IMG/VR virus record: IMGVR_UViG_3300032605_000021
Strand: one strand, 5' to 3'
Source of the DNA: a virus
DNA length: 57,631 nucleotides
Both the position numbers and the translations under genes were made by a program. This document shows positions 1 to 57,631 of this stretch, piece by piece (position 1 is the stretch's first letter; each line of letters starts with the position of its first letter). A model generated the notes under the pieces. The model saw only the letters and a list, made by a program, of their open reading frames with translations. It searched no databases and was not told where the DNA came from.

Positions 1-127
1 GCAGTTTGAGCCCCTTGCTGCTGTCCTGCCACTCCTTCACTCCGCTCGCTCCCAGTGCCTTCTTTGCGCTCGGGGTGTATAGCCATCTCCTCTGGCTTTC
101 TGACTTCGCTGGCATCTTCTTTTTCTC
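1..127. repeat. Terminal direct repeat, copy 1 (identical to 57505-57631); circular-assembly overlap or terminal redundancy
   Basis: Read base by base: 1-127 (gcagtttgagcccc...catcttctttttctc) recurs exactly at 57505-57631. Confidence 0.95.
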
Positions 128-337
128 CTTGTCGATGGTCTGCAATTGAATCGATGTTGTTCCGACTGCCGTGATACTCATGGGATATTTCCTCTTTTTC
201 TCCATCGGTTGAGGCGCGGCGCACGATAGGTAGCCCAGTCGCTTCATCGAACGCCGTTACCTTTCCAGCGGGATGAACTGATCCGTGAGGCCTGAATCCT
301 GCACTTAGATCGATATCGTCTTCGATTGCAATTGCCA

Positions 338-2617
338 CTATTCCACCACCTTATAGCCCAACGCGCGGGCATGTTTCGATGCTGCCGCTAAATCACGTTT
401 TGGATTAGCCGCCCGCCATGCCGATTTGCTCCATTCATGGGTTGCTGGAGATGGCAGCGGTTTCGGGGTTGGCAATTGACCCGCTGGGATTCTTTCCGGC
501 AATCCCGCCGGCCCAACCTTGAATCCTGCTGGGGCTGGTGGCGTCGGCACCGGGTTGGACGCCAGCGGCTGCACCCTCATTCGGCTTGTGGCCTCATTCA
601 AGGGCGGTGCGGTCGGGGGTGATGGTAGTGGCGCTCCCTGCGCCCCTGGACTGGCCTGCGCGGGCAACTGGAGCACGGCATCCGGTTCGGGCGTGATGAC
701 CGCTGGGGTGACCGGCGCTGGCGATCCTGGGCGCGCTGCGCCTTCCGGCGTGACGTTGAAGCCGGGAGGCGCCCCCGGTGGCGCTGCGGGTGGCTGTGGC
801 TGTCCTGCTGGCCCAACCTCGGCATTGCCCGGTACGTCTGCGGGGAGTTGCAACTGTGGGTTGGCTAGTTGTCGCCGAGCGGCGCTGAATTGCGGCGGCG
901 GTTCAGGCGGCGGGGTGCGGTCGGGCAACTTTGAGAAAAATCGCTGCAATCCCTCTTGCACCTGGCCGAGTGGCGTTACGCCGAGTCCCTTCTCGGCAAT
1001 GATTCTCGCTGTTCCCGAGATTGGGCCAGCGCCCATCGTTCTTGCGCCCGTCAGCGCGTCCGCGATAGTCGCCTTGACACCCTTCGGCTCCTGAATCAGC
1101 GCCTCTTTGGACGCCAATTGCGGGGCAGCATTGCCGAGCGCCTCCTGAGCCTTCATGATGCTTGACTCTGTGCGCTTGGCTGCGCTGAAATCCTGCCCGC
1201 TGGCCTTTTCTAGTTGGTCGTAATACTCACCACGGAGTTTCGATAGCGCGTCCGACATGGCCGAGTCGACGGTCCCACTCCGGCCGGCGGCAATTGCGTT
1301 CTTGCGGAACTGTGGCGCTAGTTCGCGGTTGAGGTACATCCGGAGTTCGTTGGCCCCGCCCAACGTATCAACCTTACCTAGCCGATCCTTCAGGTCGGTG
1401 ATGGCTGCCGCATCTTCCGGCGAGAATCCCTCAAGCGATTCAGGGAATGTCACTGCGGCCTGGACTGGACGGGGATCGAACGGAGCATTGGCGACGGGCT
1501 GGAGTGCAGCTTGGTGCTGATCGTCAATAATCCCCTTGGCTTTGTCGAGCAGGTTTTGAGTCGCCGCAAGCGCATCTTCCGGCGCTCCCGAGCGAATCGC
1601 CTTGACTATCTCTGGATTATCGGCGGCAACCTGCCGGAGTGGACTGCCAATGTCCTGGGCGACCTGCTTTGGGAAGTAGTCTTTCCCCATGCCGGTTCCG
1701 CGCGCCAGAACGCCGCTAAGTGACTTGTGCTGCCCCTGGGTGTAGTTCTCGCCCTCGACTGGGCGGTTGCGCCGGAACTGAGTCAGCGCCTCGTCTGCGG
1801 TATCCTGGGCGACAGCACGGACGGCATCAGGGAGCGCCTTGACACCCTCAATCACTTTCGGCGCCAACTTTCCAGACGCCATGGTTGCGGCCAGAGGAAG
1901 CAGCGCGGCGATAGCGCCTCCAATGTCGCCCGCCGCTACGTGTTCTCCGATCTGCTGTCCAGCATCGGCGGCCATAGGTCCGAGACCTGGAATAGTCGCT
2001 GCTAGTCCATGACCGAGAGCTAACTCGCGGTGCTCAACCGCTTGCGGTGAGGGATTCATTGAATACCAGGGAGTTGCAGCATCAGCTTGTTTGAATTCGC
2101 TTACCGCTTGAGAGCCCTGATCTATGGCGCCCCGTGCAATTCCCTCAAGACCCCTTTCGACAATCGCTCCTCCAGGCACTACGGCATTTGCTGCCGATTC
2201 TTGCGGATTAGTCGCGTCGGGATTGATCGACTGCGCAATACCTTTGCCAAGGTTTGTAAATCCTCGCCGCGCTGTTTCCGAGAACCCTCTCGCCGGACGT
2301 GTGGGGTCTTGCGTGAAATCTTGCTGATACGCTTCTTCTGGTTTCAGCCCACGCTGTGGGATGGGATTCGTGTCGAACTGGTAGCCGAGTTCCTTAGCCT
2401 TCGGGACGGCGCTGTATGGAATCGGTAACTTATGCCCGTTGTCGTTCCACATCGGATAAACGCCTTCGCCAGGCTTGCCTGTCAGATCGGGAGGCGCGGC
2501 GGGTTGGTTACCAAGCGGAACCTCGGTGAGCCCATCCGGAACGCCTTGCACCCCAGACGATATTGGGACTTCGGTCAGTCCTTCCGGCACTCCCTCAATT
2601 GCTGGACTGGTAGGCAT
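338..2617 (-). CDS. Large low-complexity virion-module protein (internal-virion/ejection-protein-like), Pro-rich C-terminal third
   Basis: 759-aa ORF. Its ATG shares one base with the TAA of the upstream 662-aa gene (TAATG at 2615-2619). Long P/A-rich tail. It sits after the tail genes, as podovirus internal virion proteins do. No catalytic motif recognised. Confidence 0.45.
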   Translation of the reverse strand: MPTSPAIEGVPEGLTEVPISSGVQGVPDGLTEVPLGNQPAAPPDLTGKPGEGVYPMWNDNGHKLPIPYSAVPKAKELGYQFDTNPIPQRGLKPEEAYQQDFTQDPTRPARGFSETARRGFTNLGKGIAQSINPDATNPQESAANAVVPGGAIVERGLEGIARGAIDQGSQAVSEFKQADAATPWYSMNPSPQAVEHRELALGHGLAATIPGLGPMAADAGQQIGEHVAAGDIGGAIAALLPLAATMASGKLAPKVIEGVKALPDAVRAVAQDTADEALTQFRRNRPVEGENYTQGQHKSLSGVLARGTGMGKDYFPKQVAQDIGSPLRQVAADNPEIVKAIRSGAPEDALAATQNLLDKAKGIIDDQHQAALQPVANAPFDPRPVQAAVTFPESLEGFSPEDAAAITDLKDRLGKVDTLGGANELRMYLNRELAPQFRKNAIAAGRSGTVDSAMSDALSKLRGEYYDQLEKASGQDFSAAKRTESSIMKAQEALGNAAPQLASKEALIQEPKGVKATIADALTGARTMGAGPISGTARIIAEKGLGVTPLGQVQEGLQRFFSKLPDRTPPPEPPPQFSAARRQLANPQLQLPADVPGNAEVGPAGQPQPPAAPPGAPPGFNVTPEGAARPGSPAPVTPAVITPEPDAVLQLPAQASPGAQGAPLPSPPTAPPLNEATSRMRVQPLASNPVPTPPAPAGFKVGPAGLPERIPAGQLPTPKPLPSPATHEWSKSAWRAANPKRDLAAASKHARALGYKVVE

Positions 2618-4605
2618 TATTTTTTCACCGCCTGATATTTTCCGTTGACCGCATATCCGACAACCGCGCCACTCTTATCGGTGTAGGCGTGGGTAGCGCC
2701 GGGAGGTGGGGAAGGTGCTTTCGGGGTAGATGTGGGAGTAGTTCCGCCACGCACGTTATGGCCGCCCTTCATCTGCGGCAAACCCTCAGCGAGACGATTG
2801 GCGGTCAGGCGAATCTGACCGGTCTGCTTCTTGAGGTAATCGAGGTCCGGAGTGCTGGCTCCTGGAGCCATTTCCATGAGGCGATTGACTTGAGCATCGG
2901 ACACGCCACCGCCAGCCGATTGCCTGAGAGCCTGCAAGTTCTCTTTGTACGCCTTGACGTTGGTAACATAATCGCGCTCCTCCGGTGAGAGCCCGCTCGT
3001 TGCAAAAGCACCTTGAGCCCATTGGACCGAAGTACTCTTCGGATCAGCAATGGCTGTAGCAACTGCCGGATTGTTGAGTTGTCCGCCAGCCTGCACGAGC
3101 CGTTCAGCAGTCTTTTCGATGTTATCGGTCGCGCCAAGGACGTCGTTGAATTGCGCCGTCTTGCCTTCCTGCTTGATGTAGGGGGCCGCAAGCGAAGTGC
3201 CGATAGGTTTACCTGCTGCCGAAGTGGCCCCGCCTTCGAGTTGGTTTCCTTCTAAGTCAGTTCCGAGCATCTGTCCCGATGCACGAAGGGCGTAGGAGTT
3301 TGCCTTCTTCATCTCGGCGTCTATTTGTTTCTGTTTTTGCTCGAAAGCTGGAGTTCCTGGGGTGATCTTTTCCCTTTCGATTTCGGCACGTAATTGCTGT
3401 GTTTTCTGTATTGAAGCTCGCCAATCGCTGAGAGCCTGTTTTTGCTTTGTGATAGGCGAGTCGGGATCTTCTGAGTAAGTCAACTTCCCATCTGGTCCTG
3501 TCGTAGATTTAAGGCCTAGCGCGGCAGCCCGTTCGTCAGCATTCAATCCGGCAATGTCTTTTCTTCCTTGAGTGTTAACCCCCGCCACCGCAACCGTCTT
3601 AACGGCAGATGCCGGCAAGGACGTTCCAACGAAGGGCTTTAGCGCTGCATTCTCTTCACCCATAGCGGCAGTGATTGGAATGGGCTGTTCTGATTCAGTT
3701 CTGGCTTGCTCTTCTGCTGTTTTCGTATTTGCTGCGCCCTGTGTGAGTTGCTGTTGGAGATTCGCAGTCATCCCGGCGTTACGCCTGGCTGCGTCAGAGA
3801 ACGCGCGAGTCGGTGCGCCGTATGGAGTTGCGCCTACCGCAGCCGGATCGACTGCGCCCATGAGAGCGCCAGCTATGCCGTGCTCAGCCAAACCCTCAAG
3901 GCCAGCCTTCAAGCCTCTGCCAAACCTCTGCCAGCGCGTCGGGTTGTAGGTCCCGCTGTTCGGGTCATTGGGGTCACGGAGTTGCGGTACGCCTGTCGGA
4001 TTCGCTGCGGTGCGTGGTGAGTTCGCCGCCGCCAATCGCGACTCAACGGCGTTCATATCGACCGGCGCGCTGGTATTGGAAGAATTAGGCTTCAAAGATA
4101 GTACGCCGTCTTGGACGTTGTTTGGATTGACGGGATTTTCTTGCCCGGTTGATGCTCCGTCCATCGGGAGAACATTTGACGGGACCGCCCGCGCGCCCGT
4201 CGAATCAGTTGGCGGATTGGGCGCATTGGTCGTCGGCATCTGGGCCTGCGCACCAGCCGCAAGACTCTGCCCGAATCCCTCCATTGGGCTCTTGTTATCG
4301 AGTGTCATGCCGTATGGTTTGGAGTCTTGCTCCGCGGGCTGGTTGGTTGCCGTGCCTGTCGCTGGCGCCGGCGTCGATGCGGGAGCAACCGCGGCTTGCG
4401 GCTTTCCTACCGCCGCGGCAAGAGGGCTCGGTGGAGCAACCACCGGTCGCGCGGCTGTCGGCAGGGGAAACGGTACTCCCGATTGGTGCGCCGCCAAATA
4501 CCCGGATGGGTCTCCCGACGCAAGCATCTCCTCCCAATCGACGCCGGATGACGCAATCGGGGATGCCGATGGAATTAGGCCTTGAAGTCCGTTCGTGTCC
4601 GCCAT
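2617..4605 (-). CDS. Large low-complexity virion-module protein (internal-virion-like)
   Basis: 662-aa ORF rich in A/G/P/Q/T. Translationally coupled to the next gene. No recognisable enzymatic motif. Confidence 0.45.
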   Translation of the reverse strand: MADTNGLQGLIPSASPIASSGVDWEEMLASGDPSGYLAAHQSGVPFPLPTAARPVVAPPSPLAAAVGKPQAAVAPASTPAPATGTATNQPAEQDSKPYGMTLDNKSPMEGFGQSLAAGAQAQMPTTNAPNPPTDSTGARAVPSNVLPMDGASTGQENPVNPNNVQDGVLSLKPNSSNTSAPVDMNAVESRLAAANSPRTAANPTGVPQLRDPNDPNSGTYNPTRWQRFGRGLKAGLEGLAEHGIAGALMGAVDPAAVGATPYGAPTRAFSDAARRNAGMTANLQQQLTQGAANTKTAEEQARTESEQPIPITAAMGEENAALKPFVGTSLPASAVKTVAVAGVNTQGRKDIAGLNADERAAALGLKSTTGPDGKLTYSEDPDSPITKQKQALSDWRASIQKTQQLRAEIEREKITPGTPAFEQKQKQIDAEMKKANSYALRASGQMLGTDLEGNQLEGGATSAAGKPIGTSLAAPYIKQEGKTAQFNDVLGATDNIEKTAERLVQAGGQLNNPAVATAIADPKSTSVQWAQGAFATSGLSPEERDYVTNVKAYKENLQALRQSAGGGVSDAQVNRLMEMAPGASTPDLDYLKKQTGQIRLTANRLAEGLPQMKGGHNVRGGTTPTSTPKAPSPPPGATHAYTDKSGAVVGYAVNGKYQAVKK

Positions 4606-4614
4606 GCGTTCCCC

Positions 4615-5193
4615 CTACTTCTTTCCCACGTAAGCCGCGCCTATCTGTCCGGCACCAGTAATAAGCCCCTGCCCCAGTTCATCCATAAAGCTCGGCGTCT
4701 GCGCGGCCTGCTCCTCGGTGCTTGCCTGGCCCTGAGCCGTGTTCGATTCCTGAGAGGCAAGATTCTGCTGCGCCTGCGTGATCTGCCCTTCCGCTCCGAG
4801 CACGTCCTGGCCGTACTTTGCCCCCGCCGCAAGCCGGCTCTCGGTCGCCCCAGCCTCCTGGGTGCCTAGCATACGCTGTGCCGCTTGCTGCTCCGCCTCA
4901 CCTGCCGCCACGCCGGCCGATGCGTTCTGCCCGGTTCTCTGAGCCTGCGTCTGGTTCTTGGCCGCCGCCGCCGCCGCTGTCGCATCCGCCGTTCCTGCCA
5001 ACTGGCGATTCGTCACCGAATCCATCTGGCCGCCCTGGACATAGGGATTATTGGCCGCGAACTTGGCGAGTTGGCTCTGCTGTGTGCCAATGTCGGCCTG
5101 AGTCGCGGCATCCGACGCCTGCGTTTCCGCTGTGCTTGTCGCGGTATTGGCCTTCTCGGTATCAACGATGTCACCTTGCTGGGCACGGCTCAT
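4615..5193 (-). CDS. Gln/Ala-rich small virion-module protein
   Basis: 192-aa ORF with a 4-nt overlap with the upstream GNAT gene. Strongly Q/A/T-biased, with a hydrophobic Gly-rich C-terminus (GLITGAGQIGAAYVG). Confidence 0.45.
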   Translation of the reverse strand: MSRAQQGDIVDTEKANTATSTAETQASDAATQADIGTQQSQLAKFAANNPYVQGGQMDSVTNRQLAGTADATAAAAAAKNQTQAQRTGQNASAGVAAGEAEQQAAQRMLGTQEAGATESRLAAGAKYGQDVLGAEGQITQAQQNLASQESNTAQGQASTEEQAAQTPSFMDELGQGLITGAGQIGAAYVGKK

Positions 5194-5633
5194 TGTGTCT
5201 TCTCCCTTAAATCCTTGAAAAAGTGCGCTAAACAGTCATCGTTTCGGCTGAATCCCGCCTTGTCGAGCGGCTTGCCGATGGCGTCAGCGAGAGCGATGGG
5301 CACATCGCAATGCAGGCCTGAGTAGCCAAGCCATGAGAGCACGCCTGCCAGACCGTCAATATCCCGCCGCGCGAATGCCGTAGCCTTCGGGTTATCGCAG
5401 CCAGCAAACATCAACTCCGCCCGCCGTTCAACCCAGATCGCCTGTACCGGCACATCAGACCCTTCCTCGCAACCCACAAGCGCCACCGGCACACGATCGG
5501 TTCCAGCTCCCACCTTGTCAAAGAAAGCAGGCAGCGGGTAGCTGGTCCCGTCACGCTCATTCTGCTCGTCATGGAAGCGGCGAATATACGGAAGATCGGC
5601 GGGGGTCGCTGGACGGAGGATGATCGGCTTCAC
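5190..5633 (-). CDS. GNAT-family N-acetyltransferase-like protein
   Basis: 147 aa. The N-terminus IILRPATPADLPYIRRF matches the usual GNAT beta1/alpha1 start. The C-terminal ...GKPLDKAGFSR resembles the GNAT ...y.k.GF tail. 4-nt overlaps on both sides. Confidence 0.5.
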   Translation of the reverse strand: MKPIILRPATPADLPYIRRFHDEQNERDGTSYPLPAFFDKVGAGTDRVPVALVGCEEGSDVPVQAIWVERRAELMFAGCDNPKATAFARRDIDGLAGVLSWLGYSGLHCDVPIALADAIGKPLDKAGFSRNDDCLAHFFKDLREKTQ

Positions 5634-6010
5634 TTCGTCTCCCGCGGTACGTGCATCATGCGCCCAAATGGATGCGTCGTGATCTTGTGGCCGGGCGGAA
5701 CGTGGGAATGTAGGGGCCCAAGGTGAATCGGTACTCCATGTTTTCCGGCGTACTCCATGATGGCGTTGTGGTTTCCCATCAGTGATTCAATCGCCGCGTT
5801 GATTTCCGCCGCCGGGTCAAGATGCCCAAGATCATCCTGCGCGAACGGCCGATGACATTCTCGGCATGTCGGAGCGCCCAAGAGAAGGTCGATGTTGTGC
5901 TCTCCGCCTGTAACCTGGTTGAAAAGGTGGATGTGGTGGACGTGCGTGCGCCCGTCAATGTGATTGTGTTCGTGTCCTGGTCGAATCTGCCATGCCATTA
6001 CGGTCTCCAA
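5630..6010 (-). CDS. His-rich hypothetical protein
   Basis: 126-aa ORF abutting both neighbours. Roughly one residue in seven is His (GHEHNHIDGRTHVHHIH..., HLGPLHSHVPPGH). Confidence 0.5.
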   Translation of the reverse strand: METVMAWQIRPGHEHNHIDGRTHVHHIHLFNQVTGGEHNIDLLLGAPTCRECHRPFAQDDLGHLDPAAEINAAIESLMGNHNAIMEYAGKHGVPIHLGPLHSHVPPGHKITTHPFGRMMHVPRETK

Positions 6011-7084
6011 TCACCCCAAAGTACCATCGTTGACTACCAGCCGCCCGCCATTCCCGCCGATGGACTGCCCTCCGCCAAGATTCCCGCCAAAGACACCGCC
6101 GCTCACTGTAACTGGCTGGTCACCGGGCGTGTATCCACTGCCAGCCGCCCCATTCGCAATCGAGATCAGCACGCCAGCATGGATCGTCTGCGCTCCCGGG
6201 GTGGCACCTACTCCCACGTCGGCGATATTGAGCGTCACAGGGTCGCTGAGCGCGTTGCCGCCGCTAACCACATTCCATCCTGTCACGGTACCAGTCAATC
6301 CAACTGTGACCGTTACCACCGGGAGAACAACCGCGCCGCTGCCGACCACGCTGACGGCGCCAATCGGCGTAGTTCCATCGGTCAGAACCTCGGGCAGTGT
6401 TCCACGTGCAACATAGTCCTGGCCCTGAAATCCAACCACCTGCTCTGTCGCAAACGGCACGTTGATGATCGACGCCGAGGGAAGGATAGTCTCGACACCG
6501 CCCTTGACCGATGGAAACTGGGTATTGAATCCAGACTTGCCGTAAACCCTAATCACCGCTGCCGTTCCTGCCGTGTCCGATACTGAGTCAACCGTCGCGT
6601 AGTTGGTCTGATTCAGCACGATAGCCGCCTCTGCCCCAGCCGACGACCGCAACTCGCTCGATACCGCGCCCGGCTGGACCTGATAAGCATTCCATGCGTG
6701 CTGGTCGTAGCTCGACCGAAGCCGCCAGAAGACGGTCAAGCCGGGAGCCGGCACGGTCAACTGTGTCGTTGTCTGGACCGGCAGAGTCGTCACCTGCCCG
6801 ACAAAGCTGGTCACGGCGCAATAACTCATCTCGTGGTAGATGGTCTTGTTGATCGACTGTTTAGGGTTGGTGATCTGTATGTTGAAAGCGGCATTCGCGC
6901 CAGTAACCGAGAACGAGGCGGCCGGCGGCGGAGCCGAGGACGGTTGTTGAGGCGAATTCGTAGGCTCGACAAAGTTTGTCCCTGTCGCGTTGTTGTGGAC
7001 CTCGAGCTGCGCGTACATCCCGAGCAGAACGGTGCGCAGCCCGAAATCTTTCACGGCATTTATTTGAGACTTTGAGAGTGCCAT
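6011..7084 (-). CDS. Tail fibre/spike-like structural protein
   Basis: 357 aa, directly abutting the 1027-aa tail gene. T/V/G-rich beta-type composition and a Gly-rich C-terminus (GGVFGGNLGGGQSIGGNGG). Confidence 0.4.
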   Translation of the reverse strand: MALSKSQINAVKDFGLRTVLLGMYAQLEVHNNATGTNFVEPTNSPQQPSSAPPPAASFSVTGANAAFNIQITNPKQSINKTIYHEMSYCAVTSFVGQVTTLPVQTTTQLTVPAPGLTVFWRLRSSYDQHAWNAYQVQPGAVSSELRSSAGAEAAIVLNQTNYATVDSVSDTAGTAAVIRVYGKSGFNTQFPSVKGGVETILPSASIINVPFATEQVVGFQGQDYVARGTLPEVLTDGTTPIGAVSVVGSGAVVLPVVTVTVGLTGTVTGWNVVSGGNALSDPVTLNIADVGVGATPGAQTIHAGVLISIANGAAGSGYTPGDQPVTVSGGVFGGNLGGGQSIGGNGGRLVVNDGTLG

Positions 7085-10000
7085 CTACTTGCTCTCCCCG
7101 GCCAGCCGGCCTGCAAACATCGGCGAGATAAAGACGCAACTGTATTTCATCGACCACCAGGCGTCGGCGATGCAACCGTTGGTCAGCCGCAACCTCCAGC
7201 GCTCATTCAACTTGCTGGGCGTGTTCTTGCTGATTCCCTTGGTCGGATTCAATTCAAGCTGAATCGGCTTCATCTTGACCAGCCAGCTCGGCTGCGGTGT
7301 ATCGGCCTCCCAGTCGGTGATGCGGCGGGCTCCTGCGATGAATTCAACGAACAGGCTGCCGTTGCCGCGGGCATTCATATTCAAGCCCTGCAACTTGCAC
7401 AGCGTCATCATCTGCTGCGCGGCGACGGTCTCATACTGGCAATCAATTCCGGCCGTGTTGTCGTTGTAGATACCGGGAGTTAGAGCCTGGACTGTTCCGT
7501 CCGGAGCCGATGAGGCATAAAGCATCTGCGAGATGTATTGCCGGCTGATCTCCTCGGTCGTGTCTACCGGACCTTCATCTGGCGTAGGCAAGCCTGTGAC
7601 TGTCCGGTATGCCCGCATCCCGCAGTAGGCGGTGATGTTGGTCCAGACGCTGTACTTACGGCATGCCTCAATGGTGATTTCCTTGCCAGAGTAACGCGAG
7701 AACAGAAGCGGATTGTTCCACCCCTCCTCATAGTTCAGCACCAAAACAACATTGGGAACCGTGCTCGATCCAACCGGGAGGCCGATGTGGACCTCGTGAT
7801 ACTCAACATCGATCGCGCACCAGATAGTCTCCTGAGCCTGCCAGTTGATCGTGTTCCAGAAGCGATTCAGCTCCTTTGAGACCAACTCCGGCCAGGACGA
7901 CTCGTACTTGTAGATTCCGCTCGAATGGATGAAAAGCAGGAATTGACCACATACATCGACGGCGCGCGGCCCGCACGGCCCCACCTTCGTCCAGCGTTTC
8001 GTCACAGTCCATGTGGCTGGATCTGCAGTTGATGGTGACAACTCAAAGCCAGACCGCTCTCGAAGCGAGTAGGGGACGCCCTGATACTCCCTTACGCACC
8101 AGGCACGCTCACCGTCATCGGTTCCAACCTGAATGCCGGACGTGTCACCGTAGTAGCTCTCAGGGTCGGCGGCCAGCGAGACCCAGTGACCGGAGTAGAA
8201 TCCCGGCACGCCACTCTGGAATATGCGGTCAGTCGCCTCCGAGTAGTAGAGATCAACGCATTGCTGTGGCTGGATCACGCGCAGCCGGTCGGTTGTATTC
8301 GTGCCCACGGATGCGATGAGTCCGGCAAGATACTCGTCCGTGAAGTTGACGGTTGCTGTCGAAGTTCCATTCGGGAAGATAGTCGCCGTGATTTGAATTC
8401 CATCAGAGACCAGAGTGGTCGGCGAGTAGGCGTAAGGCCCTGCGCTCACTCCATCGGCAACCGCGAAGTTGCAGATTACATTCTGGATGTAAGCAGGCCC
8501 AGTCGGAAGATTGAAGACGGAAAGCTCCCACCCATTCTCGTCAACGATGTAGTTGACCGCCGACGCCTGCGTGAATCCGGAGATGGTGTCAAACATATCC
8601 TGATAGGCAATCGTCATCCAGCGGTAGCCCTGAGTTCCGTTGGGCCCACCCTGTGCCGTGTCCTGGGCGATGTTGCCGGCTGTGCCGGTCGTATTGGCCG
8701 TGGGCGGGGGCGGGCCAGATACACTGCTTGCGACGGTCACGGTCGCGCCAGTGCCGTAGGTTCCGATTAAGGCGAAGTCTCCGAATTGAGGGAATGTGCT
8801 GCCATCGAATACCGTCCCGGTCGGCACGTCGCATTCATAGAGCCGGATCCCAGTGACAGCATAGCCTTGTGGAAATTGCGTGGAAATGACGAACGCATCA
8901 TCGACCAATGTGTTAACCATCGAGTTTGCTGGGCCTGGGAGCGTCTCTCCGGCGGCGTTGACATATGTCTGGAGGATATAGACATCGCGTCCGGCAGGGA
9001 ATGTGCCGCCACCTGCGGAGCGCGCCATGACTGGCTCAACGTCGGGCGTCGGCAACTGACCGCCTGTAATGCGCGCCGTGTTGGTTGTTGGCGGATTCAC
9101 CGAGCCGCCAAGAGTGGTCACTCCGTAAAGTGTTCCAAGCGCAACCGGGGTCGCGTTGAATTTTACATAAGTTAAGAGTTGCGGGGCCGGAGATCCGTGT
9201 GTTACCTCCGCCACATAGACGTTCGCTCCAGTGGGGACGTAGTTAGCGGGCAAACCCTGCATCCATCCAGCTAGAGACGCCAACGCGGGGATTTTCACGT
9301 TGACCGTCGTACCGCCTGCAATTGGATTGATGAAAACCGGGATAGATGGCAGTGTCTCGCCGATGCTGTTGACCATCGTGATGGCAATATAGACATCGGC
9401 TCCGGTTCCCCATGTCCCGCCGCCGGCCAGAGATAGAACTGGGGATGCCGGAATAGGAATACGATTAGCCATTACCGGCGTCTGCTCTTTCCAGATAACG
9501 CCACCATCGTTGTATATCTGTCCCTCGACGGCGGTCCAAACTGGCTGCACATTGCCGCAAGTTCCAGCCTGCGTGCAGATGTAGAGATGGCCATTCCCGA
9601 CGGCAACCGTAACGCCGTACCGAATATCAGACAGCGTGCAGCACTCGCCGACAAGAACCTGGGCGCCGGCGTACCAGCCAAAGCCGACCGGTTTCATGCC
9701 GTAGGGGTAGAGGTTTTGGGTGAAGAGATCGTATGCGGCAGGGAATTCTGTGGGAGTGAGAAGGTTTGAGAATGCCATCCATGCCCGGTTGTAGGCCTGG
9801 GTTCCGATCATGTAGGATTGGGCGGGCAGGTTCACCAGCGGGGAGCTGATGGGTGTTGTGCGGCCCGTCCCGGTGGGGTTCTCTATCTGGAGCGCGCCGG
9901 AATAGTCGTAGAGCAGGATGGTTTGAAAGTAGTCCTGAGTCGCACTCTCCGGCGTGTAGGCGCACGGCAAGAGACCTGCGATGGGACTTTGGTTGATTCC

Positions 10001-10168
10001 TTGGATGGCAGTTTGGACGCCATACCTTGTTCCCACTTCAGTCAAATTGAATCGGCAGTTCAGCGATAAGGCAGCACACCCCATCGGGAGATTGGTGGGG
10101 TCGTCCTCATCGACCAACCCCAACCAGCGACTAAATTCAACCTTAGTGGCCCCGCCGTAATTGGCCAT
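7085..10168 (-). CDS. Large tail (nozzle/tubular-B-like) structural protein
   Basis: 1027-aa ORF downstream of the capsid genes, as T7 gp12-type proteins are. It has an internal duplicated domain (GGGTWGTGADVYIAITMVNSIGETLPS vs GGGTFPAGRDVYILQTYVNAAGETLPG), and the motif also occurs in the 528-aa fibre. Confidence 0.5.
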   Translation of the reverse strand: MANYGGATKVEFSRWLGLVDEDDPTNLPMGCAALSLNCRFNLTEVGTRYGVQTAIQGINQSPIAGLLPCAYTPESATQDYFQTILLYDYSGALQIENPTGTGRTTPISSPLVNLPAQSYMIGTQAYNRAWMAFSNLLTPTEFPAAYDLFTQNLYPYGMKPVGFGWYAGAQVLVGECCTLSDIRYGVTVAVGNGHLYICTQAGTCGNVQPVWTAVEGQIYNDGGVIWKEQTPVMANRIPIPASPVLSLAGGGTWGTGADVYIAITMVNSIGETLPSIPVFINPIAGGTTVNVKIPALASLAGWMQGLPANYVPTGANVYVAEVTHGSPAPQLLTYVKFNATPVALGTLYGVTTLGGSVNPPTTNTARITGGQLPTPDVEPVMARSAGGGTFPAGRDVYILQTYVNAAGETLPGPANSMVNTLVDDAFVISTQFPQGYAVTGIRLYECDVPTGTVFDGSTFPQFGDFALIGTYGTGATVTVASSVSGPPPPTANTTGTAGNIAQDTAQGGPNGTQGYRWMTIAYQDMFDTISGFTQASAVNYIVDENGWELSVFNLPTGPAYIQNVICNFAVADGVSAGPYAYSPTTLVSDGIQITATIFPNGTSTATVNFTDEYLAGLIASVGTNTTDRLRVIQPQQCVDLYYSEATDRIFQSGVPGFYSGHWVSLAADPESYYGDTSGIQVGTDDGERAWCVREYQGVPYSLRERSGFELSPSTADPATWTVTKRWTKVGPCGPRAVDVCGQFLLFIHSSGIYKYESSWPELVSKELNRFWNTINWQAQETIWCAIDVEYHEVHIGLPVGSSTVPNVVLVLNYEEGWNNPLLFSRYSGKEITIEACRKYSVWTNITAYCGMRAYRTVTGLPTPDEGPVDTTEEISRQYISQMLYASSAPDGTVQALTPGIYNDNTAGIDCQYETVAAQQMMTLCKLQGLNMNARGNGSLFVEFIAGARRITDWEADTPQPSWLVKMKPIQLELNPTKGISKNTPSKLNERWRLRLTNGCIADAWWSMKYSCVFISPMFAGRLAGESK

Positions 10169-10177
10169 TTACCTGCC

Positions 10178-10525
10178 TTACAGTTCCTGCATGGCGTGGT
10201 CGATTTCGACAGTGATGTTCGCACCGGCAGCATAGGCCCCAGCGAATGCGGCAGCAGCGGCAGCTAGCGTCAGGTTGTACTGTCCCGCCGTGGCCGTGGC
10301 AACAAGGTTGGGCACATAGCCAGATACGTTGTTCGACGTGATGCGCGGAGGCAGCATTGCCGCTCCCGAGGGCCCGGTCACGGTATGGGCGGCCGGGTTG
10401 GATGCAGCGCTGGTGAGCGTCACGACCTCGGGCGCCGCGTAGTTTCCGCTGAGCGCAATGTTGAATACGGTGGACTTGAAGTTGACGCCATGCTTCTGGT
10501 AGAGAATAGTAACTGCGTTTGCCAT
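10178..10525 (-). CDS. Small hypothetical structural-module protein
   Basis: 115-aa ORF in an operon-tight position with Ala/Thr-rich composition. Confidence 0.5.
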   Translation of the reverse strand: MANAVTILYQKHGVNFKSTVFNIALSGNYAAPEVVTLTSAASNPAAHTVTGPSGAAMLPPRITSNNVSGYVPNLVATATAGQYNLTLAAAAAAFAGAYAAGANITVEIDHAMQEL

Positions 10526-10550
10526 GGTGAATGCTCCTTGGTTGAATTGT

Positions 10551-11270
10551 TTAGACCATCTGGACGTACAGGCCGAACGAACGCCATTCGAAACCTATGT
10601 TTCCTTGTAGATTCCAGTTCCACCCGCCGCGCTGTCGGGTATTGTGATTCGGTGAACCGAGCCGGAATGTTTGCCGCTGCATCTGCTGGGTGAGCTTTGC
10701 AGAGATCACATCCCAAGAGGCTTTGGCCTGCTTGCCGTAGTTCTCCGCCCACGCATCATTGGGCCGCTCCAGTCCAATCAGCGCACCAATCGAATACGCC
10801 AGGGCATGCGCCGCGAGCGGGTGAAGCTCGACCACGCTATCATCGGTTGTGAGATCGTCGGGCCGGAAGTCTCCGCGCACGCGAAAGTCGAATATCCCTT
10901 GTTGCACTTGTGGCGGCGTATCCGGCAGGATGGTGCAGTCCTGGCAGGGCTTCCACGGTCCAGTCTGCCCGGTAACTCGGAAGTCAACGAAACGGGGTTC
11001 AACGAGATTCTTGAGCGGATAAGTCTGATTGTTTCCCTGTCCAACTGCAAACGGAGTGAGGTTGTTCTCATCCACGCCAACCGGCACGGCGGGAATGATG
11101 ACCACCTTTTCGATATACGGCGAGCAAGAAAGCTCCAAATACATGATGCTCTGCTCGTAAGCCGTATTGCATTTCGGGGCGAGATACTCCTGAGTGAGCC
11201 AGTCATCATCGGGGTAGGTGACCCCAACGAGGCCACCTACCTGGGAGAAAACATCCCCTCTATTTTGCAT
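10551..11270 (-). CDS. Hypothetical protein (possible head-tail adaptor/tubular-A-like by position)
   Basis: 239-aa ORF immediately upstream of the small and large tail genes. The call rests on position only. Confidence 0.35.
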   Translation of the reverse strand: MQNRGDVFSQVGGLVGVTYPDDDWLTQEYLAPKCNTAYEQSIMYLELSCSPYIEKVVIIPAVPVGVDENNLTPFAVGQGNNQTYPLKNLVEPRFVDFRVTGQTGPWKPCQDCTILPDTPPQVQQGIFDFRVRGDFRPDDLTTDDSVVELHPLAAHALAYSIGALIGLERPNDAWAENYGKQAKASWDVISAKLTQQMQRQTFRLGSPNHNTRQRGGWNWNLQGNIGFEWRSFGLYVQMV

Positions 11271-11273
11271 GGA

Positions 11274-12212
11274 CTATTCCCTCAACTTAATGCGCCGGTC
11301 CTGCTCAGCCTTGGCTTTCTTCCACGCCTCACCGGTCAGTGTGTTCATTCGGACATTCTCGAATTCGATTTCACCGCTCATGAATGCGAGCAGCGGATCG
11401 ACCACGTAAGAGCACTTGCACATGCCTGTTTTCGACACGTACTGCGCGTTGCATCGCGGGCAGCAATCCTCGGCCTTGAACTGGACTTCGCGCCAGGATG
11501 GGGCTTTCTGAATCTGCTTCTGCTGCAACATGAAGTCAGCCACGGTGTGCTGGTACTTCTGAATGTTCTTGCGCTTCTGCGGGTCGTCGGCATCGTGTCC
11601 CGCCTCAATCAGCACCGCATGGCAATGGTTGTAAAGTTGCTCCCTTGCCTGGGCGATGCAGTCTTTCAGTGGACGGTCGATGAAGCGTAAATAGCGGCGT
11701 CCCTTTTTGAAGACGTATTCCGGAACGCGAACAACGGTGTCCGGCTTCACGCCGTCCATGTCGCCCTCGAAGACCACAACGCCGCCCGACTTCACGAGTT
11801 TGTCCTCGTCGGTCTCGCCAATGTACCAGTGCTTGAATTCCATCAACTGTTCGACCGGGAGCAGAATCTTGACGTCGTAGCGAGCCCGGAGGCTCTTGTC
11901 CGACATCTCCTGATTGCCGCGGTAGATGGGAAAGCTGCGGGTTCCAATGACGGTGAGAACGCCAAACGGCTTGTCACTGGGCTTTGCGGGAACCGTGTAG
12001 TCCCAGAGGCCAGTTTCGACCTTGAGCGGGAACGGCGAAAGGTTGATGATCGTTGCCGGCTTGATTTCGCCGCGGAGTTCCAGTTCGGTGAGTTTCTGTT
12101 CGCGGATTGCAAGCCGCTCCTGGGCTGCATGACCGAGGCTTGCGGTGTCGGGACGGCCGCCGGATGAAAGCATTGAGTCGGCGCCGATGATTGGGGCTGG
12201 GATAGTTGCCAT
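11274..12212 (-). CDS. Hypothetical structural-module protein with C-terminal Cys cluster
   Basis: 312-aa ORF containing CCPRCNAQYVSKTGMCKC. Confidence 0.5.
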   Translation of the reverse strand: MATIPAPIIGADSMLSSGGRPDTASLGHAAQERLAIREQKLTELELRGEIKPATIINLSPFPLKVETGLWDYTVPAKPSDKPFGVLTVIGTRSFPIYRGNQEMSDKSLRARYDVKILLPVEQLMEFKHWYIGETDEDKLVKSGGVVVFEGDMDGVKPDTVVRVPEYVFKKGRRYLRFIDRPLKDCIAQAREQLYNHCHAVLIEAGHDADDPQKRKNIQKYQHTVADFMLQQKQIQKAPSWREVQFKAEDCCPRCNAQYVSKTGMCKCSYVVDPLLAFMSGEIEFENVRMNTLTGEAWKKAKAEQDRRIKLRE

Positions 12213-12258
12213 GGTGATACGCTCCTTCTGTTGCGCTCCGAGAACTTGTCCCGCGAGG

Positions 12259-12954
12259 TTAGAGGTGACTCATCAAGCCTTGCTTGTTGACGAGCCGGTT
12301 GCGGAAGCCCGAGAGTGCCGGATTTCCCTTGATGAATTCCAGATGCGTCTCGCGCATGTAGGTGACTTCGCGCAGGAAAGCGTCATACTGGGCCGCTTCC
12401 TTTGCGTCAGCCTCCTCCATGTCCTTCTGCATCGCGCGGGCAATTTCCTTCTCGTCAACAATGCCATGACAGTGCGATGAGTTTTCCCATTGCGCGATGG
12501 CCTGGTGAATGTCCTCGAGCAGCGGTATCTGCGGCCATGGACCACCGCCGGATAGCATGAAGTAGCCGCCGCGCTCGGGATATGGGCCCATCATCGGCGT
12601 CACGTTGTCCTGAGAGAGAGCCGACTCCCACTGCTGCCTGGACCCATAAGCCGATGGCGGAAACCACCGCTCAAGAATCCAGCCGGTGCAGGGATACTTG
12701 GGAACCCAGAACATGCCGACTCGAATAGCGTCCGGCGCGATCTGGCGGGTCTGGTAGCGAACGTCCTTGCCGACCGTCTCAAAGTGCACCTGCTCGGTGT
12801 CCTCTGCGAATTCCGTCCACATGCCGGCGCGCTGGACGAGATGGTTTTCAGCAAGGATGATGCGCCAATTCGGCTGATTGAATTCATTCTTGCCACCCCA
12901 TGCGAGTAGTTTGGCGGTTACTTCATGGGGCGTGTCGCGGAGAGGATCGAGCAT
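12259..12954 (-). CDS. Hypothetical protein
   Basis: 231-aa ORF with a 1-nt overlap with the upstream ORF. Confidence 0.5.
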   Translation of the reverse strand: MLDPLRDTPHEVTAKLLAWGGKNEFNQPNWRIILAENHLVQRAGMWTEFAEDTEQVHFETVGKDVRYQTRQIAPDAIRVGMFWVPKYPCTGWILERWFPPSAYGSRQQWESALSQDNVTPMMGPYPERGGYFMLSGGGPWPQIPLLEDIHQAIAQWENSSHCHGIVDEKEIARAMQKDMEEADAKEAAQYDAFLREVTYMRETHLEFIKGNPALSGFRNRLVNKQGLMSHL

Positions 12955-13271
12955 TAGCGACCAAACCTATCGAGCGGAGTGAAGTAGCGCCGCCAAGAAT
13001 ACCACGGATGCAAAGCGCGACGGATGGACCTCTTGTAAGCCTTGGTGCGCCAGCGGTACTCGTCGTAGCCCCGCATGAGCGCGTTTGCAAACCAAGTGGT
13101 CAACGTGGCCTCATCAAGCCCAATGTGATAAGCCAGGTTATGCTTCACGAATTCCTTCGCCCAAACTTGAGCGTCGAAAGACCCAATCAACTCGCCCTCG
13201 GGAATCATGCTCTCTCGTGCTTCCCGTTCAACTCGCTCCTTGACTGTTTCACCGTTGCAGGGTGGTGTCAT
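12954..13271 (-). CDS. Hypothetical protein
   Basis: 105-aa ORF downstream of the capsid gene. Confidence 0.5.
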   Translation of the reverse strand: MTPPCNGETVKERVEREARESMIPEGELIGSFDAQVWAKEFVKHNLAYHIGLDEATLTTWFANALMRGYDEYRWRTKAYKRSIRRALHPWYSWRRYFTPLDRFGR

Positions 13272-13372
13272 GCTTCCTCCAAACTGAAGCGGGCCGCCGA
13301 AGCAGCCCGCCGAGGTTACGTGTCGGGGTTGAATTGGAAGGACATAGAATTAATCTAAGTCCTTACAATTCA

Positions 13373-14677
13373 CTAATTTGAAAAGCTGGTCTGAATGGAC
13401 AAGCCATAGATAACGCCGCTCGTCCAGTTATTACGCGAGGCGTAGTTTACGGCGTCGTAGAGCCAGGCATCCTTGTAGCTCGACGTGTTGTTGCCGCTCG
13501 GCCGCTGGAACCAGATGCCCTCGATCTGACCGGGGACAAACTGGGGCGCATCATTGAAGCGGCAGCGGATCATACTGGAGCGATCCATGAAGTAGAGTTT
13601 GTCGATGGCCGCCACGGTGTCCAGAAGCCACTCGACGCCGGCAATCATCTCCATGGTGAACGTGTCGGGCACGCCGTCAAACTTGGGAGCCTTGCCGGTC
13701 GGCATGGTCACTTGCTGGATGGCAAATCCCAACTGGTTCCACGATGCCCTTTGCGCGTTGTGTCCGTACCAAAAGTTCTTGGGCCGGTCGCGATTATAGG
13801 TCGTGTTGCCCATGGCCTGCTGCATCCGGGTCAGGAACGTCTCGACGATACCCAGGGTGAGCAGGGAGTTGGCATTGTAGGCCGGGCTCTGGACGTAGGA
13901 GAGGCTACGGTCCATCCCCAGATACTCGCCGGTCGTGTTCGGGCTGACGATGTACTGGATGCCGTTGAAGAACAGCGGGGATCCAGACGCCACGTTGTTG
14001 ACCATCACGTAATCGCCGGCGACCACGCCAGGGGGCACATTGTCAACAGTGATCTGGTTGCCAGTGCCGATGCCGTTCTTGGGAGCATCGACCACAACAG
14101 CCGCGCCGCGGAGAGTGTAGTTTCCGTCGCCCGACATGAACTGAACGGTGTCCTGAATGTCGATCAGGCGGGAACCGAAGGGCGAGGATGCCAGAGCGAT
14201 GGGGTTGGCGCCTCCGCCGGCGTAGGTGGCCGAGACGGTTGCGATCTGGCCGGTGTTGAATCCCTGAAGCGACTGATTCCGCTTCTTGGGCATCTTGGTG
14301 TGAGCGTCGGCCACGAGCTTGTCGACGGGGTTGACGGCGATAACTGTCTTGCCGGAATTGCCGATGCGCTTCTGGAGATCGGTGCAGGTGATGGCGAGCA
14401 GGATTTCGACGGGGGTCATAATCCCCTCGTTGTAGGCCCCGCCAGTGCCGGTCGGGTAGTTGCCGCCATCGGTCGAGCCGGCGCCGAAGCTGCCACCGTA
14501 CTCGTACTGCAGCATGACGCGGAATTCCTGGAGGCTGGTGATGGTCTGCGGGCCCATGGTCGAGAACCGGCGGTCAAGCTCCGACTCCATGTTCTCAATG
14601 ACTTCCTTGGGGGGCGTGTAGGTCTGCAGCATGATGACGGAATCAGCAGATGCGGTGGTGAAATTAGGTGCGGGCAT
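13373..14677 (-). CDS. Major capsid protein (HK97-fold type inferred)
   Basis: 434-aa ORF following portal and scaffold in the canonical order. Size and composition are typical of major capsid proteins. No search was run. Confidence 0.6.
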   Translation of the reverse strand: MPAPNFTTASADSVIMLQTYTPPKEVIENMESELDRRFSTMGPQTITSLQEFRVMLQYEYGGSFGAGSTDGGNYPTGTGGAYNEGIMTPVEILLAITCTDLQKRIGNSGKTVIAVNPVDKLVADAHTKMPKKRNQSLQGFNTGQIATVSATYAGGGANPIALASSPFGSRLIDIQDTVQFMSGDGNYTLRGAAVVVDAPKNGIGTGNQITVDNVPPGVVAGDYVMVNNVASGSPLFFNGIQYIVSPNTTGEYLGMDRSLSYVQSPAYNANSLLTLGIVETFLTRMQQAMGNTTYNRDRPKNFWYGHNAQRASWNQLGFAIQQVTMPTGKAPKFDGVPDTFTMEMIAGVEWLLDTVAAIDKLYFMDRSSMIRCRFNDAPQFVPGQIEGIWFQRPSGNNTSSYKDAWLYDAVNYASRNNWTSGVIYGLSIQTSFSN

Positions 14678-14815
14678 GATGAAACACTCCTTCGCTCACG
14701 TTCCATGTGGGGAGCGTGTCGCGGCATTGCTCGGTTAGGAGTGGGCGGTGCGCCTCGGGACGATGCCAGGGGCGGCTTGGGGCGGTGAGGGCTTAGCCCT
14801 ACGCGCGGCGAAAGG

Positions 14816-15340
14816 TTACTGAATCACTAAGGTTTTCGAATCGATCGTCCCGTCGGCGGAAGCGGATGATACGCCGATATTTGGTACGTCTGGATCGTTC
14901 TTACCCTTACGAACAGCCAACTCTTCTCGAACCGCTTGTGAGGCTAGGCCTCTATTCTTTCCGTTATCTTCCAGGTTGTTGACTTCTAACCACACTCGCA
15001 TGAGCTGCATGAACAAACGCTCTGGTTTGACCCGGCGAGGCTTCGGTTGGGCGACATCTATGCGCTCGGCAAACAACGGCAAATTCTGATCCTCGATCAA
15101 TACTTCCAGATCAGGACCATTAAAATGGAACCATTCCCCGTTAAGTCTCTGCGCGGCGTATCGCTTATGCAGGTAGGTTTCCAGTTCCACGCAGTTTACG
15201 GTTTTCCAGACAGCAAAAATCTCCAACTCAAAAGGGAGCAAGATTCCTAATTCCCTCACGCGAACGCGCGGACTCAAGGCTCTTCCTATCTTGTACCAAC
15301 TATGCCTTTTAGAGCCAATCAAGTAAACGAACCCGCGCAT
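14816..15340 (-). CDS. T5orf172 / GIY-YIG-superfamily domain protein (homing-endonuclease-like insert)
   Basis: GFVYLIGS...WYKIGRALSPRVRVRELG...ELETYLHKRY...NGEWFHF follows the T5orf172 pattern (GyvYvl..yKIG.t...R...L....lE..lH..f....EWF). The gene is visibly AT-richer than its flanks and is bounded by 138- and 120-bp gaps. Confidence 0.65.
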   Translation of the reverse strand: MRGFVYLIGSKRHSWYKIGRALSPRVRVRELGILLPFELEIFAVWKTVNCVELETYLHKRYAAQRLNGEWFHFNGPDLEVLIEDQNLPLFAERIDVAQPKPRRVKPERLFMQLMRVWLEVNNLEDNGKNRGLASQAVREELAVRKGKNDPDVPNIGVSSASADGTIDSKTLVIQ

Positions 15341-15460
15341 ATCGTTTTTCCTCGAACTCTTTTGCTCCGCCCCCGGACTCTTTCCCTTGCGGGAACCAAT
15401 GCCAATGTAGGGCCGGTTAGACCCAAGAGGGGACCGTTTTCGCGCTGCGGAGCAAACTTA

Positions 15461-17176
15461 CTACCTGCCAACCAGCAATCGCCGTTGGCGTGCGAGCGTT
15501 TGGCTCATTTGCTCGCTTGCACCTAAAGAATGCCAGTCTTTTACCTCGGATGCAAGTTGTTTTGTTGCCTCTCTGTATGCGTCGTCGGGGCTCATCTGCT
15601 GCGGGCGGGCTGCCGGGCCTGCCTTCGGCTCGACGCTGGCCGCGGGAGCCTTGTCTGCTCCCGCTGCGGCTGTCGCTGCGGTCGATGCCTGCTGGCCGTA
15701 CTGGCGAACCAGCTTGGTCACGATCCGGTTGAGCAGGCTCTTGCCGCTATCATCTCTCGACTGCAACATGGCGTCGAAGGCGGAAAGACGTGCCTGGAGG
15801 TTTTCGGGGGTTGGGTTGGCGATGTACTGCAACTCAAGCTGCATTTGCTTGTTGCTCTCGTAGGGGTCGGCTTTGATGTGCGTCTCAATAGCCTTGCCTA
15901 CTTCGTTGTCGAATGCGGTGTAGTTCTGGCCGGGAACTTTGGCGTCCAACTGCCACTGCGGAATGACGGCGCCAGCCGCGCGGAGCTTCTCGACCATGCC
16001 GCGGGCTTGATCGAATGTCCGCTTGCCGGCATCGGCAAAGAACTTGGCATTTCCCTCAGTCCGGGCCTGTTCCCGGTTCTGCTTCTTGCTGCCAGCCTTG
16101 GCCGCAGCATTCTCGCTCTCGATCCGCTTGGCCTCGTCAAGCCGGGCCTGAACATCCTTGCGGGTATTCTCGTCAAGGTGCGACAGGTCGGGATCTTGCT
16201 TTACGGCTGGATCTGCCGGGTGCAAGTCATCCTTGATGATTGAGAGCGCGAGCTTGAGATCATTATCCCGCTCCCGCTGGGCATCATCGGTATACTGGTT
16301 GGCGGCAATGCGCGCCTCGACCTCGGCAAGCGTTGAATCCGCATAACGGTCAACCACGTGCTCGCCAAAGAGGTACAGGTCGTCGCCGTAGACCGGCTGG
16401 CCTGTTTCGTCTATGACCTGCTTGCCATCGGCGCCGACAACCGCAAACTCCTGCATGAACGAGTCGAATGCCTTGGACATTCCCTCCGGCGTCTCGGCCA
16501 TCTGGAACTGGCTGCGCAGGCCGATGGTGCGATTGGCGGTGTCGCGGGCAAAGGTGGCAGCATCTTTGTTCGGGAAAATGCCCTTGAATTGCGACAGTTC
16601 CGCGTTCTCGCGCGCCATCTTGAATAATGCGCCCTTGGCAGCAGGGTTAGCCTCGACTGCAGCTTTGAGCGCTTCATCGCCCTTGAGCAGATCGTTGAGC
16701 GCCTGGGGCGTCAGCGGGGCCGGTCCATCGTCCATTGTGAACGGCTCGGCGTCGGCGGCCGTTTCAGTCTCGGCCGGTTTCGTCTCACCTTCTACTGGTT
16801 GCGCCTCCGGTTCGGCGGCCGGCGTCTCGGTTGCAGGCGCTTCCGTTCCTTCCCACGGCGATTCGTCAGTTACCGGGACATTGGGGTTCGCTTCCTTGAA
16901 TGCGGCCAGGTCCTGCTTCCATTGAACCTCGGCCATGTAGGAGTCGGTGGCGTTGCCGTACTCGCCGGGGTTGAGTTTGGCGGGCGGCTGCGGAGTGGTC
17001 GAGGACGGCGAGACGCCAGCGGCGGGTGTTGCTGTTGTTGCCGCTGGCGCGGGGGTGGACGGGGCCGCCGAAGCGGGGGATGCTGCCGGAGGAGCAGCGG
17101 CGGGCGCTGGAGCCGGGGCCGGTGCGGGCGCGGCGGCGGCTGGTGCTGAGATCGGGATTACAGGGGTTGTTGCCAT
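15461..17176 (-). CDS. Scaffolding protein (putative)
   Basis: 571 aa, lying between portal and capsid. It has an Ala/Pro-rich N-terminus and a long acidic, helical-looking body. Confidence 0.55.
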   Translation of the reverse strand: MATTPVIPISAPAAAAPAPAPAPAPAAAPPAASPASAAPSTPAPAATTATPAAGVSPSSTTPQPPAKLNPGEYGNATDSYMAEVQWKQDLAAFKEANPNVPVTDESPWEGTEAPATETPAAEPEAQPVEGETKPAETETAADAEPFTMDDGPAPLTPQALNDLLKGDEALKAAVEANPAAKGALFKMARENAELSQFKGIFPNKDAATFARDTANRTIGLRSQFQMAETPEGMSKAFDSFMQEFAVVGADGKQVIDETGQPVYGDDLYLFGEHVVDRYADSTLAEVEARIAANQYTDDAQRERDNDLKLALSIIKDDLHPADPAVKQDPDLSHLDENTRKDVQARLDEAKRIESENAAAKAGSKKQNREQARTEGNAKFFADAGKRTFDQARGMVEKLRAAGAVIPQWQLDAKVPGQNYTAFDNEVGKAIETHIKADPYESNKQMQLELQYIANPTPENLQARLSAFDAMLQSRDDSGKSLLNRIVTKLVRQYGQQASTAATAAAGADKAPAASVEPKAGPAARPQQMSPDDAYREATKQLASEVKDWHSLGASEQMSQTLARQRRLLVGR

Positions 17177-17257
17177 GGGTGATGCTCCTTCAAAAGACTG
17201 CGAGAACTTGTCCCGTCAGGTTGTCAGGTTGTGGTTGACACGATGGCGAAGTGACTT

Positions 17258-17776
17258 TTAGCCGGGGAGCGGGTTGTCTGAGGTTGATCCTGGTTCGCCT
17301 TCGACCAATGGAACTTCCGGGGCGATGGTGATGCCTTCGGGGATGGTGCCGACGCCGTGCCCAAACTCTCCGCCGTCGGGATTCTCTGCGCCCTGATGGC
17401 CACCTGCCTGCTCGATCGCGTGCGGCGACTCGGGCGCGCCGGGCGTGACCGGGCCTTGAGCCTCGTCGAGTTGCTCGGGGGCTCTGTCGGGGATAGCAGT
17501 TGGAGTCTGAGGAACAGGAACCGGCTCAACTGGTGCCACTTCGCCCCATGGCCTCCACCCAAACACATTCCCCTCGACAAATGGCTGTACCGCCTGTTGC
17601 ACCTGCGCAATACCGCGCGTGGTGCCCTGGGCGAGCAGCGTGGGGCCAATCTCAGGCTGTGCGTAGAGCAGGGTGAGCAGTTCGCCCTTATCGGACTGGA
17701 GCGACGAGAGCACGATTGCCGGAATGGGTTTGCCGTTCCGGACATAAATTACTGAGTCATTGAAGACGTGAGACAT
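17258..17776 (-). CDS. Hypothetical protein
   Basis: 172-aa ORF between portal and scaffold with a Pro/Glu-rich C-terminal half. Confidence 0.45.
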   Translation of the reverse strand: MSHVFNDSVIYVRNGKPIPAIVLSSLQSDKGELLTLLYAQPEIGPTLLAQGTTRGIAQVQQAVQPFVEGNVFGWRPWGEVAPVEPVPVPQTPTAIPDRAPEQLDEAQGPVTPGAPESPHAIEQAGGHQGAENPDGGEFGHGVGTIPEGITIAPEVPLVEGEPGSTSDNPLPG

Positions 17777-17787
17777 GCCAATTCTCC

Positions 17788-20373
17788 TTATGCTGAAATG
17801 AACTTTGAGACCTTATCAACCAACTCTTTTGCCGCCTGTACGGGTGCTCCACTGAGTTTAGGTGTCGTGATCGGGACTGCGGCTTGCTGCCGAAGGTTGG
17901 CGAGTGCGGCCATGGCATCATCAAGTGCTGCGGCTTCAAGTTGCTGCACGGTCGGATTGGGTTGTGGCGGAGGCGGCGCACCTGCCCGGCCAATCTCGCC
18001 TTTGAGTTTTTCCTTATAGCTGGCAACCTGTGCCTCGTAATCGAGCGCCAGCCTCTTGAACGCGATGATATTCTGCCAGCCGAGCGGATTCTGCTGCTTG
18101 ACGTCGCAGTTCTCAGCGCAGAACTGGTCGATTGTCGGGAGCAGAATGGTGTAATCCTCAACCCACTTGTTCGGAGCGATCGACGGATTGAACATGGGCG
18201 TCCCGTCGTCGGGGTCGGTCATCTGCATCCCGTTGGGGCCAATCTTCGGTGTAGGGGGCGTCTGGAGCAGCCGGCGGATGTCCTGAAGCGTCTTTGAACG
18301 CTGTGCGGCGCCAGGGGCAACCGAGCCCGGCAGACCCCAGTAATCGTTGAGGAGTTGCTGGTTAGCTGTCTCGTCAAGCCAGGCCAGGGCTGCCGGGTTC
18401 TGCTTCTCGGCCATCTCCATGATGGTCTCGCACCATTGCCGCTTTTGCTCGGGCGTCATTGGCAGGCCTTCGTCAGTGTTGGCCTTCACCCTCACCCGTC
18501 CCTGCATCTCGTCAAGGTGGACGTAGTTGTTGCGGAACTCGCTGCCGTTCTCCTCAATTACCTGCCAAAGTGAGCCAGTGTACTTCATGTTGACCTGAAG
18601 GCACTCAATGGCGTTCTGGCCGGCGGCGGCATGTTCATCCTTGATCGAATCGTAGATGTCGCCCAGCGGTCCCATGGCCTGATCGAGCATCTGCTTCTGA
18701 CCCTTGCCGGTCTCGACGCCGGGTGTGGTCCCGGTACCGGATACCTGGGGCGGTATGCCGGAGATGATCTGGCAGTAGTTCCAGAGCCGGTCGAGGTAGT
18801 TCATCAGGCCGGGGTCCATCTGGAACTGGAAGTGGTAGATTGCATTCGACAGAGGCTGGGTGACTCCCTCGCCGATTGACGGGGTTGGATTGAGCACTCC
18901 GCCAGTCAGCGGCTTGCCGCTCATCTCCCGAATGTCGATGCGCCTGGGGTCAACCAGCGTGATGCCAGTCGAGCAGCGCTCCATGTAGTCGTCGAGGATG
19001 TTGTTGATGGCATTGAACCGCTCGTTGAACGGAACTACGTTGTCGGCCACGCTCGGCGGATATAGGCCGTAACCGTGGTGAAGTTTGCAGGCCGACCACT
19101 CTTTGATCAGCACGGCCGGCTCGATGTTGAGGATCACCGGGCCCCACATGCTCAACTTTAGACCGTAGGGGAATAGCTGCTGCAACTTCTGGACAAAAGG
19201 CTTGTCCGCAGCGATGCGGTAGTAGGAATTTGGCTGGACCCAGACGAGCGAGTACGTCCCGCGCGCCGCGAAGATGTCGGCCGTGACCGAGAACGAGGAC
19301 GAGAATACCATCGTCCGGACCAGCCGCTCATAACTTGCGTTGTCGTTTGTCGCGCTCTCGACCCCCTCGGTTATCTCATCGGCCATGTCAGGGAAGGTTG
19401 CGCGAATGTCCGAGGCGTCAACTTCCCACTCAAGCGCCAGAAGCGGAACATCGGCGAGAAACTCTTTGGTTGGATCGGTGTCGACCTGGAGCGGAGAATA
19501 GATAGACCACTTCGGCAGCCCGTTCGGCTTCTTCTTCGTCCCGGTCTGGCCAATGACCGAGGATGTCTCGCCAGGTTGGAAGTCTTGGGGGCTGAGCTGC
19601 GCACCGCAGTGCACGCAGTTCATGCCGCCAGATTGGGCCATCTCCGTTTCAGAGGAGTCTTGCCCGCAGGTGGTGCAATGGAAATGGTCGTCAGAGATTT
19701 TGGCATCGACGTCGCCATACTGCGGAACGTCCTTATAGCCTACCCATGTCCCATCGATGACGAACCGAGTCCACTTGAAGTAGACACCGTAGAGGAATAG
19801 GTATTGGGATTCCAGTCCGAGCAAGCCCTTGACCGCATTCGCCTCTTCGATGATCGAGATTGCTTCCTGGGCAGCCTTGGCGGTCGTCATGTCGGCCAGG
19901 TTCTCAGCGTTCTCAGGACGAACAACGACGGGGGGCACGGCGCGCGCCACGGCCGCGGCAAAGTTGCGCCGGCAGGTCTGAGTGATGTTGTTGACATACT
20001 TCTCGAGGTAGCTGTAATCGGACTCCTGATTGTTCTGGCGATACCAGGCGACCGCATCAAAGTAAGTCCGGCTGATCGGATCCCATCCAAGAATCTGCTT
20101 GCCCTTGTCGTACTCGGTGCTCTTGAGCCAGTTCGGCATCTTCATGATGCGGTCGGTTGCCCACTGGGTCCGGAATGGCTGAATGATCTCGCCGACGATG
20201 CGCTGACCCTCCTCCTTGGTCAGTCCACACATGCGCTCGAGCTGCTCAGAGTCGCCGCGGAGAGGGTTCTGTGGGTTGTGCTCGACGTTGGGCGAGGGTT
20301 GCGGTTGCTGCTGCCCTTGATCTGGCGGCATCGCGCCGGATTGCATGGTCAGAACTGGAGGACTAGCCGCCAT
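17788..20373 (-). CDS. Portal protein (putative), with inserted CxxC...CxxC zinc ribbon
   Basis: 861-aa ORF directly upstream of scaffold and capsid, of a size typical for large podovirus portals. Insertion HCTTCGQ...NCVHCG at residues 233-256. Confidence 0.6.
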   Translation of the reverse strand: MAASPPVLTMQSGAMPPDQGQQQPQPSPNVEHNPQNPLRGDSEQLERMCGLTKEEGQRIVGEIIQPFRTQWATDRIMKMPNWLKSTEYDKGKQILGWDPISRTYFDAVAWYRQNNQESDYSYLEKYVNNITQTCRRNFAAAVARAVPPVVVRPENAENLADMTTAKAAQEAISIIEEANAVKGLLGLESQYLFLYGVYFKWTRFVIDGTWVGYKDVPQYGDVDAKISDDHFHCTTCGQDSSETEMAQSGGMNCVHCGAQLSPQDFQPGETSSVIGQTGTKKKPNGLPKWSIYSPLQVDTDPTKEFLADVPLLALEWEVDASDIRATFPDMADEITEGVESATNDNASYERLVRTMVFSSSFSVTADIFAARGTYSLVWVQPNSYYRIAADKPFVQKLQQLFPYGLKLSMWGPVILNIEPAVLIKEWSACKLHHGYGLYPPSVADNVVPFNERFNAINNILDDYMERCSTGITLVDPRRIDIREMSGKPLTGGVLNPTPSIGEGVTQPLSNAIYHFQFQMDPGLMNYLDRLWNYCQIISGIPPQVSGTGTTPGVETGKGQKQMLDQAMGPLGDIYDSIKDEHAAAGQNAIECLQVNMKYTGSLWQVIEENGSEFRNNYVHLDEMQGRVRVKANTDEGLPMTPEQKRQWCETIMEMAEKQNPAALAWLDETANQQLLNDYWGLPGSVAPGAAQRSKTLQDIRRLLQTPPTPKIGPNGMQMTDPDDGTPMFNPSIAPNKWVEDYTILLPTIDQFCAENCDVKQQNPLGWQNIIAFKRLALDYEAQVASYKEKLKGEIGRAGAPPPPQPNPTVQQLEAAALDDAMAALANLRQQAAVPITTPKLSGAPVQAAKELVDKVSKFISA

Positions 20374-20689
20374 TTGCTTCCCTCTTTATGCGGAGTAATC
20401 TAGCCCGCATTTCGTCGAGCTGCGCCGCTACACCCTTGGCGCCGGGGACCTGGGCCGCGGCGTAAGCGCTCTGATTGGCAAAGCCGATGACGTTGGCGAT
20501 GGTGGGACGGCCCTGGATTGGCTGAATCTTCGACAAGTCTGTCTCCGCTCCAATCACAGGCAGCGCCGCTGGGTGCCGCTCCAGATAGTCGAGGAATTTG
20601 GTGCGCAGCGCTTCGAGCGCATCTTCAGCCTTCTGCGCGCGAGTGCGTTCCTCGTTGAAGCGTTCGCGGGAGACCCAAGGGAATCGCAT
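20363..20689 (-). CDS. Hypothetical protein
   Basis: 108-aa ORF overlapping the portal start by 11 nt. Confidence 0.5.
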   Translation of the reverse strand: MRFPWVSRERFNEERTRAQKAEDALEALRTKFLDYLERHPAALPVIGAETDLSKIQPIQGRPTIANVIGFANQSAYAAAQVPGAKGVAAQLDEMRARLLRIKREANGG

Positions 20690-21135
20690 TAGTTGTACTC
20701 GATGACCATGACACTGGTCCCTGTCGCAGTGCCAGAGCGCAATTGGATCATCGTAGTAGCCGCTTGTGCCGCCTGCTGTGCGGCGGGCATGCCCACGATT
20801 GGCTGTGCGAGTTGGCCGATGATCTCGCCCATCTCCAGGTGCTGTGTTCGGTCCCCGCCAAGGACAATCTCCGCCTCAGTGATGTTTCCCTGAGCGGTTA
20901 CGTCGTTCGCGCCGGCCTCGGTGAAGATGGTCGTAAACCCATTGGCTGTGTTGTCGTTTGGAACTCTGTATTGGAGCAGGCCTTGAAGCGTGTTTGCTCC
21001 CCCAGCGGCTGTAAGTGTGCTTTCTTTGATGATGAGCCGGCGGACGGTGGACTTGGCTAGGACGGAAACAAATGCACCGCCGCTGCCGTTGATGTCGAGG
21101 ACGTACTGGCTTCCAGCGTATCCCGGTGCACTCAT
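20689..21135 (-). CDS. Hypothetical protein
   Basis: 148-aa ORF with 1-nt overlaps on both sides. Confidence 0.5.
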   Translation of the reverse strand: MSAPGYAGSQYVLDINGSGGAFVSVLAKSTVRRLIIKESTLTAAGGANTLQGLLQYRVPNDNTANGFTTIFTEAGANDVTAQGNITEAEIVLGGDRTQHLEMGEIIGQLAQPIVGMPAAQQAAQAATTMIQLRSGTATGTSVMVIEYN

Positions 21136-21317
21136 TAGCAGCCCGCTTTCTTGCCAAAGATGCGCTGACCGGCTCTCTTCGGCTTGAGATTCGACGGTTT
21201 CTCTGCGGCGCCGTTGTTGAGCGGCTCCTCTTGCTTCATGTGGAACTTCTCGTTGCCAGGCAGCGGGATCTTCTTTGCCCGAAACATCGACTTGCCTTTT
21301 GAGTGATTGATGTCCAT
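21135..21317 (-). CDS. Small basic protein (60 aa)
   Basis: Internal ATG at 21317 is preceded by GAGGAAACC. Product MDINHSKGKSMFRAKKIPLPG... The longer 137-aa version has an implausible Arg/Pro/Gly-rich N-terminus. Confidence 0.35.
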   Translation of the reverse strand: MDINHSKGKSMFRAKKIPLPGNEKFHMKQEEPLNNGAAEKPSNLKPKRAGQRIFGKKAGC

Positions 21318-21346
21318 GGTTTCCTCGACTCTTGAATTTGTGTTGC

Positions 21347-21381
21347 CGCGGGCTCTACCGCCGCTCTGCTTCGAGCCCGCG
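21347..21381 (-). other. GC-rich hairpin in the 196-bp intergenic gap
   Basis: cgcgggctc (21347-21355) and gagcccgcg (21373-21381) are perfect 9-bp inverted repeats with a 17-nt loop. Confidence 0.5.
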
Positions 21382-21513
21382 TGATCCCCGGGAAGCGGCA
21401 GAAACCGGAGAGGCAACATCTTGAAATGGAAAGGGCCCCTTTCGAGGCCCCTCCTGCTCTGGCAACTGCCGCGACATCCTTTCAACGACAAAGGTTGCGG
21501 CCTCCAGGGGAAT

Positions 21514-22128
21514 TTACAGCCCAACTGCGGAAAGCTGCTGCTGCGCAAAGGTAATCTGAATCTGCGCCTGCTTCTCAGATGTCCCGTAGTGCGCAGCGAT
21601 CATTCTGATCTGCTCTTGCTGGTTCATCAGCGGCTCGACCATGGATACCTTGATAGGTGCGGCGATGACCCCAACAGAGAGCGTATTGCCTTTGATAGTA
21701 GAGATCAGCGCCAGAACCGCCGTTAGTGCTGTGGCCAGCCCTTGAATCGCCAGCATGATACGTTGCTGACTGGCGGGGTTGACGATCTTCACCGCTTGTA
21801 AGAGTGCAGCGTTGACATTCTGCTGAAATCCGAGTATCTGAGCTTGAAGTTGCTGCAATGCACTTGCGGTCGGGTTGGCGAGATAGGTTTTTGCCTGGTT
21901 AGAAAATAGATCGGCAGCCGCGACAAAACCGGTTGTGGCAGCGGCAATAATTGTTGCCTCCGCGGGGTCAAGGCTGGCAACGACCTGGCCGATAGTGGTA
22001 GCGGTTGAAACAACGGTCGGGGTCCAGTTTACGATGTCCTGAGCGATGGTGACTCCAGAGCATGCGCTCATCCAGCAAACCGACGCCCAGAGCGCGACGG
22101 CGGCGACTACTGCGGTGATTCGTTTCAT
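21514..22128 (-). CDS. Lipoprotein (lipobox-like signal)
   Basis: N-terminus MKRITAVVAAVALWASVCWMSAC|SG has a basic n-region, a hydrophobic core and an MSAC lipobox-like site. Confidence 0.55.
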   Translation of the reverse strand: MKRITAVVAAVALWASVCWMSACSGVTIAQDIVNWTPTVVSTATTIGQVVASLDPAEATIIAAATTGFVAAADLFSNQAKTYLANPTASALQQLQAQILGFQQNVNAALLQAVKIVNPASQQRIMLAIQGLATALTAVLALISTIKGNTLSVGVIAAPIKVSMVEPLMNQQEQIRMIAAHYGTSEKQAQIQITFAQQQLSAVGL

Positions 22129-22136
22129 GGTCCTCC

Positions 22137-22379
22137 TTACTGCTTGGTTGCGTTTGGGTTAGTGCCCGGCGCGGGACGGTATAGATGCACCAGGGCGGCG
22201 ATTGCAGCGGTCAGGGCATAGCCGGTCAGCTTGTTCAGACCAGCGCGCGTCCAGTCGATCTTTCCGGATGCAAGCTCATCTTGAATCGCTGAGACCACCG
22301 CACCCACGGCAGCACTGGAAGTGGTGACGAAAATAGGGTTGCTCTTAATCGAGGCCCACAGTTGTTTGAGGAATTGCAT
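22137..22379 (-). CDS. Two-TM small membrane protein (holin-like)
   Basis: 80 aa with two hydrophobic stretches (IFVTTSSAAVGAVVSAI and LTGYALTAAIAALVHL). Confidence 0.4.
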   Translation of the reverse strand: MQFLKQLWASIKSNPIFVTTSSAAVGAVVSAIQDELASGKIDWTRAGLNKLTGYALTAAIAALVHLYRPAPGTNPNATKQ

Positions 22380-22381
22380 GG

Positions 22382-22588
22382 CTACTCCTTTGCTGTCAGT
22401 TTGGCGATGACGCTCTCCAGCCGGATCACGTCTTCGCGCCAGATTCGCGCCTGTTTCTGCGCCGGAACTGGGTCATCCCATACCTGATCCGGCTCTGTGA
22501 CGGGCGCTTCCACGCATGGGTCTGGCGGTTTCGGCATTGGTTGACCGGGAGGAGGAAGTGGGTTCGGTTTGTTCGGCCACGTGCTCAT
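22382..22588 (-). CDS. Small Pro-rich protein
   Basis: 68-aa ORF with a 4-nt overlap with the upstream gene (PNPLPPPGQPMPKPPDP). Confidence 0.4.
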   Translation of the reverse strand: MSTWPNKPNPLPPPGQPMPKPPDPCVEAPVTEPDQVWDDPVPAQKQARIWREDVIRLESVIAKLTAKE

Positions 22589-23037
22589 TGACTTATCCTT
22601 TCGCTAGTCACCGTTTGCGGTGCTGTTCCCTGTGACGATGATATGCCCGGAATCGGGATGCTGATGCTTATTTTGCGCATCGAGTCGCGGTAGGTAAGCC
22701 AGAGCATCAGGCCAGCGATAATCACTCCGGCAATAGAGAGTCGAATTGTCTGCTTTCGGTTTGTTGCCTCAAGGTGATCCTTGATTCCCTGGTCGCGCTT
22801 GTTTTGGTGTATTTCGTGGTCCTTTTCGTGCGCTCTGTGATCGGTAAAGAACTCGTGGGCTTCTTTCTGAAAGTTAGCCATTTCCCGAAAGAATCCTGGG
22901 TTACCATTGCCGCGTAGATCGTGAACAAGGTCTTCAAGCATCTTCTTCTGTGTTCCTACCTCTCCGCGCAAATTTGCGAGCGCGAGACACTCAGTTTGGC
23001 ATTGCAGATCGTATTCATGCTCTCGTCCCTGCGCCAT
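22585..23037 (-). CDS. Membrane-anchored protein with a single TM near the C-terminus
   Basis: 150 aa with a charged, His-rich N-terminal part followed by IRLSIAGVIIAGLMLWLTY. Confidence 0.45.
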   Translation of the reverse strand: MAQGREHEYDLQCQTECLALANLRGEVGTQKKMLEDLVHDLRGNGNPGFFREMANFQKEAHEFFTDHRAHEKDHEIHQNKRDQGIKDHLEATNRKQTIRLSIAGVIIAGLMLWLTYRDSMRKISISIPIPGISSSQGTAPQTVTSERISQ

Positions 23038-23117
23038 GTCATCTCCTGGCCCTCGATCTCTGTCTACCCCGGCCTTCCTATTTACTGGAGCCTCGCCGGT
23101 ACTGCATTGCCCATCGC

Positions 23118-23198
23118 TTAATTACCTGTCCCCCATCCCGGCCAGAGGCGCCGGAGGCTGAGCCCTGCTGCAAGAATCAGTGCAAGTGCGAGGGTCAT
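23118..23198 (-). CDS. 26-aa hydrophobic micro-peptide (tentative)
   Basis: ATGA stop-start overlap with the 90-aa ORF. Product MTLALALILAAGLSLRRLWPGWGTGN. Confidence 0.25.
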   Translation of the reverse strand: MTLALALILAAGLSLRRLWPGWGTGN

Positions 23199-23467
23199 GG
23201 AAACACCTGATAAGTCACGGTGTAGGTTGCACAACAGGACGGCACTGCGGCAGAGTGTATCCATGTGATGCCTGTCTTCGTGACCGTAGGTGCACTCCAT
23301 GTCGTATCTGCTCCCGCATACTGCGTCATCACCAACGGCGCTGACGTAAATGGAACAGCGAACGTGTAGGAAATTGTGTTGCCTGAGGCCGAGCCACCAA
23401 CACTGGAGAGCGAGATGATGCCCCGCGAATCGTTCGGTCTTTCGCCGCGCTGCCTACGGCCGCACAA
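23195..23467 (-). CDS. Hypothetical protein downstream of the tail spike
   Basis: 90-aa ORF overlapping the spike gene end by 14 nt. The start is uncertain. Confidence 0.35.
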   Translation of the reverse strand: MCGRRQRGERPNDSRGIISLSSVGGSASGNTISYTFAVPFTSAPLVMTQYAGADTTWSAPTVTKTGITWIHSAAVPSCCATYTVTYQVFP

Positions 23468-26400
23468 TCACGCCGATATTCACGTTCACATTTCCTCCAG
23501 TTATCGCATTAATGTTCGCAACAGTGGAGATGAAATTAAGCTGAACCACGCCGTTTGACGACGCAAAAGTCGGTGGAGATGCAATCGTGGTACCCGTGGC
23601 CATCAGATTCGTTGGCGCGAGATATTGTGTTGCCGTCCCCGTACTGTCGCCGATACTCATCGTCAGCGTCGTAGGCCCTGTATAAGCTGTGGTGACGTTG
23701 ACACTCAGCGAACAAACCTGCCAGCCGGGAAAGAGCTGAAGTACGGGAAGAGTCAGCGTCGTGGCTGGAGTTCCCACTCCCGCCACAGCAGGGACTTGCC
23801 AAGGAATCTGCTTTTTGATGAGCGTGCAGGTGTTCAATGCGCCCTGTGCGGCAAGCATCGAAACATTGTCCTGTGTAGAGAGTTCCTGATAGAGTGCTGG
23901 CCCCTCATGCGTCCCATCGACGTACCAGTTCCCATTTGTGACCCATGTCGCTGTTCCCGTAGTCACTCCAGGATTCGAGGCCACTGGAAAGACCACTGTG
24001 CTCCCTGTGCAACTGGTCAGAGTTTTGTTGCCGTTTACCTGACTTGCAGCGCCAGCGAACAGCAAGACAGACCCCGCGTAGCACTCATAACTAGGTAACG
24101 GACTCGATAAAGTGCACGTCTCGTTGGGGCTGGAATAAGAGCATGAACTTACAGAGATCGCGGATTGATTGGGCAGATAAGCAGTCGGAGCCGTCTGCGT
24201 GGCTGCAATCGGGTCGGTGGCAATGTCATCCACGCCCTGATAGTTCAGCGTTCCCGCGATTGCGCCAGCGACGACTAGAGCGTTTGTACCCTGCCTGATT
24301 GTTTCCCTTGCACTGGTCATCTGACCAAAAGGGAGCGCCGTCGCGTATACCTTCGTCATATTCGGCACTTGGCCGTAGTGGGTGCTATCCGCCGATGCCT
24401 GAATTGTTGCGAAGCAGGCTGCGGCGCTTGTGCAAATCCCCTGGTAGATGTCGTTGATGATAGCGTCCAGGTGCAGGATTTGGAAATTATTTGTTTCCGT
24501 CAGCATCGTACCCAGGCCGCCTAACTGCCCGTTGATTAGTGATAGTTCTGTTCCCGACAAGCCAATGGCCTGATATGCAGACAGCGCGGAGTTGACCTTT
24601 GCGACATAGTACCCACGCGACGTATTCAGTGCGAACGACGACCCGAAATTAACGCTCCTGGAATCACCCTGATACCAAACCTTCGTAGCCTGTGGGGGCT
24701 TGGCGAAGGTCACTCCGTTGTAGGCTTGAATCTGCTGAGTTGCATACGATAACGCTTGCTCTACCTGAGCTTGAGTTAAAGTCTGCGTAAAGCCAATAAG
24801 AGCTTGCAGCGATCCGGCAAACCCGGATGATCCGGCTATCCCCGCATTGTGGCCAATGTAGGTATTCCCGCTTCCGCAGTACAGGGAAAAGCTGTTACTT
24901 TGATAAACCGTGCTGGTCTGGTTGACCCCATATATGTAGTCGTTTCCCGCTGTCGTGAACCCAAAGGCGATGTTCCCGTACATCAGATCTGTCGGCGCAT
25001 TTTGAGAGTGAGCGCCTGACGCTGGAAAAACCCCGCCATACGAGTTCTGAATCATGATCCCGTTCGATCCAGGGTCCGCAAGCAGCCATTGAGTACCGTT
25101 CGCATCTACCGGATTGGGCGAGGCTGGTGTAAAAAGCGCAATAACCGTGTTTACTCCACAGGTGGCCGCAGCCGGTATGGTTATCCACCCCTCATAAGTG
25201 TAGGACGGGGCGAAGACAAATCCATCCCCGTTGTTGAAATGCGAGGGCTTGTGAAATCCATCCGTCGCGCCAGTCGTTCCGTTGTAGCCGTTGCCGCTGG
25301 AGTCAATAAGTGTGACAAGCGGGTACGCAAGAGGCGTATTCGGCGCAAGGTACGCAAAGTGGGGTTGGTACGGCCATCCCGATGCAACCCCGGAGTCAAT
25401 AGCATTGCCGCTGGCATCGAACTTCAAAAGGTCGTTAACCGTGGCCGTTCCGGTAGAATGCTGCACCAAAGTCCCGTTACCTTGATTCGCATTCATGGCG
25501 GTACCAGCGTTGACTTGCAATGCGCCGTCTGCTTCAGTGCCCGGCACATTCAAGTTGTTTCCCGTCGCGTCCGTGGTGATGTTCGTACCTTGAGCAACCG
25601 CACCCGCAGAAGATGGGCCGCTAAGTATCTTGTAGCCACTCGTTGAATTAATTGTCCCGCTACCCGTCGCCGCCGTGTGCCACGCGCCATCAGCCCCGCA
25701 ATACTGCGTAGACGTGCCGCCGGGGGCGCAAGTGACTGCCTGACTGGTTGCGCTGCTCGTGGAGGTTATCGGGGTACTGCCGTTAATTGCCAATGAAGAA
25801 ACAGCTGCTTTGCCGCTACCGTCATCAAGAGTGTTATGGGTAGTTGTCACCTTGCCACTGTCGAATACGATTAAAGGGGTATTTGTCCCCGCAGCATTAA
25901 ACACTTGAAGATCATAGAAGGCGCCCGCACCACCCTGTACGCCCACACCGTTAGCCGAAGAACCTTGCAGACCAGACCCCAAGGAAACGACAATAGGCCC
26001 GGACATGGTGCCGCCCGCAAGCGGAAGGAAAGCTCCCGTGCTCCCTCCTACCGAATTCCAAGTGTAGCTCCCGCTTACGTTGCTGCATTGGTACAGAGTC
26101 AACGCAGCACTCGTGTAAAACGTGCCATTGTTTACCAACGAGGAGCACGTTGCCGAGGGAGCGTTCGATCCTGTTGACCACCCAGCCGCGCCCAGGTTCG
26201 CTAGTGCTCCTGCGGCGGTGGTCGCGCCGGTGCCACCCGCCGTCACCGGGACGCTCGTTTCTCCACTTATCGCTGTACCGTTGGTTAAGTAGTAGGCAAT
26301 CTGTCCGGTTGTGCCAGGGTTGATGGGGCCGGTGGTGCATGGAGTAGTGATTGTAGTCAGCAAACCGCCGGCCCCCGCCTGCACGCAATCGCCAGATGTC

Positions 26401-27068
26401 AGAGCCGAATCAACGACATTTGCCGATGCGATGGTCCCAGTGCAGGTGATGCTCCCCACTCCCACAGACGTACATCCGGCAAAGGACAGCGAGGAGGCGA
26501 CGTAAGCCGAGCCGTTCCAGAGGTAAGGCACAATCACCGATGATCGCCAGTCAAAAATGGGTACGTTTGTACTTCCCATGGCTGACGTAATCATGGCTGT
26601 TGTACCGCCCAGCCGCGTCCAGTCCGGCGTCAGAATCACCTGGTAGGGCAGGCCGTGCGCGTAGTTTATCGCCTCTTGCAATCCAGCGGTTGCCGAGCCG
26701 AGGGTGAAGCTGGAGTGATGGTTGACCGGACTGACCGTGATTGAGCATCCCGACCCGCTTACCCTGACCGCCGAGGGAGTCACGATCTCGCTATTGGCTG
26801 AAACCTGATCCCTGATGTAGATTGGCGTGCCAACGGCGAAAACTGGATTCAGAGGAATATTCGAGGCTGTCACGGTGCAGAATGATGGAACAGACCAAGC
26901 GAATTGACCAGTATTTCCCTGGGGCACCTGCCACTGGCCGAAGTTAGACGCATAAAGCAGGCCTGCGTCATTGCCAGGGCCAGTCGTTACGGTGCCGGGA
27001 CTCTGAGCGCAGATCAACTGTCCTGCGCTCAAGATCATCGTCGAAAGCAAAGTAGAGAGTCTTTTCAT
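23454..27068 (-). CDS. Tail spike/fibre with LamG-like and SGNH/GDSL-esterase-like regions; signal-peptide-like N-terminus
   Basis: 1204 aa. Fibre motifs GGTGATTAAGALANLGA and LPLAGGTMSGPI. WYQGDSRS (GDS block, residues 801-803) and DAIINDIY (G-x-N-D-like block). The N-terminal ~170 aa are paralogous to 27076..28044 and 28145..29098. Confidence 0.6.
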   Translation of the reverse strand: MKRLSTLLSTMILSAGQLICAQSPGTVTTGPGNDAGLLYASNFGQWQVPQGNTGQFAWSVPSFCTVTASNIPLNPVFAVGTPIYIRDQVSANSEIVTPSAVRVSGSGCSITVSPVNHHSSFTLGSATAGLQEAINYAHGLPYQVILTPDWTRLGGTTAMITSAMGSTNVPIFDWRSSVIVPYLWNGSAYVASSLSFAGCTSVGVGSITCTGTIASANVVDSALTSGDCVQAGAGGLLTTITTPCTTGPINPGTTGQIAYYLTNGTAISGETSVPVTAGGTGATTAAGALANLGAAGWSTGSNAPSATCSSLVNNGTFYTSAALTLYQCSNVSGSYTWNSVGGSTGAFLPLAGGTMSGPIVVSLGSGLQGSSANGVGVQGGAGAFYDLQVFNAAGTNTPLIVFDSGKVTTTHNTLDDGSGKAAVSSLAINGSTPITSTSSATSQAVTCAPGGTSTQYCGADGAWHTAATGSGTINSTSGYKILSGPSSAGAVAQGTNITTDATGNNLNVPGTEADGALQVNAGTAMNANQGNGTLVQHSTGTATVNDLLKFDASGNAIDSGVASGWPYQPHFAYLAPNTPLAYPLVTLIDSSGNGYNGTTGATDGFHKPSHFNNGDGFVFAPSYTYEGWITIPAAATCGVNTVIALFTPASPNPVDANGTQWLLADPGSNGIMIQNSYGGVFPASGAHSQNAPTDLMYGNIAFGFTTAGNDYIYGVNQTSTVYQSNSFSLYCGSGNTYIGHNAGIAGSSGFAGSLQALIGFTQTLTQAQVEQALSYATQQIQAYNGVTFAKPPQATKVWYQGDSRSVNFGSSFALNTSRGYYVAKVNSALSAYQAIGLSGTELSLINGQLGGLGTMLTETNNFQILHLDAIINDIYQGICTSAAACFATIQASADSTHYGQVPNMTKVYATALPFGQMTSARETIRQGTNALVVAGAIAGTLNYQGVDDIATDPIAATQTAPTAYLPNQSAISVSSCSYSSPNETCTLSSPLPSYECYAGSVLLFAGAASQVNGNKTLTSCTGSTVVFPVASNPGVTTGTATWVTNGNWYVDGTHEGPALYQELSTQDNVSMLAAQGALNTCTLIKKQIPWQVPAVAGVGTPATTLTLPVLQLFPGWQVCSLSVNVTTAYTGPTTLTMSIGDSTGTATQYLAPTNLMATGTTIASPPTFASSNGVVQLNFISTVANINAITGGNVNVNIGVIVRP

Positions 27069-27075
27069 CGGTCCC

Positions 27076-28044
27076 TTAATTGACTATTAAGTACGAAAAG
27101 CAGCGAGGGTTTGTGGTTGGGGTCGTCGTGGTGATGGTGAAGCTGGTTGCCGCGGTGCGCGCGCTGACGGTCGAGGGTGCACTTGCCGGGGTCGCGTTGC
27201 ATGTCACACTCAGAGCCGTCCCAAGAGATGAATCCTCCTGCAGCACGATCACGCTGTTAGCTGTTACCGCTGTCGTATTGACCACAACCGTTGTGCCTGA
27301 AGCCGCCACAACAACGAATCCAGCTGGTGCCGCGGCGCAAACCGCTGGAGATGCCGACGACGCGCACTTGGTAGCCGACGTGAGGCTGGTAAACGTGGCC
27401 GCGCCGAGGGTTGGAGTTACGAGAGTTGGGCTGGTTGCCAGAACCTGCTTGCCACTTCCAGTTGCATTTGACGCTGGCGTGGTTCCGGTGTAGGCAATCG
27501 CGGTCGAATTGCGCTGATCGAGAATGGTGGTATTCGTCCCGGCCGTCGCTGCGGTAATCATCCCGCTAGTGCCGCCCATGGCAACCCAGTCCGGAGTTAC
27601 CACAACGACTCCATATCCTGAGCCGATCCAGTTCAGTGCCTCCTGGAGCCCCAGAGTCCCACTTTTCAGGTAGTAATTCGAATGCGCATGGGTCGCCGGG
27701 AGGGAGACAGAGCAGCCGCCGCCGTTGTAGCTTGCCAGGCTGGGCGTTACGGTCTCGGTATTCGACGGCACGCCATTATCAACGATGGTAATGGGCGCCG
27801 TGGTTGAGAACATCGGGAAGACGATGCCGCCAGAAGTGGCATAACACTGACCTGGATTGTCCCACCGTGTGCCACTTGGGGTTGGTGAGGCAGTCCAATG
27901 GGCAAAGTTTGAGGCGTAGAGCAGTCCGGCGACATCGGCGGGACCGTTGGCCGGCTGCATCACGGTTGCTGTTGGGTTGGTGGTTTGGGCAGCGAGCGCC
28001 AATGGCAATGCCAGAAACGCTGCGAGCAAAGCTGATCTTTTCAT
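27076..28044 (-). CDS. Tail fibre/spike paralogue with signal-peptide-like N-terminus
   Basis: Start moved to the ATG at 28044 (AAGGAG lies 9-10 nt upstream). MKRSALLAAFLALPLALA|AQT, then the shared domain GLLYASNF..W...E.VTPS...GLQEA.N...TPDW..GGT. Confidence 0.55.
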   Translation of the reverse strand: MKRSALLAAFLALPLALAAQTTNPTATVMQPANGPADVAGLLYASNFAHWTASPTPSGTRWDNPGQCYATSGGIVFPMFSTTAPITIVDNGVPSNTETVTPSLASYNGGGCSVSLPATHAHSNYYLKSGTLGLQEALNWIGSGYGVVVVTPDWVAMGGTSGMITAATAGTNTTILDQRNSTAIAYTGTTPASNATGSGKQVLATSPTLVTPTLGAATFTSLTSATKCASSASPAVCAAAPAGFVVVAASGTTVVVNTTAVTANSVIVLQEDSSLGTALSVTCNATPASAPSTVSARTAATSFTITTTTPTTNPRCFSYLIVN

Positions 28045-28144
28045 GGCAATGATGCTCCTTTTGAAATCGAATCGAGCGGGCCGCGGGCTCAAGTGCCCTC
28101 AGTAATCAATGGGCGGCACGGTTGCGCAGCCCGCGCGAAGTCGG

Positions 28145-29098
28145 TTACTTGCAGGTCCAGGTGAAATAATACTGAGTGGCCGCAACCTGGGGCGCTGTTG
28201 CCTCGGCCACAGTCATGATGCGCTGGAATGTGGTGCCTGAGCCGGTGTCGCTCATGGTCACAGTGAACGTGGTGTACGGGTTGGTTCCGCTCGACTTGAC
28301 TGTGCAGGTGCCATCGTACTGCGGGCCGCCCGCGCTCACCGCCGGCCATGTCTCGGTAAAGATGGTCCCGGTTGTTGGCGATGTGCCTGTCAGCACATTC
28401 GCAGTCCCGACGATTCCGGTTGCTCCGTTGACATTCGAGCAGGTCGGGCTGCCGCCGGCTGCCGCTCCACACGCCATGGTCGGCGCCGTGTTCTTCAAAT
28501 TTGCGTTGGTTGCGGTGTAGGCACTCCCAGACCACACATAGAATGTGGCCGGCGATGTCGTGATGTCCTCGAGCAGTACGGTGTAGTCGCCCTTAGCCGC
28601 CCCGAGGATCGCTGTCGCATAGGTACTCGGGATGTTATTGGCCAGCGACCACCAGTTTTTGTCGAGGATCAGCAGAGTTGGCCAGGCGCCCTGTCCATCG
28701 AGAGCGTCAATGCCCTCCTGGAGCCCCGCGGTGCCAGATCTCAACTGGAAGTTGTAGTGATTGTTGCTCGGCGCGATGGTCACACCGCAACTGCCGGCCG
28801 TGTTGACGATGGCTGATGGCGTCTTGACCTCACTGTTCGCCGTGTTGGCGTCTGCAATCCACACCGGGGCGTTGGTGTTGAAGTCAAAGAACGGCACATT
28901 CTGGCCCTGGGAACTGCAAAGACTGCGGCCCTGGAAGATGTACGTATTAGGACTTTGGGCGTTGATTGACCAGAGCTGGAAGCTGGTGGCCAAGTACCAG
29001 GGTGACGTGTAGGGGGTGGTGGCAGTTTGCGCAAAGCTCATCCCGCACGGGGCGAGGACTGCAAGCGCGCAGAGAAGGGCACGGAAGATTTTGCGCAT
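28145..29098 (-). CDS. Tail fibre/spike paralogue with signal-peptide-like N-terminus
   Basis: MRKIFRALLCALAVLAPCGMSFA|QT, with AAGGAG upstream. Shares SEVKTPS...GC..TI.P...H....L.SGTAGLQEGI with its two neighbours. Confidence 0.55.
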   Translation of the reverse strand: MRKIFRALLCALAVLAPCGMSFAQTATTPYTSPWYLATSFQLWSINAQSPNTYIFQGRSLCSSQGQNVPFFDFNTNAPVWIADANTANSEVKTPSAIVNTAGSCGVTIAPSNNHYNFQLRSGTAGLQEGIDALDGQGAWPTLLILDKNWWSLANNIPSTYATAILGAAKGDYTVLLEDITTSPATFYVWSGSAYTATNANLKNTAPTMACGAAAGGSPTCSNVNGATGIVGTANVLTGTSPTTGTIFTETWPAVSAGGPQYDGTCTVKSSGTNPYTTFTVTMSDTGSGTTFQRIMTVAEATAPQVAATQYYFTWTCK

Positions 29099-29134
29099 GG
29101 CGATGTGACTCCTTTAGGTTGTGAAGAGTTGAGG

Positions 29135-30721
29135 TTATTGGATGGCGATGCAGGTCACCGAGGGAACGGTATAACCGCGCCCCGCAGATAATCCCGACAT
29201 TTCAACGCCGTAGCTAAAAGTGGTGCCACTTATCGGAGTTCCGAATGCGGTTACTCCGGCCCGTTGACCGATGGTTGATCCGCTCGGGAAACCGGTCGTG
29301 AAACAGTTGACGTAGTAGGTTCCTGTGATCGTGGTTCCCCAACTGATAGCCCCGCTCAGATAGCCCGATCCAGATTCGCTGTCGTCTACCATGACGCCCG
29401 ATGCACCGTTCCAAAGAGCAACGGTCTTGCGCGGCGCCACGGTTCCGGCGGTGCAGCTCGTGATTCGGCCATAGGCGTCGTAAACAACGCTGGATGGGTT
29501 AGCGCATGTTGCAGGAGTGACCGTGGTGGCCAGATCTACCGTGCTCCGGGATGGACTTGCAGAGTCTGTAAGCGCAAACGCGCTCGAGAAGTTGAGATTG
29601 GAGCGCTGTGTTTGGTTGGTGCCGTTCGATTGCACCGTCTGGTAGTAGATCGTCGGGAGTGATGTCAGGAACGTGCAGAAAGCATCAAGATATGTCCCAT
29701 CGGAGCACAAGGCCTGGCCGAGCGTGCCGCCTGAGCCATTGACCCGATAGCCGGTATTGGCATTCACAGCCCCATTCGCCGCGGCACCCTCGACATCTAG
29801 TCCCCATGCCGGCGTCGATGTGCCCACTCCGACCCTGCCAGTATTGTAGAGGAAGTATCCGGACAGGTTGAGCCCACCCGAGATCGACTGCGTGCCATGG
29901 TTGGCGGGCTGCGACAGGACTGGCACCGGATAGAAAACGACGCCGTGGTAGTACGGCAGCCCATCCGAGAGGTTGATCGTGGTCCCGGCGCCCAATAACT
30001 GCCATTGCATTGGATAGTTGGGCACTGGATTGCCGCGGGAGTCGGTCAGGTTGACGTTGTATCCGGTGCCGGTGGGCCAGATGGTGTCATTGGCGATGAC
30101 TTGGCAGAGTGTGGTGTTGGTCGACGCGGGGGATGCGCCGGAAGTCAGGGCCGCGGCTTGGACGAATGACGCTGAGCCGGTTGTTTGGCCCTGGAGCGTC
30201 TCTCCACCGGAGGAGGTGCCGATGAATACGTCCATGCCTATGGCAAGTGATGGCATCCCGGATGCTGGAGGGTTGACCACGAGGGATCCTGACCCGCTGA
30301 GCGATGCGATGGTCTCAGGACTGGCCAGCGTAACGTGGCCGGCGGCGTCATACCACTCGTATACGGTGTAGTAGACGCCCGATCCGAGCGATCCTGAGCC
30401 CGTTGATGTGTTGATTGTCGCTGTCAGAGGATTGGGCAGACCTACAACAGAGCCATCGGTCGAGGTTGCGCATGCGCTCGAGATGCCGAGGTTGACACCG
30501 CAGCCCGCAATATAGCCCTGCTGGGTCGGCGTCAGCGTCATGTTGTAGTTCTTGGCGGGCAGGCCGTTCGATAATCTGAGGTTGCCGGCCAGTGTGACCT
30601 GCGCATTGGTTACGCAGGTCTGGCAATGTCCAATGCTGGAGAGCAGGAGCACAAGCAGTGCGAGGATTAGAGCGCTGACGACTACCTGTGCGTCCCACAC
30701 CCAACTGCGGTAGCGGATCAC
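29135..30721 (-). CDS. Tail fibre protein with N-terminal hydrophobic segment
   Basis: 528 aa. GTG start in a GTGA overlap with the upstream gene. VVVSALILALLVLLLSSIGHC|QT. Fibre-type motif GRVGVGTSTPAWGLDVEG, plus the GSGSLGSGVYYTVYEWYDAAGHVTLASP motif shared with the 1027-aa tail protein. Confidence 0.6.
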   Translation of the reverse strand: MIRYRSWVWDAQVVVSALILALLVLLLSSIGHCQTCVTNAQVTLAGNLRLSNGLPAKNYNMTLTPTQQGYIAGCGVNLGISSACATSTDGSVVGLPNPLTATINTSTGSGSLGSGVYYTVYEWYDAAGHVTLASPETIASLSGSGSLVVNPPASGMPSLAIGMDVFIGTSSGGETLQGQTTGSASFVQAAALTSGASPASTNTTLCQVIANDTIWPTGTGYNVNLTDSRGNPVPNYPMQWQLLGAGTTINLSDGLPYYHGVVFYPVPVLSQPANHGTQSISGGLNLSGYFLYNTGRVGVGTSTPAWGLDVEGAAANGAVNANTGYRVNGSGGTLGQALCSDGTYLDAFCTFLTSLPTIYYQTVQSNGTNQTQRSNLNFSSAFALTDSASPSRSTVDLATTVTPATCANPSSVVYDAYGRITSCTAGTVAPRKTVALWNGASGVMVDDSESGSGYLSGAISWGTTITGTYYVNCFTTGFPSGSTIGQRAGVTAFGTPISGTTFSYGVEMSGLSAGRGYTVPSVTCIAIQ

Positions 30722-31080
30722 TGGACTGGTCCACCAGCTGCGGGGCCGCCTACCATCGCCAGCTTGGGTTTGTTGGCCGCGGCAATCTCAGCCTGCTCCG
30801 CCTCGAGCTTGGCGTTAGCCTCAGCCGCGGCCGCCTCACGCCTGATCTGCTCCTGGTGCTGGTACTCGGAGATCGCGTTCTTGGTCTCATCCTGCCGCAG
30901 CTGGAATTCAGTTTGAAGCATGTTGAGCACTGAGCCGTGGACCTGGATTGACAGCGCGCGCAGCCGCTTGCCAATGGCCAGATACTCGGCCTGGAGGTTG
31001 GAGATCGACGTTGCAACCGGCTCGTTGGCGATTGCCGCGACCTTCTCTTGCAGGGTTTCTGCTTGGTTCTTGCTGTTCAT
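30718..31080 (-). CDS. Coiled-coil protein
   Basis: 120 aa with heptad-like Q/E/A-rich sequence. Coupled on both sides. Confidence 0.5.
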   Translation of the reverse strand: MNSKNQAETLQEKVAAIANEPVATSISNLQAEYLAIGKRLRALSIQVHGSVLNMLQTEFQLRQDETKNAISEYQHQEQIRREAAAAEANAKLEAEQAEIAAANKPKLAMVGGPAAGGPVQ

Positions 31081-31571
31081 ACTGCTTTGTCCTTTCGTTT
31101 GTACGTTAGATGTGCACCACCTGGCCCACGTCCATTAGGTTTGCAGTCGAGGTTGCAGGCTGGCCCATACTCGTAATGCCAGTGTCGCACCGTCCCCAAC
31201 TGTTTGAGCCGATACTCGTGCGCCTCCGGTCCCAACAACAGCCGACCGCACACCGCGCAGTGCCGATACTCAACCGGGTACATCGTGCCGGCCCCACCCA
31301 TCGCCTGATCGTGCTCGACCAGGGCTCGTGCACGCCGCCGGCTGCGTATCCAGAACTCTCGGCTGGTTGCCGTCAGTGTCGCCGACCGCTCGCACCTGCC
31401 GAGCTCCTCGGGGTCAATCTCGGTCGCCGTCAGCGTCACAAACCACATTCGCCTCGCCACCTGGACCGCCCGATACCCCCGCATCCTGCCCAGCCGGATC
31501 CGCCGATTGCGCCGGTAGAGCCTCGGCTCGCGGTCTGGCTCATCCCATCGCGGGTAGTCTTTGAGATTCAT
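31077..31571 (-). CDS. Hypothetical Arg-rich protein with Cys/His cluster
   Basis: 164-aa ORF containing HCAVCG...HWHYEYGPACNLDC. Confidence 0.5.
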   Translation of the reverse strand: MNLKDYPRWDEPDREPRLYRRNRRIRLGRMRGYRAVQVARRMWFVTLTATEIDPEELGRCERSATLTATSREFWIRSRRRARALVEHDQAMGGAGTMYPVEYRHCAVCGRLLLGPEAHEYRLKQLGTVRHWHYEYGPACNLDCKPNGRGPGGAHLTYKRKDKAV

Positions 31572-31574
31572 TGA

Positions 31575-31847
31575 TTACGTGACCGACATGCTCACATTCT
31601 GAAATGCGCCCGTCTTTGTATCCCAATCCACAAATCCCATGTGTCCGTGTGCAGAAACGGTGACAGGTCTCTCTGGGTCGATGGTTGAGAGTATCTGTTC
31701 AATCAACTCCGAAACGAGTTGAACGCTTTGGCGTTCTCCATCGTCACTTAAGCCCGCCGGCTTCTCGGCCAATGGACCCTTAAATTGCTCGGACAACCGC
31801 CCACGAACCTCTGCCGGCGTTCCTGAACTGCTCACATTCCAACTCAT
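31575..31847 (-). CDS. Hypothetical protein
   Basis: 90-aa ORF with GAGGAACATTT upstream of the ATG. Confidence 0.5.
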   Translation of the reverse strand: MSWNVSSSGTPAEVRGRLSEQFKGPLAEKPAGLSDDGERQSVQLVSELIEQILSTIDPERPVTVSAHGHMGFVDWDTKTGAFQNVSMSVT

Positions 31848-31993
31848 AAATGTTCCTCATTTCTGCCATGTAGTAGCCCCACCAACCTGTCAGCGATCGC
31901 TCTACGGGGCTTGTAGGGCCTAGTTTTTTGCCAATAAACGTGTTTTATGGGTGTCTTGCCGTAAGTGACCTTAAAGTGAGCACGTTGCAACCA

Positions 31994-32350
31994 TCAAACT
32001 AATTGCATGGTTCTCATGGCTGATTTACCCCCCGGCCCGCTCGGCATCCCACGCCAAACCCTGCCATACGAGTACGTCGCCACATTGCGGCCAGTCCCGA
32101 TGTACTCCAGCACCCCATCGCGCACCAGCACGTCGACAGCCTCGCGCGTCTGGTGCTCATGTGTACACCTGGGACCATGGCACGGCTGGTCAACTCCCCA
32201 CCTGTCCAGCATGGCGCCTGCCCAGCTCGACAGCACGCACACCCGCCGGCGCTCCTTGCTCTTGGGCGCCACTGGCTTATACCTGAACACACGGCCGCGC
32301 ACCTCGGTCTTGACCGCTTTGCCTGTCTGAGTTGTCTGGATTGTCGCCAT
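31994..32350 (-). CDS. Hypothetical protein, first gene of the leftward arm
   Basis: 118-aa ORF starting at the edge of the divergent control region. Confidence 0.5.
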   Translation of the reverse strand: MATIQTTQTGKAVKTEVRGRVFRYKPVAPKSKERRRVCVLSSWAGAMLDRWGVDQPCHGPRCTHEHQTREAVDVLVRDGVLEYIGTGRNVATYSYGRVWRGMPSGPGGKSAMRTMQLV

Positions 32351-32731
32351 AGTCCTCGTGGATTGAAGATAGCTGTGGCTAAAGGGAAGCCTGTTGGGGA
32401 TCCGATATTCAGTGCCTCGGACCAGGGCAGTTGACAGGTAAGCGGCTCGACTTTCAGCCTGTCAACTCATAAACTTCGGTGGCTACATTGGAACCGCTGG
32501 CGGGTCACTCGGAGTACAGCCCCACCTTTCCTCCCCTGTGGTTTGACACTAATTTGCACGGTAACCGGTGCTTTTGATCGTGTCAAGTGAGCAGTTGAGT
32601 ACGCTTATGCTTTCGGCTGTTGTTTAGTATGCTTTGCAATCAATAGTTTAGATCGGTTTTGTGATGGATGTCACGTTATTTTGTGGTGCCTATTGTAATT
32701 GTGATGAGGATAGTATTATCATTGCAACACT
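32351..32731. promoter_or_regulatory. Divergent control region between the leftward and rightward arms
   Basis: The only large gap from which genes leave in both directions. It is AT-richer toward 32600-32731 and contains four TTGACA cores arranged as two inverted-repeat pairs. Confidence 0.6.
32429..32467. promoter_or_regulatory. Perfect 10-bp inverted repeat (operator-like)
   Basis: AGTTGACAGG (32429-32438) and CCTGTCAACT (32458-32467), with a 19-bp spacer. Confidence 0.45.
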
Positions 32732-33202
32732 ATGACCAAGCAATGTAACCGATGCCACCATGAATGGGAATCGCGAGTTGATGGCAGACCGAAGAATTGT
32801 CCCCACTGTAAAAGTCCTCTTTGGGACCGCCCAAGGGTGCGCAAATCTATCCAAACCAACGCTCATGCTCTCGTTGGAAAAGCATTGGCTAGTGGGCGGT
32901 TGAGACGTGAGCCATGCTCTGTTTGTGGCACAACCGAGAGGGTGCTTGCCCATCACGAGGATTACAGCAAGCCTCTCGACGTGGTGTGGCATTGTCCGAC
33001 GCATCATGGTCAACGTCATGCCGAGATAGGTGGCTCACTGGCTGAGGGTGTGGATATTCGCATCACACTGCCAGCGCAATTTCATCGGGAGTTAAGGAAA
33101 TCCGCTATCGATGCCGATAAGACATTGATCCAACACGTCAACTCAATTCTCACCGAATACATCACCCACGAGAAAGAAACCAAAGGAGAGCGCCATGCGT
33201 GA
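32732..33202 (+). CDS. Zn-ribbon + HH(E)DY...CxxHH + C-terminal ribbon-helix-helix-like protein (putative early regulator)
   Basis: CNRC...CPHC ribbon. CSVCG...AHHEDYSKPLDVVWHCPTHH. C-terminal VDIRITLPAQFHRELRKSAIDADKTLIQHVNSIL looks Arc/MetJ-like. First gene of the rightward arm. Confidence 0.5.
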   Translation: MTKQCNRCHHEWESRVDGRPKNCPHCKSPLWDRPRVRKSIQTNAHALVGKALASGRLRREPCSVCGTTERVLAHHEDYSKPLDVVWHCPTHHGQRHAEIGGSLAEGVDIRITLPAQFHRELRKSAIDADKTLIQHVNSILTEYITHEKETKGERHA

Positions 33203-33434
33203 AACTCTCGATGATCTCGCGCACGAAATTGCCGAGCAAGTCTCAAAAGAACTGATCGATTCAACCAGCCTCAGCGTGAGGGATTCTGTTTTAGTTTTCT
33301 GGCGCGATATCAGCGCGCCTAACCCAACGGAAGCTGAGGCGCTGAAACAGGCGGTAAAGTATCTTGACCTCGCTGGCATCCTCAAGCGCTCACCTGAAAA
33401 CCCTGAATGGGTTGGATGGGATGAGGACAACTAA
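33195..33434 (+). CDS. Hypothetical protein
   Basis: 79-aa ORF with an 8-nt overlap with the upstream gene. Confidence 0.5.
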   Translation: MRETLDDLAHEIAEQVSKELIDSTSLSVRDSVLVFWRDISAPNPTEAEALKQAVKYLDLAGILKRSPENPEWVGWDEDN

Positions 33435-33479
33435 CACCCCACGGCCCGCCGGAGCCTATCCGGCTGAAAGGCTAGACCG

Positions 33480-33695
33480 ATGATTCTCACTCCCGCTCAA
33501 ATCAAAGCAGCATCCGACCGTGGCATCGACATCGACGCGCAGGGTTGCGGGTTTGACTACCGCAATCAGGCGTGGATTATCTCCGGCAAGTATCACCCTT
33601 GCGGCCATGCCGGAACTGAGCACACCTGCAACTGCTACGGTCGCATCCACGCTGGCGAATCGGCTAACCTGCAATCTGAAAGCGTGACCGCATGA
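33480..33695 (+). CDS. Hypothetical Cys/His-containing protein
   Basis: 71-aa ORF containing HPCGHAGTEHTCNCYGRIH. Confidence 0.5.
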   Translation: MILTPAQIKAASDRGIDIDAQGCGFDYRNQAWIISGKYHPCGHAGTEHTCNCYGRIHAGESANLQSESVTA

Positions 33696-34102
33696 AGAAA
33701 ACCACGTATATCGAAGGCCTGACGCTGCGCTATTCGTGCGAGGTAATCGACCGCACCGGCGTGGACGCCGCCAATGCCCAGGACCGCGCCGAGGCCCAGG
33801 CCATCATCCGCGACATGCGGGATGCGCTCCAAGTCACAGATGAGGAGTGGGACGAAACATGCTATGAGATGGCCGCGGAGCTCATGCACACCGGCGCCGA
33901 CCAGACCGGCCGCGTGCGCTCTGGCAATCCAGACACCCTCTGTGCGGACTCGACCGGCGCGCGCGGCGCGCGGCATCGGCCCGACAATCGGCAGCACGGG
34001 ACCGGCATAGTCCGCGCCGTGGCCCTCTCGCTGTTGTTCTGGATTCCGGCTGTTATTTGGGCCATCGTGCATTACACCCAGAAAGCAGGTTTACCGTGGT
34101 AG
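33692..34102 (+). CDS. Hypothetical protein with C-terminal TM segment
   Basis: 136 aa with a 4-nt overlap. VALSLLFWIPAVIWAIVHY near the C-terminus. Confidence 0.5.
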   Translation: MKKTTYIEGLTLRYSCEVIDRTGVDAANAQDRAEAQAIIRDMRDALQVTDEEWDETCYEMAAELMHTGADQTGRVRSGNPDTLCADSTGARGARHRPDNRQHGTGIVRAVALSLLFWIPAVIWAIVHYTQKAGLPW

Positions 34103-34229
34103 ACCCGCTATCCTCCCAGCTTGGCTGTGCGTTCGGCGCCCTGCTCACCTTACTCGCCTGTGTGTTTGTCGCAGGCCTACACGCCCGCAGCGGCCTGAAA
34201 CGGCTCCCGGCGGGAGATAGGAGAAAGTA

Positions 34230-35048
34230 ATGGACATTAAGAATCTGTACGATGTAGTCATTTTCACGTCTGCCGCGCTGACCATCAAGGACGCGGTAAT
34301 TGATGCAATTGCCAAACGTGCCAACCTGCGCGATGCCAACCTGCGCGGTGCCGACCTGCGCGGTGCCAACCTGAGCGGTGCCGACCTGCGCGAGGCCAAC
34401 CTGAGCGGTGCCTACCTGATCGGTGCCAACCTGCGCGATGCCGACCTGAGCGGTGCCAACCTGCGCGATGCCAACCTGCGCGGTGCCGACCTGCGCGGTG
34501 CCAACCTGAGCGGTGCCGACCTGCGCGATGCCAACCTGCGCGGTGCCGACCTGCGCGGTGCCAACCTGCGCGATGCCGACCTGAGCGGTGCCTACCTGAT
34601 CGGTGCCAACCTGCGCGATGCCAACCTGCGCGGTGCCAACCTGCGCGATGCCAACCTGCGCGGTGCCGACCTGCGCGGTGCCAACCTGAGCGGTGCCGAC
34701 CTGCGCGAGGCCAACCTGAGCGGTGCCTACCTGATCGGTGCCAACCTGAGCGGTGCCAACCTGCGCGATGCCGACCTGATCGGTAAAAAAATTGAGGCAT
34801 TGCACGTCTTTACTGGACTCTATCGCTATACCGTGTGGGTTGTTTTGTTTCAGGATGGCTCACGTTGGGTGCGTATGGGATGCCTCTGGAATTCGCTTGA
34901 CGATTGGGGAAAAATTGGTATTCGCAACAGTAACCTGAAAGAATTTCCAGACGACGGATCAGACGAAAGCGAGGAGCGCGTCTCGGCGTTTCAGTTTGCC
35001 AAAGCGGCGGCGCTGCGATTGAAGGCGGACGGAAAGGATGCCAAATGA
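34230..35048 (+). CDS. Pentapeptide-repeat protein (31 consecutive A-[NDY]-L-[RSI]-[GDE] units) with a ~90-aa non-repeat C-terminal domain
   Basis: Translation ANLRDANLRGADLRGANLSG... matches the A(D/N)LXX pentapeptide-repeat consensus. AGGAGAAAGTA precedes the ATG. Confidence 0.85.
   Translation: MDIKNLYDVVIFTSAALTIKDAVIDAIAKRANLRDANLRGADLRGANLSGADLREANLSGAYLIGANLRDADLSGANLRDANLRGADLRGANLSGADLRDANLRGADLRGANLRDADLSGAYLIGANLRDANLRGANLRDANLRGADLRGANLSGADLREANLSGAYLIGANLSGANLRDADLIGKKIEALHVFTGLYRYTVWVVLFQDGSRWVRMGCLWNSLDDWGKIGIRNSNLKEFPDDGSDESEERVSAFQFAKAAALRLKADGKDAK
34320..34784 (+). repeat. Tandem 15-nt repeat x31 (coding, in frame)
   Basis: Unit gcc-(a/g/t)ac-ctg-(cgc/agc/atc)-(ggt/gat/gag). 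Codon choice is nearly invariant, and units 2-7 recur exactly as units 23-28. Confidence 0.9.
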
Positions 35049-35236
35049 ATCACCATTTCCGCGCCCCGTCCGCGTCCGAGATGCCCGACCAGCCTAACCC
35101 GTGGGCCACTGTGCGCCTGCGCCCTGAGCCCCGCACGCTGCCCCGTAGGGCGCGCATTGCGCTCAAAGTAGGCATCGCCCTGTTTCTTTCCTGGTGGCTG
35201 CTCACGTGGGCGCTGGCGCTCGTGGGAGGATTATGA
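35045..35236 (+). CDS. Small membrane protein
   Basis: 63 aa with a 4-nt overlap. C-terminal VGIALFLSWWLLTWALALVGG. Confidence 0.5.
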   Translation: MNHHFRAPSASEMPDQPNPWATVRLRPEPRTLPRRARIALKVGIALFLSWWLLTWALALVGGL

Positions 35237-35496
35237 GCCTCTTATGCGTGCTCGGCATTCCTGCAGCCATTGAAGTGCTTTTCATGGCCGCAATATTTAC
35301 CCGCCTGACGTGGATTGGCGGGCAAAACTGGAAACCATAAAGCTTCACAGCAAACGCTTCGCCACAACCACCCCGTCGCACCCACCCACCGCCACCTGTC
35401 CATCAATGGCGTCCAGGAATGAACGCGCGGATCCGATGGACAAGGCCACACAGCACCCGCTCAGAGATGGGCGGGTGCGCCACATGAAAGGGAATC

Positions 35497-35637
35497 ATGC
35501 CCGACATTCGTATCTCAATCTCAAAGGACCTGCACACGACCATGAAAAAGGCAGCTATCGACGCCGGCTTGACACTGGCCGATCTCGTGCGCAAGACGTT
35601 GGCGCTAAAGTTTCTGCGCGACAAGGCGGCGCTATGA
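35497..35637 (+). CDS. Ribbon-helix-helix-like small protein (46 aa)
   Basis: MPDIRISISKDLHTTMKKAAIDAGLTLADLVRKTL is paralogous to the C-terminus of 32732..33202. Below the track size cut-off. ATGA overlap with the next gene. Confidence 0.5.
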   Translation: MPDIRISISKDLHTTMKKAAIDAGLTLADLVRKTLALKFLRDKAAL

Positions 35638-35822
35638 CCCGCTGCCAGGCTTGCGAGGGGACCGGCTGGCTACGGCGCATGGTTGACGTGTCGACGATCT
35701 ATGGCAGGCCGATGATCAATAGCTACTCGCGCATCTGCCCGCGGTGCGGCGGCGAAGGGACTGTGGTGGTGACGGCCGAGCCGACCATCGCGCAGGACTA
35801 CCCGGGGTGGGTGACGCCGTAG
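35634..35822 (+). CDS. DnaJ-type zinc-finger mini-protein (2 x CxxCxGxG)
   Basis: MTRCQACEGTGW...CPRCGGEGTV. This is the only plausible part of the 170-aa track ORF 35310..35822. Confidence 0.55.
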   Translation: MTRCQACEGTGWLRRMVDVSTIYGRPMINSYSRICPRCGGEGTVVVTAEPTIAQDYPGWVTP

Positions 35823-35830
35823 AAAAATAG

Positions 35831-35860
35831 TTGTGCGATTTCGCCCGGCGGGCGTATGGT
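35831..35860 (+). promoter_or_regulatory. Candidate sigma70-like promoter for the replication genes
   Basis: TTGTGC (35831-35836), 18-nt spacer, TATGGT (35855-35860). Weak match; the host sigma factor is unknown. Confidence 0.25.
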
Positions 35861-35995
35861 GAATGTGTCCGGCGCGCCCAGCGATGGACTCAAGGTGACC
35901 CCGGCGACGGTCGGGGGCCGAAAGAGCGGTAACGCTCCAGTGGTGGGGAGAGTCCCTAAGCTCTCCCTGCCGGCCTCACTTAGGGGAAGGCTGAA

Positions 35996-36844
35996 ATGAC
36001 GAAGCTACCAGCTATTCAATTTTATCCAGGCGATTGGCGCAAGGATGTCGGGGTTCAATCCCTCAACTTCCATGATCGCGGTGTCTGGTTTGAAATGCTG
36101 ATGCTCATGCACGAAAGCGAAGTTCGCGGAAAACTTATGCTCGGCGGACGGGCCATGACCGACGAAGTGCTCGCAAGTGTTCTAAGGATTGACCTAGCGA
36201 ACCTAAATGTAACCATACAGACACTCATTGACCGTGGGGTTACAGAGCGTGACAAGCGCACCGGATCACTCATAAATCGGCGCATGTTGCGAGATGAAGA
36301 TTTGCGAGCGGAGAATAGAGAGAAGTTGCATAATTGGCGTAAATCTAAGAAATTAAAAGGAAATGGAAACCAAGATGTAACCACCGATGTAACTGAAATG
36401 AAACCTCTTTCTTCATCTTCTACTTCGGTAAAGAAGCGCGTGCCCGCTGTTTCTCTCCCTGAGTGGCTGCCTGAGTCTCTCTGGTTTGACTACGAGGATA
36501 TGCGGAAGAAGAAGCGCGCGGCGATGACGGATGGGATACGTTTCAGGATCATCAAAAAGCTTGCTGAATTCAAAGAGCGAGGATCAGACCCGGTTAAATC
36601 GCTCGAAGCCTCGGTAAGAAGTTCATGGACAGATGTTTACGAACGACCAGAGCAGGGAGGCAACGGCAATGGCAAAGCAAACGGAAGACAATCGCAATCC
36701 GTACAGGAAGTGCTTCGAGAACTCGGAGCCACTGGCGGTCCAGATAGCGGCGGCGGTGGCGGAGTTACTCCAGGCGCTCGACAAGCCGGAGAATCCACGC
36801 CTGATGAAGTCGTGGGCACAGCACCTTACACCCTTCTCTGGTGA
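35996..36844 (+). CDS. DUF1376 (YdaU)-type phage replication protein
   Basis: N-terminus LPAIQFYPGDWRKDVGVQSLNFHDRGVWFEMLMLMH matches the DUF1376 pattern (FYpgDw..d...L....rG.y..Ll). Gly-rich tail. Confidence 0.6.
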   Translation: MTKLPAIQFYPGDWRKDVGVQSLNFHDRGVWFEMLMLMHESEVRGKLMLGGRAMTDEVLASVLRIDLANLNVTIQTLIDRGVTERDKRTGSLINRRMLRDEDLRAENREKLHNWRKSKKLKGNGNQDVTTDVTEMKPLSSSSTSVKKRVPAVSLPEWLPESLWFDYEDMRKKKRAAMTDGIRFRIIKKLAEFKERGSDPVKSLEASVRSSWTDVYERPEQGGNGNGKANGRQSQSVQEVLRELGATGGPDSGGGGGVTPGARQAGESTPDEVVGTAPYTLLW

Positions 36845-37310
36845 CCAGCTCGCCGCCGCATTCAACACGGTAGCGCTGACCAGCAAAGGCTGGCCGACTC
36901 TTGGCGACATCACCGAGCCGATCCTCGAGGCCGAGTACGCCGCGGATCTCGCGTGGCTGCTCCTGGGGCTCAAGCGGCACAAGAAGACCTGGCAGGACCG
37001 GGGGCCGATCTACGGGCCGGACATTCGCGTGCGCAATGACGCCGAGCGTCACTTCGACTTTGTGCGGGGTGAAATGCTCGAGGATGCCATCCCGGCGCCG
37101 CCGATTCCGCCGCGGCTGATGCATGCGCTGCAGGTGATGGGGGCTGGCACCGTGGCCGACGGCCTGGCGGAGCTGAGCCGGCACCCCATGACCGGTGCGT
37201 TCTCGTGGGACGCGGCCGAGGCGGGTAAGGTCAAGTTTCAGACCGAGAGGGATTTCAAAGCAGCGTGGACGATCGCGCGCCGACGGGAATTGGCGGGGGG
37301 CACGCAATGA
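36669..37310 (+). CDS. Hypothetical replication-module protein (start uncertain: 36633, 36669 or 36804)
   Basis: ORF in a second frame overlapping the tail of the DUF1376 gene. ATGA overlap with the next gene at 37307. Confidence 0.45.
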   Translation: MAKQTEDNRNPYRKCFENSEPLAVQIAAAVAELLQALDKPENPRLMKSWAQHLTPFSGDQLAAAFNTVALTSKGWPTLGDITEPILEAEYAADLAWLLLGLKRHKKTWQDRGPIYGPDIRVRNDAERHFDFVRGEMLEDAIPAPPIPPRLMHALQVMGAGTVADGLAELSRHPMTGAFSWDAAEAGKVKFQTERDFKAAWTIARRRELAGGTQ

Positions 37311-37549
37311 CGGTCAACTCTTTCGACATCCTCAAGCAAATGTGTGCAGACAACGCCGATATTCGCCTTGCGCCTGCTGAGAACATCACCTATTTGAGAA
37401 AAGTGAAGGCAGGCACGCAAGTTACCATCGGCGTTGCAGGAGATGTGGTTGGAGGCATCTACTCTGGCCAACTAACGGCGTTTCTGTTGGTCTACGACGT
37501 GAAGCAATTCCAAGCAACCAAAGCCAAGATAGAGTTGGCGGGACAATGA
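37307..37549 (+). CDS. Hypothetical protein
   Basis: 80 aa from the ATG at 37307 (ATGA coupling). The track start at 37265 lies inside the upstream gene. Confidence 0.5.
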   Translation: MTVNSFDILKQMCADNADIRLAPAENITYLRKVKAGTQVTIGVAGDVVGGIYSGQLTAFLLVYDVKQFQATKAKIELAGQ

Positions 37550-37776
37550 CCACCTACCTCCAAGTCTGGACGTTACAGCGCGGAGTTATCAACCCACCCG
37601 AGAAGTTATCGGATGCGGACCAGTATCTCGCCGAGCGCGCCGCGGTGCAGGCGGGGTTAGAGCGCGATCCGCAACTAACCCAACGTCAGCGCTGGCAGGA
37701 AGAGATTACACGGGCGACGCGGTTCTCGATAAGCGCGACCAGCGAGCGCCGGAATGAGCACGAGGCCGCGAGATGA
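37546..37776 (+). CDS. Hypothetical protein
   Basis: 76-aa ORF with 4-nt overlaps on both sides. Confidence 0.5.
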   Translation: MTTYLQVWTLQRGVINPPEKLSDADQYLAERAAVQAGLERDPQLTQRQRWQEEITRATRFSISATSERRNEHEAAR

Positions 37777-38006
37777 GCGATAAGTGGGCGTCAGCGTGTC
37801 GTGGCAAGCGACACTACAACTCCGAGCGTCGGGCGGACGAGGCGGCCAAGGCGTCCCAGGTGGTGTACGGGGTTGAGATGAACAGCTACCCCTGCCCATT
37901 CTGCCCTGGTAAATGGGTGGTCGGTAACAGATTCGCGCGGAACGGCAAGAAGGCGCGGATGGAGTCGGAAATACACCTGCTTGACAACACCGCAAACATA
38001 GGATAA
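37773..38006 (+). CDS. Hypothetical protein with CPFCPG motif
   Basis: 77-aa ORF with a 4-nt overlap. Confidence 0.5.
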   Translation: MSDKWASACRGKRHYNSERRADEAAKASQVVYGVEMNSYPCPFCPGKWVVGNRFARNGKKARMESEIHLLDNTANIG

Positions 38007-38009
38007 CGT
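37981..38009 (+). promoter_or_regulatory. Candidate sigma70-like promoter for the recombination module
   Basis: TTGACA (37981-37986), 17-nt spacer, TAACGT (38004-38009). GAGG lies 7 nt before the ATG at 38031. Confidence 0.35.
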
Positions 38010-38030
38010 GGTAAGCGTCGAGGTAGACCA

Positions 38031-38207
38031 ATGGGAGTTTTAGGAAAAAGGGAAGCGAATCGCAAGCCGGCAATCCATCGGACGGTGGTAATCGGGATTC
38101 GCCTCACGCCGAAAGACGCGAACAAGCTGCGCGCTGAAGCGGAGGCGATGGGCCGGACACTGGCCGGGCATGTGGTGTATTTGCTCAGGAAAGGTGGGGC
38201 ACTGTAA
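38031..38207 (+). CDS. Ribbon-helix-helix-like small protein (58 aa)
   Basis: VVIGIRLTPKDANKLRAEAEAMGRTLAGHVVYLL reads as strand-helix-helix. TAATG overlap with the exonuclease gene. Below the track cut-off. Confidence 0.5.
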   Translation: MGVLGKREANRKPAIHRTVVIGIRLTPKDANKLRAEAEAMGRTLAGHVVYLLRKGGAL

Positions 38208-39193
38208 TGGCGGTATACGAAGCGAAAGAGAGTTACGCGACATCACGCGCTGGCGGGATCGGCGGAACGGACGCCAGTGCTATCTTGGGATTGAGCCCAT
38301 GGAAGCGCCCCATCGACATTTACGCCGGCAAGGTCAACCCTGGCGCCCAGCCCGAGTTAGACAAAGAGTGCCTCTACTGGGGAAGCGCTCTTGAGCCAAT
38401 CGTGCGCGGTCGTTACGCTGAGCGGTTTGGTGTAGCTGTCACCGCACCGGCAGACCTTGCGCCCATCTTCCCCAAGTCCCGGCCCTGGCGCGATTCAACG
38501 CTGATCGAGGGGTCGGAGCCGTGGATGCTTGGCGCGCCGGATGGGTGGATGCCATCGGTCAACACTGGGCTCGAAATCAAATGTGCCTCACGCAAAAGCG
38601 ACGAGTGGGGGCCGGAAGGATCGGACGAAGTTCCGGCGCATTACTTGGTTCAGGCCGCCTGGTATACCGCCGTCTGCAATGCGCGCGGCTGGAACTTTGG
38701 CGTCCTGTTCTCCGGTAACACCTTGGCGCAGTACCGCATCGAGCGCGATCTAGAGCTTGAGAAGAACATGATCGAGGCTTGCCGGTCGTTTTGGTTTGAT
38801 AACGTACTCAAGCAGGTCGAGCCGGACATCGACGAGAGCGAGAGCTACGGCAAGTATCTCGCGCGCAAGTTCAGCCTCAACACCGGCAAGGTACTCAGCC
38901 CGACTCCCGATATACTCCACTGGGCCAGCGAGATGAAGGCCGCCGACGACGAGGAGAAGGAAGCGGCGGAGCGGAAGCAGTTGGCGAACAACCATCTCCG
39001 GGCACTGCTTGGCGACGCTCAAAAATGCGTGACGCCTCTCGGTTCGATAGGCTGGGTGCGGCCGGAGACCAAAGACGCGACCAATTGGAGCGAGGTTGGC
39101 AAGAAGGTTGGCCCACTACATCCCGATGTGGTCAAGGAATTCACGGCGCCGAAAGAGATCACGGCTTACTTGCGGGCGTGGTGGAAGAAGTAA
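38207..39193 (+). CDS. YqaJ-type (lambda-Exo-like, PD-(D/E)xK) recombination exonuclease
   Basis: GGIGGTDASAILGLSPWKRPIDIYAGK...WGSALEPIVR...GAPDGW...GLEIKCAS matches the YqaJ viral recombinase pattern. Lies next to recT. Confidence 0.75.
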   Translation: MAVYEAKESYATSRAGGIGGTDASAILGLSPWKRPIDIYAGKVNPGAQPELDKECLYWGSALEPIVRGRYAERFGVAVTAPADLAPIFPKSRPWRDSTLIEGSEPWMLGAPDGWMPSVNTGLEIKCASRKSDEWGPEGSDEVPAHYLVQAAWYTAVCNARGWNFGVLFSGNTLAQYRIERDLELEKNMIEACRSFWFDNVLKQVEPDIDESESYGKYLARKFSLNTGKVLSPTPDILHWASEMKAADDEEKEAAERKQLANNHLRALLGDAQKCVTPLGSIGWVRPETKDATNWSEVGKKVGPLHPDVVKEFTAPKEITAYLRAWWKK

Positions 39194-39311
39194 CCGACAT
39201 CCCAATGCCGATAGAGGCAAAGTGCCGCTTGTAAAGGGCAAGGGTGAGGCGGCACTCTGGTTTAGCTGGGCGATCCGCATATGTCGCCCAACACTTTAAG
39301 AAAGGCATGTC

Positions 39312-40136
39312 ATGGCAGACCAGCAGCAGCAGTTAGCAACCATCCCCCCGCGTCAAGGTATCATCGCCAAGTTTGGCGAGCGGTACGACCTGGAACCCAA
39401 CAAAGTCCTAGCTATCGTAGCTCAGACTGTTTTCAAGGGCAGCGACAAAGAACCTCCCTTGTCGAACGAGGAAGTTGCGGCGGCCCTGATCGTCTGCAAT
39501 GCCTACAACCTCAATCCATTCACCAAGGAAATCTACGCCTTTCGCTCCAAGGGCAAGCTCCTGATCGTCGTCGGCGTGGACGGATGGGCGGCAATCGTCA
39601 ACCGGCATCAGGAACTGAACGGCATCGAGTTCGAGGAACACTTCGACGACAAGGGCAACATTCGCGCCGTCACATGCAAGATCCACCGCAAGGACTGTGC
39701 GCTCCCGGTTGTCGTCACTGAGTACACCCACGAGTGCCGGCGTGAGTCGATCCCCTGGCAGACGATGCCAATCCGCATGACGCGCAACCGGGCATTCGTG
39801 CAGTGCGCACGTGTGGCATTCTCGGTCTCTGGCATCATCGACAATGACGAGGCGCAGACCATCGAGGGAAGCCCTGAGTTTGTTTCGAGCCAAACCAAGG
39901 CGATCATCGACCAGTCGATCAGCAAGACCGAGGCGGTCAAGGCTGTGATCCAAAAGCGGGCGCAGTCGGCGGGCAAGAGGCAGCAGGAGGCGCCGCAGGT
40001 TGAGCCACAGCCCGAGGCGCAGCCCGCGCAGGAAGCGCAGCAGGCCGAACCGGCGCAGGAGCAGAAGCCCGCGCAGGAAACCCAACAAGCTCAGCCGGAG
40101 TACCCCTACGCAGGCGAGGATAAGGGGCTCTGGTAA
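39312..40136 (+). CDS. recT: RecT-family single-strand annealing protein
   Basis: LIVCNAYNLNPFTKEIYAF...VGVDGWAAIVNRH...PWQTMPIRMTRNRAFVQCARVAF is the RecT family core. Q/A/E/P-rich tail. Confidence 0.8.
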   Translation: MADQQQQLATIPPRQGIIAKFGERYDLEPNKVLAIVAQTVFKGSDKEPPLSNEEVAAALIVCNAYNLNPFTKEIYAFRSKGKLLIVVGVDGWAAIVNRHQELNGIEFEEHFDDKGNIRAVTCKIHRKDCALPVVVTEYTHECRRESIPWQTMPIRMTRNRAFVQCARVAFSVSGIIDNDEAQTIEGSPEFVSSQTKAIIDQSISKTEAVKAVIQKRAQSAGKRQQEAPQVEPQPEAQPAQEAQQAEPAQEQKPAQETQQAQPEYPYAGEDKGLW

Positions 40137-40230
40137 ACAAGTTTCCCGCCGTCGCGCCCTGGTATTGTGCTCTGCGATGCACGTAAACCTGAAGAGGCGG
40201 CGGGAATTCAAACGAAAGGAAAGGTACGGC

Positions 40231-42120
40231 ATGAAATTCAAGTCTCTACACCTCTACAACTGGCTCTCCCACAAAGACAGCATGATGCCGCTGGATACGC
40301 TCTCCTGCTTCCGTGGCGAAAACGGTGCCGGGAAAAGCAGCGTCGAGCAGGCCATCGAGATGCTCCTCACTGGCCGCAGCGCTTCAACCGATGATAAAGG
40401 CACCGGCTCACGCGACCTGATCCGCCGCGGCACCGAGAAGTCAGCCATTACCGCTGAGATCGAAGACGGCGGCAGACTGATAAAAATGCGTTGCAGTGTC
40501 ACCGAGAAGTCGGGCCGCACCGTCACCATCAAAGATCCCGCCGACGAATCGTGGACCGGCAGCGATTACCTGGCCGGGCTGGCGATGAAGCGGGAAGTGC
40601 TTGACTGTCTCTGCAATGGACGGTACGCCCTCGACATGGACGATGCGCGGCTGAAGAAGTTCCTCGCCGGCATCATCCTGCCCACGTCGGTAGTCTGGGA
40701 CGATTGGGTGGAAGGAGCGGTCAACCAGTGCGGGCTGCAGGTGGACTGGAGCCTCAAGGCATTCGACGTGATCGTTCTCGCCTACGATCAGGCCTACAAC
40801 GAGCGCAAGGCCATCAACCGCACGCTCAAGGACTGGCGGGAGCCGGATCCGGTCGCCGTGCAGGAGATGGACCCGCAGTCGATACGTTCCAGGCTGAATG
40901 AGCGGCAGGACCAGCGCACCAAGTTGGCGTTGCAGCGTCAGAAGGTGCTCGACGGCTGGCAGCGGGCCAATGATGCGCGCGGCAAGCTGGCCGGTAAGGT
41001 GCAGGGCCTGGAGTTCAAGATCGCCACCGAGCAGGAGCGGCGCGCGGTGGTCGCCAAGGAACTACTCTCAGCCAAGGCGCTCAAGGAGGCCGAGAAGCTG
41101 GCGGCTGGCGCGGAGAAGGGCAAGAAGCTCGAGGCTGAGATGCAGCAGAACGCCGGCGCATTGGCTGAGGTCCGCCGAACGCTGGCTAAATTGAATGATC
41201 TTGGCGAGGCGGGGGTCTGCCCAACTTGCAGCCAAGCTATCACGCCAGAAGTATTCGCTGTTATCGAAGTTCCGATAGCGGAAAAGTGTGAATTTCTTAC
41301 AGACCAAGCGCTCGACCTGCAGGATGCCCGCAAGCTCTTGGGCGACTACGAGGGTGCCGAGCGGGTACTGGCTGCCCACGCGCAGGCCGTCAAGAACCTG
41401 GCGCTAGTAGACGAGCACATCGCCGGCGTCGAGAAGGACATCGCCGAACTGAAAGCGGAGATTGCCGAGAACCAGGAGACGGCCCAGCCCGACACAACCG
41501 ACGTGGATCTCCAGATTGCCGACCTTGACAGCCGCATCGAGAAGGGGAATGCCGCGCTGACGGCAGCCATTCAGGCCGACGACGCCCGCAAAGCCTACGC
41601 GCAGGCATTGGACGCCAAGGCGCGACTCGACGCCAAGCAGGGACTACTGGAGCGGCTGGTTGAGTATTTCGGCGCCAAGGGCATCCAGGCCAAACTCCTC
41701 GACGAGCACGTAGGCGGGTTTGAGCGCAGCATGAACAAGGTGCTGGCAACCTGGGGCTACGCCTGTCACCTGCAGTTCGATCCGTTCGCCTTCAGCCTGT
41801 CATTCGCCGGCAAGGATGCGGTCTACAACCTGCGGACGATCAGCAAGAGCCAGAAGCATGCTTTCTCGATTGCGTTTCAGGTGGCTCTAGCCAAGGTGAG
41901 CGGGTTTGGCTTTGTGGTTATCGACGAGGCTGATATGTTCCTCGACGCCAACCGGGGCCAGATGTACCGGGCGCTGATGGGGGCCGGGCTGGACCAGGTG
42001 ATCGTGCTGCAATCTGACCTGCGCCGGGAGATTCCGAAGGCTGCAAACAGTGTGTTCTATCTCTTGACGCTCGACCGCAGCGGCGACGTGCCGGTGACGA
42101 AGGTGGAGCGGCTGACGTAA
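40231..42120 (+). CDS. SbcC/Rad50-like SMC-type ATPase
   Basis: ATG at 40231 follows AAAGGAAAGG. MKFKSLHLYNW...FRGENGAGKSS is a Walker A motif. Long coiled coil with a CPTCSQ hook-like CxxC. SKSQKHAFSIAF is signature-like and FGFVVIDEADMFLD is a Walker B/D-loop. Confidence 0.7.
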   Translation: MKFKSLHLYNWLSHKDSMMPLDTLSCFRGENGAGKSSVEQAIEMLLTGRSASTDDKGTGSRDLIRRGTEKSAITAEIEDGGRLIKMRCSVTEKSGRTVTIKDPADESWTGSDYLAGLAMKREVLDCLCNGRYALDMDDARLKKFLAGIILPTSVVWDDWVEGAVNQCGLQVDWSLKAFDVIVLAYDQAYNERKAINRTLKDWREPDPVAVQEMDPQSIRSRLNERQDQRTKLALQRQKVLDGWQRANDARGKLAGKVQGLEFKIATEQERRAVVAKELLSAKALKEAEKLAAGAEKGKKLEAEMQQNAGALAEVRRTLAKLNDLGEAGVCPTCSQAITPEVFAVIEVPIAEKCEFLTDQALDLQDARKLLGDYEGAERVLAAHAQAVKNLALVDEHIAGVEKDIAELKAEIAENQETAQPDTTDVDLQIADLDSRIEKGNAALTAAIQADDARKAYAQALDAKARLDAKQGLLERLVEYFGAKGIQAKLLDEHVGGFERSMNKVLATWGYACHLQFDPFAFSLSFAGKDAVYNLRTISKSQKHAFSIAFQVALAKVSGFGFVVIDEADMFLDANRGQMYRALMGAGLDQVIVLQSDLRREIPKAANSVFYLLTLDRSGDVPVTKVERLT

Positions 42121-42144
42121 ACCATTTAACAGAAAGGAAAGGCA

Positions 42145-42435
42145 ATGCCGAAACTGAAGTACGTTATCGTGCGAACTTACTCCGCTGGAGTCTTCGCGGG
42201 CAATCTCAAATCGCGTGACGGCAAAGAAGTTACGCTAACCAATGCGCGGCGGCTGTGGTACTGGTCGGGCGCAGCTTCCCTGTCACAGCTTGCGGTGGCG
42301 GGAACGTCGAAACCAAAGGAATGTAAATTTCCTGTGGCTGTCCCGTCAGTCACCCTCACCGAAGCAGTTGAAATTCTCGAAGTAACTCCCGAAGCGGAGA
42401 CCTCAATCAAAGCCGTTCCTGAATGGAAAGCGTAA
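42145..42435 (+). CDS. Hypothetical conserved-looking protein
   Basis: 96-aa ORF with GAAAGGAAAGG upstream. Globular-looking sequence (YVIVRTYSAGVFAGNL...ARRLWYWSGAASLSQLA). Confidence 0.6.
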   Translation: MPKLKYVIVRTYSAGVFAGNLKSRDGKEVTLTNARRLWYWSGAASLSQLAVAGTSKPKECKFPVAVPSVTLTEAVEILEVTPEAETSIKAVPEWKA

Positions 42436-42746
42436 AACCTTCCGGGTACGGGTACGGGTACGGGGACGGGTACGGGTACGGGTCCGGGTACGGGTCCGGG
42501 TCCGGGTACGGGTCCGGGTCCGGGTACGGGGACGGGTACGGGTCCGGGTCCGGGTCCGGGTCCGGGTACGGGTACGGGTCCGGGTACGGGTCCGGGTACG
42601 GGTACGGGGACGGGTACGGGGACGGGTCCGGGGACGGGTCCGGGTACGGGTCCGGGTCCGGGTACGGGTCCGGGTCCGGGTACGGGGACGGGTACGGGTC
42701 CGGGTACGGGGACGGGTCCGGGGACGGGTCCGGGTCCGGGCATTAA
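42423..42746 (+). CDS. Gly-(Tyr/Ser/Asp) dipeptide-repeat ORF (coding status uncertain)
   Basis: 107-aa ORF, MESVKPS(GY/GS/GD)x~50. An in-frame stop lies immediately upstream of the ATG, there is no SD, and it overlaps the upstream gene by 13 nt. Confidence 0.4.
   Translation: MESVKPSGYGYGYGDGYGYGSGYGSGSGYGSGSGYGDGYGSGSGSGSGYGYGSGYGSGYGYGDGYGDGSGDGSGYGSGSGYGSGSGYGDGYGSGYGDGSGDGSGSGH
42444..42740 (+). repeat. Hexanucleotide tandem repeat (GGG-TAC/TCC/GAC) x~50; G-quadruplex-type tract
   Basis: 50 G3-4 runs separated by 2-3 nt, read directly from 42444 to 42740. Confidence 0.9.
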
Positions 42747-42841
42747 AGGCTTCCGGCCATAACCGGGAGGGCGCGGGGCTACCATGGAGGACTAACCGGC
42801 CGGCATCGGCAGCCCGCGCCTCACAATTCAGAGGTTATATC

Positions 42842-43144
42842 ATGCCTTGCGAATGGTACAGGATGGCAGACGGGACCGTGGTACACGTCAATCGTGGCCG
42901 AGGCGGACGTAAGCAGGAGTGTAAGTTCTGTCACCAGAAGTATTCCGAAGGCAAAATGTGCGACTTTCCGGTTGGCAACGGAAAGACCTGCGATGCGGAA
43001 ATGTGCAACGACTGCGCGCGAACACTTGGAAGGCAGCATACTGACGCAGGTTTCGGAATGACGAGACTTGACGATACCATCGACGTTTGCCCTATCCATC
43101 GCAATCAGGCAGTCGTCGTTGACGGGAAGATCGAGGGAGAGTGA
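42842..43144 (+). CDS. Cys-rich (zinc-binding-like) hypothetical protein
   Basis: 100 aa containing CKFCH...CDFP...CDAEMCNDC...CPIH. Confidence 0.55.
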
Positions 43145-43145
43145 C

Positions 43146-43349
43146 ATGAAAGGTACGGTAGTTTGGTTCAATAACGGCAAGGGATTCGGCTTCATCAAAA
43201 GCGAAGACGGGCACGACATTTTCGTGCACTACTCCGCTCTCCAGATGGACGGCTACAAGCAACTCAAGCAGGACCAGCGTGTCGAGTTCGATATTGTCCA
43301 GGGCGCAAAGGGGCAGCAAGCTGACAACGTACGAGTGATTGGAGAATAG
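43146..43349 (+). CDS. csp: Cold-shock protein (CspA family)
   Basis: [32 protein letters not shown]... carries RNP1 (KGFGFI) and RNP2 (IFVHY). 67 aa from the ATG at 43146. Confidence 0.9.
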
Positions 43350-43351
43350 TC

Positions 43352-43606
43352 ATGGCACCTATTACCCAGAAGCAGGCGCGCGAGTATAAGGCGCGCGTTG
43401 CGAAGTTGGAGAAGTTGATTGATCGTGTTCGCCGTCACTGGCTAGACGAATGGCCGTGCAAGGCGACTGTCATTGGGCGCGTAGACGTTACACCGGTTGC
43501 TTGCGCTCAGATCGAGACTGCCAAGCGGCTGCGCCACGCTGTCACCGTTACCGTCGATGATAAGTCGATTGTGTTCTGGGCTGACCCGCTAAGGGATGAC
43601 GAATGA
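43352..43606 (+). CDS. Hypothetical protein
   Basis: 84-aa ORF with a 4-nt overlap with the HNH gene. Confidence 0.5.
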   Translation: MAPITQKQAREYKARVAKLEKLIDRVRRHWLDEWPCKATVIGRVDVTPVACAQIETAKRLRHAVTVTVDDKSIVFWADPLRDDE

Positions 43607-44220
43607 AGCGTCCCGCCGGCGTCGGTGCTCTCTTCGCCAACAAGGCCAAGAGCGGATTCCTATCGCTGACGGGCAGCCGGTACGATTCCATGCAGACCCG
43701 CATGGAGAAGAAGAAACTCCCGCCGCTGCCGTTTACGAAAGAGGAGTTCCGCGCGCATATTCTGGCAGCCCTGGGCGGGCACGATGATGGAGCGATGCAG
43801 TGCCGTTACTGCCGTGGCTTCTTCACGCTCGGCGACCTGGCGGTAGACCACGCCAAGCCACTCAGCCGGGGTGGATCGATGGGGCTGGATAACTTGGAGT
43901 ACCCCTGCAAGTCCTGCAACGACCGCAAGGGCAGCATGTCGCCGGACGAGTACCTTGCGTTGCTGTCATTTCTGGAGACGATACCGCTGGCGCGCATCGA
44001 CGTGCTGAAACGACTGGAGCAGAGCGTGAAGTTGGCGGCAGGGGCCCGGCGTAACGCGATGCTGCGCGCTGGGAAACTACCACAACGGAAACAGCAACCG
44101 GCGGACGATGCGGCTCATCTATCACCTTCGAGGAATGCCAGAACTGCGGCGGCGAGGGCGTCACCGGCCACGATTGCGGGGAGGATTGCTGCTGCTGCGC
44201 TGACCCCGAGGACAACGTAA
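43603..44220 (+). CDS. HNH endonuclease
   Basis: CRYCRG...LAVDHAKPLSRGGSMGLDNLEYPCKSCNDRKG is the HNH motif. The last ~50 aa (QQPADDAAHLSPSRNARTAAARASP...) look out of frame. Confidence 0.75.
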   Translation: MKRPAGVGALFANKAKSGFLSLTGSRYDSMQTRMEKKKLPPLPFTKEEFRAHILAALGGHDDGAMQCRYCRGFFTLGDLAVDHAKPLSRGGSMGLDNLEYPCKSCNDRKGSMSPDEYLALLSFLETIPLARIDVLKRLEQSVKLAAGARRNAMLRAGKLPQRKQQPADDAAHLSPSRNARTAAARASPATIAGRIAAAALTPRTT

Positions 44221-44348
44221 CCTGCGACATTTGCCACGGCAGCGGTTCTTTCTCAATTTGCCTGTCGTCACCCATCTGGTGCGAAACGCACCCCTTACCG
44301 GGCCGGGAGAAGATACTTCGCTCGACACCCGAGAAGTTCACTTACTGA
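44055..44348 (+). other. Start-less open frame encoding a DnaJ-type zinc-finger domain (-1 frame relative to the HNH gene)
   Basis: Stop-to-stop frame ...TFEECQNCGGEGVTGHDC...CDICHGSGSFSIC...EKFTY*. No ATG, GTG or TTG before the first CxxCxGxG. It fills the otherwise empty gap 44221-44358. Confidence 0.5.
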
Positions 44349-44358
44349 AAGGCAAGCG

Positions 44359-44757
44359 ATGAAAGCGTTGAGCGTTAGAGCGCCGTGGTGGTGGGCAATT
44401 CTTCACGGGAAGCCTATCGAAAATCGGGACTGGTATACCAATGTTCGCGGTCGAGTGTATCTTCATGCTGGCAAGTGGTGGAATCAGCGCGAGGTCGAGA
44501 ACGATTGTAATGATGTCGAGATGATGGCATGCGAAGATGGAATTACATTGCCACCTCCAAACTGGTTTGACATGCGCATGAGCGGAGGATGCCTCATCGG
44601 AACCGTAGAAATTGTGGATTGCGTAAAAAACCACCCCTCAGCTTTCTTCCAAGGTAAATTCGGATTCGTGTTACGGAATCCAATGGCACTTGAGGAGGCG
44701 ATTCCATTCAAGGGAGCGCTCGGATTCTTTGAGGTTCCAGATAGCATTTTGAATTGA
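44359..44757 (+). CDS. ASCH-domain protein
   Basis: MKALSVRAPWWWAILHGKPIENRDW...VYLHAGK matches the ASCH-like phage protein pattern (lSirqPWa.li..G.K.iEnR.w). Confidence 0.55.
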   Translation: MKALSVRAPWWWAILHGKPIENRDWYTNVRGRVYLHAGKWWNQREVENDCNDVEMMACEDGITLPPPNWFDMRMSGGCLIGTVEIVDCVKNHPSAFFQGKFGFVLRNPMALEEAIPFKGALGFFEVPDSILN

Positions 44758-44767
44758 AAGGATAGTC

Positions 44768-45598
44768 ATGGCAACGACCCGCGCAACAAAGGAAACACTC
44801 TACCTCCGCCGCGAATTCACGACGGAGCAGCGCTTGCAGATGGGATCTGATCTCGCTCAAGCTCATAACCGCATGGCCGACATAGAGGACGAAGAGGCCG
44901 TGATGAAGTCGCAGATCAAGGAGCGGAAGTCGGGCGTCGAGTTGACCATCAATTCCCTCTCTCGCAACCTCGCCAACGGATTCACCATGGAGAACATCCC
45001 ATGCGACATTACCTACAATCTGCCCAATGTCGGCGAGGTCACTTACACTGACCCGCAGGGTGTCGTCGTCAAGACCAGGGCCATGACGCTGAGCGAGCGC
45101 CAAGAGGAGTTACCATTTGACGACGCCCTCAACGGTCCGGTAGTCGTGGTCCCGCCCGAGCAATCGGAGGAGAACATCGCCGAGTTCTTTGGCAAGCAGG
45201 ACGAGACGGCGACCGACCAGCCGGAGCCCATCGAGGAAGCGGTAGCACAGGAGCCCGCACTCCCCGAGACGTTTGAATCCGAGGTCCGCGAGTCCATGGG
45301 CGTACCAGAGCCGTTCCCTGCCACGCTCAAGGATCAACTCGCCCAGGCCGAGAACACATCCAGCGACGATGCCATCTGGCAGGCGGCACTCAAGACGCTC
45401 AAGAACCACCCCAAAGTCACGGCGGGCCTGTTCCAGCGCGAGTTGCGGGTCAGTTACGTCCAGGCCGCACACCTGATCGACCGCATGGAAGACGACAAGT
45501 TGATTGATAAGACGGGCACCAGGCTGGCGGCGAAGAAGAAGTCGGGTCCGAAGGAACTGGCGGACGAGCACAAGAAGCAGATTGACGAGGGCTGGTAG
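44768..45598 (+). CDS. Hypothetical protein with C-terminal FtsK-gamma-like winged helix
   Basis: KVTAGLFQRELRVSYVQAAHLIDRMEDDKLI compares with the FtsK gamma consensus S.s.lQR.l.iGY.RAarl.d.mE..GiV. Confidence 0.5.
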   Translation: MATTRATKETLYLRREFTTEQRLQMGSDLAQAHNRMADIEDEEAVMKSQIKERKSGVELTINSLSRNLANGFTMENIPCDITYNLPNVGEVTYTDPQGVVVKTRAMTLSERQEELPFDDALNGPVVVVPPEQSEENIAEFFGKQDETATDQPEPIEEAVAQEPALPETFESEVRESMGVPEPFPATLKDQLAQAENTSSDDAIWQAALKTLKNHPKVTAGLFQRELRVSYVQAAHLIDRMEDDKLIDKTGTRLAAKKKSGPKELADEHKKQIDEGW

Positions 45599-45607
45599 AA
45601 AGAACGC

Positions 45608-46918
45608 ATGACCGATCAACTCAATTACGACGATCCTCTCCCCGCCTCAATCGACGGGGAGCGGACCATCCTCGGGGCCATCCTTCTCGACAACGAGGCG
45701 TTTGCCCAAGCCGAGGAGCACCTCAGGCCGGACGATTTCTCTCACGACAGCCATCGCCGCATCTTTCAGCGCATAGCCGACCTGATGCACGCATTCCGCG
45801 CGGTGGACATTGTTACCCTAGCCAACGAGCTGGACCGCAACAAGGAGCTCGACGCCATCGGTGGCCGGGCCTATCTCTTTTCGCTGACCGAGGGTTTGCC
45901 GCGCCGGCCGGTAATTTCCGACTACATCCGGATTGTCAAGGACAAGTCGCTGCTCCGCAAGGCAATGCTGATCTGCAACAAGGGCTATGCGCGCGCCGCC
46001 GACCAGTTCGAGCCAGGCGAGACGGTCATCACGTCGATCATGCGGGACCTTGAGGACGCCGTTGACAGCAACATGCAGGGCGCTGATCTTGAATCGGTGG
46101 GCCAATGGCTTGACCATAATGACGTCTTTGCGCCGCGCGTTCCGGGGATCAGGACAGGGATTGACGACTACGACGAGATGACGGCGGGCTTGCATCCCGG
46201 GGAGTTGACCATCATAGGCGCGCGAACCTCGATGGGGAAGACCTCTCACGCCTGCACGATAGCCTGGCAGATAGCAACGCGGGGTAAGTCTGTTTCCGTG
46301 TTTCTGAATGAGCAGAGAAAAGCATCTTTTGTCGGTCGAATGCTTTGCGGGTCCGCAACAGTTTCCTTCAAGGCGTACCAGCGCGGGACGTTGGATTGGG
46401 TCGAGAAAGCCTACATCGACGATGCGCTCAAAATCTTCAAGACTCTTCCAATCTTCTGGGATCAACGGAGTTCGATGAGCATTGCCAGTATCCGAGCAAG
46501 ATCAGCGAGACTCAAACGCTCTGGCGAGCTGGACGCAATTGTGATCGACCAGCTATCGGGACTCTCTAACGAGGGATTCTACGAGAAGGGTAAGCGCTTT
46601 GATCTGATCGTCGGAGACAAAGTGCAGGCCCTGAAAGATATGGCGATGGAACTTGACGTTCCGGTTGTGGTGTACAGCCAAGTGACCAGGGCCAGCACGA
46701 AGAACAAAGACTTCAGGCCAACGCTGGCCGACCTGAAAGAGTCGGGAAACATCGAGGATAAGGCGGATAACGTAGACTTTCTCCATCGGCCAAAGTATTA
46801 CGATGGAGCTTCAACGGATGCCGACGAGATCATCCGCGCGAAATGCCGTGACGGAGAAACGGGAATCGTGAAGTGTGAATTTGTACCTGGATGTTGCCTC
46901 TGGAGGAATCGGAAATGA
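45608..46918 (+). CDS. dnaB: Replicative DNA helicase DnaB
   Basis: PASIDGERTILGAILLDNEAF is the DnaB N-terminal domain. LTIIGARTSMGKTSHA is Walker A. VVVYSQVTR and the C-terminal RecA-like motifs are present. Confidence 0.85.
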   Translation: MTDQLNYDDPLPASIDGERTILGAILLDNEAFAQAEEHLRPDDFSHDSHRRIFQRIADLMHAFRAVDIVTLANELDRNKELDAIGGRAYLFSLTEGLPRRPVISDYIRIVKDKSLLRKAMLICNKGYARAADQFEPGETVITSIMRDLEDAVDSNMQGADLESVGQWLDHNDVFAPRVPGIRTGIDDYDEMTAGLHPGELTIIGARTSMGKTSHACTIAWQIATRGKSVSVFLNEQRKASFVGRMLCGSATVSFKAYQRGTLDWVEKAYIDDALKIFKTLPIFWDQRSSMSIASIRARSARLKRSGELDAIVIDQLSGLSNEGFYEKGKRFDLIVGDKVQALKDMAMELDVPVVVYSQVTRASTKNKDFRPTLADLKESGNIEDKADNVDFLHRPKYYDGASTDADEIIRAKCRDGETGIVKCEFVPGCCLWRNRK

Positions 46919-47109
46919 AGTCCGGACGCACAGTTCTCGAATCCCGAATCCACGCCCGAGTTAGCGCGATGCACGACAGCCCCACCAACGAGCCCGGCTG
47001 GATATCGAAAGCCTGCAAGCGCGGCAGGGTTCACACCGGATGCTCGGATTGCTACTCGCTCAAATGCGCTTGCGACTGTCACAGAAAGATCAAGGAGAAA
47101 ACACGATGA
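46915..47109 (+). CDS. Small Cys-rich hypothetical protein
   Basis: ATGA overlap with the dnaB stop. 64 aa containing CSDCYSLKCACDCH. Confidence 0.45.
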   Translation: MKSGRTVLESRIHARVSAMHDSPTNEPGWISKACKRGRVHTGCSDCYSLKCACDCHRKIKEKTR

Positions 47110-47465
47110 CGCATAGCGGCAGAACCTACAGGCAAGCTAGAGCGATAGCATTTCAGCTTATACTGCATCCCACGCACCACGCGATGGTTGTCTATATCCA
47201 CGACGCTACCGCCGATTTAATCAAGAGTTACCTGCGCGAATGGGTGCCGAGCTTTCCGGCACTGGCCGATTGGGAGAAGCGCGTTACATTCCGCAATTTC
47301 AACGAGAAGCCGAAGCTCGAAACGCTGCCGAAGATCACGATTGACGAGTGGCCGGAGGTGCCGAGCATAGCAGAACAGTTTTGGGACGCCAATGAGCGCC
47401 TTCAGCGGCAAGCAGAGATACTCTACGGCGCGGACCCTAAGCTTTTCAAGGAGAAAAAATCATGA
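47106..47465 (+). CDS. Hypothetical protein
   Basis: ATG at 47106 (ATGA coupling, AAGGAGAAA upstream). 119 aa. Confidence 0.5.
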   Translation: MTHSGRTYRQARAIAFQLILHPTHHAMVVYIHDATADLIKSYLREWVPSFPALADWEKRVTFRNFNEKPKLETLPKITIDEWPEVPSIAEQFWDANERLQRQAEILYGADPKLFKEKKS

Positions 47466-47779
47466 GAACATTCAAGCCCCTCGGAGACCGCCTGCTGGTC
47501 CTGCCCGACGCACCAATCGCCAAGAAGACCACAGGGCTGGCTGAGCCGCCCAGCCAAAAGGAAGCGCCTACAGAGGGAATCGTGGTGGCCGTGGGGCCGA
47601 ACATTCGTTGTACCTGCGGACTCACTGATTGTCCTGTAGCCGGAGACTATGCGGTTAAAGTGGGCCAGCGCATCCAGTACACCAAATACGCCGGTCGTGA
47701 CGTGATGCACAACGGCGTCAAACACAAGCTGCTGCGGCTGGAGGAAGTGGAAGGCATCATCGAGGATGACGGCGAATGA
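47462..47779 (+). CDS. groS: GroES/Cpn10-like co-chaperonin with Cys-containing insertion
   Basis: FKPLGDRLLVLPD...KKTTGL...EGIVVAVGP...VKVGQRIQYTKYAGRDV...KLLRLEEVEGII aligns by eye along GroES. Extra RCTCGLTDCPVAG at the roof-hairpin position. Confidence 0.75.
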   Translation: MRTFKPLGDRLLVLPDAPIAKKTTGLAEPPSQKEAPTEGIVVAVGPNIRCTCGLTDCPVAGDYAVKVGQRIQYTKYAGRDVMHNGVKHKLLRLEEVEGIIEDDGE

Positions 47780-48417
47780 TAGGCTACGCATCCAACACAG
47801 GAACGAAACGGAACTTAGCGGCGCTCCTCGCTTCTGGATGGCGCATTATGCTGACTCCAGATAACCCTATCGAGAGAGAAGGGCTAAAGCATTGTATCGA
47901 CAATGGTGCGTGGGGTTGCCACCAGAAGGGTATTCCGTTCCAGCCGGAGCCGTTTGAGCGATTAGTGGATAAGTCGGCTGTTCGCGCGGACTTTATTGTT
48001 CTTCCAGATATTGTCGGTGGTGGCGGAAATAGTCTCGCCCTTTCAATTAGTTGGCTTCCGAGGCTTAGAGGGTATCGCTCACTCTTGCTCCCAGTACAGG
48101 ACGGAATGGACCCAAAGGCTGTACTTGCGATTCTCCGCGCATGGCCGCATCTTGGCATATTTCTCGGGGGGTCTACCGAATACAAGTTATCGACCATGCA
48201 CGATTGGGGCGTTGCGGCGGCGTCCCTTGGTCGCTGGTATCATGTGGCCCGAGTAAATTCCCGTCGGCGCATCAGGATGGCAGCACATTGTGGCGCGACG
48301 AGCTTTGACGGGACCAGCGCAACACGTTTCAGTTGTACACTTCCGCTGCTCGATGCGGCCAGAAGGCAACCAAACCTTTTCGCGCCGCAAGTATATCGCA
48401 AAGGGGGAATCCAATGA
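47776..48417 (+). CDS. TIM-barrel tRNA-guanine-transglycosylase/DpdA-like protein (tentative)
   Basis: 213 aa with the motif order CIDNGAW...VLPDIVGGG...LLPVQDGM...GIFLGGSTEYK...HVARVNS...SFDGTS. From memory this resembles phage DpdA/TGT-like proteins. Unverified. Confidence 0.4.
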   Translation: MIGYASNTGTKRNLAALLASGWRIMLTPDNPIEREGLKHCIDNGAWGCHQKGIPFQPEPFERLVDKSAVRADFIVLPDIVGGGGNSLALSISWLPRLRGYRSLLLPVQDGMDPKAVLAILRAWPHLGIFLGGSTEYKLSTMHDWGVAAASLGRWYHVARVNSRRRIRMAAHCGATSFDGTSATRFSCTLPLLDAARRQPNLFAPQVYRKGGIQ

Positions 48418-48617
48418 CCCCGCCAACGCTCCACATGCACATCTCGGAAGCGTACCTCTGCCCCTGCGGCATCGTCGGTAACTCGTCAACCCGCTGCGCC
48501 TGCGGGAACGAAACGCTGCTCTCGCTGGCCGTGGTGCTCGACCAGGAGCGTAAACCGCCAACCAGCGCGCGGGTACTGGCGCTGATCGACACGCTGGATC
48601 GGGTTCTGGCGGCATAA
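48414..48617 (+). CDS. Small zinc-ribbon-like protein
   Basis: ATG at 48414 (ATGA overlap, AAGGGGGA upstream). MTPPTLHMHISEAYLCPCG...TRCACG. 67 aa. Confidence 0.5.
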   Translation: MTPPTLHMHISEAYLCPCGIVGNSSTRCACGNETLLSLAVVLDQERKPPTSARVLALIDTLDRVLAA

Positions 48618-48636
48618 CCGAAAGGAAGATCGAAGC

Positions 48637-50241
48637 ATGAGCAGGAAAGTCTTATCAGGACCGGAAATCCGCGCGGCACTCTTGCGCGGCGTCAACACGC
48701 TGGCCAACACTGTTACGGCAACCCTCGGACCAAAGGGCCGTTGCATCATCCTCGAACGTAATCCCATGTGGCCGCCAGTCGTTACAAAGGACGGCGTGAC
48801 TGTGAGCAAGGAAGTCCGCGACCTAGCCGACCCCTACGAGAACGCCGGCGCGCAGCTCATCCGTGAGGCAGCCAGCAAGACGAGCGACCAGGCGGGAGAC
48901 GGCACCACCACGGCTACCCTGCTGGCCCAGCGCATCTACCAGAAGGGTCTGGAGTGCCTTGACGCAGGAGCCAACCCTGTCGCCCTCAAGCGCGGCATCG
49001 ACAAAGCCGTAGCTGTCGTGGTCGAGCACATCAAGACTATCGCGCAGCCGGTAGAGGACAACGAGACCATCGCCCGGGTGGGCACCATCTCGTCAAATGG
49101 CGACCGCTCCATAGGCGACCTGATAGCCGACGCCATGCACCGCGTAGGCCGGGACGGGGTTATCACCATATCCGACTCGAACGATGCCGATACCACGCTC
49201 ACCGTGTCCGAGGGAATGCAGATCGACCGCGGCTGGTTCCCGCTGCATCCATTCGTGACCAATCCTGAGCGCCTGGAGACCGTGCTGCACGATGCCTACA
49301 TCCTGCTCACTGAGCGCAAGATGTTCACCATGACCGACGAGCTGTCGAACGTGCTGGCGGAGATTGGCAAGAGCGAGAAAACCGTTCTCTTGATCGTCGG
49401 TGACTACGACCAGCCGTTTATCGTGACGCTCATCCACAACAACCAACTTGGCGTGCTGCGGTCTGTGGTCATCAAGGCGCCGGCATTCGGCGACGACCGG
49501 CGGGCAGCGCTTGAGGATCTGGCCGTCGTGACCGGCGGGTACGCCTTCACCGAGAACTGCGGGCGGGAGTTGGCCAGCATCACGGTTGACGACCTGGGCC
49601 GGGCAAGTCAGATCACGGTCGAGCAGAACAGCACCACCATCGTCGGCGGGTACGGCGACAAGCACGCCAAGGATGTGCGCATGACCATGCTGCGGTCGCT
49701 GATCGAGGCGACTGACAATGACTACCAGCGTGAGTTGCTGCGCAAGCGACTGGCGCGCCTCGCGTCCGGTGTGGCTGTTATCAAGGTTGGAGCCGTCACT
49801 GAGGCGGAGCGGAACGAGCGGAAGGACCGCGTTGACGATGCGGTGTGCGCGACTCGGGCAGCCGTGATGGAGGGAATCGTACCTGGCGGGGGTATGGCGC
49901 TGATCCTGTCGATAGATGCGGTGAGCGTTCTGATGGCTGAGCACAGGGCCACCGATGACGAGGCCGATGGGATGGCGATTATCATGGACGTCCTGCGCGA
50001 GCCCCTACTCCAGATTTGTTCCAATGCGGGCGAGGATGGGACCGAGATACTCAATACCATCGTTCGCGGCGGGCCGGGGATTGGCTACAACGCGGCGACG
50101 GGGGTATTCGAGGATCTGATCCAGGCGGGCGTGATCGATCCTTGCCGGGTAGTTCGGTGCGCTCTCCAGAATGCGGCAAGCGTGGCAGCGCTGATGCTCA
50201 CAACCGAAAGTATGGTTTGCACAATTCCTGACAAAAAGTAG
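48637..50241 (+). CDS. groL: GroEL/Cpn60 chaperonin
   Basis: [23 protein letters not shown]...[11 protein letters not shown]...[12 protein letters not shown]...[13 protein letters not shown]...GIVPGGG...VIDPCRV is collinear with GroEL. It lacks the GGM tail. Confidence 0.9.
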
Positions 50242-50245
50242 TAGA

Positions 50246-51025
50246 ATGGGGCTGTCGGGATTGGAAGTCCCGGCAGTCTCTACTCGGGAGGTAGAAACCT
50301 TGACAACCCCATCGAAACCCATCTTACCACTTTGCATCTGTGGTGACCCGTCGTGCAGGATTCCCTACGGATTCTGTCACTGCGAATGTGGAAAACTGAC
50401 TAGAATTGCAGATAAGAATTGCAGCAAGAGGGGAGACGTTAAAGGGTTTCCTCGCCGCTTTCGTGTTGGTCATGGAAGCAGAACAGTGTGCCGACCCGAA
50501 TACGCTGTTCCCTTCAAACTAGATGGGGTTTATTGCCGAGTGATACCCCTCGGAGATGGTCTTGTGGCCATCGTGAATGAGGATGATTACTATGTGCTCG
50601 CATTCTTCAAATGGAGCTACTTTAAATCTCCGCACACAGGTACTTTCTATGCTCATCGAGGTATCAAACTTTCCGACCGACGTAACTCTACGTACTCGAT
50701 GCATCGGCAGGTTATGGGTTTTAAGCGAGGAGATCCTCGCCAGGTAGACCACAAAGACAACTTGGACACCTTGAACAACACAAGAAACAATCTTCGCGAT
50801 GCGACCCATGACCAGAACATGCATAACCGTGGAATGCTCGCAACCAACAAGAGCGGATATAAGGGAGTAAGTTGGAAAGAGAACAATAACTCGTATGTTG
50901 CTCAAATTTCATTTCAAGGAAAGAGGATCCACTTGGGCTACCGAAAGACAGCGAGAGCCGCCCACGAAGAACTGTACGTCCCCGCCGCACTAAAGTACCA
51001 CCGCAAGTTTGCGAGGGTAGCATGA
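50246..51025 (+). CDS. HNH (HNH_3-type) + AP2-domain homing endonuclease
   Basis: VDHKDNLDTLNNTRNNLRDATHDQNMHN is the HNH_3 motif. SGYKGVSWKENNNSYVAQISFQGKRIHLGYRKTARAAH is AP2. AT-richer than the flanks. Paralogue of 53866..54444. Confidence 0.75.
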   Translation: MGLSGLEVPAVSTREVETLTTPSKPILPLCICGDPSCRIPYGFCHCECGKLTRIADKNCSKRGDVKGFPRRFRVGHGSRTVCRPEYAVPFKLDGVYCRVIPLGDGLVAIVNEDDYYVLAFFKWSYFKSPHTGTFYAHRGIKLSDRRNSTYSMHRQVMGFKRGDPRQVDHKDNLDTLNNTRNNLRDATHDQNMHNRGMLATNKSGYKGVSWKENNNSYVAQISFQGKRIHLGYRKTARAAHEELYVPAALKYHRKFARVA

Positions 51026-51092
51026 CCGCCGAGCACCTAGCAAACATCTGGAAGCAAATCGCGCTGATATTGGCGCAGGTGAACAAGAAGAA

Positions 51093-51227
51093 ATGAAAAC
51101 TCCTCGTCGCAAACGCACACCGTACACGCTGGAGTTCAAGCACGACTGCACGCTGTACTTCGCGGCCAGCACCGTGTTCGTCAAAAAGGGGTCCAGGGTT
51201 CGCGTGGTGGAAAGGAAAGGCAAGTGA
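51093..51227 (+). CDS. 44-aa basic micro-ORF (tentative)
   Basis: It starts in AAATGAAAA with the stop of a 24-aa ORF (51022..51096) and ends in a GTGA overlap with the methyltransferase start. Confidence 0.3.
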   Translation: MKTPRRKRTPYTLEFKHDCTLYFAASTVFVKKGSRVRVVERKGK

Positions 51228-52468
51228 AAGCGACCGTCTTGGTAGGCGACGTGCTGACACGGCTGGCGCAGTTAGCTGATAACAGTGTCCAGTGCGTGGT
51301 GACGAGTCCACCATACTGGGGCCTTCGCGATTATGGCGTGGACGGCCAGCTCGGCATGGAGTCCAGCCCATACGAGTACATCGCCAAGCTGGTCGGAATC
51401 TTCCATGAAGTTCGCCGCGTTCTGTGTGGGGATGGAACTTTGTGGTGCAACATGGGCGACTGCTACGCGAGCGGTGACAAGGGCGGATACGCGCGAAACC
51501 GTGTCACGGCTTCAGACTCGATGCAAGCATCGAACTTAGGAGATAACTTCATTGGAGCGCCTAACAGGCAATGGGGCGGCCTTCCACCTAAGAACCTTAT
51601 CGGGATGCCTTGGCGTTTAGCTTTTGCACTCCAAGCTGACGGTTGGTATCTGCGCCAGGACATCGTTTGGGCCAAGCCGAACCCGATGCCGGAGAGCGTC
51701 ACTGACCGATGCACCAAGAGCCATGAGTACCTGTTTCTGCTGACCAAGAGCGCCCGGTACTACTACGATCAGAATGCCATTCTCGAAAACTGCAGTCCTG
51801 CCACGCACGACCGTCTTTCACAGAACGTTCAAGCGCAAATCGGCTCGGAACGCGCCCATGCGGGGGGGAAAACTAACGGGAACATGAAAGCCGTTGCGCG
51901 CCATCTCCCCGGCAATAAAACTCACAAAGGAACCACAGCCTACGAGAACGGCGACAAGCGAATGCGGACCAAGGCAGGACTCGTGGACTATGCCGTGCGG
52001 GTTCGCAAGCTGGCCGAGGCGGGCAGCGGGACAAAGAACAACGATAGTTTTGATGCGGCCATGTCGATCATGCCAGAGAAGCGCAACAAGCGATCTGTCT
52101 GGACCATCACGACCCAGCCCTATTCCGAAGCCCACTTTGCAACATTCCCCGAGGCCCTTGTCGAACCCTGCATTCTCGCCGGAAGTAAAGAGGGAGATAT
52201 GGTACTTGACCCGTTCTGCGGTTCTGGCACGACAGGGGCCGTGGCGCTCAGGTATCAGAGAGAGTTTGTGGGCATCGAACTGAACCCGGCATACGCTGAA
52301 CTGAGTCGCAAGCGCATCGGAGCAGAAGCGCCAATGTTCAACGATGTATCTGTGCTCGCCCCAGACTCGGCCTACCCATGGTCACCGGCTGGGCCAACTT
52401 CGCCGACGCCTGCTCCATCTTCCACCGTGTCACCGCAATCGAGCGCTGATCGACGCCAGCCGCAATGA
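51224..52468 (+). CDS. DNA methyltransferase, N6_N4_Mtase family (beta order; SPPY motif IV suggests N4-cytosine)
   Basis: VVTSPPYWGLRDY (motif IV) is N-terminal and VLDPFCGSGTTG (motif I) is C-terminal. GTG start. The last ~43 codons overlap terL antisense. Confidence 0.8.
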   Translation: MKATVLVGDVLTRLAQLADNSVQCVVTSPPYWGLRDYGVDGQLGMESSPYEYIAKLVGIFHEVRRVLCGDGTLWCNMGDCYASGDKGGYARNRVTASDSMQASNLGDNFIGAPNRQWGGLPPKNLIGMPWRLAFALQADGWYLRQDIVWAKPNPMPESVTDRCTKSHEYLFLLTKSARYYYDQNAILENCSPATHDRLSQNVQAQIGSERAHAGGKTNGNMKAVARHLPGNKTHKGTTAYENGDKRMRTKAGLVDYAVRVRKLAEAGSGTKNNDSFDAAMSIMPEKRNKRSVWTITTQPYSEAHFATFPEALVEPCILAGSKEGDMVLDPFCGSGTTGAVALRYQREFVGIELNPAYAELSRKRIGAEAPMFNDVSVLAPDSAYPWSPAGPTSPTPAPSSTVSPQSSADRRQPQ

Positions 52469-53885
52469 GTTGCTGGATCTTCTCCTCGGTGGCTACTTGG
52501 TCCGGCTTCCTGTCGCCAGTGAGGAACTGGTTCAGTCCATACAAAGTCTCATCGAGTACGTCGTCTAACTCGTCACCGGGAACCTTCAAAATAGCGCCCG
52601 GCCTGTCCGGGTCTGTCTTCCGACTGGTCAAACTCTCGTATGTCTTGGGACAAAGGTCGGTGACGATGAATTCTCCCCGACTCAACTTGCCGCTGAGTAG
52701 TTGCGCATTGCCTACGCTATCCTTTGCGGCCTTGGTCAGCGTAACTCCGTTGTTGATCAGAACATCGTTGATAAGGTCGAGGTTACTCTTGCCTGTCCCT
52801 GTGTGCGCGTCCATTGCCGGATCCGCATACCCTGAGACAATCCGGCACTGTTGGCCGCCAGGCCCTACCCGCTGAATGAACTTGCGGGCGATATGGTGCG
52901 CGTACTCCTCCGACTTCATCTTGCGCTCAACGTCCTCGGCAATCTTATAGATGCGCGTGTTCTCGTGCAGGAAGTATAGGCCTGTCGCCGCCGCTGATCC
53001 AGAGTAGCCGTAATCCATCGAAATGAAGTGGGTCATCCACCACTGCTCACCGCACTCGGAGTACGGCAGGATGTAACTCTCGTTGAGGAACGGGAAGAAG
53101 GCGCCCTCTGTGGCACACCAGCACCCAAACAGTAACTTCTTCTGAATATCAGCGGTCTGCGACATCAGAGCGGCGACTTTCTCCTCGCCGTACAAGGGGT
53201 TATCGGACGCCTTGGCAGGAATGAAGCATGTAGTTTTCATTACTGGCGACTCGTCTTCTTTCCAGCGAGCCCCAGCGTACACAGCTCCAGGAATAACCGA
53301 TCTTTCAGGATGGCAGAGAGGACATGCATTGTTGAGGAATATAGACATCAGCCACGGAGTAGACGGGTTCGCTGTCAATCTGATTCGATTTCTCAACCCA
53401 TACTCGGGAGGAGTTGCCACCCATGGGAATAGAGACCGAACACGCTTTTCTGTTTGAAACTGTGCCTCATCGATGCCTAGCCATGAGATAGGCTTTCCAG
53501 TGTACAGCTCAACGTCTGAGTCTTTAGCCATGTATCCCAGACGCATTTGTCCACCGGCAGGGAAACGCCAGAGGCGACCGCCCTCACTCTTCCGTCCTCC
53601 GAGGGGCTCATAGATTTTCTTCATCTCATCCATGATGTTTGCCATCTCAGTGAACGACTTACGAAGGAGAATACCGCGAAAGTTGGGGTTATCAAATTCT
53701 TGAGCGGAATCTCCTACCAAACTCGATGTTTTTCCTCCGCCTGAACTTCCCCCGAAAAGCGCTAACTGCGCACGGCAGTTGATGAGTGTCATTTGTGGGG
53801 GGCAGTTAGGTGCCCATCCAGACACAGCGTGAACGTCTGCGGGAAGGGGTATGATACCTCTATTTTCAAGAAGGGTTAAGGCCAT
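52338..53885 (-). CDS. terL: Terminase large subunit
   Basis: LFGGSSGGGKTSSLVGD is Walker A and WLGIDEAQ is Walker B. The C-terminal half is nuclease-like. 515 aa. Confidence 0.85.
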   Translation of the reverse strand: MALTLLENRGIIPLPADVHAVSGWAPNCPPQMTLINCRAQLALFGGSSGGGKTSSLVGDSAQEFDNPNFRGILLRKSFTEMANIMDEMKKIYEPLGGRKSEGGRLWRFPAGGQMRLGYMAKDSDVELYTGKPISWLGIDEAQFQTEKRVRSLFPWVATPPEYGLRNRIRLTANPSTPWLMSIFLNNACPLCHPERSVIPGAVYAGARWKEDESPVMKTTCFIPAKASDNPLYGEEKVAALMSQTADIQKKLLFGCWCATEGAFFPFLNESYILPYSECGEQWWMTHFISMDYGYSGSAAATGLYFLHENTRIYKIAEDVERKMKSEEYAHHIARKFIQRVGPGGQQCRIVSGYADPAMDAHTGTGKSNLDLINDVLINNGVTLTKAAKDSVGNAQLLSGKLSRGEFIVTDLCPKTYESLTSRKTDPDRPGAILKVPGDELDDVLDETLYGLNQFLTGDRKPDQVATEEKIQQLIAAGVDQRSIAVTRWKMEQASAKLAQPVTMGRPSLGRAQIHR

Positions 53886-54444
53886 AGTCCTCTTTTGGAA
53901 AATTCAATCTTGCAAATTGGCCGCGCAGTTCAATTGCTTTCCTGTCGCGGGCTCGCGCTGCGGACTCTTTTGTCTTGAAGCATCCAATGTAAGTGTGCTT
54001 GTTCAAGTGCGATATGACAGCGACAAAACAGTCATTCTGTCTGTGGGCATAAACGCCAATGAATCCGCTCGTGTTCTTCCGCGTGGCGCGCGCGTTTTGC
54101 TTGTTCTCTAAAACAGTCGAGATACGCAGATTAGAGCGTCGATTGTCTAAGGTGTGGGTGATCTCTTCGTGATCTCCCTGTCTTGGGTCGCCGCGTTTCA
54201 ATCCGAGAATCTCGCGGTGCATGTAAATCTGGTGACGCCCACCTATCTCTTTTCGAGACGACGAGCGGACAGCGTAAAAACTCTGGCTGTTCTCGCACCA
54301 GGTCGCGTACCACTTGTAAAGAGACAGCCATTCGTAATCAGCGGCGTCAACGATGGTCGCCTGCCCCTTTGTGAGTTGAATTGTGCGATACTCGGGAGTG
54401 GGCTGGGAAGCCAGTTCAAGCTGGTCCATAGAAGCGCCCTCCAC
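53866..54444 (-). CDS. HNH + AP2-domain homing endonuclease inserted between terS and terL
   Basis: MHREILGLKRGDPRQGDHEE...LDNRRSNLRISTVLENKQN is the HNH_3 motif. SGFIGVYAHRQNDCFVAVISHLNKHTYIGCFKTKESAARA is AP2. Overlaps the terL start by 20 nt. Confidence 0.75.
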   Translation of the reverse strand: MEGASMDQLELASQPTPEYRTIQLTKGQATIVDAADYEWLSLYKWYATWCENSQSFYAVRSSSRKEIGGRHQIYMHREILGLKRGDPRQGDHEEITHTLDNRRSNLRISTVLENKQNARATRKNTSGFIGVYAHRQNDCFVAVISHLNKHTYIGCFKTKESAARARDRKAIELRGQFARLNFPKEDYGLNPS

Positions 54445-54473
54445 GGCGCTTTGATCTCAGCCCTTATTTTACC

Positions 54474-55064
54474 TCAAAAGTTGGCCCAGGGATCGTCTTC
54501 GACTTGCGCCTCGATCGTTGGCGCGTTTTGAACAGGGGCTTGTGGAACCTGTGGAGAATAGGTCTGTCCGCTTCGCTGTGTGACCACCTGCCGCGTCTCG
54601 GTGATCGAGTGGGTGATGATGGTCTGCTCCGCCGGCCGGTAGATGCGCGGCGCCTCTTCTTTGGTGGGACCGCTCGACGCGTCGGGTACGAAGTTGTTAT
54701 CGAGGAGCAGGCCTACCCGCTTGTAGCCCATCTCGATTGCGTTGACCTTTGGGGTGGCCAGGCTGGGGGTCGCCTCAAGCGTCTTGCGCGGAATCGTGAT
54801 GACCTGCTTCAAGTTGGCGTCGAGCATCTCGACATTGATAAGCCGCTTCTTGACCAGGACCGCAGTCACAGCCTTCTCGACGGGCTCCATGCGGCGGGTG
54901 ATCTCCTCGAATACCGCCTTGCGCCGGTAGAGGCCCATGCCTTCTCTGGACGTAAAGCCCGCCTCAAGTGCTGCTTTGCCTACATCCCGGCAAGCGCAAT
55001 AGGCGTCCACGAACTTGAGCAGTTGCGGCTGGAGCGGAATGGGGATGCTGGTATCGACTTCCAT
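54474..55064 (-). CDS. terS: Terminase small subunit (putative)
   Basis: LQPQLLKFVDAYCACRDVGKAALEAGFTSREG resembles the HTH start of small terminases (..Fv.eY....n...Aa..AGys). Positioned upstream of terL. Confidence 0.55.
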   Translation of the reverse strand: MEVDTSIPIPLQPQLLKFVDAYCACRDVGKAALEAGFTSREGMGLYRRKAVFEEITRRMEPVEKAVTAVLVKKRLINVEMLDANLKQVITIPRKTLEATPSLATPKVNAIEMGYKRVGLLLDNNFVPDASSGPTKEEAPRIYRPAEQTIITHSITETRQVVTQRSGQTYSPQVPQAPVQNAPTIEAQVEDDPWANF

Positions 55065-55283
55065 TTAGGTCTGAGGCTCCTTGGGATAGTCTCTCCAGAC
55101 AATCAAATCGCCTAACTCGCATACAGTAAATGCGTTCATGTGAATCTCTGGACGATCTTCTGAAAATGTTACCGGAGCTTCCATCGTTTTCCCGTCCGCG
55201 CTTTGGCCGCCGAGATGGACGCAAATTGGAATGCCGCCGATGGTGGGATAACGGGTTGCGTGGCCAACTGGGTATTCGCTCAT
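55065..55283 (-). CDS. Hypothetical protein
   Basis: 72-aa ORF abutting terS. Confidence 0.5.
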   Translation of the reverse strand: MSEYPVGHATRYPTIGGIPICVHLGGQSADGKTMEAPVTFSEDRPEIHMNAFTVCELGDLIVWRDYPKEPQT

Positions 55284-55333
55284 TTTAGATCACCCCTGGC
55301 AGATATTGTACCGCTTGTTCCATTTAGGTAGCC

Positions 55334-55711
55334 TCAGTCATAGAAGATCATCCCCGGCAAGGTGTCGAGCCATTGCTTCAATTGGGAGCGTTCGTCTTCT
55401 GGCAGTGCGGCCCAGCCTTCGGGGGTGATTAGCTCCAGGTTTCCCCAAACCGCCCCAGGTCCAGAGATATATCCCCAATGCTCTTTGGCTTTTGGATCGA
55501 TCCTTCCGACCCGTCGCCACCAGCCGATGAAATCGGATAGAATTTCCCTTCCGTTACCCCAGAAAGTGATGGCGCATCGACCAGCCACGGTGCAATTGAC
55601 GGTGTTGCACCGGAAATCCTTCAAGTAAGCCGGCATAGGCAGATAGCGCCAATGGCACAGACGCCAGAGATATTCGTCACTTCGGGTACACTTCATCGTT
55701 CTGTGTGCCAT
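55334..55711 (-). CDS. Hypothetical Trp/Cys-rich protein
   Basis: 125-aa ORF. Its ATG shares the A of the upstream micro-ORF TGA. Confidence 0.5.
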   Translation of the reverse strand: MAHRTMKCTRSDEYLWRLCHWRYLPMPAYLKDFRCNTVNCTVAGRCAITFWGNGREILSDFIGWWRRVGRIDPKAKEHWGYISGPGAVWGNLELITPEGWAALPEDERSQLKQWLDTLPGMIFYD

Positions 55712-55836
55712 CAGTGCCGCTCTCGATTGAAAATGTCGGAGATGGACACGCCCACGGCTGGGATGAGTGCTTTCAGGAGTAGCGCAACGATCACGATGAA
55801 GATCAGAGCAGCGAGGTTCAGAGCGAGCGTAATCAT
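55711..55836 (-). CDS. 41-aa single-TM micro-protein
   Basis: ATGA overlap with the stop of the 585-aa gene and a TGATG overlap with the next gene. Product MITLALNLAALIFIVIVALLLKALIPAVGVSISDIFNRERH. Confidence 0.45.
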   Translation of the reverse strand: MITLALNLAALIFIVIVALLLKALIPAVGVSISDIFNRERH

Positions 55837-57590
55837 GCGACTATTTTACCCGTGTTTCGCTCGACATGGACTGCGCGATCATCGTAAAACTTTTCCAGAA
55901 GATCATCCTTCACGTCCTGCATGGGTAGACTTCTCCCGAACACTTTATAAGTCCAGGCTTCAAGTGCCGCGCGGTTCAATCCTTTCGGATCATCCGATAG
56001 TTTCGCTGTGAAGAGCCGCACATCTTTTCCGTCGGCGATATCCTTTTTGGCTCGTTCCACCAGCGCCGAAACGGGATTCCCTATTTTGAATGACGGTTGG
56101 CCCTTGGTCCAATGAGCAAGAGAACCATCGACATCATATCCAATCCAGTGCAATGCCGGGTTTGGCTTTGGGGAGTGCGGGATAGGTTGCAATTCACTTC
56201 CCTTGAATGTACGCAGACCGCCGGGAGAGAGAACGCTCCAACGGCCTCCATTTGAGAAGTTGGGATTACCACCGTGGACGATGCCGAAGCTATCCTTTCC
56301 GATGATCACGGTGATGCCTTTGGATAACTTGACAGGCTCAACTTTCGATGACTTCTCGCTATCGTTCCGCTCGTTAAACTTTTCCATTGCAGCATCGTTT
56401 ATAGCTTTGGCCTGCTTCTCTTTCTTTTCGGCGGTCGCATCCTTGCCCTCTAAGTCGGCCTCGCGCGCTGCATCGTATACGTCATGCTGATGCGCATTGG
56501 CTTCCAAGACCTCCTTGGGCACAATGTGAATCTCGGCTGACAACTGCGGCGTCACCCGAGCCTGTAGCTTGTGGACGCGATAGTTCGTCGGTGGTGATCC
56601 CCTCTCAAATTCGTCCTCGTCTCGGATCACTTTGAAGTGATTCTTAACTGCGGCAACAGTGCGCTCGTGGGCATCGCGGGAGTCCACGCCGATCCTGCCG
56701 GCCAGAATATCGGGGATGGTGTGGACCGGCTGGCCCTCTTCCTTGATCTTCTCATCAATCCGCTCCGGAGATTTCTCAGGCCGAACGGCATCGAATTTTG
56801 CTCCGGCAATGCCGCGGGTAACCGCCTTGAGTCCGTCCTCGAATTGCTGAGCGTGCGCTTTGGCTTGGCTGACAAGCTGCGCGCGGTCCTTGGATTTGTG
56901 GAGTATATCGCGACCGGTGGAGGGATCTTTGGAGGGAAAGTCTCGTTGCTCTAATTGAACCTCATCAGCATTGCCGTCACGGTCGGTGATTGAGATGGAG
57001 TTGACGGTGAAAGTCTTGCCGTCAGCCTCGGTCATGCCGGTGTAGCGTTTCGCCTCTTCTGGCTTTACGTAGGCAACCGTGGCGTGTGGCTTGTATTCAG
57101 GGAATGACCGCTCGGCAAATGTGCCGTGCTTCTCGATCTCCTTTTCCATCCGGCGCAGGTCGGCAGACTCAACCGGCACAATGATCGGCGCCGCCCCATC
57201 GCTGTGCTCGCTAGGCGGGAATGCCTGAGTCTTGCCGAGGGACGCCTCAAAGGGCGCTTGCTTCTCCAGATACGCGCGAACGCCTGCGGTGTCGCCGTCG
57301 ATGCCGTACCGCACGGTGATGTGCGCGTCCTCAATCAAACCATCGCCCATCAGATCGGCGGGGTCGATAGCCTTGCGGAGTTTGGCGAGCGCTTTGCCTG
57401 CATCGCTGTCGGGAGGAATGTCGGCCTGCGTGTAGCCGTGCTTGTACTTCGGTTTTACTTCTTCCGCATGATCCTTTTGCCCGCCCGGCTTGGCGCTTTC
57501 TCCGGCAGTTTGAGCCCCTTGCTGCTGTCCTGCCACTCCTTCACTCCGCTCGCTCCCAGTGCCTTCTTTGCGCTCGGGGTGTATAGCCAT
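55833..57590 (-). CDS. Three-module polyvalent protein: 2H phosphoesterase (LigT/CPDase-like) + RelA/SpoT-like nucleotidyltransferase + HAD (Pnkp-like) phosphatase
   Basis: H-x-T motifs AHITVRYG (H90) and PHATVAYV (H169). EKSPERIDEKI...IPDILAGRIGV...NYRVHKL...SAEIHIVPKE...HQHDVY matches the RelA_SpoT pattern. WIGYDVDGSLAHW is a DxDG(T/S)L HAD motif I, followed by LFT and K...DD. The frame stays open upstream across the contig junction to the GTG at 338. Confidence 0.6.
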   Translation of the reverse strand: MAIHPERKEGTGSERSEGVAGQQQGAQTAGESAKPGGQKDHAEEVKPKYKHGYTQADIPPDSDAGKALAKLRKAIDPADLMGDGLIEDAHITVRYGIDGDTAGVRAYLEKQAPFEASLGKTQAFPPSEHSDGAAPIIVPVESADLRRMEKEIEKHGTFAERSFPEYKPHATVAYVKPEEAKRYTGMTEADGKTFTVNSISITDRDGNADEVQLEQRDFPSKDPSTGRDILHKSKDRAQLVSQAKAHAQQFEDGLKAVTRGIAGAKFDAVRPEKSPERIDEKIKEEGQPVHTIPDILAGRIGVDSRDAHERTVAAVKNHFKVIRDEDEFERGSPPTNYRVHKLQARVTPQLSAEIHIVPKEVLEANAHQHDVYDAAREADLEGKDATAEKKEKQAKAINDAAMEKFNERNDSEKSSKVEPVKLSKGITVIIGKDSFGIVHGGNPNFSNGGRWSVLSPGGLRTFKGSELQPIPHSPKPNPALHWIGYDVDGSLAHWTKGQPSFKIGNPVSALVERAKKDIADGKDVRLFTAKLSDDPKGLNRAALEAWTYKVFGRSLPMQDVKDDLLEKFYDDRAVHVERNTGKIVA

Positions 57591-57619
57591 CTCCTCTGGC
57601 TTTCTGACTTCGCTGGCAT
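57455..57619 (-). CDS. 54-aa KSxxQRR...KLPEK small protein (DUF3008-like, from memory) overlapping the polyvalent gene in another frame
   Basis: MPAKSESQRRWLYTPSAKKALGASGVKEWQDSSKGLKLPEKAPSRAGKRIMRKK, with AAGGAG 9 nt upstream of the ATG. An alternative ATG at window position 181 gives 76 aa across the junction. Confidence 0.4.
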   Translation of the reverse strand: MPAKSESQRRWLYTPSAKKALGASGVKEWQDSSKGLKLPEKAPSRAGKRIMRKK

Positions 57620-57631
57620 CTTCTTTTTCTC
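57505..57631. repeat. Terminal direct repeat, copy 2 (identical to 1-127)
   Basis: Exact 127-bp identity with the left end. Confidence 0.95.

Follow-up and report, generated by a model that had tools for sequence, protein, structure and literature searches.

A hexanucleotide array in a phage genome is very probably a protein-coding gene that forms a conserved cassette with DUF6948

The phage genome studied here, a 57.6-kb window that comprises the whole stretch of DNA analysed, carries an uninterrupted run of GGG-NNN hexanucleotides. Is this run a G-quadruplex (G4)-forming DNA or RNA element, or is it a gene? An earlier note on this DNA had described an array of 50 such units starting at 42444. 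Tandem Repeats Finder (TRF) detected a single array at 42443-42740 (period 6, 49.7 copies, score 393), and the direct reading of hexamers gave 50 units (20 GGGTAC, 21 GGGTCC, 8 GGGGAC, and one terminal GGGCAT), confirming the description. The note had also proposed an ORF with a single codon for each residue. Translating the ORF, we find exactly this product: MESVKPS, followed by 49 G-[Y/S/D] dipeptides and a final GH. Within the array, Gly is always GGG (50/50), and the X position is always Tyr, Ser, or Asp (49/49), written as TAC, TCC, and GAC, respectively. In the rest of the genome, GGG constitutes only 19% of the Gly codons and TCC only 15% of the Ser codons, so the codon choice of the array does not reflect codon bias. 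A tRNA scan of the window found none; hence, there is no phage tRNA-Gly(CCC) for the GGG codons.

The repeat protein (107 aa, 9.8 kDa) contains 50 Gly, 23 Ser, 20 Tyr, and 8 Asp residues; its repeat lacks Ala, Gln, and Asn and is nearly devoid of Lys and Arg. Its net charge is -8 and its pI is about 4. AlphaFold2 gave a model without secondary structure (pLDDT 34.5), from which nothing was learnt beyond disorder. The repeat protein is thus predicted to be disordered, and among the roles that had been listed earlier for this region, a disordered Gly/Tyr-rich protein is the one favoured. The features of the locus are collected in Table 1.

Table 1. Features of the locus (positions of the window).
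Feature	Position	Strand	Basis
DUF6948 gene, 96 aa, first cistron	42145-42435	+	Pfam PF22253, E 3e-33
13-nt overlap, likely translational-coupling site	42423-42435	+	Sequence; -13 geometry in most loci
Gly-[Tyr/Ser/Asp] repeat protein gene (very probable), second cistron	42423-42746	+	ORF, composition, AlphaFold2
Hexanucleotide coding microsatellite (by comparison of arrays), 50 units, 50 G3 runs on the sense strand	42444-42743	+	TRF, unit counts
Spacer, 95 nt	42747-42841	+	Fold; conservation in closest relatives

All six reading frames are open through the array. Hence, the length of the ORF by itself does not prove coding. The start region raises a similar doubt. The ATG at 42423 comes directly after an in-frame TGA (42420-42422), and it lies 13 nt within the upstream gene, whose stop ends at 42435 (the sequence at 42421-42435 is GAATGGAAAGCGTAA). 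A Shine-Dalgarno (SD) core is absent upstream of this ATG in this lineage. The earlier note had reported the preceding stop, the missing SD, and the 13-nt overlap, all of which hold, and had called the coding status doubtful. Similarity searches named no family for the repeat ORF. Pfam gave no family above threshold, the sole match being a compositional one to TrAA12 (20.8 bits against a cut-off of 30.9), PHROGs gave no family, and the PDB sequence search returned spurious low-complexity matches only. The protein has 258 database relatives, none of them named. Comparing 10 kb around the locus with 50,697 phage records by megablast, we obtained no match.

The genomic context of the relatives was more informative. 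On viral contigs, a (G-[YSD..])n ORF lies directly downstream of DUF6948 in about 69 of 75 non-redundant loci, and on bacterial/MAG contigs in about 65 of 69 informative loci. When arrays were found by the DNA motif alone, a DUF6948 gene (30-98% identity) was directly upstream in about two thirds of them. The DUF6948 family comprises about 1,950 clusters at 50% identity and is found across many bacterial phyla, in contigs from phages and MAGs. With the repeat gene present at nearly every sampled locus, this pair is among the more widespread phage gene pairs without a known function or literature. The genes outside the cassette vary (deoxyribosyltransferase-like, Lin1244/DnaA_N, T5orf172, HTH_36, glycosyltransferase, HNH, and RecE/Bet), and we dropped the idea of a conserved wider neighbourhood because the flanking genes differ between loci.

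The cassette is also present in the cultured phages Ralstonia NK-7 (XCO36016/XCO36015), Pectobacterium Ymer (WCD42788/WCD42787), and Iodobacter phiPLPE. These phages have the same two genes in the same order and on the same strand, encode a (G-[S/Y/D])n protein, and use a single Gly codon throughout each array. Their arrays differ in being of the GGC type without G3 runs, and their DUF6948 proteins are only 44-50% identical to that of this phage. The repeat ORF of phiPLPE is unannotated; it sits between gp84 and gp83, is followed by an intrinsic terminator, and shares with MW202898 the 13-nt start/stop overlap seen here. In contrast, the repeat ORF of NK-7 starts 5 nt after the DUF6948 stop. 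It is annotated as 'fibroin heavy chain-like protein'. The earlier statement that no such phage element had been described therefore stands only in part: our literature search on DUF6948, DUF7666, and Gly-X/Gly-Tyr repeats in phages found no relevant paper, but the gene already exists in cultured phage genomes, in one of them with an annotation.

We then consider the junction of the two genes, where the 13-nt overlap recurs in most loci. An ATG, GTG, or TTG occupies position -13 in 84 of 87 junctions. In this phage, the ATG consists of the last base of a DUF6948 Glu codon and the first two bases of a conserved Trp codon (GAATGG). The base preceding TGG in the 87 loci is mostly A (73 loci), otherwise G (10), C (3), or T (1). 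The DUF6948 codon preceding the conserved Trp is GTA in 31 of 39 cases for Val, ATA in 20 of 21 for Ile, and GAA in 14 of 14 for Glu. By these codon counts, the -13 start codon is under selection and is created by normally rare synonymous DUF6948 codons (GTA, ATA, GAA). The encoded residues show constraint as well: family-wide, 92% of the X residues are Y/S/D, and, compared with what mutation can readily reach, Pro, Thr, Ala, and stop codons are under-represented and Phe and Asn over-represented.

Start codon, frame, and residue pattern are thus conserved over hundreds of diverged loci, and the frame is fused to globular domains in some relatives, which argues against the doubt about coding. 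On this comparative evidence, we are highly confident that the ORF is a true gene that encodes a protein and forms the second cistron of a widely conserved tailed-phage cassette. Other ORFs were dropped, namely a reverse-strand ORF at 42177-42785 (Pro-Gly-Pro-Val repeats), which runs antisense through the conserved DUF6948 gene, and the other two sense frames (Gly-Thr/Pro and Val/Gly-Arg), which are not conserved in GGC-type arrays. DUF6948 ends in a conserved ...[V/I/E]-W-x-x-stop pattern; translation would start at the ATG inside this pattern, 13 nt ahead of the stop, and the conserved geometry suggests that the repeat ORF is probably translated by termination-coupled re-initiation. As for ribosome binding, SD cores precede the junction in about a third of the relatives (30/84, versus 3/84 controls) and in none of this lineage.

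How does a gene come to use one codon for each residue? Across the relatives, the Gly codon is homogeneous within an array and differs between arrays, GGC being the most frequent (about 70%), followed by GGT, GGG, and GGA. Array length is also variable. Close relatives with near-identical flanks carry 50, 41, and about 46 units, and a single phage population contains 50- and 24-unit arrays that differ by a 26-unit in-frame deletion. The unit is a multiple of three (6 nt), and the observed length variants stay in frame. We rejected a phase-variable (contingency) repeat because, despite the copy-number polymorphism, a 6-nt unit cannot switch the frame. Compared across relatives, the array is shown to be a coding hexanucleotide microsatellite, in which slippage or unequal recombination adds, removes, and homogenises units. 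This homogenisation leads to one codon per residue in each array, the Gly codon that became fixed differing between phages. The earlier suggestion that codon monotony reflects slippage-type expansion is supported by the length variants, the in-frame deletion, and the homogeneity within arrays. Arrays strongly prefer GGC and TCY even in AT-rich genomes, a preference that the protein model alone does not explain.

What might the two proteins do together? The DUF6948 protein is mildly basic (net charge +4, pI 9.4). One AlphaFold2 model of it had a pLDDT of 88.6 and lacked an N-terminal helix. Performing Foldseek, we find that almost all of the PDB matches listed are Sm/LSm proteins (probability 1.00, E ~4e-3), with TM scores of up to 0.72 when normalised to the target and 0.45-0.6 when normalised to the query. 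The PDB sequence search gave one match (E 0.007). By its model, DUF6948 is predicted to be an Sm-like beta-barrel. It presumably forms rings that bind nucleic acids and belongs to the early gene block for DNA metabolism.

The best explanation overall, towards which we lean with modest confidence, is a translated two-cistron cassette in which an Sm-like protein is supplied in trans with a low-complexity tail. The specific role of the repeat protein as the disordered, acidic, Tyr-rich tail of DUF6948 is a more tentative part of this explanation, and we regard it as plausible but doubtful. The charges of the pair are complementary (+4 for DUF6948 and -8 for the repeat protein). The tail would be made at a coupled stoichiometry with DUF6948, and the acidic repeat would bind its basic partner. 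It may then gate the nucleic-acid surfaces of DUF6948, acting as an acidic nucleic-acid mimic, or it may link DUF6948 particles into higher-order assemblies via multivalent Tyr/Gly contacts. A bolder version, which we consider a long shot, is that the pair acts as a phage RNP organiser. Here, the Sm-like ring would sit on phage RNA or ssDNA intermediates, and a FUS-like partner supplied in trans would bring about a condensate or gel inside the infected cell. In GGG-type phages, the mRNA of the gene itself would carry as many as 12 tandem RNA quadruplexes and serve as a built-in ligand or feedback element. If so, a bacterial virus would have its own equivalent of LSm/P-body or FUS-type assemblies.

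The strongest competitor to a tail supplied in trans is that the repeat protein is translated but autonomous. It could self-assemble into a silk-like or condensate-forming material, or it could act as a decoy or sponge, with a host protease, chaperone, kinase, or defence sensor as examples of its target; DUF6948 would then merely be co-transcribed. The portability of the repeat argues for this idea. In relatives, the repeat runs in frame into DUF7666-like domains at either end (hhalign 96%, E 1.5e-9), for which the PDB sequence search gave no match. It also occurs alongside other domains, as tandem copies, and at loci without a detected DUF6948, so it may be a general-purpose module rather than a dedicated DUF6948 tail. 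In addition, all 20 Tyr residues lie within G-Y-G triplets, a type of motif known from FUS-like low-complexity domains, and the alternating Gly-X pattern is silk-like, in line with the fibroin annotation in one GenBank record. Against autonomy, no other context comes near the DUF6948 linkage and the -13 overlap in conservation, and natural DUF6948-repeat fusions occur. The repeat is fused to DUF6948 itself in one case (P0323), and related covalent Gly-rich tails follow DUF6948 in four others (P0280, P0256, P0310, and P0327). Such covalent fusions number only a handful in 150 cluster representatives; the two are separate ORFs here and in most loci. Two further candidate fusions were rejected, one with a truncated DUF6948 that may be chimeric (P0010) and one that is a frameshifted read of an array (P0219). 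Taken together, we consider autonomy unlikely and prefer the reading with DUF6948 as the partner.

A second competitor retains the translated gene and adds a regulatory use of the DNA or RNA. In GGG-type lineages, tandem G4s in the mRNA or in the non-template DNA could throttle translation of the repeat or downstream genes, form a transcription or replication barrier, or create a recombination hot-spot beside Exo/RecT/SbcC. In silico, the sense strand is indeed strongly G4-prone. The array has 50 G3 tracts with 3-nt loops and a mean G4Hunter score of 1.33, the score that the earlier note had asked for, and all 55 canonical G3+N1-7 motif starts on the + strand of the window fall inside it. In ViennaRNA, the minimum free energy of the sense RNA drops from -151 kcal/mol to -194 kcal/mol when the G4 model is switched on. 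This gain of about 43 kcal/mol comes with 8 quadruplexes, and neither the antisense RNA nor a GGC-recoded version shows any gain. GGG-type arrays also recur. The GGG 27-mer is present in 57 viral contigs (the GGC 27-mer in at least 120), and the GGG type appears in many DUF6948 lineages, with at least 23 switches on the tree. Finally, a gene for a cold-shock-domain (Csp) protein, a nucleic-acid melting protein, is located 400 bp downstream in this phage; in the closest relatives, L001 and L002, it immediately follows the array.

Other data speak against such a dual use. GGG-type arrays are a minority, accounting for 7-17% of Gly codons in protein-ascertained loci and for 3 of 69 genome loci. 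The array type tracks the local GC content (median 0.59 for GGG versus 0.50 for GGC), as expected from mutation bias. The Csp linkage is limited to the closest relatives, and one contig (L108) carries both a GGG-type and a GGC-type cassette. At the orthologous position, the G tracts are not conserved, most arrays being of the GGC/GGT type without G3 runs. From this comparison, the protein pattern is the conserved feature and the G-runs are not. This phage fixed GGG, from which the 50 G-runs and the G4 propensity follow; judged across the arrays, the G4 potential is a side effect of the Gly codon used by this lineage. The array thus resembles G3N3 tandem G4 repeats in its 50 G3 tracts on one strand, its 3-nt loops, and a predicted G4 fold that beats hairpins in RNA, and differs in that its G tracts are second-order to the Gly codon and absent from most orthologous arrays. 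We therefore find a dual use decidedly unlikely, and a conserved function as a G4, origin, pac, roadblock, or recombination hot-spot, as suggested earlier, does not agree with the GGC/GGT arrays of the relatives.

The translated cassette remains our preferred reading when a purely non-coding G4 element (an origin, pac, roadblock, or regulatory DNA/RNA) is considered. In that case, the ORF would be a chance product of a repeat that contains no stop codon in whichever frame it is read. The six open frames, the lack of an SD in this lineage, and the high G4 propensity agree with it. The conservation of frame, start codon, and residue pattern while the G-runs vary, together with the fusion of the frame to folded domains in relatives, makes it very improbable. 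No Rfam family matched anywhere in the window at gathering thresholds, and the promoter/terminator scan of 41900-43400 gave nothing relevant. An origin or pac was dropped since the cumulative GC skew does not turn at this position and the DNA motif is not conserved. What had been viewed as a 406-bp non-coding element (42436-42841) is reduced to the spacer proper of Table 1. The spacer is conserved in L001 and L002, contains two predicted hairpins (~42750-42769 and 42770-42820), and holds the GAGG ribosome-binding site of the gene at 42842-43144. Its fold (-38.8 kcal/mol, z only -1.66, no T-run) is not that of a canonical terminator.

Still less probable is recoding, in which the repeat would be a C-terminal extension of DUF6948 made by a programmed -1 frameshift or by readthrough. 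The Gly-Tyr/Ser/Asp frame does overlap DUF6948 in the -1 frame, rare homologues are true fusions, and Sm proteins with covalent Gly-rich tails are known. However, there is no X XXY YYZ slippery site, the bases between start and stop vary, an in-frame stop precedes the ATG, and selection acts on the initiation codon at -13. The readthrough frame would encode Gly-Thr/Pro here and Ala-Thr/Pro in GGC-type arrays, and hence it is not conserved. A short-read metagenomic assembly artefact is hardly credible: 6 contigs end inside the array, one (L002/L127) has frame jumps within it, and the in-frame 24-unit array of L227 could be an assembler collapse, but an identical 303-nt array, every unit matching, was recovered in contigs of three other samples (L222, L223, and L228), independent assemblies call the 107-aa gene at the array, and homologous arrays exist in cultured phage genomes.

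These results bear on annotation, evolution, and G4 scanning. A perfect hexanucleotide microsatellite can be a conserved coding gene, which gene callers miss (as in phiPLPE) and assemblers break. The cassette offers a natural case of concerted evolution in a coding repeat, in which the codon is homogenised within genomes and turns over between them, while the dipeptide pattern and the overlapping start codon stay under selection. Scans of viral genomes for G4s call for caution, as dense motifs can be a by-product of codon fixation. The GGG and GGC arrays also provide a natural contrast for the effect of tandem RNA G4s on bacterial translation, and the cassette is accessible in the cultured phages NK-7, Ymer and its relatives, and phiPLPE.

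Several known proteins combine parts of this design. The silk fibroin heavy chain has (Gly-Ala/Ser/Tyr)n crystalline repeats. The phage repeat likewise places Gly strictly at every second position, in turn with small or aromatic residues, and is encoded by a highly repetitive, recombination-prone gene. It differs in lacking Ala, which dominates the GAGAGS/GAGAGY blocks of fibroin, in its many Asp residues, and in its length of about 100 rather than thousands of residues; the fibroin terminal domains are missing, and there is no homology. The low-complexity domains of the FUS family carry [G/S]Y[G/S] triplets. Here, the likeness lies in the dense Tyr flanked by Gly/Ser (20 G-Y-G in 107 aa), the predicted disorder, and the lack of a hydrophobic core, whereas FUS-like domains are uncharged and rich in Gln/Asn/Ser and the phage repeat has no Gln/Asn, 8 Asp, a net charge of -8, a perfect two-residue period, and 50% Gly. 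Among the eukaryotic Sm/LSm proteins, SmD1, SmD3, and LSm4 bear (Gly-Arg) dipeptide tails, and yeast Lsm4 has a prion-like tail. They likewise join an Sm fold to a Gly-X or low-complexity tail, there for partner binding or granule assembly. Their tails are covalent and basic (Arg) or Q/N-rich, unlike the phage repeat, which is acidic, aromatic, and encoded by its own cistron.

A precedent for the proposed pairing is Hfq of Acinetobacter baumannii, whose Sm core carries a long disordered tail of GGFGGQ repeats with an acidic tip; RNA regulation and autoregulation require both the tail and the tip (PMC11617691). The phage repeat differs from it in being a separate, presumably coupled polypeptide with a strict dipeptide rather than a hexapeptide unit, and DUF6948 has no detectable sequence relationship to Hfq. 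The two systems are alike in pairing an Sm-type fold, predicted in the case of DUF6948, with a long disordered Gly/aromatic-rich repeat that bears acidic residues, and in Hfq the number of repeats matters for function (PMC11617691).

The array consists of 50 hexamers by direct reading (20 GGGTAC, 21 GGGTCC, 8 GGGGAC and a terminal GGGCAT), and Tandem Repeats Finder reports one array at 42443-42740, with a period of 6 and 49.7 copies. The repeat ORF encodes MESVKPS, then 49 Gly-[Tyr/Ser/Asp] dipeptides, then Gly-His. An in-frame TGA lies immediately 5′ of its ATG, which falls 13 nt within the upstream gene, DUF6948 (Pfam PF22253), and no Shine-Dalgarno (SD) sequence for this ATG was found in the window. 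An earlier note had described these 50 GGG units, ATG, stop, 13-nt overlap and missing SD exactly as the sequence has them. As GGG accounts for only 19% of Gly codons and TCC for only 15% of Ser codons in the window genome, codon bias is not the cause of the monotony of the array. All six frames of the array are open, and so the ORF by itself is no evidence of coding.

The array sits in an early, rightward gene block. Megablast against 50,697 phage records gave no close relative, and neither an Rfam family nor a tRNA was detected in the window. In the mechanical ORF list, the SbcC/SMC-like gene (40000-42120) appears as a 706-aa TTG-start ORF that is over-extended into RecT; independent gene calls start it at about 40177 or 40231 (647 or 629 aa). 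The Cys-rich ORF is missing in the two closest relatives, where the Csp gene directly follows the conserved spacer. A second tandem array, made of 30.7 copies of a 15-bp unit (84% matches), codes for a pentapeptide-repeat protein (E 2e-62 to Pfam PF00805), and thus two genes of this phage are DNA-level tandem arrays.

Features of the window around the two tandem arrays
Feature	Coordinates	Strand	Remark
Pentapeptide-repeat ORF	34230-35048	+
15-bp tandem array	34318-34778		within the pentapeptide-repeat ORF
YqaJ/RecE-like exonuclease	38207-39193		rightward block
RecT	39312-40136		rightward block
SMC/SbcC-like ATPase	about 40231-42120		rightward block
DUF6948	42145-42435	+
Repeat ORF	42423-42746		107 aa
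Hexanucleotide array	42444-42743		GGG-NNN
Cys-rich 100-aa ORF	42842-43144		after repeat ORF; weak PHROG 13747/10082 matches
Cold-shock-domain protein, then HNH endonuclease			downstream of Cys-rich ORF

The window's exact DUF6948 protein is present on 21 contigs, six of which terminate within the array. Three contigs from other samples (L222, L223 and L228) carry the same array unit for unit, which leaves an assembly artefact with practically no probability as its source. Another contig of the same phage (L227, JGI 3300032753) has 24 units after position 944. The break falls between a pair of 60-nt blocks, each YSSYSSYDYS, as expected for a deletion between internal duplicates; the short array stems either from a genuine deletion by unequal recombination or from collapse of the repeat by the assembler. 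The array is hard for short-read assemblers, yet its sequence is reproducible. Many DUF6948 contigs (tables L001-L080 and P0121-P0240) are very short or run out 30-500 bp past the DUF6948 stop. Metagenome assemblies break systematically at the repeat, and the cassette of DUF6948 and repeat ORF is therefore probably under-counted. In a 98%-identical relative (L002/L127, IMGVR_UViG_3300048503_000027), offsets of 1-2 nt change the frame of the array (~4292-4599) twice, from Gly-Pro/Thr to Gly-Tyr/Ser/Asp to Gly-Thr/Pro, reflecting either misassembly or disruption of the gene.

Scanning viral contigs with the DUF6948 protein, we obtained 231 relatives and fetched 80; these gave about 75 non-redundant loci, and in about 69 of them a (Gly-X)n ORF follows DUF6948 immediately. 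The repeat ORF likewise accompanies DUF6948 at about 65 of 69 informative loci in contigs of bacteria and MAGs that span many phyla. When a 27-mer taken from the array was the query, 57 contigs matched, about two thirds with DUF6948 immediately 5′ on the same strand, at 30-98% identity. The cassette also occurs in cultured phages: Ralstonia phage NK-7, where the repeat CDS is annotated as 'fibroin heavy chain-like protein', Pectobacterium phage Ymer and its relatives, and Iodobacter phage phiPLPE (EU876853). In phiPLPE, a 78-codon Gly-Asp/Ser/Tyr ORF (1174-1410) lies between gp84 (DUF6948) and gp83 (HNH), unannotated in the GenBank and RefSeq records, with the same 13-nt ATG overlap and a clean intrinsic terminator directly 3′. 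DUF6948 comprises 1,948 clusters at 50% identity. Database matches name the repeat-protein homologues only 'hypothetical', and we found no paper mentioning DUF6948 or DUF7666. The window locus is one member of a very widespread, unstudied phage gene pair, which merits experimental follow-up in the cultured phages carrying it. Two viral contigs (L105 and L101) hold several Gly-Tyr/Ser/Asp repeat ORFs in tandem, with no DUF6948 detected near them; the three in L105 have similar leaders and identical tails (...SYPGQTS).

Four independent lines, namely start codon, codon replacement, residue constraint and fusions, make it very probable that the repeat ORF is protein-coding in the Gly-Tyr/Ser/Asp frame, as part of a conserved cassette. 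The DUF6948 C-terminus reads ...[V/I/E]-W-x-x-stop. Across 87 junctions, the TGG is preceded by A 73 times, by G 10 times, by C 3 times and by T once, and 84 have ATG, GTG or TTG at -13, that is, 13 nt before the end of the DUF6948 stop codon. The codon before Trp is GTA for 31 of 39 Val, ATA for 20 of 21 Ile and GAA for all 14 Glu. These biases reflect selection, at DUF6948 synonymous sites, for the start codon of the following gene. SD cores precede the repeat ORF in 30/84 cases, against 3/84 in a control window, and are absent in the window's own lineage. Production of the repeat from DUF6948 by frameshifting or readthrough is extremely unlikely, because a slippery site is lacking, the bases of the overlap differ between loci, the ATG has a stop directly before it, and the frame entered by readthrough shows no conservation.

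Essentially one Gly codon is used per array, and it differs among phages: mostly GGC, else GGT or GGG, rarely GGA. Arrays at protein-ascertained loci are 67-76% GGC and 7-17% GGG, and the GGC version of the 27-mer occurs in at least 120 viral contigs, the GGG version in 57. The X residues are 39% Ser, 32% Tyr and 21% Asp family-wide, a 92% share that is partly circular, as the locus filter demanded at least 70% Y/S/D/F/N. Among the rarer X residues, Phe and Asn are over-represented, while Pro, Thr, Ala and stops are depleted though equally reachable by one mutation. In many relatives, the frame continues into or out of folded domains. Ten proteins or loci (L086, L096, L097, L107, L110, L114, L124, L128, P0041 and P0016) add a C-terminal domain of about 110 residues, for which hhalign (96%, E 1.5e-9) shows homology to the DUF7666-type domain that other repeat proteins have at the N-terminus. 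The repeat is covalently attached to DUF6948 in P0323, one of few such proteins, and related Gly-rich tails occur on P0280 (Gly-Met/Leu), P0256, P0310 and P0327. P0280 (164 aa) carries a hydrophobic (Gly-Met/Leu)n repeat rather than Gly-Tyr/Ser/Asp; in some lineages, Gly-X periodicity may outweigh X chemistry. The doubt about coding raised in the earlier note is not borne out, since frame, start codon and residue pattern are conserved while the codon is replaced. Its non-coding element is likewise very improbable, given the conserved dipeptide pattern, -13 start and in-frame fusions.

Scoring with G4Hunter, as the note had suggested, we find the array strongly prone to G-quadruplexes (G4) in silico: every one of the 55 canonical motif starts that the window has on its + strand falls within it, and its mean score is 1.33. 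A G4-aware energy model lowers the sense RNA from -151 to -194 kcal/mol with eight quadruplexes, and predicts none in the antisense strand or in a GGC-recoded array. This potential is lineage-specific. The dipeptide pattern persists through full codon replacement and the G-runs are lost where the Gly codon differs, so that the G4-centred readings find no support; an additional G4 role in GGG-type phages is improbable.

As a coding microsatellite, the array DNA undergoes concerted evolution. Between the window and its closest relatives (DUF6948 98% identical), the flanks, with the 95-nt spacer, are nearly the same, but the arrays have 50, 41 and about 46 units in differing Y/S/D order. This varying unit number, together with codon homogeneity within arrays, bears out the earlier idea of slippage. 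Single-base unit variants arise, then spread or vanish via slippage and unequal exchange. The dominant Gly codon switches at least 50 times, and between GGG and non-GGG at least 23 times, when mapped on a neighbour-joining tree built from 164 distinct DUF6948 proteins, a short, noisy tree that makes these counts rough. Three loci (L042, L047 and L152) have mixed-codon arrays. One contig (L108, IMGVR_UViG_3300006217_000439) has two cassettes on the - strand (about 2475-3577 and about 9260-9544), one array being GGG-type and running on into an extra ~150-aa C-terminal domain, the other GGC-type; codon type is thus not fixed by the genome as a whole. Median GC of the loci is 0.59 for GGG-type, 0.50 for GGC-type and 0.43 for GGT-type. 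GGC is the preferred array codon even when genome GC is 28-40% and the gene next to the array favours GGA. At loci with GC below 0.42 (e.g. L178, L148 and L174), array Gly is 67% GGC, and the adjacent DUF6948 is 14% GGC and 45% GGA. In every GC class, nearly all Ser codons are TCC or TCT (TCY), a single step away from the TAY of Tyr. The GGC and TCC/TCT preference would act at the level of nucleotides or translation.

The conserved cassette has two translationally overlapped cistrons, the second giving an acidic, Tyr-rich Gly-X repeat, predicted to be disordered, from a fast-evolving microsatellite. The DUF6948 model is confident (pLDDT 88.6), and its listed solved-structure matches are almost all Sm/LSm (probability 1.00, E about 4e-3; TM 0.45-0.6 on query, up to 0.72 on target); in viruses it matches further members of DUF6948 and a small number of 'Sm-like domain' proteins. 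DUF6948 is mildly basic (+4). The repeat protein is modelled without secondary structure (pLDDT 34.5), with a net charge of -8, a pI of about 4 and every Tyr in a G-Y-G triplet. We tentatively propose, at somewhat less than even odds, that the repeat protein serves DUF6948 as a tail in trans. Probably translated by re-initiation coupled to DUF6948 termination, it would gate the putative nucleic-acid-binding surfaces of DUF6948 or bridge particles into higher-order assemblies. Invariant pairing, coupled stoichiometry, rare covalent fusions, complementary charge and the Acinetobacter Hfq precedent point to this arrangement. The repeat is also a portable module found with DUF7666-type domains, which would suit an autonomous self-assembling or decoy protein, an alternative that we consider unlikely. 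For the tail in trans, the precedent is Acinetobacter Hfq, whose Sm core continues into a long tail of GGFGGQ repeats that has an acidic tip and is needed for regulation (PMC11617691). The nearest characterised analogue is a protein of the Sm type whose low-complexity tail is rich in Gly and aromatic residues; the phage pair would be such a protein split into two cistrons, with a pure dipeptide repeat.

Follow-up and report, generated by a model that had tools for sequence, protein, structure and literature searches.

Gene organization and extent of the polyvalent gene

The window (the whole stretch of DNA that was analysed, 57,631 nucleotides) contains a gene for a multi-enzyme protein, hereafter the polyvalent gene, which ends an operon of large open reading frames (ORFs) just before the terminase genes (Table 1). 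Next come the gene for a hydrophobic protein of 41 aa, a pair of small ORFs and terS, and the order of large proteins, polyvalent gene, terS and terL is conserved in L001, L002 and L008. The first 127 bases of the window are identical to its last 127 bases, which indicates a circular assembly, and the terminase genes together with the circular 57.5-kb genome place the polyvalent gene in a phage context. The TerL of this phage is only ~26% identical to that of any cultured phage. In related genomes, the slot of the upstream 759-aa protein holds a variable large protein, the L002 version of which carries ddrB-ParB. Searches of the flanking and upstream large ORFs against Pfam and PHROGs returned only terS, HNH, terL and a weak 'virion structural' match for a 1027-aa protein; the name 'internal-virion-like', given to the large upstream proteins in the preliminary description, reflects only their position and composition, as Pfam and PHROGs find nothing in them.

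Table 1 Features of the locus, numbered along the window
Feature	Position	Strand	Evidence or remark
Terminal direct repeat	1..127	.	Identical to 57505..57631; true genome length 57,504 bp
Polyvalent gene, 5′ part, GTG start 338-336	128..338	-	One ORF with 55833..57631 on the circle
Polyvalent gene, 3′ part (codons ~71-669 and stop)	55833..57631	-	ORF list, circular join, P0001
Conserved N-terminal motif, aa 1-45, DIDLSAGF..HPAG.VTAFDE.TGLPIVRR	204..338	-	Homologue comparison
Nested 76-aa gene, 5′ part, ATG at 181-179	128..181	-	Sequence
Nested 76-aa gene, 3′ part, +1 frame, MSITAVGTTSIQLQTIDKEKKKMPAKSESQRRWLY...RAGKRIMRKK	57455..57631	-	Conservation, codon-position test
2H phosphoesterase domain, aa 131-298 of 669	56949..57452	-	Pfam, motifs, AF2, Foldseek
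RSH nucleotidyltransferase domain and conserved C-terminal helix, aa 305-498	56349..56930	-	Motifs, PF04607, Foldseek
Small all-beta domain between RSH and HAD, aa 505-556	56175..56330	-	AF2, homologues
Minimal capless HAD phosphatase domain, aa 560-669	55836..56165	-	Motifs, AF2, Foldseek, hhalign
Upstream 759-aa proline-rich protein, no family match	338..2617	-	Pfam, PHROGs
41-aa hydrophobic (putative transmembrane) protein gene	55711..55836	-	Kept in L001, L005
Small terminase	54474..55064	-	PHROG match
HNH/AP2 endonuclease	53866..54444	-	PHROG match
Large terminase	52338..53885	-	PHROG match

The ORF at 55833..57590 (minus strand), which the preliminary description took as the complete gene, is present and its translation agrees. 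However, the frame stays open 5′ of the ATG at 57590, over the circular junction, to the GTG, and circular joining and translation give a product of 669 aa rather than 585 aa. The protein P0001, called on another contig, is 97% identical to it and likewise 669 aa long, and the 84 N-terminal residues that had been missed are common to all close homologues (665–704 aa), which begin MATEVEDDIDLSAGF... at the place matching the GTG. The ATG at 57590 is ruled out as the start, since an AGGAG touches it with zero spacer, the frame is open upstream and the 84 residues occur in all homologues. The GTG at 338, through which coupling to the upstream gene had been proposed, is indeed the true start, and shares one G with the TAG stop (340–338) of ORF 338..2617. 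Downstream, the ATG of the 41-aa gene overlaps the polyvalent TGA as ATGA, so that the polyvalent gene is coupled on both sides, by a 1-nt stop/start overlap upstream and the ATGA overlap downstream.

N-terminal motif and nested gene

The polyvalent protein consists of a short conserved N-terminal motif, a disordered linker and four folded modules in the order 2H phosphoesterase, RelA/SpoT-type (RSH) nucleotidyltransferase, small beta domain and minimal Pnkp-like HAD phosphatase. The N-terminal motif is found in ~26 of 60 homologues, with differing cargo, and in 20 of these ~26 the FDE..GLPI core is located at ~residue 30. The motif is predicted to be disordered (AF2 pLDDT ~30) and may serve as an address or docking peptide. 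The idea that neighbouring proteins share this peptide was dropped, as a regular-expression search of the other window ORFs gave no convincing match.

The disordered linker arises from out-of-frame translation of a conserved nested 76-aa gene, which overlaps main-frame residues ~53–129. The nested gene occupies the same nested place in L001, L003, L004 and L005, and its homologue stands alone in L002 and L008; the ATG at 57590 falls within the dual-coding stretch. Frameshifting or reinitiation from the nested ORF into the main frame was considered but need not be invoked: at least five diverged genomes keep the main frame open, and the 2H domain lacks a separate start codon. An assignment of the nested protein to Pfam DUF3008 was rejected, as this family is matched only by the stand-alone L002 homologue, weakly and below cutoff (E = 0.0033). 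The nested gene illustrates overprinting clearly, in that the linker of a large protein translates an older small gene in a second frame, and it suggests a way to splice new cargo onto a virion-targeting peptide.

The folded modules

The three-domain reading (2H, RelA/SpoT and HAD) of the preliminary description holds, with signals that lie well beyond chance, and the catalytic residues nominated there are exact in position, conserved in homologues and located within confidently predicted folds. A phmmer search of PDB sequences with the 585-aa form gave no match.

The 2H domain scores 38.4 bits against Pfam PF13563, above the gathering cutoff of 27, and is modelled by AF2 with pLDDT >90. In its two motifs, HITVRYG and HATVAYV, the histidine and threonine residues are 100% conserved among 44 diverged homologues; the catalytic residues are H174/T176 and H253/T255 of the 669-aa protein (H90/T92 and H169/T171 in the 585-aa numbering). 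The fold matches those of Usb1, Acb1, CPDase and LigT with Foldseek E values of 1e-5 to 1e-4. The match to Acb1 has an E value of 4e-5, and Usb1, LigT and CPDase match the fold as well as Acb1 does. Against the Pfam Acb1 family (PF23474) the domain reaches 19.1 bits, under the cutoff of 27, and its best relative, P0044, 26.6 bits.

The RSH domain scores 21.6–24.2 bits against PF04607 (gathering cutoff 27), a family that is matched at E <0.01 by 17 of 18 RSH domain homologues (best 3.8e-8) and for which several homologues have precomputed matches. Residues R56, K59, K67, D80 (TIPDILAGR), E139 (AEIHIVP), H155 and Y158 are invariant in the 18 sequences, and in the profile DILAGR aligns with DLLAVR of Thermus thermophilus Rel. 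The residues D378 and E437 of the 669-aa protein correspond to D294 (IPDILAGRI) and E353 (AEIHIVPKE) in the 585-aa numbering. Foldseek matches the domain to Tas1, RelP, RelQ and Rel (E 5e-6 to 1e-4; target TM-score up to 0.70), with Tas1 (6ox6, E 5e-6) as the top PDB match. In its signature residues, as discussed in PMC12226406, the domain mixes the (p)ppGpp type with the (p)ppApp type, so that these residues do not indicate the acceptor.

The small beta domain that follows (strands E511–554, AF2 pLDDT ~81–92) is present in 19 homologues. The C-terminal HAD domain (AF2 pLDDT 89) carries motif I as D570-V-D572-G-S, motif II as T-A-K, motif III as K and motif IV as DD, with D570/D572 corresponding to D486/D488 of YDVDGSLA in the 585-aa numbering. 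Across 21 sequences, D14, D16, K89, D98 and D99 are invariant and the T/S of F[TS]A[RK] is kept. The top PDB fold matches are T4 Pnkp phosphatase structures (1ltq, 2ia5 and 5uj0; Foldseek E 6e-3, probability 1.0), so that the label 'Pnkp-like' is upheld; next are AfhF, BT_0820 and GmhB, all the top matches being HADs with modest scores. By hhalign, the comparison with T4 Pnkp gives E 5e-4 and a probability of 31%. The Pfam family HAD_PNKP (PF25109) is not matched above its curated cutoff (3 of 21 members match, best E 0.004), TIGR01662 gives E 0.04–0.07 and 13–14 bits (cutoff 44.6), and the HAD profile run against PDB sequences returned irrelevant weak matches only and did not retrieve T4 Pnkp. 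On its own, the mini-HAD module delimits more than 4,000 protein clusters for which Pfam has no family; the HAD clusters total 4,363.

Recurrence and shuffling of the modules

A tblastn search of 50,697 cultured phage genomes recovered solo HAD genes and a single 2H match, but no relative of the polyvalent protein over its full length. The solo HAD homologues sit among nucleotide and DNA-metabolism genes, that of Vibrio phage PVA7 adjoining ThyX and DNA polymerase, and such neighbourhoods suggest that the HAD may be ordinary metabolism.

Among the 60 close homologues, RSH and HAD occur together in ~37, mostly with 2H as well and in shuffled order; the arrangements are 2H-RSH-b-HAD, RSH-2H-b-HAD, RSH-b-HAD and HAD-2H. 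A further 16 protein clusters, including giants of 2–4 kaa, hold a block ordered RSH, 2H, HAD, and no module accompanies the HAD as constantly as RSH does. Across 82 HAD proteins with several domains, the odds ratio for the joint presence of 2H and RSH is 7.3 (Fisher p 2e-4, uncorrected for phylogeny). The HAD module is also found in proteins of 1.7–4 kaa alongside 2H, GGDEF, RelA_SpoT and ART-PolyVal, and the best BFVD matches are large proteins of uncultured phages that bear the names DdrB-like, RelA/SpoT and ART-PolyVal-like. The same 2H subfamily is fused alternatively to GGDEF or RSH, both nucleotide-signal synthetases, and P0058, closely related in its 2H domain (E 2e-37), is a fusion with a Phage_portal domain (64.7 bits, cutoff 39.1). 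The modules thus recombine freely among relatives, and the 2H-RSH-HAD combination is a recurrent, uncharacterised cassette in metagenomic phage proteins, of which the 669-aa protein is a compact example with catalytic residues that are easily mutated. The preliminary description was aware of no characterised protein with this domain combination; uncharacterised it is, but not unusual. The cassette recurs, and 2H modules and RelA/SpoT modules had already been described in phage-type polyvalent proteins (PMC5512222).

Proposed function and alternatives

The multi-enzyme architecture and the module network agree with the polyvalent class, and the earlier framing of the protein as a polyvalent effector is supported. 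Proteins of this class are thought to be injected with the phage DNA and are predicted to be the first phage proteins deployed in the cell; almost none has been tested. On balance, we favour the reading that the protein brings N-terminally addressed enzymes, delivered by the virion, to bear on nucleotides or RNA 3′ ends. The protein would be synthesized late, travel in the capsid, perhaps with the N-terminal motif as its address, and enter the next host along with the phage DNA; there, its modules would act on small nucleotides or RNA 3′ ends in the first minutes. The 2H domain may cleave cyclic or 2′,3′-cyclic/2′-5′-linked (oligo)nucleotides, such as immune second messengers, and the HAD may strip the 3′ (or 2′) phosphates left by it. 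The RSH domain, using ATP, would 3′-pyrophosphorylate a purine nucleotide to a (p)ppGpp- or (p)ppApp-type product, which could reprogram or shut down the host. Virion delivery with manipulation of nucleotide signals is the most likely combination, and RNA repair is less likely. The alternative fusion of the 2H to GGDEF or RSH and its Acb1-like fold make nucleotide signals the better fit to the module network. Should the modules break down immune nucleotides or synthesize alarmones as the phage enters, they would represent a new virion-delivered route of anti-defence.

Several observations tell against the favoured reading: the flanking large proteins match no structural family, the other window ORFs gave no convincing N-terminal motif, the 2H stays under the Acb1 cutoff and fits other 2H folds equally well, the RSH signature is mixed, and the solo HAD genes of cultured phages keep metabolic company. 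An activity that makes (p)ppApp or depletes ATP would hurt the phage too.

A more elaborate version, which we regard as rather unlikely, makes the three enzymes one conserved virion-delivered pathway, its cargo joined, in this lineage, to the N-terminal address peptide by overprinting of the linker; the RSH, 2H, HAD block recurs in phage proteins both small and giant. Here the RSH would 3′-pyrophosphorylate ATP or another nucleotide, the 2H would convert or cleave 3′-modified or cyclic species, and the HAD would remove the remaining 3′ phosphate. The outcome could be either that cyclic-oligonucleotide immune signals are erased and their synthesis blocked, or a catalytic cycle that burns ATP.

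The healing of RNA 3′ ends, one of two roles suggested in the preliminary description, seems improbable. The 2H would open 2′,3′-cyclic phosphates produced by host anticodon nucleases and the HAD would remove the 3′/2′ phosphate, so that phage or host tRNAs are restored or, in an anti-repair version, religation of the RtcB type by the host is blocked. The two chemistries are indeed the classical ones of 3′-end healing, and the HAD has T4 Pnkp phosphatase as its best PDB fold match, also aligned by hhalign as given above. Capless HADs have an open active site suited to macromolecular ends, and the HAD of the polyvalent protein is of this kind. However, the polyvalent protein lacks a Walker-A (P-loop) kinase motif, and neither ten large plus-strand ORFs nor the flanking genes gave a match to an RNA ligase or kinase family. 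We know of no RNA repair pathway with an RSH step, which leaves the most constant partner of the HAD without a place in it. Furthermore, 2H domains of the polyvalent type never associate with RNA ligases according to PMC5512222.

It is similarly improbable that the protein is an unpackaged, late-expressed fusion for nucleotide metabolism in the cytoplasm, located at the end of the late operon by chance and serving, for example, to take phosphates off nucleotides and to tune alarmone pools while replication and packaging proceed. The genomic company of the solo HAD homologues in cultured phages, the lack of any structural-protein family match among the neighbours and the disordered N-terminus would suit such a protein, but the 2H subfamily includes a fusion with a portal protein, HAD and RSH modules occur inside giant ART-PolyVal and DdrB-type proteins, the N-terminal motif is conserved while the cargo changes, and the overlaps with both neighbours couple the gene tightly to them.

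Least probable is a toxin that serves competition or excludes superinfection, in the manner of the MuF-Apk2 polymorphic toxins or of Tas1, a T6SS effector, in which the RSH would make (p)ppApp and deplete ATP in a rival or co-infected cell with the other modules as accessories: Tas1 is the top fold match of the RSH and prophage MuF-fused RelA/SpoT toxins make (p)ppApp (PMC12226406), but that match is no better than those to RelP, RelQ and Rel, the polyvalent protein has no MuF domain match, and no immunity-type gene (IapK or an Aph1-like HD hydrolase) was recognized downstream.

Comparison with known systems

The HAD module resembles the phosphatase of T4 Pnkp (1LTQ, 2IA5, 5UJ0) in its small fold, the nucleophile motif DxDG(T/S)LA, motif II (S/T)-x-(R/K) and motif IV DD(R). 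Unlike T4 Pnkp, it comprises ~110 rather than ~140 residues with marginal sequence similarity, is without a kinase domain and has no partner ligase among the ORFs scanned. The RSH module shares the nucleotidyltransferase fold of RelQ/RelP, Tas1, MuF-Apk2 and the toxSAS enzymes FaRel/CapRel, with conservation of the basic ATP-binding motif, the Asp of D-x-x-x-G-R, the Glu of E-x-[HQ]-[IV] and H-x-x-Y; unlike these enzymes, it stands outside a toxin–antitoxin pair and is not fused to a MuF or secretion domain. In common with Acb1 (7T26 was matched), LigT, Usb1 and plant CPDase, the 2H module has the 2H fold with two invariant HxT motifs. It differs from Acb1 in being nearer to the generic PF13563 and embedded in a multidomain protein, and from Acb1 and the other 2H enzymes in a family-specific loop, SEHSDGAAP, between the two HxT motifs.

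Iyer, Burroughs, Anand, de Souza and Aravind (2017, J Bacteriol, PMC5512222) list 2H and RelA/SpoT among the modules restricted to phage-type polyvalent proteins. The main text of that paper has no HAD module (the terms 'phosphatase', 'haloacid' and 'polynucleotide kinase' are absent), and the paper describes neither the recurrent RSH-2H-HAD cassette nor the N-terminal FDE..GLPI motif nor the nested gene. Unlike the polyvalent proteins described there, the present protein is, at 669 aa, short and lacks a processing peptidase. Nevertheless, it fits as an uncharacterised member of this class (PMC5512222): as in other polyvalent proteins, at least two domains of disparate biochemistry are combined in one phage polypeptide, the gene adjoins late and packaging genes, the architectures are mosaic and shuffled, and, as in the polyvalent network, relatives include fusions with portal, GGDEF, ART-PolyVal and DdrB-ParB-type proteins.

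Gene structure and ends

The 585-codon frame on the minus strand reported in the preliminary description is present in the ORF list of the window, and no stop codon lies upstream of its ATG in that frame. The terminal 127 bases of the window form an identical direct repeat; the window therefore represents a circle assembled in full, 57,504 bp long, with genes that span the circular junction. SPAdes by default uses k-mers of up to 127, so a repeat of this length points to an overlap left by the assembler. When the two ends are joined, the frame remains open to a GTG, yielding a protein of 669 residues. This GTG, previously proposed as a coupling point, is the true start, as the frame is open up to it and homologues have the same N-terminus; it has one G in common with the TAG that terminates the upstream 759-residue ORF. 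A protein called in a second contig has exactly 669 residues, is 97% identical, and begins with VAIAIEDDIDLSAGF, an N-terminus common to all close homologues (665-704 residues). At the 3' end, the TGA of the polyvalent gene and the ATG of a gene for a 41-residue hydrophobic protein form an ATGA overlap; the small gene is conserved in L001 and L005, two related loci, and its product probably spans the membrane.

Coordinates of features in the window and in related loci
Feature	Locus	Coordinates	Strand	Remark
ORF, 585 aa	window	55833..57590	-	ATG 57590
Start of 669-aa protein	window	338-336	-	GTG
Direct repeat, 127 bp	window	1..127; 57505..57631
Nested gene, 76 aa	window	128..181 + 57455..57631	-	joined across terminal repeat; ATG 181, stop 57455
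41-aa protein gene	window	55711..55836	-
HNH/AP2 endonuclease	window	53866..54444	-
Predicted GroEL-type chaperonin	window	48637..50241	+
Pentapeptide-repeat protein	window	34230..35048	+
Stand-alone homologue of nested gene	L002	about 12052..12309
Stand-alone homologue of nested gene	L008	6001..6237
Upstream-slot protein	L002	6727..9936
Upstream-slot protein	L008	2235..4379
Upstream-slot protein	L005	55..570
TerL with intein	L002	13466..15991		Hint_2/Intein_splicing
TerL with insertion	L001	5833..8493		roughly 375 aa
Chaperonin, syntenic	L001	11045..12667		Cpn60_TCP1
Chaperonin, syntenic	L002	19563..22055		Cpn60_TCP1
Solo mini-HAD	L006	3896..4600
Solo mini-HAD	L007	3986..4351

Domain architecture

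The three-enzyme architecture proposed earlier, comprising a 2H domain, a RelA/SpoT-type nucleotidyltransferase (RSH) and a Pnkp-like HAD domain, is confirmed for the 669-residue protein by conserved motifs and predicted folds, and the motif positions originally given in 585-residue numbering are all exact. The 2H domain scores 38.4 bits against Pfam PF13563 (cutoff 27), and its two HxT motifs are both invariant among 44 diverged homologues. The RSH domain scores slightly under the cutoff of PF04607 (21.6-24.2 bits), a model that matches 17 of 18 homologous RSH domains (best E value 3.8e-8), and its DILAGR pairs with DLLAVR of Thermus Rel in a profile alignment. The invariant RSH residues (R, K, K, the Asp of TIPDILAGR, the Glu of AEIHIVP, and H..Y) are those expected in ATP binding and catalysis. 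The HAD domain matches sequence profiles weakly; its motifs DxDx(T/S), (T/S)A(R/K), K and DD show little or no variation across 21 sequences.

AlphaFold2, supplied with an alignment of collinear homologues and domain fragments, predicts the 2H and RSH domains with pLDDT >90, the small beta domain (residues 505-556) and the HAD domain with about 81-95, and residues 1-128 with ~30. Searched against the PDB with Foldseek, the full-length model retrieves two groups of structures, Tas1, RelP, RelQ and Rel on the one hand, and Usb1, Acb1, plant CPDase and LigT on the other. Modelled on its own (pLDDT 89), the HAD domain matches the T4 Pnkp phosphatase best, followed by AfhF (a phage sugar-bisphosphate phosphatase), BT_0820 and GmhB (E values 6e-3 to 2e-2, probability about 1), and hhalign pairs the HAD family profile with the T4 Pnkp phosphatase domain over motifs I-II (E value 5e-4; T4 sequence 100% identical to 5UJ0 and 1LTQ). 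Given the Foldseek, hhalign and conserved-motif results, the Pnkp-like assignment therefore holds at the level of fold and motifs, but not by curated profile thresholds.

Residues 1-45 carry a conserved motif, DIDLSAGF..HPAG.VTAFDE.TGLPIVRR, retained in relatives whose cargo differs. We note that the C-termini of upstream-slot proteins of three related loci bear a short beta motif, G.TV...GR.G.V.G.NP.TGK, which by eye resembles the beta domain of the polyvalent protein (GIVHGGNPNF); the two may represent an adaptor module common to these cargo proteins.

A small gene nested in the linker

An ORF of 76 codons in the +1 frame covers residues about 53-129 of the main frame, which is exactly the disordered linker. 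Its basic product, MSITAVGTTSIQLQTIDKEKKKMPAKSESQRRWLY...RAGKRIMRKK, is kept at the same nested site in four related loci (55-85% identity), a Shine-Dalgarno-like AAGGAG precedes its internal MPAKS methionine, and gene callers report it as a separate 44-78-residue protein in 15 clusters. In L002 and L008, the homologue is a stand-alone gene located between the polyvalent gene and terS; the L002 copy has weak similarity to DUF3008. Substitutions among five loci (related sequences, hence non-independent counts) number 75, 52 and 232 at main-frame codon positions 1, 2 and 3 of the N-terminal motif, 432, 295 and 932 in 2H, 190, 155 and 896 in RSH, and 470, 325 and 983 in beta plus HAD. Solely in the nested stretch (286, 149 and 129) does the periodicity track the small ORF, whose position 3 is main-frame position 1, and the codon-position pattern is identical in every pair of loci. 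Because the main frame is open throughout this stretch in all five loci and the 2H domain lacks a separate start codon, both frames are in use; this is most simply read as overprinting, the linker being a read-through of an older small gene.

Genome context

Related contigs keep the order of large low-complexity proteins, polyvalent gene, terS, (HNH) and terL, followed on the opposite strand by methylase and chaperonin genes. The slot directly upstream of the polyvalent gene holds a large protein that varies between contigs and in L002 has ddrB-ParB. The neighbours earlier termed internal-virion-like are indeed large, low-complexity and adjacent, but have zero Pfam or PHROG family matches, and that label stays a positional guess. 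TerL is at most ~26% identical to cultured phages, which indicates a deep uncultured lineage.

The HNH/AP2 gene separates terS from terL, whose start it overlaps, and TerL itself contains an intein in L002 and an insertion in L001; homing elements appear to favour the terminase region as a hotspot. The chaperonin gene of the window is predicted to be of the GroEL type, its syntenic counterparts carrying Cpn60_TCP1, and L002 encodes Cpn10 in addition to its chaperonin. Elsewhere, a pentapeptide-repeat protein (Pfam E value 2.4e-62), which may be a DNA mimic, is encoded near YqaJ/RecT recombination genes, an SMC/RecN-like ATPase and DnaB. A homologue of the nested protein (P0208) comes from a Terracidiphilus MAG, and the sole cultured-phage match of the 2H domain is in Tunturiibacter phage Tunturi_5, together hinting at a host among Acidobacteriota.

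Modular relatives

The combination of 2H, RSH and HAD is not unique: the 60 homologues include the orders 2H-RSH-b-HAD, RSH-2H-b-HAD, RSH-b-HAD, HAD-2H and 2H alone (b, beta domain). When the HAD domain is used as a profile in an exhaustive search, 4,363 clusters are retrieved (E <= 1e-3). Of the new representatives, the best 139 include 57 solo proteins (<=220 residues), 32 giants (>1,000 residues) and 16 with RSH, 2H and HAD together, mostly as one block in that order; in some giants, 2H and HAD are hundreds of residues apart. In the 82 HAD proteins that have further domains, 2H and RSH tend to occur together (odds ratio 7.3, p 2e-4 without phylogenetic correction). GGDEF and ART-PolyVal are among the partner domains, a portal protein is the fusion partner of one close 2H relative, and the matches in BFVD are large proteins of uncultured phages with the annotations DdrB-like, RelA/SpoT or ART-PolyVal-like.

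The whole protein is found in no cultured phage. Solo HAD homologues occur in cultured phages of Rhizobium, Ralstonia, Burkholderia and Vibrio, and in one case the gene adjoins those for ThyX and DNA polymerase. This mini-HAD of ~110 residues constitutes a very large family without a Pfam model; its solo phage genes bear the labels 'hypothetical', 'HAD hydrolase' or 'phosphoheptose isomerase', the last of which is probably wrong.

Function and relation to known polyvalent proteins

The polyvalent-effector framing, like the architecture, is supported, and we infer both the function of the protein and its packaging in the virion. Healing of RNA ends, also suggested in the preliminary description, is the weaker reading: the Pnkp-like HAD and 2H domains it calls for are present, but the protein lacks a P-loop motif, the scanned ORFs include no RNA ligase or kinase, and known repair chemistry has no place for the RSH module. 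The acceptor specificity of that module is not readable from the signature residues that distinguish Apk2 from (p)ppGpp synthetases (discussed in PMC12226406).

Polyvalent proteins were defined by Iyer et al. 2017 (PMC5512222), where 2H, RelA/SpoT and DdrB-ParB are restricted to the phage type, whose genes lie near late/virion genes. There, polyvalent 2H domains, some fused to MuF or portal, never occur with RNA ligases and may break down defence-related nucleotides or be RNases, and the RelA/SpoT module may set off an alarmone response (PMC5512222). Since these modules are known and the main text of that study makes no mention of a HAD phosphatase, the protein belongs to a known class and brings to it an undescribed module in a recurrent cassette.
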